20,000 nt of DNA from an uncultured virus (IMG/VR IMGVR_UViG_3300035701_000017) (IMGVR_UViG_3300035701_000017), one strand, 5' to 3'; counted from the first letter of the stretch, positions 1 to 20,000 are shown. Notes: generated from the letters alone by a model not told the origin. A program made the numbers and translations.

Positions 1-28
1 CTCTTGTCATTATAGGAGTAGCTAACAT
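1..28 (-). CDS. Probable start of the next gene (MLATPIMTR...), running off the window edge
   Basis: ATG at 28-26 directly follows the TAA of the 29..478 ORF (TAAATG); only 9 codons are visible. Confidence 0.4.
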
Positions 29-478
29 TTACGATACCGTCACTGTTATTTTTTTTGTTTCAAATGCACCAAATTTTGCATACACATCAGTAGACCCAGC
101 AATATTTGCAGTCACTAAACCGTTTACAACTGTTACAACATTGTTGTTCGGATCTAATAACCATTCTGCATTTGCTGAAACATCCTGATTTTGTCCAGTC
201 TTATTGCGACACAAAAAAGCATTCAATTGAATTTGTTCATCTGGTATAACACTATCACCTAAAAATAAAGTAATACTGTCAGTGGCACCATACAATATTA
301 AAGCACTTGGCTGATTACTAAATTGAGATATAATTAGTGTTTTTGCTTGATTAAAAGTTAACTCAGATTTTTCAACAAAACTATCATAATCATGATAAGC
401 TTGTGATAATAAATCTTGAGAAATTCTTAATCTATTTTTCTCATCAAAAAATCTAGCAGCGATTGTACAATTTTCCAT
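29..478 (-). CDS. Hypothetical virion protein with C-terminal Ig-like (Big_2-type) domain
   Basis: 149-aa ORF with AAGGAG RBS upstream. The C-terminus (DVSANAEW...VVTVVNGLVTANIAGSTDVYAKFG...ITVTVS) matches the bacterial Ig-like group 2 pattern. Confidence 0.7.
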   Translation of the reverse strand: MENCTIAARFFDEKNRLRISQDLLSQAYHDYDSFVEKSELTFNQAKTLIISQFSNQPSALILYGATDSITLFLGDSVIPDEQIQLNAFLCRNKTGQNQDVSANAEWLLDPNNNVVTVVNGLVTANIAGSTDVYAKFGAFETKKITVTVS

Positions 479-516
479 ATATTTCTCCTTTTGCTATATA
501 TACACTTATCAAAAAA

Positions 517-3291
517 TTAAAAAAGCGAGTTTTCAAAATTTAACGCTCGTCCCTTTTCATCATTTCTACCAGGACCCTTATCAGTCCTCAATCTATCATT
601 CTCAACTATCTCTCCATCAACTATAATAGGATCTTCAGTATAATGAGCATGAGATTTTCTTAATCCTATATTATGCTTATAATTAAATAAATTTAATGAT
701 GTAACAAACTCATATCTTATATCAGTTGAATCAACATACTCAACATCAAAATGTTGTTGAGTAGCTATGCCTTTAACATCAGGCGTAGATATAGGTCCAA
801 TAGCATAAACTTGAGCTTTTCTTCTTATAATAAAGTCTCTTTGAGTTATAGTTGGCGATATAGTTGTCCATGTCTTTTCCATGTTTTCTAATTTCATACC
901 TCGTTCAGTCATACGAATTTTTTGTTCAGACTGAAACGGTGATATCCTAATTTCAAACGGCCCTTCATATCCTCCAACAAATCCAGTGCCCCAACAAAGC
1001 TTACATGAACCAACTTGAGGCTGAACATGTGTACGTTCATTTCTTTTATAACATTCACATTTTGTTCCAGTAGTTTTTCTAATAAATAATAATACTCTTT
1101 CGCCTGCATTATCAAGTAACCAATTATTTCTTCTTATTGCTTCTAAATACATATAATCCAACTTTTCAGCGGATAAAGTTTCAGCCGGACACCACTCAAG
1201 TCTTGTTTCACTACCATCTTCTAATATAGCTGTAACTTTATAATATGGAAAACTTGAAAGATTCATTTTTAATGTATTAATTTCGTACATATACGACACA
1301 GTAACAATTGAACTAATCGTCGGCACAACTGGTTCAACCCACAATTTTCTAACTTCATCATATTGCCTGTCAATTTGTAATACCACTCGACCTTTCAAAC
1401 CATCAACAGACTTCACAATTGCACTTTTACCATCAACTATTACGTCAACATCAAAAGTTTGATCTGTATACAATCTATTAGTTCTATTAGTTACAATCGG
1501 CGCATGTCTAACATCAAACCAATACTCATTTCTCTCATTTTTAATTAACGGCAAATAAGCTTTTCCTACATTAACATTGAAATACAAAAATTTAACATTT
1601 ACACTTGTATTAGGACTCTTATTATAAAACTTAACTTGTAAATTATCTTTTGAAAAATTAAGATATGAATCTAATAACACCCAAGTAGAACCATCATTAT
1701 AATAAGTTGAAACATCAGTCGTTGATCTAATTATTCGTATTTTAGCTTTCATATCTGAATTTAAAACTTCAACTCTACTTACTTCCTGTGAATCCACAAC
1801 TAATGAACTAACATAATAATCAGTAGCTTCACGTCTAACTTTTGATAACTTAACATACGAAAACTCACTATATGAAACTATAAATGACATCTCAGAAAAA
1901 TTTATTGAATCAGTTATCGGCCATTCAACTAGCTCATATTGCGTCTCAATATCAAAATCATTCTTCAATATAAACTTAGACTGAAAATAACAATCTTTAT
2001 AACCATATACATCAATAAAATTTATACCATTAGACTGACTAAATAATCGATCATCATCAATAGCTTCCCATTGATTAGCATTTACAATTTCACCTGTAAA
2101 ATCAGTACTTACTTCAACTGGTGTTGACACTCTAAATTGATCTGACACATTTTCTTTAACGACTATTGTATTTAATTTTTGATCTCTATAAAAAGTAGTT
2201 GTTACTAGTGTTTTATTTATTTTAACAAAAGTTTTATCACTTTTTGAATAAACATCATTTGACGTTAACACATCATGTGAAACTATATTTTGCAATGATT
2301 GCTCATCAGTTTGAGATCTGTAAATATTATAACCAACAACATCATCGCGCATTTGCATCATATCATCCCAACAAATATCTGCTGTATACTTAATATATGG
2401 AAAACTAACAAAAACATTTGTTGGCACTATATTATTTTCAAGTGGGTAAATAGTATACGACTGAGTCTTTACTATCTCTTGATTACCAAACTCATCAACT
2501 GCAAAATATTTTAATACAACGTTATCAATAATTGCTAAAACTACCGGTGAAGCATCTTTATCTGTATAATGATTAATAGTTGGCGTTGACCCATCAAGAG
2601 TATAATAGATAGTTGCAGGCTTACTTGATGTCAACGTCACAAATTTTTCTTCATTATAATTTCCGCCACCAACACTTGCAGTTGTCACAGGCGTCACATT
2701 ATCATTTACATAAGTGTCAAATGAATATAATTCAACATGAACAATATCAGAATTATCATCTTCATCAATACCAAAAAACTTTAATGTTGTATTCTGTAAT
2801 ATAACTATTGGTACAGTATATTGAGTTGAAGCATTTGTTGGATATGAACCATCAACTGTATAATAAATTGTTGTATTTGGTTTACTACTAATTAATGCAA
2901 CTGATTGTTGTGAATTATATGTGGATCCTTTTGGATTTGCAATTACGACAGGCAATATTGTATCATTAACAATAATCGTAAAACTATAATTGTCAGTGTA
3001 TTGCTGAGATGCATTATCATTAACTGAAATCAAAACATCTATTATTTGCCCTCTAGTAAATATTGTAATATGTTGAATATAAACATCATATCCTCTAGCA
3101 TTATTGTTTATTGCACCTGAAAAATTTGTTTGAAATACACCGTTAATAATAGCATCAACACCATCAACTTTCACATTAATAGTATTTCTATTTGCAATAG
3201 ATGTTTCATTGCGTATTTCAAAATAAATAGGAGCAGTTCTTGATACTCCCGCTGTATCTTTTTCTGGTGAATAACCTTGAAATACTATCAT
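517..3291 (-). CDS. Large putative virion neck/head-completion protein with N-terminal Ig-like, two chitobiase/Fn3-associated and FN3-like domains
   Basis: 924 aa. Two repeats of TIYYT(V/L)DGS.PT...LK.F..D..N (CHB_HEX_C/Fn3_assoc-like) and an FN3-like W...VVGYNIYRS motif. The C-terminal GERVLLFIRKTTGTKCEC...CKLCWGTGFVGGYEGP resembles neck/head-closure proteins of large phages (recognition, not searched). Confidence 0.6.
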   Translation of the reverse strand: MIVFQGYSPEKDTAGVSRTAPIYFEIRNETSIANRNTINVKVDGVDAIINGVFQTNFSGAINNNARGYDVYIQHITIFTRGQIIDVLISVNDNASQQYTDNYSFTIIVNDTILPVVIANPKGSTYNSQQSVALISSKPNTTIYYTVDGSYPTNASTQYTVPIVILQNTTLKFFGIDEDDNSDIVHVELYSFDTYVNDNVTPVTTASVGGGNYNEEKFVTLTSSKPATIYYTLDGSTPTINHYTDKDASPVVLAIIDNVVLKYFAVDEFGNQEIVKTQSYTIYPLENNIVPTNVFVSFPYIKYTADICWDDMMQMRDDVVGYNIYRSQTDEQSLQNIVSHDVLTSNDVYSKSDKTFVKINKTLVTTTFYRDQKLNTIVVKENVSDQFRVSTPVEVSTDFTGEIVNANQWEAIDDDRLFSQSNGINFIDVYGYKDCYFQSKFILKNDFDIETQYELVEWPITDSINFSEMSFIVSYSEFSYVKLSKVRREATDYYVSSLVVDSQEVSRVEVLNSDMKAKIRIIRSTTDVSTYYNDGSTWVLLDSYLNFSKDNLQVKFYNKSPNTSVNVKFLYFNVNVGKAYLPLIKNERNEYWFDVRHAPIVTNRTNRLYTDQTFDVDVIVDGKSAIVKSVDGLKGRVVLQIDRQYDEVRKLWVEPVVPTISSIVTVSYMYEINTLKMNLSSFPYYKVTAILEDGSETRLEWCPAETLSAEKLDYMYLEAIRRNNWLLDNAGERVLLFIRKTTGTKCECYKRNERTHVQPQVGSCKLCWGTGFVGGYEGPFEIRISPFQSEQKIRMTERGMKLENMEKTWTTISPTITQRDFIIRRKAQVYAIGPISTPDVKGIATQQHFDVEYVDSTDIRYEFVTSLNLFNYKHNIGLRKSHAHYTEDPIIVDGEIVENDRLRTDKGPGRNDEKGRALNFENSLF

Positions 3292-3686
3292 TTATTTACC
3301 TCAATCACTACTTGACTAATTATTTTGTCGTCATCATTAAGTAAAAGCGTGTTCAAATAATCTTTAATCTTTAACCAATTTATTTCACACATTGCTCTAT
3401 TATCAATGTACATATCAGCATATATCTTTGGTGATGTTTCAAAATCTAAAAAGTCAGCATTTTCATTTATAGCATGAAACACAATTGCATTTTTATTTAA
3501 AAAATCCATTGCATTTTGCAAACACTTTTCATTTCTACATGTCCACAAAATAACATAAAACTTATCATACATCCAATTAATCACTTCTTTAGCATTTGGC
3601 ATCAACTCAAACTCAGTTGCTAAATATGCCTTATCAAGTTCTTTTACTAGCGTTCCGTCAAAATCAACAGCTATTATTTTTTTCAT
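3288..3686 (-). CDS. HAD-superfamily hydrolase/phosphatase (capless, BT0820-like)
   Basis: Motif I IAVDFDGTL, motif II ILWTCR, and C-terminal KIYADMYIDNRA. ATGA overlaps with both neighbours. Confidence 0.85.
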   Translation of the reverse strand: MKKIIAVDFDGTLVKELDKAYLATEFELMPNAKEVINWMYDKFYVILWTCRNEKCLQNAMDFLNKNAIVFHAINENADFLDFETSPKIYADMYIDNRAMCEINWLKIKDYLNTLLLNDDDKIISQVVIEVNK

Positions 3687-4189
3687 AAAACTTTTATCTC
3701 ACAAGGTTCTTTCTTTTTACCTTTAAATACCCAATCTTTAAAATCATCCATTGAAAGCTGAACTATTGAATCTAAACCTTTCCAATTTTTATCATAATTA
3801 GCAAGATATGCTTTTCTTGCTTTATCTTCAGTCTCAAATCCTAACATCACTTTATGTTCATCAAATCTTTTATTCTCAGGATTAACTTGATTAACAACAA
3901 ATACTGGCAAACCTTTTTTTGCATTTGTGTTAAGAAAAACGTCAACATGATCTTTATCTTTACCTTCGGTACCTTTTATATAGCCATAATGATGTTTAAG
4001 CACATTTGACCATTCTTTTCCATCTCTAGATACTCCACTCCTTGTTGATCCTTTTGGATTTTCAATAGAAATGTCAAGACCTTCAAACTTACGATGCTGT
4101 TTTTTATAATTACCGGCATCTTTCTGAGCGTCTGACAATTCTTTTGCAATTTTTAAAAAATCTGCTTGAATAATACTTAAATATTTCAT
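3683..4189 (-). CDS. Inorganic pyrophosphatase-like (InPase) domain protein of the phage/polyvalent-protein type
   Basis: GNYKK...GLDISIENPKGSTRSG...HYGYIKGTEGKDKDHVDVF...VVNQ...FDEHKVMLGF...AYLANY..W.G is the characteristic InPase-domain pattern. Confidence 0.85.
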   Translation of the reverse strand: MKYLSIIQADFLKIAKELSDAQKDAGNYKKQHRKFEGLDISIENPKGSTRSGVSRDGKEWSNVLKHHYGYIKGTEGKDKDHVDVFLNTNAKKGLPVFVVNQVNPENKRFDEHKVMLGFETEDKARKAYLANYDKNWKGLDSIVQLSMDDFKDWVFKGKKKEPCEIKVL

Positions 4190-5514
4190 ACTTTCTCCAT
4201 TATAAAACTTAACTTTTCATTTAATTCAATAAAACACTTTTCAGGATCATCATTAAAATGCACTTTAATCGGCTCAACTATTTTATACTTTAAATTTAAC
4301 CGTTTATATAATGATAATTTCCCGCACCAATCAATATCATCTTTTCTTCTCAAACCATCCATCTCTATATGCAAATCAAAATCAGGCAAATATTGATCAG
4401 CATGCTTTAAAGATTCTCCTATCCTTTTCTGAGGTATATGCCTAATATTCTTTGATATTAACCACTCTTCTAAATCTTGCTCATTCAATGACCACCACTT
4501 ATGACCATCAGAAGAAATGCCATAATAGCCATAATGTTTCTTTTTATTAAATTCTACTACTTTTTTATTTTTCTTTGGTTTGCAATCTAAACAAATATAT
4601 CTTCTGGATTTTGCACTTACTTTAAATTCATTATGACATTTTGAGCATTTTCTATATGAGCAATTGTCACTTTTAACATATATTTTAAGCTCGTCTTTTT
4701 TGCTATTACAATCTTCACAGGACATAAATGTCGCGTATGGATCTTTAACAATTATATCTTTACCACAAATTTTACAATGTCTAGTATAATCTATTAAATA
4801 TTTTGGATCTTTTAAGCAATTTGAACAAGTATAATGTCGTTTTTTTAAATCTCTTTCAACTTCTTCTTTAGTACCACAATATTGACAAGTTCTATAATGT
4901 TTTCTATCAAAATAACTAAGCTTTTTTAATCTTTTATTATCTTCTTTTTTCTGTTTACATTCTTTACAATATAAAACTGTTGCATGTCCTGCAGTCTCAA
5001 TATCTTTTGAACATTCTAAACATTTTCTAATAAAAACTTTAACTTCATTTTTCAGTTCTTGTTTTTTATCTTCACATTCTTTACAATTAATGACTGTTGC
5101 AAATCTATTAATTGTTTCTACATCTTTACCGCACGTCTTGCAATGTCTAGTATAAACTTTTTGAGATAATTTTATTTTTTCTATTTCTTCATTTTCTTCT
5201 CGTTTACAATCAAAACATACAGTCGTATTTCCAGCAGGAAATTTATCCCTATGTAATATTTGTTTACATCTACTGCATGCAGTATGAGTTTTATTAAATT
5301 GTACCTTATCTTTACATTCAGAACAATGATAAGCTCTTGAACTGGGATCCTTCTTAAATTCTTTTCCACAATTAGTGCATATATTTGTCGACTTCTCTTG
5401 CAATCTTTTCTGTCTTTGCTTCTCTTCACACTCATCACATTTAAAATAAGTACAATACTTTTCTACTTCAACTTCTTTTCCACAATCTTTGCATTTGTAA
5501 TTAAATAAAGTCAT
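4186..5514 (-). CDS. Free-standing putative homing endonuclease: tandem Zn-ribbon array plus C-terminal PD-(D/E)XK (DUF559/Vsr-like) nuclease domain
   Basis: 16 CxxC motifs (8 pairs) in the first ~310 aa. C-terminal DGHKWWSLNEQDLEEWL...ADQYLPDFDLHIEMDG resembles the S..E...D...IE.DG nuclease core. Confidence 0.7.
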   Translation of the reverse strand: MTLFNYKCKDCGKEVEVEKYCTYFKCDECEEKQRQKRLQEKSTNICTNCGKEFKKDPSSRAYHCSECKDKVQFNKTHTACSRCKQILHRDKFPAGNTTVCFDCKREENEEIEKIKLSQKVYTRHCKTCGKDVETINRFATVINCKECEDKKQELKNEVKVFIRKCLECSKDIETAGHATVLYCKECKQKKEDNKRLKKLSYFDRKHYRTCQYCGTKEEVERDLKKRHYTCSNCLKDPKYLIDYTRHCKICGKDIIVKDPYATFMSCEDCNSKKDELKIYVKSDNCSYRKCSKCHNEFKVSAKSRRYICLDCKPKKNKKVVEFNKKKHYGYYGISSDGHKWWSLNEQDLEEWLISKNIRHIPQKRIGESLKHADQYLPDFDLHIEMDGLRRKDDIDWCGKLSLYKRLNLKYKIVEPIKVHFNDDPEKCFIELNEKLSFIMEKV

Positions 5515-5516
5515 AC

Positions 5517-5573
5517 ATTCATCCTTTCATGGTTTATAATATTTTAAAATATTATGCCTTAAGCAGGATGAAT
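5517..5573 (-). promoter_or_regulatory. Predicted mRNA hairpin sequestering the RBS of the endonuclease gene
   Basis: Perfect 9-bp inverted repeat attcatcct (5517-5525) / aggatgaat (5565-5573) flanking a perfect 20-bp palindrome ataatattttaaaatattat (5536-5555). On the minus-strand mRNA the 3' arm is AGGAUGAAU, 2 nt before the AUG at 5514. Confidence 0.6.
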
Positions 5574-5589
5574 TTACGCGACACGCAAA

Positions 5590-6888
5590 TTAGCCCATCT
5601 GAATTCTATTGAATCGTGACCCAGTCCATCTCTTAATGCTCTGGCCTGACGTGTTGTGCACTACGATATTATTTGCTATGTAATTGCAGTACGACGGCCT
5701 CATTTGCAAGTCGTAAGTCTCAAATTTTCCAGAATAATCAATATCAATAATTTTTGCTAATTTCAATACATTTTTATTATTTTTAACCCATATTTTCTCA
5801 TTTAAATCTAAATCCTGTAACATTACTTCACTATTGTCATCATAAAAGAATTTATGAGTCTTTGTGCATTCAATTTCATAATCTTTACTCAATTTTATCT
5901 TATATAAGTCCTGTTTTCCATTGCTCCAAATTGCCATCACATCATTTACAAACAATTTATTTGTTGCAAGATCCATAGAGAGACTATGTGTCATCTTTTT
6001 ATTATATGCTTCCTCAATTGTAATGTCTTGATTAAGATTTGTGTCTCGTACACGCGAGCATGCACGAATGCACCAAGGACCTAACGACGCGCCTCTAGAA
6101 TATGTGTACCTATCCTGCCGGAGTCCGACAATGCATTTTACTCTCTTTTTTGCCATTTCTAATTGTTTATCTATAGTCGATTGCATCTGATTCGCTAAAC
6201 CAGAGTACTTGTCTGAACGTCTAATGTCTAAACTAACACCTGCAAGCGAATAATTGAATTCTTCTCCAGCCCATAAAATTGCTAGATCATATAGTGCGTA
6301 TACTTGAGCTTCCATTAGCATTAATGGCTCCCAAGCTGCTGGAAATGACATTAATTCGTATTCTGTTGCAGGTGGCCATAAATTTATATAATTTGATGCA
6401 TCTTCTAAATGATTTGCTAATTGATCGTCAGGCCATTTATAACCCCGAGTCTCTGTAAAACCGGCGATTTCTTGTTCAGAAGATGGAGGACTAAAACTGT
6501 TCGAAACCACTATCTGTGATGCTAAAACAAAGTTTTGATTATCTTTAACAGATAAATCATACATGTATTGTTTGGAATCAATTTTTTCAATTGTAGCATT
6601 TAATAATTTCGAGTTGTTGTTAATTATGCATATAAAATTGTTAGATTCAATAGGCTTAACTTTTTTAATTTCATTACTTTGAAATGTATATAGACTATGA
6701 TCTTCTGTTACAATCACACTTTTATTATTTTCAAACGTCACTTTATAAATATCTTTTAATACTGTAATATGTTCAAAGACATCAATAATTGGTTTATATT
6801 CAACAGTGCCAATGTTATTAATGGATTTAATTAATAATGCTTTATTATTAAAACAATCTTTTATTTTTTTAATTTTATTATCAAGCAT
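5590..6888 (-). CDS. C-terminal half of fractured putative head-tail adaptor/neck gene: IntC (130 aa) + extein (142 aa) + cis mini-intein (140 aa) + extein (20 aa)
   Basis: ATG at 6888 has AAGGAG 7 nt upstream (preferred over the TTG at 6933). Contains two sets of intein block B and F/G motifs. The extein WPDDQLANHLEDA...ALYDLA...AGVSLDI is helical and adaptor-like. Confidence 0.8.
   Translation of the reverse strand: MLDNKIKKIKDCFNNKALLIKSINNIGTVEYKPIIDVFEHITVLKDIYKVTFENNKSVIVTEDHSLYTFQSNEIKKVKPIESNNFICIINNNSKLLNATIEKIDSKQYMYDLSVKDNQNFVLASQIVVSNSFSPPSSEQEIAGFTETRGYKWPDDQLANHLEDASNYINLWPPATEYELMSFPAAWEPLMLMEAQVYALYDLAILWAGEEFNYSLAGVSLDIRRSDKYSGLANQMQSTIDKQLEMAKKRVKCIVGLRQDRYTYSRGASLGPWCIRACSRVRDTNLNQDITIEEAYNKKMTHSLSMDLATNKLFVNDVMAIWSNGKQDLYKIKLSKDYEIECTKTHKFFYDDNSEVMLQDLDLNEKIWVKNNKNVLKLAKIIDIDYSGKFETYDLQMRPSYCNYIANNIVVHNTSGQSIKRWTGSRFNRIQMG
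5653..6072 (-). mobile_element. Contiguous mini-intein (140 aa, Cys1 ... His-Asn / Thr+1), no endonuclease domain
   Basis: W|CIRACSRVRD (block A), IECTKTHKFF (block B TxxH), ETYDLQM...NYIANNIVVHN|T (blocks F/G). Confidence 0.92.
6499..6888 (-). mobile_element. C-terminal fragment (IntC, 130 aa) of an atypically split intein
   Basis: No block A. Has IYKVTFENNKSVIVTEDHSLY (block B) and MYDLSVKDNQNFVLASQIVVSN|S (blocks F/G, terminal Asn, Ser+1). Confidence 0.88.
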
Positions 6889-7017
6889 ATACTGTCTCCT
6901 TACGTGCGTTAATATTTTGTAAAATTTTATCAACGCATGATATGATATTATTATTGATTTCCTTTTCCCAAAATCTTAATACAATCCATCCTCTATTAGT
7001 AAGATATGTGGTTTTGC

Positions 7018-7098
7018 ATTTATCTTTTGACAATCTCTTTTTACAACGTTTACATTTAATAGTGTTTCTACAATAGTCACAAATTCTTCCTTTATTGT
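7018..7098. repeat. 81-bp exact direct repeat, copy A (out of context)
   Basis: atttatcttttgacaatc...ttcttcctttattgt is identical to 7544-7624. Confidence 0.95.
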
Positions 7099-7543
7099 AT
7101 AAAATCCTTTATCTTGCAATATTTTAAATAATTTAATTGCTATACTTGAAATATATGATTGGCCACTGATGCCACATAATGATGATGAAATTTTCATTCT
7201 ATTTCTATAAAATTCAGAATATATAGCATCTTTACTATATTCATTAACAAATTCTTGATACGTCATTTTAAAATATTTTTTTATATGCGATGCAACCATA
7301 AGTTCAACTTCTCTTTTACACTTAGAACATTTAATTTTATTGCCTGTAATTTTATTATTTTCAATTTCAATGCATTCGTTGCATATAAATCTTTCAGGAT
7401 GTTTAAATTATATCTTTTAATCACAATAACTTCTTTATTGCACTTTATACAAATGATATGTCTTTGTTTTCTATTATCTCTTGCTATCTGTTTATTTTTA
7501 ATTGCAATATTTAGACAATCATTACAAACTAAACTATTAGTAA

Positions 7544-7624
7544 ATTTATCTTTTGACAATCTCTTTTTACAACGTTTACATTTAATAGTGTTTCTACAAT
7601 AGTCACAAATTCTTCCTTTATTGT
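7544..7624. repeat. 81-bp exact direct repeat, copy B (native; encodes NKGRICDYCRNTIKCKRCKKRLSKDK)
   Basis: Identical to 7018-7098; copies are 526 bp apart. Confidence 0.95.
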
Positions 7625-7891
7625 TTGTTTCACTATTGCAATATCTACAATGACAAACGTTCATTCTCTTTTTTATACTCTTAACTACTTGTCTTCTTTT
7701 TGATTGACATTCATTACATATTTTCATTCCATAATTAAATTCAGACTCTTTAATTTTTAGTTGATTACACTTTTTGCATAATTTTAATCTATTCTTTCGT
7801 TTGTCTTTACAAAAATTACAAATCTGATTTTTCCCACTAAATTCATTAATTGTCTTTAATTGATTACATTTTTTGCATTTCTTTTCCATTT

Positions 7892-8395
7892 TTATTCCTG
7901 CATTTTAATAATTTCATATAAATCTTTTATTGTCAAAGAAATTTCTTCACCATCTGCTAAAACTGTAAGTAACTCATTACCATCAATAGAATAATCTCTG
8001 TCAGGGTTTACGTCCCTTAATTTGACTCTTAATTTATGAAGAAGTCTTTTAATTTGATCCGGATATTCTTCATTTATTAATGTAAGCTTCGAGACAATAT
8101 CAAATTCTTCAGGCCATGATGTAATTGTGCTCGTTGCAGTTTCTTTTATTTTCCAGACAATTTTATGAAGGCCTATTGATTCATCAACTGAAATTTGCCA
8201 TGGTGCAAAATAGCTGCCAACAGCAAATTTAATAGGTAATCTATCAGTACCACCAATTAACACCGGTGATCCAGAAGTCACATCAAAAAGATCAAATGTC
8301 AAGTTATATGGATCTTTTAAATGACCTGATCTATCGTAAATAAATACGTTTAGATTGTCTTTTGTAGTAGTATCGCCACGTCTTAATGCATTCAT
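7892..8395 (-). CDS. N-terminal half of the fractured gene: Ig-like domain + start of adaptor helix (135-aa extein) + IntN (32 aa)
   Basis: AAAGGA RBS. LLHKLRVKLRD resembles the first helix of head-tail adaptors, and is followed by Y|SIDGNELLTV...LTIKDLYE. Confidence 0.82.
   Translation of the reverse strand: MNALRRGDTTTKDNLNVFIYDRSGHLKDPYNLTFDLFDVTSGSPVLIGGTDRLPIKFAVGSYFAPWQISVDESIGLHKIVWKIKETATSTITSWPEEFDIVSKLTLINEEYPDQIKRLLHKLRVKLRDVNPDRDYSIDGNELLTVLADGEEISLTIKDLYEIIKMQE
7895..7990 (-). mobile_element. N-terminal fragment (IntN, 32 aa, Ser1) of an atypically split intein
   Basis: SIDGNELLTVLADGEEISLTIKDLYEIIKMQE* fits intein block A (S/C-h-x-G-D/N-x-x-h-x-h) plus the following I.DL motif, then stops. 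Confidence 0.82.
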
Positions 8396-8410
8396 TTTAA
8401 TGTCCTTTTA

Positions 8411-8944
8411 TTAACAAAATGGATAATTGCATGTTCCACTTTGTCGTCTAAAATTTACAGAGCTTGATCCACACGTTATGCCATGTTGATAATATGGTGC
8501 GTAAGCATATTGCCAACAAGCGTTTTTATAACCATAATCAGGCATGTTGCCTGTTCCAGATTGTCTTTTGCTATTGTCAAAGCCTGTTGGTCCATGTGAT
8601 GCCTTACATGCTTCAACTGGTTGTTTATACACAGAAAATTCATCAGCTTTAGATATTAATTGACTAAATTGTGTTTCTTGAATTTCCCATACTATTCTAA
8701 ATGTTCCTGCTTTCAATGTGTCAATCTTTGACATCCATGCAAAGTTAGCATAATATTCACCAACACTAAACCTTGATGCCTGTTGACCACTTTGTACAAC
8801 TTGTCCGCAAACACCATAAATAGTATATGTTACTGAATAAGGGTCAAACAATTGACCATTTACATAAGTATAAATAGGAATCAATTTAGTTGCTGCTAAA
8901 GCATCTAAATCATATCCTTTAATTTGAGATCCATTAAAATCCAT
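8411..8944 (-). CDS. Hypothetical virion protein, Ig-like paralog with Cys/Gly/Tyr-rich tail
   Basis: DPYSVTYTIY...VGEYYANF...GTFRIVWEI...DEFSV pattern shared with neighbouring ORFs. Confidence 0.65.
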   Translation of the reverse strand: MDFNGSQIKGYDLDALAATKLIPIYTYVNGQLFDPYSVTYTIYGVCGQVVQSGQQASRFSVGEYYANFAWMSKIDTLKAGTFRIVWEIQETQFSQLISKADEFSVYKQPVEACKASHGPTGFDNSKRQSGTGNMPDYGYKNACWQYAYAPYYQHGITCGSSSVNFRRQSGTCNYPFC

Positions 8945-9311
8945 AAGGCACTCTATATATTAGTTGTTCAAGTGAAACGATTTCACCAATAGTATAATTC
9001 ACTTCTGCTAATTCAATATCTCCTCCACCATTTGGTATTGTTACAGTCCCTGAAATTTTAACTACACCAACATTGTCTTTAATAACAAATTTCTTTATTT
9101 CATTTGCATAAATTGCAATTGTTTGTTTTGGAAATCCATTAGCAACAGCTTCACCATCAATAGCATTAGCAAAAGCATCATTGTCTAAAGATAATATTGC
9201 AATATCTATATCTGCTGCATTTCTAAAAACTAATGTAGCACCGCTGTCTAATAAATTACAAACTGTATCAGTAATTAAATTTCTAGTTAATAAGTCATGT
9301 GCTACTGACAT
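8934..9311 (-). CDS. Hypothetical small beta-rich phage structural protein
   Basis: 125 aa with AAGGAG RBS. SGTVTIPNGGGDIEL...GEIVSL pattern is reminiscent of phage tail-region proteins. Confidence 0.6.
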   Translation of the reverse strand: MSVAHDLLTRNLITDTVCNLLDSGATLVFRNAADIDIAILSLDNDAFANAIDGEAVANGFPKQTIAIYANEIKKFVIKDNVGVVKISGTVTIPNGGGDIELAEVNYTIGEIVSLEQLIYRVPYGF

Positions 9312-9319
9312 ATCTCTCC

Positions 9320-9691
9320 TTACATTATTATTTTTTCTCTAGCATAGGTTGATCTGCAAAATTCACCAGCATATTTAGTTGGCATAATAACATCAAAAGA
9401 TTCAGATACCATCTGTAATTCTGTATCTTGAAATTTTTTATAAGACCATTGAATTATATGTCTGCCTGGTCTAAAAACTTTTGGATCTAAATGAATAGGT
9501 ACAAAATAAGAACCGTTATCAAATTTCATTGGAAGACTATTTATCGTTTGTCTAATAATTTCTTGTCTACCATGAGTACAATCAAACATAGTGTATGAAA
9601 CATAATATGGATCAATTGGCATAACACCGTCACTATTGTAAAAGAAAACTTTTAAATCTTCTTTAGTTAATAATTTGCCTAAATAGATCAT
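9320..9691 (-). CDS. Hypothetical virion protein, Ig-like paralog
   Basis: DPYYVSYTMFD...GSYFVP...GRHIIQW...ESFDV, clearly similar to the N-terminus of 7892..8395. Confidence 0.68.
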   Translation of the reverse strand: MIYLGKLLTKEDLKVFFYNSDGVMPIDPYYVSYTMFDCTHGRQEIIRQTINSLPMKFDNGSYFVPIHLDPKVFRPGRHIIQWSYKKFQDTELQMVSESFDVIMPTKYAGEFCRSTYAREKIIM

Positions 9692-9693
9692 TA

Positions 9694-10038
9694 TTAATCC
9701 TTAACAAACTTAACAACCATATCTGAATAAATTGACGCTGGCACAACCATATAAGAATCTTCAATTTCACAAATTGTTGTATCAACAGGATGAGTTCCTG
9801 TAGCTGTTACATAATAAGTTTCATTTTCTGGAACTGTATCTGGAATTGTCCAATTTGACGTATATTCGCCTGTAGATATATGAACTAATGGAGTAGATAC
9901 AACGTCTACTGTCTTGACATTATTTACAAAATGGCAAATAGTATATGACGCATTTAATACGTCTATAGGCTCTTCTGTATTTACGTCAATGAAAATAAAT
10001 CTAGAATCAGCAATATCTCCTCGTCTAAATTGTCTCAT
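9694..10038 (-). CDS. Hypothetical virion protein, Ig-like paralog
   Basis: MRQFRRGD...SYTI...TGEYTSNWTIP...EDSYMV; shares the RRGD start with 7892..8395. AAAGGA RBS. Confidence 0.65.
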   Translation of the reverse strand: MRQFRRGDIADSRFIFIDVNTEEPIDVLNASYTICHFVNNVKTVDVVSTPLVHISTGEYTSNWTIPDTVPENETYYVTATGTHPVDTTICEIEDSYMVVPASIYSDMVVKFVKD

Positions 10039-10119
10039 AATTGAAATCCTTTTTATAGTAACATTTAACGGACTATCTCAATTATTACAATTTTATTAAA
10101 TAAGAATTCAGTATGATGA

Positions 10120-13100
10120 CTATTTAAAAGCTTTAATCTCTATTGATGGCGTGTCCCAGCCGTCATAATTAGTAATAGAAGTTATTTTAAAACCAACATT
10201 TTCTAGTAATGCTCTTATCTCTTGTTTTGAATATCCTGATTTATGAACTTGAGCTTCATCTAATTCACCTGACAAACTCATTTGTCTTCCAAAAATAGTA
10301 TATCTGAACCATTCTCTGGCACTTTGAAATGACACGCCTCTTTTTAAAATATGTTCAGGCGGATTAAGATAAGATTCACAACATGATTGTAAATCTGGTA
10401 TTTTTAATATTAATTCACATCCATCTTTTAATACTCGATACCACTCTTTTACTGCTCTTTCAGCTGCTTTAAATGTTAAATGTTCTAAAGCGTGTTCACT
10501 ATATAAACCGTCTATTGATGCATCACCGTATGGTATATTATCCATTGAAAATATCTCATCAACATTTTCATGTTTAAAAATATCAACTCCGACATATCCT
10601 TCAATTTTCTTTCCACCACAGCCTAAATTCAATTTCTTAATCTTGTTTTGACCTTTAAATTCAATTATCCAATTTTCAGCTATTTTATCCCATGTATAAT
10701 TAACAACTTTATTATATGCTTTATCTGCCCATTCTTTTCTATATTTATCATCAGTTAATACTTTTATTGATTCTTCTATAAACTTTTTCTGGTATTCTTC
10801 AGATCTTGAATTTCCATTAATTAATATTGCTGCATTGTATAATGTTGTTTTTAATCCAGCTAAATTAGACGTAACAAGGGCACATTTTGAAACACCTGCA
10901 TCAACTGCAGTAATGCAAAATGTTTCCCAAAACCATGTTGGATATAGCCATGCTTTACATTCCATTTGTTGTTTTGCTAATTCTTCTTTTGACAGTCTAC
11001 CGACATAATTTATTCCTGGCTGTTTCATCAATTCTTTTATTTCATTTAAATGATCAACTTCAGTTTTTTGATTACCTCTAACTTTTATAGCTTGTTCCCA
11101 GTTATACAATCCATAAGCTATTATTAATTCTAAATCAGGAACATTTTTCCTTAATATAGGAAATATTTTCAACAATTCTAATAATCCCCTGTCCAAGCTT
11201 GAACTATAAAATATCTTATTTTTCTTTTTAACATTGTCAACATTACTATATATTGATAAGTCTTTGCCATTAGCTGTTAGCATTATCTTATCTGCGGGTA
11301 TATTATGATGACTCATTACAAATTCTTTATGCCAATCACTCAAAACAGCAAATTTCTTAATTTGCCATTGTTTTGTATCATATTTTGAATCAAACGACAA
11401 CCATACGTCATGAATCATTACATATTTATTCATACAATGAACATTATTACTAAATACATCACATGATCTTGACGAAATGAAATAATCTACATAATCATAC
11501 TGTAAATCTTCATTCAATTTAGAATAATGTCTGTATCTTTCACCATCTTCTTCTATTACCCACTCATTCACATTATTTGTATCAAGATCAATATAAACTG
11601 TAACTAAATAGTTCTTCTTACTAAAAGCTCTAGCTAATTCCATTGCCCACGTCTCAGATCCTGCCATTCCTTGCAAAACTTTTTTCTTATTCCATCTTTC
11701 AAATGCAGGTCCAGTATATATTACAATCTTCTCTTTAGCATACTTTTGTTTTAAATACTGATGATTATAAACGTCTTCTTCGCGATATTGGTTATTGTTT
11801 TCAATTTCATACGAGCCGCGCGACACGCCGCCAAAATGAAATACAAACGAGTCAATAGCTTGCCCAATCTCATACTTATGTTTTCTTAATCTTATACATA
11901 AGTCTAAATCTTCACAACCAGTCTTAAAATTTGGATCAAACAAGCCCACTTCATTAATTGCTGATCTTGCAAATATTGTGGCATAAACAGCAACCCACTC
12001 TTGACTTACATATTTATCTTTATATTTATTGTTACACGTTTGCATAAAATCATACAATTCATTCACGTAAACTTGATTAATTTTCATGCCTGGTACTAAC
12101 TCAACACCTGATGGTAATTTCATGTCATATATTGGTCTACCTTTAACACCATGCATCCAACCTCTATCACAGTTTGATAATACCCCACAAGCAGCAAGTC
12201 TCGATACTGATTCTATTTTATTAACTAAATTTGTGAGCCAGCCTTTAGATACAATGACATCAGAATTCAAAATAACAAAATATTTTGAAAATGATCTTAA
12301 TATGCCTTCATTACATGTTTGAGAATAATTTAATCGTTTGTCTTGCTGACCAATAATTGATACACCTTTAAGTGCATTCAAATAATCCCAAGTTTCTTTA
12401 TTACTTCCTGCGTCTGATATAATTATTCTATAAGCACTATTAGTGTTGTCTCTAATTGAATTAATACATAATTTTAAATATTCAACATTATTGTAACTTG
12501 CTATAATGATGTCAACAGCTTCATCTGTTTTCTGTACTTCTATCTTGTCTAATGTTAAGTCAAACAATAGTTGAACCCATTGACTTGTTATAGGTTCTAA
12601 CATATAATTAGAAATAGATTTCTTTGCATTTTCTCCAATAGATTTTCGTTTATTTGCATCTTTTAATTCAATTAATGCGCTTAACCATTCATTTTCAGTA
12701 GTACATAAATATCCGTTTTTGCCATGTTGAATTACTTCTTCATACGCTTTAAGAGGGCTTGCAATTACAGGCAGTCCAAGAGCCATTGCTGTTGTAACTT
12801 TAACGTTTGACTTTGCAGGTTGAACATCTCGACAGGGACATAAAACAACATCACACTTGTTTAATTCTTCATGCCATGTATCAATATTCCACTTAATAGT
12901 AGCATTATCCCATTCACTAATTATTATTAACTCATATCCTGCTGACTCAATAATTGATTTCATATTTAGAGCCAACTCTGCATTACCGCCCATACCCATA
13001 TATACAGCTTTTAATTTGTCACGACTCTCATATAGATGACTAACACTTTTTGGTTCTATTGCGTCTTTTATTATTACCGTATTATTGTAACCCTTTTCAT

Positions 13101-14538
13101 TTGTCATTTGTGCTAATTTAGTTGAGCAACATATTATTTTGTCAAATCTTGTACAACAACCCGTTTGATATAAACCGTCAAATAGTGCTTCACAAAAATC
13201 AAAAATAATTTTAACTTGTTTTTCTTTTAACCGTTTAATTAATCTAAAATCACATTCTCCGTATTGTGTAAAAATAACAACTTGACATTCTTGTAATTTA
13301 TTCATTACGTCATCTATGGGTAAACTATAATAATCTGTAATTATTATTGAATCTACACCCAAATATAATAGTCTGTTATGTATGTTATAGCGTCTAATTC
13401 TAGTTGAAGGAAAATTGACATCAAAATGAGGTATTAACCATGCAATCTTTATTTTAACAGTATGAGTTAATAATAATCTATTGTCACTTAATAATGAATC
13501 ACTAAAAGGACGCGTTTTTAATGCAATTAAATTATACTTTAATGATTGAATATAATCTTTCTTGTGATGATAATACAAAAGTGATAGACAATTTGCAGGT
13601 TTCAATTCATAAAATTCTGGTAATTGGGAAAAACCAGCAGTACCAAATTTTTTAGTAATAGCTAATTTAAAATATTCTATTGCTAAATCAATTTCATTAA
13701 GTTTTTGACATGCATCTGCGTAATAGTAGTATAGTTCAGCATAACTGTTACAAAAAGATAGTCCTTGTAATGCAAAGTTTTTTGCAGTTTTAAAATCTTT
13801 TTTTTCTTCTAAATAATATTGTGACAATCTTTGACAAGCTGCTGCTAAATTATCAACAAAACCTTGACTACACTTAACATAATCTTCTAAAACAGTTACA
13901 CCTTCATCATAAAATCCAGCATCAAATAAATCTTTTCCAAAATAAAATTTAATTCTTGGCGTTGGATTTTCATTATAATGTTTGCGTAATATTGCTAGAT
14001 TTCTATCAGCAACATACGGTCTCATCCGATAATGATCAACAAAAGCATCATTTACATACTTAATTTTAGCAGATGCATCATACGATACTATTTCATGAAT
14101 TGGATCTTGCCATCTAAATCTTGAATCTTTGTTTTTAAATATCCTTTCTCGAGGATGAATATTATGCGGGTTGTCAAATTCATCATGATGATAAATATAA
14201 GGCAATTGAATAATGTCATAGTTATGTAACTCTTTTTTTAATTGTAACAATTTTTTATAACTATCTGGTTTAATTACATCATCAGCGTCTAGCCAAAAAA
14301 CATATTGACATGATGCTTGATCAAGATTAAAATTTCTAGCAGCTGAAAAATCACTTATCCATTTAAAAAATGATATTTTTGCATTAAATTTTTGTGCAAC
14401 TTTTTTGACTTCTTCATCTTCAAATGTTTGTGTAATTATGATTTCATCAAGCAAATCGCCTTTTAAGCTTTCGAGACATCTGTTTAATTCAAAAGCTTCA
14501 CCCTTAGTAACTATAATAGTTAAACTTAATGTTGTCAT
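10120..14538 (-). CDS. Multidomain glycosyltransferase: GT2 - TPR - GT-B(GT4-like) - GT2 - GT-B(GT4-like) - class I SAM methyltransferase
   Basis: GT2 motifs W..DFSAARN, WLDADD, IHE; TPR-like helices; KSNVKVTTAMALGLPVIASP; second GT2 VDIIIASYN...LNSD...EDLDLCIR; GSET...SSSLDRGL...ETFCITAVDA; LNLGCG...GVDI...SEHALEHL...WYRVLKDG.L...PD. AAGGAG RBS. Confidence 0.9.
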   Translation of the reverse strand: MTTLSLTIIVTKGEAFELNRCLESLKGDLLDEIIITQTFEDEEVKKVAQKFNAKISFFKWISDFSAARNFNLDQASCQYVFWLDADDVIKPDSYKKLLQLKKELHNYDIIQLPYIYHHDEFDNPHNIHPRERIFKNKDSRFRWQDPIHEIVSYDASAKIKYVNDAFVDHYRMRPYVADRNLAILRKHYNENPTPRIKFYFGKDLFDAGFYDEGVTVLEDYVKCSQGFVDNLAAACQRLSQYYLEEKKDFKTAKNFALQGLSFCNSYAELYYYYADACQKLNEIDLAIEYFKLAITKKFGTAGFSQLPEFYELKPANCLSLLYYHHKKDYIQSLKYNLIALKTRPFSDSLLSDNRLLLTHTVKIKIAWLIPHFDVNFPSTRIRRYNIHNRLLYLGVDSIIITDYYSLPIDDVMNKLQECQVVIFTQYGECDFRLIKRLKEKQVKIIFDFCEALFDGLYQTGCCTRFDKIICCSTKLAQMTNEKGYNNTVIIKDAIEPKSVSHLYESRDKLKAVYMGMGGNAELALNMKSIIESAGYELIIISEWDNATIKWNIDTWHEELNKCDVVLCPCRDVQPAKSNVKVTTAMALGLPVIASPLKAYEEVIQHGKNGYLCTTENEWLSALIELKDANKRKSIGENAKKSISNYMLEPITSQWVQLLFDLTLDKIEVQKTDEAVDIIIASYNNVEYLKLCINSIRDNTNSAYRIIISDAGSNKETWDYLNALKGVSIIGQQDKRLNYSQTCNEGILRSFSKYFVILNSDVIVSKGWLTNLVNKIESVSRLAACGVLSNCDRGWMHGVKGRPIYDMKLPSGVELVPGMKINQVYVNELYDFMQTCNNKYKDKYVSQEWVAVYATIFARSAINEVGLFDPNFKTGCEDLDLCIRLRKHKYEIGQAIDSFVFHFGGVSRGSYEIENNNQYREEDVYNHQYLKQKYAKEKIVIYTGPAFERWNKKKVLQGMAGSETWAMELARAFSKKNYLVTVYIDLDTNNVNEWVIEEDGERYRHYSKLNEDLQYDYVDYFISSRSCDVFSNNVHCMNKYVMIHDVWLSFDSKYDTKQWQIKKFAVLSDWHKEFVMSHHNIPADKIMLTANGKDLSIYSNVDNVKKKNKIFYSSSLDRGLLELLKIFPILRKNVPDLELIIAYGLYNWEQAIKVRGNQKTEVDHLNEIKELMKQPGINYVGRLSKEELAKQQMECKAWLYPTWFWETFCITAVDAGVSKCALVTSNLAGLKTTLYNAAILINGNSRSEEYQKKFIEESIKVLTDDKYRKEWADKAYNKVVNYTWDKIAENWIIEFKGQNKIKKLNLGCGGKKIEGYVGVDIFKHENVDEIFSMDNIPYGDASIDGLYSEHALEHLTFKAAERAVKEWYRVLKDGCELILKIPDLQSCCESYLNPPEHILKRGVSFQSAREWFRYTIFGRQMSLSGELDEAQVHKSGYSKQEIRALLENVGFKITSITNYDGWDTPSIEIKAFK

Positions 14539-14590
14539 GTTTACTCCTTTAAATACTTTTTATATAATCTAGAGTAAACATTTTACATAA

Positions 14591-17014
14591 TTAATCTAAT
14601 ACTCCTCTTAAATCAGGACAAACAACTCCCGTAGCTGCTGTAATAATTGCTCCTGTCCATGGACCCGTCCCTGTCAGAACTCCTGCAGACGTTGTTCTTA
14701 AAACTTGACCTTGCGCCATGTCTGTCCCAACCCCCCAAATTGTTGGTTGTGTTGTAGCCATAGCTGTCCTAATGCCTGCCCATAAATGAGTTCCCGCGTT
14801 TACAGCTGTACTAAAAGCACTTGTATTTCGTTTAACACCAGTACCATTCAATGCATCAACAGTGCTTGTTGATACAAGTTTAGTTAAATCTTGGTTAGCT
14901 TTATTAGGTGCAGACGTTGACGAAAAGAAACCAACTTCAGCTGTCTGAGATCCACTGCCAACTGTTGACACATGAAATTCAACATGTTTTGGAGTAATAG
15001 ATGATGTCGTCTTTCCTAAATAAACAAAATATGCTGTTCCACTTATTAATAAAAATCCAGCATTACTCGGTGCTAAATTAGACATTAATATTCTTTGACT
15101 CGTGTCCATTGTCGTAGGACTTAATCCTGTTGTACCTTGTTCTCCAGTATTACCTAAAATACCAGTCACACCTTGAGAACCAGCACCAGTATTTCCTTGT
15201 AAACCCTGTATACCTGTCAAACCTTGTAGACCAGTTATACCTATCAAACCTTGTAAACCAGTAATACCTTGAGAACCAACACTAGTTTCAAATATAGTAA
15301 TATTACTTAATTGAGCTGACGATGAAAAATCTAATAAAAATCTAACAAAATCTGTATATCTGACATAAACATCTGCATCATTAACATCAACACTTACAGC
15401 CGGTGATAAAGAATAATAATTAAATAAATTAACAAACGGTCTTTGCCAATATACGACTGCTGCTGAACTTGCAGCATAACTAGTATCAGATGAACCATTT
15501 GCATCTAATGAGAACATTAATGATGACGTAAACAAAAATTCAAATAATTTTAAACCATTAACATTATCATTATTTATAATGCCACATGATGCAAAATTAA
15601 CACCATAAGTGTTTCTTAATGAAATAGCTTTTGAGCCTCTTACTGCCCAATCAGTTTTTGATTCATATCCACTCGCTACAGAATAAGCTGTAGTATTAAT
15701 TGCAAAACTTTCTAAAAGGATCCAATCATTACTATCAAGTTTTGATGCAGTTAATGAACTATTATATGTAGTATTCGGATATGAAACATCATTAGCTGTT
15801 CCTAATATATTATCAGTATTCCATGCATTTGCAAATGCAATTTTTGAATAAGTTTTCTCATGAACATAATCAACTCTATCATTAAATTCACTTCTAGTTT
15901 TTCCATAATCATATCCAGCTTCATCAATAAATATGCCATGAATCTGTAATGTATTCCATTGATCAACTTTAGTTTGAAAATTAGCTAATGTTTGATTAGC
16001 TGACACATAACCAAAAATAATACATAATGGATTTAAAGCTTTTATTCTTGGTATTATTATTTGAGTGTTTGAATAATCACCGTGTGTTGGGTCTTGCAAT
16101 CCATTACCAAGAATAATAAGACCATATTTACTCATATCTTGCGCAACTTTTTCATTTGTCCATGCATTAGTAGCGCTATTAAAACTATTCAGCCATCCGT
16201 AATAAATCAATAAATCTTTAGGTCTATGATATAAAGCCTGATATAATTGTTGAGTATGCCACCCTAATTTTCCATGAATTGTTTCAAGATTACTTACACG
16301 ATTTGCATGATCTTGAAGGATTCCATTTGAACCAAGTATAGGAGTATGACCTGTCTCATATATTGGATTTTCAGTGTCATTATAAAGATCTTTTCTCATC
16401 TCTAATTCTTGCATTATATAAAAAGGACCTTTTATACCTGTATCTGCATCTGTAACTTCAGCGTTTGCATCTAAAAACGATGACACATCAGTCTCGTCAG
16501 TTATTGCTAAAGCGCCCGAAATAGTTTTTACTGGATCATGACTTATCAGTGTAGCACAGTCAATACTTATACTATCAACTCCTGCTAAAGTCGTTTGAGC
16601 ATCTACACTAGCTTGTTTTGTTTTTACTTCAGTGTCAACTTCTGTTAGCCAATCAATCCAAGGCTTTAAATAAGTAGATCTATTAGGTCTTATTCGTACA
16701 CTTTCAGTATACATAGTACTTAATGAGTCTTTTATTGTAATAGTGTACCCTTGATTTTCAATTAAAGCGTCAGCTGTAGATTGTAAATATGCTTTTCTAA
16801 TGATTTTTTCACTTGGAACTAAAGCTGTATCAACAGCATCTTTTTCAGATTGATTCATTTCTGATACAGTATCTCCGATTATTTTCCAATATTTAACTGG
16901 AACTCCTTGAACTAAACTCAAATCAGGATTTATTATCCAAAATTCAATTGAATAATCGGGAGTGTTGACAGAGTTCAAATATATCTTAGTTGTTCTATTT
17001 AATACATTAGACAT
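14591..17014 (-). CDS. Putative tail-associated protein with glycoside-hydrolase-like TIM-barrel (spherulin-4/GH114-like), short collagen stretch and C-terminal beta domain
   Basis: LLIYYGW...IFGYVS...IHGIFIDEAGYDYG resembles the GIF.DE catalytic motif of GH135/GH114-type barrels. About 18 G-X-Y triplets near 15120-15280. GGAGG RBS. Confidence 0.6.
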   Translation of the reverse strand: MSNVLNRTTKIYLNSVNTPDYSIEFWIINPDLSLVQGVPVKYWKIIGDTVSEMNQSEKDAVDTALVPSEKIIRKAYLQSTADALIENQGYTITIKDSLSTMYTESVRIRPNRSTYLKPWIDWLTEVDTEVKTKQASVDAQTTLAGVDSISIDCATLISHDPVKTISGALAITDETDVSSFLDANAEVTDADTGIKGPFYIMQELEMRKDLYNDTENPIYETGHTPILGSNGILQDHANRVSNLETIHGKLGWHTQQLYQALYHRPKDLLIYYGWLNSFNSATNAWTNEKVAQDMSKYGLIILGNGLQDPTHGDYSNTQIIIPRIKALNPLCIIFGYVSANQTLANFQTKVDQWNTLQIHGIFIDEAGYDYGKTRSEFNDRVDYVHEKTYSKIAFANAWNTDNILGTANDVSYPNTTYNSSLTASKLDSNDWILLESFAINTTAYSVASGYESKTDWAVRGSKAISLRNTYGVNFASCGIINNDNVNGLKLFEFLFTSSLMFSLDANGSSDTSYAASSAAVVYWQRPFVNLFNYYSLSPAVSVDVNDADVYVRYTDFVRFLLDFSSSAQLSNITIFETSVGSQGITGLQGLIGITGLQGLTGIQGLQGNTGAGSQGVTGILGNTGEQGTTGLSPTTMDTSQRILMSNLAPSNAGFLLISGTAYFVYLGKTTSSITPKHVEFHVSTVGSGSQTAEVGFFSSTSAPNKANQDLTKLVSTSTVDALNGTGVKRNTSAFSTAVNAGTHLWAGIRTAMATTQPTIWGVGTDMAQGQVLRTTSAGVLTGTGPWTGAIITAATGVVCPDLRGVLD

Positions 17015-17050
17015 TTAAATCCTCCATACAAACATAATTGCAAAAAACAT

Positions 17051-18283
17051 TTATCTATATAATAATCTTAATACTACACTATCTACCGACAAATACCAAT
17101 CAAGCGCGTTGAAATTTGCACCCATAACCATGCCCCAATTATTATTGGTTCCATTGATCCAACCCTGTACCAAGTTTTTAATTAAATCACTTACATTAAT
17201 AAATTCGTAAGTTCCAGTTAATTGTACAGAAAGACTGGCTAACTGAGTAGCCCAAGCAGTCACTGCAAAATCTGTAAATATAGGTGGGGAACTCCAAGAA
17301 GCTGGATTTGTTTTATCTTGTGTATATAAATACCCAGTCCCGGCAAGAGTATTAGTTCCTTTAGAAGAACTAACAAACTTTAAAGAAGCTTCATATATTG
17401 TTTTGTTTGCATATTCTGACCATGTATTCCATTTTAATAATGTTTCATAATTGTAACCTACTCCAGCAGTCCTGGAATATTCACCTATTTGACCAGTATT
17501 ATTTGCGTGGCTTACGGCTGAAAAATTATGATAATCCAACCAGCCTCTAACATCTGGTGATAATTCTGCAAGTAATTTCCAATATGGGGTTAATGGCTCA
17601 ATATAAGTCGGTGATCCAGATGGTGTACCATGAAAATTATTACCACCACAATCAATAATAGAAGAAGCAACAGTTGCAGTAGCTCCAACGTGTTTTTCAT
17701 CCATCTTCCATCTCGCATATAAATTACTCACAATGCTATCTTCGCCCTCACTATAAAATATTGTTGTCATTTCACTTAATGACAAAGCTCTAGTATATAT
17801 CCTAACATCATCAATGGGCCCTGTAAAATTCTGATTTACTACTGGAGCCTCACCTATATAAGTACTAACACTTGCATCAATTGCAACATTACCACTTTTA
17901 GCAACAGTTGCAGCTTCTATATTATCTACATATATTTTTAAGGTAGAAGTCATGCCAATCATACCATACCATAGTACCACGAATCTTTCGACATTTGCCG
18001 TTAAAAAAGATAGAGGGTCTGTAGCTAGTAATGTAGTTGTCGTTGTACCAGTTTTTAGTCTCACTCTTATTTTTTGATAAGTAGACAATAAAATATCAAT
18101 ACTCCACCAAACACCAGATTCAGCTGAACTATTCCTTTTAGATATTACTGTAGCACCATTAACATCAAAGTTTTCTGGTTTAATCCATGCGCAAATAGTC
18201 AAAGCACTAGTACTAGCCGGAACGTCTAAAGTTCCTAAACTTACCTTTGTTGCTCCTCCGGTTCCTAAAAATCTCAACGGCAT
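17051..18283 (-). CDS. LamG/concanavalin-like domain protein with C-terminal DNRLRE-like domain (putative receptor-binding/tail protein)
   Basis: LTICAWIKP...LKIYVDN...YIG...FTGPIDDVRIYTRALSLSE (Laminin_G_3). C-terminal LLKW...IYEASLKF...LVQGWINGTNNNWGMVM. Confidence 0.75.
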   Translation of the reverse strand: MPLRFLGTGGATKVSLGTLDVPASTSALTICAWIKPENFDVNGATVISKRNSSAESGVWWSIDILLSTYQKIRVRLKTGTTTTTLLATDPLSFLTANVERFVVLWYGMIGMTSTLKIYVDNIEAATVAKSGNVAIDASVSTYIGEAPVVNQNFTGPIDDVRIYTRALSLSEMTTIFYSEGEDSIVSNLYARWKMDEKHVGATATVASSIIDCGGNNFHGTPSGSPTYIEPLTPYWKLLAELSPDVRGWLDYHNFSAVSHANNTGQIGEYSRTAGVGYNYETLLKWNTWSEYANKTIYEASLKFVSSSKGTNTLAGTGYLYTQDKTNPASWSSPPIFTDFAVTAWATQLASLSVQLTGTYEFINVSDLIKNLVQGWINGTNNNWGMVMGANFNALDWYLSVDSVVLRLLYR

Positions 18284-18297
18284 ATTTACCTCACAAG

Positions 18298-20000
18298 TTA
18301 AGAAAATACTACTCTAATGAAGAGTAAATTAAAATCTGCAACAAGTGTATCACCTGCTGCAGCCGGATATCTTGTTAACTCAAACTGAGCAACCCTTCCT
18401 GCAGTTAAAGTTAATGAAGAAATTGCTACCGTTTGTGTCAAATAATGAAAATAAACATCGGTATTGATTGTTAATGTATTGAGACTATACCTAGCTGTCC
18501 AAGATGCCACTACAGCATTATCTGGCATATCTCGAGTATAAAGAGCCATAACAACACCCTTAGACACTCCCGGTGCTGTAGCAGCTTTCCCTATTATTGA
18601 GATAGTCATGTTAACTGCATTCGTTGGAATTTCTAAAACAAATCCCACTCCTTCTTCAGTAGTATCATCAAAAGCTCTTACCCGCAAACCATTATTAGTA
18701 TTGTCAGGTATTAATGGAGCAAGCACATTTATTGTCCAGTTTGCATTATTCGGTGAATCAAAATCTTTTGCTCGTAAATGATGCTCTTGCTTTAACGGCA
18801 CATCTGGAATACCAGTAACCCCCTGCACACCAGTATTTCCTTGTAAACCCTGTATACCAGTATTACCTTGTAAACCCTGCACACCAGTATTGCCTTGTAA
18901 GCCCTGCACACCAGTATTACCTTGTATACCCTGTATACCAGTATTACCTTGTAAACCCTGCACACCAGTATTACCTTGTAAACCCTGTATACCAGTATTG
19001 CCTTGTATACCCTGCACGCCAGTGCTACCTTGTGTCCCTTGCACACCAGTTTCACCTTGTGCACCATTATTTCCAATAGAAACTAACAAATTCCATTTAT
19101 CAGGATTTTCAGACGGTGGATAACCTGAATTTGCAGCAATACATATATACGAACTTCCCAATTCTTGAACAGCATCGTCAACTGCATAATTAGTATGCAT
19201 GGACCAATCACCCAACCAATTTAATCCTTTTAGTCCTGTTATACCTTGAACGCCCGTTGCGCCTTGTATACCAGTATCTCCTTGCACACCTGTAGCTCCC
19301 AATCCTGGATCACCCGTTATACCTTGAATTCCAGTAATGCCATTATAGCCTGTTATACCCCGAATTCCTGTCTCTCCCTGTATCCCATCAATTCCTGTTA
19401 TCCCTTGTAAACCCGTCTGTCCTTGCAAACCATCAATACCTGTTATGCCTCGTAAACCTGTTAAACCTTGTACTCCTGTTGTGCCCTGTAAACCATCGAT
19501 GCCTGTCAATCCTTGCAAGCCATCAATACCTGTTATTCCCTGTTCTCCTGTCAATCCTTGCAAGCCATCAATACCTGTTATTCCTTGCACTCCCGTTGTG
19601 CCCTGCAAGCCATCGATACCTGTTATTCCCTGTTCTCCTGTTATACCTTGCAAGCCATCAATACCTGTTATTCCTTGTACTCCTGTCAATCCTTGCAAGC
19701 CATCAATACCTGTTATTCCTTGTACTCCCGTCAATCCTTGCAAGCCATCAATACCTGTTATTCCTTGCACTCCCGTTGTGCCCTGCAAGCCATCAATACC
19801 TGTTATTCCTTGCACTCCCGTTGTGCCCTGCAAGCCATCAATACCTGTTATTCCTTGTGCTCCCGTTGTGCCTTGCAAGCCATCAATACCTGTTATTCCT
19901 TGTGCTCCCGTTGTGCCTTGCAAGCCATCAATACCTGTTATTCCTTGTACTCCCGTTGTGCCCTGTAAACCATCGATACCTGTTATTCCTTGTGCTCCCG
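18298..20000 (-). CDS. Collagen-like fibre protein (5' end outside window) with internal CBM5/12-like module and C-terminal globular domain
   Basis: The frame stays open to 20000, so the TTG at 19923 is not the start. Long G-X-Y runs; W.GDW....Y...D.V...GSSYIC......PP.....W module between two collagen blocks. Confidence 0.88.
18820..19020. repeat. 27-bp coding tandem repeat (GNTG[VI]QG[LI]Q), about 7 units
   Basis: Recurring ccagtattaccttgtaaaccctg(c/t)a(c/t)a units. Confidence 0.85.
19485..20000. repeat. 45-bp coding tandem repeat (QG[TL]TG[AVE]QGITGIDGL), more than 11 units, continuing beyond the window
   Basis: Recurring caagccatcaatacctgttattccttg(c/t)actcccgttgtgccctg units. Confidence 0.92.

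Follow-up and report, generated by a model that had tools for sequence, protein, structure and literature searches.

A decayed DUF559/Vsr-like nuclease between the halves of a split intein in a predicted phage neck-protein gene

Organization of the host gene and its inteins

The window, i.e., the whole stretch of 20,000 nt analysed here, is taken from an uncultured virus (IMGVR_UViG_3300035701_000017) whose full record is a virus fragment of 73,716 nt. A host gene on the minus strand is divided into two ORFs (7892-8395 and 5590-6888), in which extein segments alternate with the two halves of a split intein at site a and with a contiguous intein at site b. The features of this gene are as follows.

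7991..8395, minus strand: N-extein, 135 aa, with an Ig-like domain and a C-terminal ...DRDY; part of the predicted head-tail adaptor (neck) protein
7892..7990, minus strand: IntN, 32 aa plus stop codon; Ser1; acidic (8 D/E against 2 K/R); aligns with the N-termini of contiguous alleles
6896..6901, minus strand: Shine-Dalgarno-like AAGGAG, 7 nt upstream of the IntC ATG, within the 3' end of the nuclease
6499..6888, minus strand: IntC, 130 aa; motif-NX His40; TEDH (motif N3); VSN followed by Ser+1; PF14890, E 3.6e-13
6073..6498, minus strand: C-extein 1, 142 aa; first residue Ser+1; helical adaptor domain
5653..6072, minus strand: intein b (site b), 140 aa; contiguous mini-intein; Cys1; HN followed by Thr+1; PF14890, E 3e-15
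5590..5652, minus strand: C-extein 2, 20 aa plus stop codon

The three exteins sum to 135 + 142 + 20 = 297 aa, which is the length of intein-free homologues (e.g., in L002). The closest comparison is offered by the window's sister in the host tree, P0105, which is identical to the window at 131/135 positions of the N-extein and 141/142 positions of C-extein 1, and the intein b of which is identical at 128/140 positions. Within the neck-protein family as a whole, at least four intein insertion sites are found.

The host protein is predicted to be a head-tail adaptor (neck) protein. In a structure model of the intein-free homologue P0001 (pLDDT 72.7), an Ig-like domain is joined to a helical domain, and in a VIA structure comparison of the intein-free homologue ranks 1-7 are all occupied by phage adaptor, neck or tail chains, T4 gp13/gp14 among them (Z 9.8-11.3, rmsd 2.2-4.4 across 93-113 residues; a Z below ~13 for helical domains may just mirror a common arrangement). 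Foldseek, which is indistinct by itself, places a portal-adaptor chain at rank 5 (E 1.8e-3), a tail sheath gene is located on the same contig as the host gene, and a PHROGs search returned no family for the host protein or for the nuclease pieces described below. Relatives that are 78-80% identical to the intein-free host protein reside on contigs of 330 and 416 kb, and the window's virus is therefore likely a large phage. A promoter scan yielded 28 sites against 21.3 +/- 5.4 by chance, which is not significant.

Intein a has a Ser residue at both position 1 and position +1, a terminal Asn and a penultimate Ser, and its IntC holds two non-junction Cys residues (positions 12 and 87). The motif-NX residue His40 is invariant in 12/12 aligned alleles and aligns with the [RK]H of the solved Ser1 inteins 9HTH, 2CW7 and 5O9J, but in the window it is preceded by Glu instead of the Lys or Arg that is reported as invariable in the available text of PMC10189870. 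The lengths of the halves, 32 aa for IntN and 130 aa for IntC, fit the atypically split range, i.e., a long IntC and an IntN of ~15-37 aa as given in the accessible part of PMC13014065. Intein a, with its Ser1/Ser+1 pair and 32-residue N-half, is a candidate tool. The neck protein would be produced as two chains that are predicted to be joined via Ser1/Ser+1 trans-splicing, and intein b would be removed in cis.

The elements at site a follow each other on one strand in the order extein-IntN, nuclease ORF, IntC-extein. A spacer of only 2 nt separates the IntN stop from the nuclease ATG, and no hairpin was found ahead of the nuclease (folding z +0.42). At the other end, the nuclease TGA (6883-6881) and the IntC ATG (6888-6886) overlap by 8 nt, 6881-6888, i.e., the overlap seen in the original prediction is real. 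Purine runs similar to the AAGGAG of the window are found ahead of IntC at most of the other split loci compared.

The nuclease remnant and its 81-nt repeat

The DNA between the two intein halves harbors the remains of a nuclease, in broken frames, together with two copies of a repeat.

7410..7889, minus strand: nuclease piece 1, 160 codons that encode the Zn-ribbon array; beyond these the ORF continues out of frame to 7281
7544..7624, minus strand: original copy of the 81-nt repeat; encodes Zn-ribbon residues
7407..7409, minus strand: one-base frameshift of the window allele; the minor contig of sediment run X2 (see below) has one more base and is in frame
7099..7407, minus strand: nuclease piece 2, with the last Zn ribbons, the YS..Y motif, a short linker and the first helix of the nuclease domain
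7018..7098, minus strand: second copy of the 81-nt repeat; occupies the place of the catalytic core
6881..7024, minus strand: nuclease piece 3, with the DUF559 C-terminal helix and strand; PF04480, E 3.3e-7

A three-frame translation recovers all segments from which a decayed DUF559/Vsr-like nuclease between split-intein halves had been predicted, i.e., the Zn-ribbon array from the ATG at 7889, CSKC...SHIKKYFKMTYQEF with SSIAIKLFKILQDKGF in the second frame, and then DKCKTTYLTNRGWIVLRFWEKEI. That identification is borne out by the broken frames and by the match of the C-terminal segment, piece 3, to PF04480, which spans positions 69-108 of the 109-position DUF559 profile (E 3.3e-7; 30.6 bits vs a cut-off of 20.6). 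Two details of the original prediction have to be corrected. The last segment is not missing from the ORFs; with TTG starts it forms an ORF of 50 aa (6881-7033), the start of which falls within the duplicated DNA, and what had been described as a plain gap between the segments is really an exact 81-nt direct repeat.

Piece 1 is 38-43% identical to the N-terminal parts of the intact proteins L106, L109, L110 and P0079-P0081, and piece 2 displays 43% identity with L109 and L110 across about 75 aa. At the same site as in the window, L106, L109, L110, L116 and L150 each encode the nuclease as a single ORF, and DUF559 (PF04480) is above the cut-off in 5/5 of these intact relatives. A profile search retrieved 3HRL at E 8.7e-8 and, weakly, 3R3P (E 0.068). 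The complete catalytic motif is absent from every reading frame of the window, in which the first Glu and the last Asp alone remain, and the window nuclease is a remnant of a DUF559/Vsr-like (EDxHD) enzyme, not an active member. The distance from the YS..Y motif to this Glu is 45 aa vs 115-145 in 6 relatives, i.e., the window linker is 70-100 aa shorter than that of the relatives, which may reflect either a further deletion or a natural variant; an intact short-linker relative is possible.

The repeat is exact: the sequence at 7018-7098 equals that at 7544-7624, with a spacing of 526 nt. No other exact repeat of 81 nt exists in the 73,716-nt contig, and outside a collagen-like region none other reaches 40 nt. 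Read in the nuclease frames, the first 12 nt of the second copy encode TIKE and the last 7 nt encode DK, where the TIKE codons position the invariant Glu without a gap. Relatives align with the window pieces up to this invariant Glu and resume at an invariant Asp-Lys. The interval between the two comprises 46 residues in 7/8 relatives measured and 51 in the eighth (three further relatives, outside the pattern, are not counted), and in the window its place is taken by 62 nt of foreign DNA. In the intact relatives, the D, ExDG and WH residues lie within the stretch that was lost; by residue mapping, these appear to comprise the metal-binding Asp and also the His of the EDxHD motif (as described in the available text of PMC3239194). 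Because the ends of the repeat encode the invariant Glu and the Asp-Lys, they would represent microhomologies common to Zn-ribbon DNA and nuclease DNA, with arms deduced from the protein motifs. An intact allele of the window's gene was found neither among longer proteins with the middle piece nor by profile search, by exact DNA pattern in a set of viral contigs from which near-identical records may be missing, or in GTDB genomes (searched for the host gene).

Seven sequencing runs contain part of the stretch and three contain half or more of it. Two sediment runs from different studies, X1 and X2, yielded contigs that agree with the duplicated junction; these contigs are independent assemblies (31-mer), of a kind that drops rare variants. 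All 303 sampled words of 5500-8500 are contained in X1. Here, the repeat is a separate 81-nt unitig with a depth of 131.6 vs 83.6 and 69.4 for its flanks (~1.7 times), and each flank overlaps it by exactly 30 nt, a pattern that requires two paths into this unitig and two out of it. The number of middle pieces per genome in X1 is roughly 0.6-0.9, and a contig of the middle piece is not among the 76% of X1 records examined. In X2, contig 12 (depth 3.9) covers 7069-7445 and extends 30 nt into the second copy. This minor contig has one extra base at 7407, such that the frame is kept, and it encodes Gly at 7236, in agreement with most relatives, instead of the window's Ser. From the main path of X2 (depths 24.6 and 28.4), no branch leads to the middle piece, and about 85% of the X2 population therefore looks deleted.

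The deleted form is also found in the record L001, in which a single repeat copy lies in one 160-aa ORF, the 526 nt between the copies are gone, piece 2 has no match and the catalytic core is missing as in the window. The L001-type 160-aa protein is encoded on 2 contigs from two assembly sources (JGI, Logan). Between the window and L001 there is no substitution from 4406 to 9511, and in view of this lack of any other base difference the deletion is recent. Three alleles, i.e., the duplicated, the deleted and a minor one without the frameshift, thus coexist. An allele with an intact core, or an intact single ORF, was not found in the contigs examined, which are assembled contigs, not raw reads, and drop rare variants.

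Among the other runs, X3 contains 0.82 of the words vs 0.84 expected for a pure deletion allele, which is not counted as evidence here; an X3 contig spanning 6850-8100 was not found. A contig of X4 is identical to the window over 7991-8500 and terminates at the splice junction, where 2 of its letters do not match; this is suggestive only. Runs X4-X7 contain small shares of the stretch, those of X5 and X6 being short matches from other organisms, and a contig of X7 that is ~90% alike diverges from the window at 7991, where it continues as an empty allele.

The account that we consider probable is that of a broken Zn-ribbon/DUF559 nuclease in a cassette that entered the neck gene ready-split, with a core that was overwritten by a copy of the nuclease's own DNA and a repeat that collapses. 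An active ancestor would have cut empty neck genes, upon which repair would copy in IntN, the nuclease, IntC and the Ser+1 codon. A slip at the TIKE codons, where 12 nt match, together with a slip at the DK codons, where the match comprises at least 7 nt, would then have removed ~46 codons and left the 81-nt copy in their place. A Gly-to-Ser change and the one-base frameshift would follow, and recombination between the copies would finally yield the in-frame 160-aa stub, the stop of which again overlaps the IntC start. IntC has a putative ribosome-binding site of its own, which makes the dead nuclease likely dispensable, and with AAGGAG 7 nt upstream of IntC all alleles would still produce the neck protein.

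The order of events could also be the reverse, although we regard this as rather doubtful. In that case microhomology at the DK codons led to the short deletion at the outset, and an unequal crossover at the TIKE codons between an intact and a deleted genome later produced the window allele. Such a course yields exactly the same sequence, and the deleted allele is both the main path of X2 and the form on 2/3 contigs with this IntC protein. However, it requires an intact allele in the same population, none of which is seen in the X1 and X2 contigs, where those on the downstream side extend without a break as far as 7047 and 7098 (noting again that contigs drop rare variants), and it is general knowledge that an exact 81-nt repeat readily collapses. 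Duplication before deletion is the order that we infer.

History of the cassette

A host tree was calculated from 82 C-exteins, of which 64 are empty at site a, 12 split and 6 contiguous (5 partial proteins and P0077 were left out). In this tree the window is the only carrier of intein a in a clade of 35 rows (SH-aLRT 99), the other 34/35 being empty, and its sister P0105 has intein b and an empty site a. Intein a is distributed patchily over the whole tree, with 14 changes, 7 of which are forced by starred branches. The residue at +1 in 63 site-a-empty proteins is His in 58, Arg in 2, Ser in 2 and Ala in 1, and the nearest empty sister has His where the carriers have the catalytic Ser+1; the carrier must therefore have brought the Ser codon. 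Because the window is the sole carrier among 35 and its sister is empty with His at +1, the cassette likely arrived as a ready-split unit.

The intein and nuclease trees add to this picture. In the IntC tree (52 rows), no other allele exceeds 49% identity to the window IntC. Of the site-a rows, 11/27 are contiguous, in distant relatives, and a total of 8-9 changes between split and contiguous is needed on the intein tree, where neither state forms one clade (p-AU 9e-6 and 3e-6). The nucleases of site a and of a further site, c, fall into separate groups (98), as do the inteins (98/90). Distances between nucleases co-vary with those between the IntC proteins (rho 0.57, n=11; without a deep clade 0.48, p 0.012, n=8), and in the shallow set IntC distances do not co-vary with host distances (rho -0.21, n=7). 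A weak correlation of nuclease with host distances is seen among shallow site-a loci (rho 0.46, p 0.03, n=7), an observation that fits some vertical descent.

Among the contiguous alleles, L113, L149 and P0061 (3/11) have 55-60 residues from Ser1 to the NX His, compared to 67-72 in the other 8 and to sums of 68-80 in 9 split loci; across the split point they are 7-17 residues shorter than the other contiguous alleles. L113 is the sister of the split allele P0073 (100/99). Judged by these lengths, the short contiguous alleles look like products of deletion with re-fusion. Nuclease breakage is also found beyond the window: at 5/12 of the split site-a loci with both ends the nuclease is one intact ORF and at 7/12 it is broken (the window, L001, L112 with a stop at the invariant Glu, L126 and L121-L123), which amounts to 4/9 lineages; in metagenome contigs, some of the breaks that involve a single base may stem from misassembly.

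The original prediction was that a contiguous intein had been invaded and split by the endonuclease, which is now degenerating. The component of this claim that holds is that contiguous alleles do exist at site a, in 11/27 rows; moreover, repeated invasion could give the 8-9 state changes with neither state as one clade, and the rows nearest to the window's IntC (P0062, L118, P0061 and P0063) are contiguous. For the window's own lineage, an invasion is nevertheless improbable. The window is the sole carrier in a host clade that is otherwise empty in 34/35 rows, the four nearest contiguous alleles are at most 49% identical to its IntC, nuclease and IntC distances co-vary, and the lengths of L113, L149 and P0061 look like deletion plus re-fusion. 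The trees are compatible with both repeated invasion and repeated re-fusion, and ready-split movement with occasional re-fusion is the course suggested here.

There is some tension between a cassette that seems recently gained and a nuclease that is heavily decayed. Recombination may have moved the cassette, or another nuclease may have assisted its transfer after the cassette's own had died; on the same contig, an ORF at 4186-5514 and a further DUF559 gene may be candidates for this role. A wider generalization, which we put forward tentatively and with less than even confidence, is that such cassettes home ready-split into intein-free neck genes, the Ser+1 codon overwriting the host His, that their nuclease self-destroys via microhomologies, and that many contiguous mini-inteins are re-fused forms. 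If true, the usual path from contiguous to split would be reversed, with every stage visible in living populations.

The remaining explanations concern the repeat itself. It is very unlikely that the repeat and the frameshift were made by the assembler from a gene that is really intact or just deleted: the ORFs of the duplicated allele are found on only 1 contig in the protein collection, and X1, the middle piece of which is absent from the records examined, may be the window's source, but in X1 the repeat forms its own unitig at ~1.7 times the flank depth and all sampled words are contained, and X2 has the middle-to-repeat junction. A programmed function of the repeat, as a switch or as template and variable repeat of a diversity-generating retroelement, can practically be dismissed, and so can ribosomal frameshifting to an active protein. 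A length of 81 nt is within the range of such templates, but the copies are identical without adenine changes, no reverse transcriptase is encoded in the 73.7-kb record (a fragment), and the catalytic residues are in no frame, so recoding cannot restore the nuclease.

Comparison with known systems

The arrangement of an extein-IntN, a nuclease and an IntC-extein on one strand is that of the fractured genes described by Dassa et al. 2009 (PMC2677866), where loss of the nuclease is step III of the proposed pathway; in the available text this loss is proposed, and the states before and after it are seen alone. The locus had been predicted to offer a snapshot of how split inteins arise; instead, it is a late decay stage of this known arrangement, i.e., step III, and not the birth of a split intein. 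The layout is thus already known and decay of the nuclease is expected under the homing cycle. What the locus contributes is that intermediates of nuclease loss coexist in near-identical strains, with the mutational route visible. In addition, the host tree suggests that a split intein and a free-standing nuclease can spread as one unit that supplies its own +1 nucleophile, and therefore that a wider range of sites is open to inteins.

As far as can be judged from the available text of PMC2677866, the overlap of 8 nt between nuclease stop and IntC start is within the range of 6-69 in those loci, a long IntC likewise occurs at a terminase locus there, and an additional intein at one DnaE locus. 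In contrast, the spacer before the nuclease is 2 nt in the window vs 27-51 in the loci of Dassa et al., and a hairpin spacer, which is common but not universal there (15/16 loci), is not found in the window. The hosts differ as well, being a predicted virion neck protein in the window and enzymes of DNA metabolism or packaging in the published loci. The window is also unlike these loci in its Ser1/Ser+1 chemistry, in the Zn-ribbon array of its nuclease, in that the nuclease is broken by self-copying, and in the apparent transfer of the cassette, already split, to empty genes. In the available portions of PMC12707363 and bioRxiv 2025.01.02.630785 no neck-protein host is described. A literature search, with most subscription papers outside its scope, returned nothing on neck-protein inteins, on split-intein re-fusion or on a homing nuclease that lost its core by self-templating; such cases may be contained in the supplementary material of Dassa 2009 or of the bioRxiv survey.

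We know of no member of the window's nuclease clade with a known activity. The intact relatives resemble I-Bth0305I (Taylor et al. 2011, PMC3239194, available text) in having a DUF559/Vsr-type domain that is C-terminal, behind a DNA-binding region. However, I-Bth0305I is located in a group I intron and has NUMOD repeats, whereas the window nuclease is associated with an intein, its clade has Zn ribbons and the window copy is coreless. With 3R3P at E 0.068, the link to I-Bth0305I would be weak.

On the side of the host protein, the T4 gp13, cyanophage A4 and Pa223 chains align with the helical domain (residues 112-265) of the intein-free homologue at Z 10.9-11.3, values to which the same caution on helical domains applies. 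The window's host family differs from these phage adaptors by an extra N-terminal Ig-like domain and by a sequence identity of 6-13%.

The intein itself is most readily compared with other atypically split inteins. According to the available text of PMC10189870 (Pasch et al. 2023), the PolB16 OarG intein likewise has Ser1, Ser+1, a motif-NX His, a short IntN and two non-junction Cys residues in IntC. It differs in the length of IntN, 15 aa vs 32 in the window, and in the penultimate residue, which is His in PolB16 OarG and Ser in the window, where the NX His follows a Glu. The GOS TerL intein has Cys+1 and the window Ser+1; the S2 site of the GOS and AceL TerL inteins (PMC13014065, available text) resembles the split of the window after the first helix, as far as its deduced placement indicates. 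In the available part of the same 2026 paper (PMC13014065), PolB16 is given as the only known natural cysteine-less, atypically split intein, and a natural Ser1/Ser+1 intein with a 32-residue N-half thus concerns a class for which one natural member is given there.

Parallel decay and possible recombination among strains

The nucleases of three near-identical strains (L121-L123) carry lesions that differ from strain to strain, i.e., frameshifts at differing positions and, within the core, a substitution of Gly for Asp. Together, these strains constitute a parallel series of nuclease decay. When the window was compared over 2801-13000 with L001, a near-identical strain, 0 substitutions were found over both 4406-9511 and 9900-13000, while 17 were located in 9512-9899 and 56 in 2801-4405. 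This mosaic pattern of identity suggests that strains recombine with one another.

Reading frames surrounding the neck gene

The following additional open reading frames (ORFs) were identified in the window and elsewhere on G000 C1, the 73,716-nt contig that contains it.

Additional ORFs (window coordinates unless stated otherwise)
3288-3686 (-): HAD-like phosphatase, within the virion gene block
3683-4189 (-): InPase family (PF18823, E 1.2e-58), within the virion gene block
4186-5514 (-): Zn-ribbon-rich, 442 aa, nuclease-like C-terminus, immediately 3' of the neck gene
10120-14538 (-): 1472 aa
18298-20000 (-): collagen-like, Gly-X-Y repeats
G000 C1 50827-51969 (-), outside the window: second Zn-ribbon/DUF559 ORF, 380 aa, DGDYWH motif intact

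A counterpart of the 442-aa ORF is found after the neck gene in L106, a locus with an intact site-a nuclease; behind the neck gene of L002, which encodes an intein-free homologue, there is no such counterpart. The product of this ORF could mobilise the region in trans. The 1472-aa ORF is a putative fusion of glycosyltransferase and methyltransferase domains, and an ORF downstream of the 380-aa one is presumably actin/FtsA-like.

A sigma-70-like site (10/12, with a TG extension) resides inside IntN at 7908-7936 (-), the nuclease starting just downstream, in a promoter scan that was overall at chance level.

Insertion sites in the neck gene family

In L023, L029, L032 and L035 a fourth intein site precedes site a by a few residues. 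Here, the intein begins with Cys1, and the gap between its halves holds a different type of nuclease, which we assume to be TnsA-like; in L032 a single frame spans both halves and the nuclease. Among empty alleles of the family, Ser, Thr or Cys is absent from the +1 place (the first C-extein residue) in 61 of 63 at site a and in 53 of 76 at site c. In contrast, at site b most empty alleles already have Thr or Ser at this place.

At site c, nuclease and IntC are joined in one frame in L036, L116, L127, L130, L144, L155, L157 and L160, while L119 harbors a split intein without a nuclease. In the fractured-gene scheme of Dassa 2009 (PMC2677866), the nuclease-IntC fusions stand half-way to step IIIa, and the nuclease-less split intein matches step III, the loss of the nuclease.
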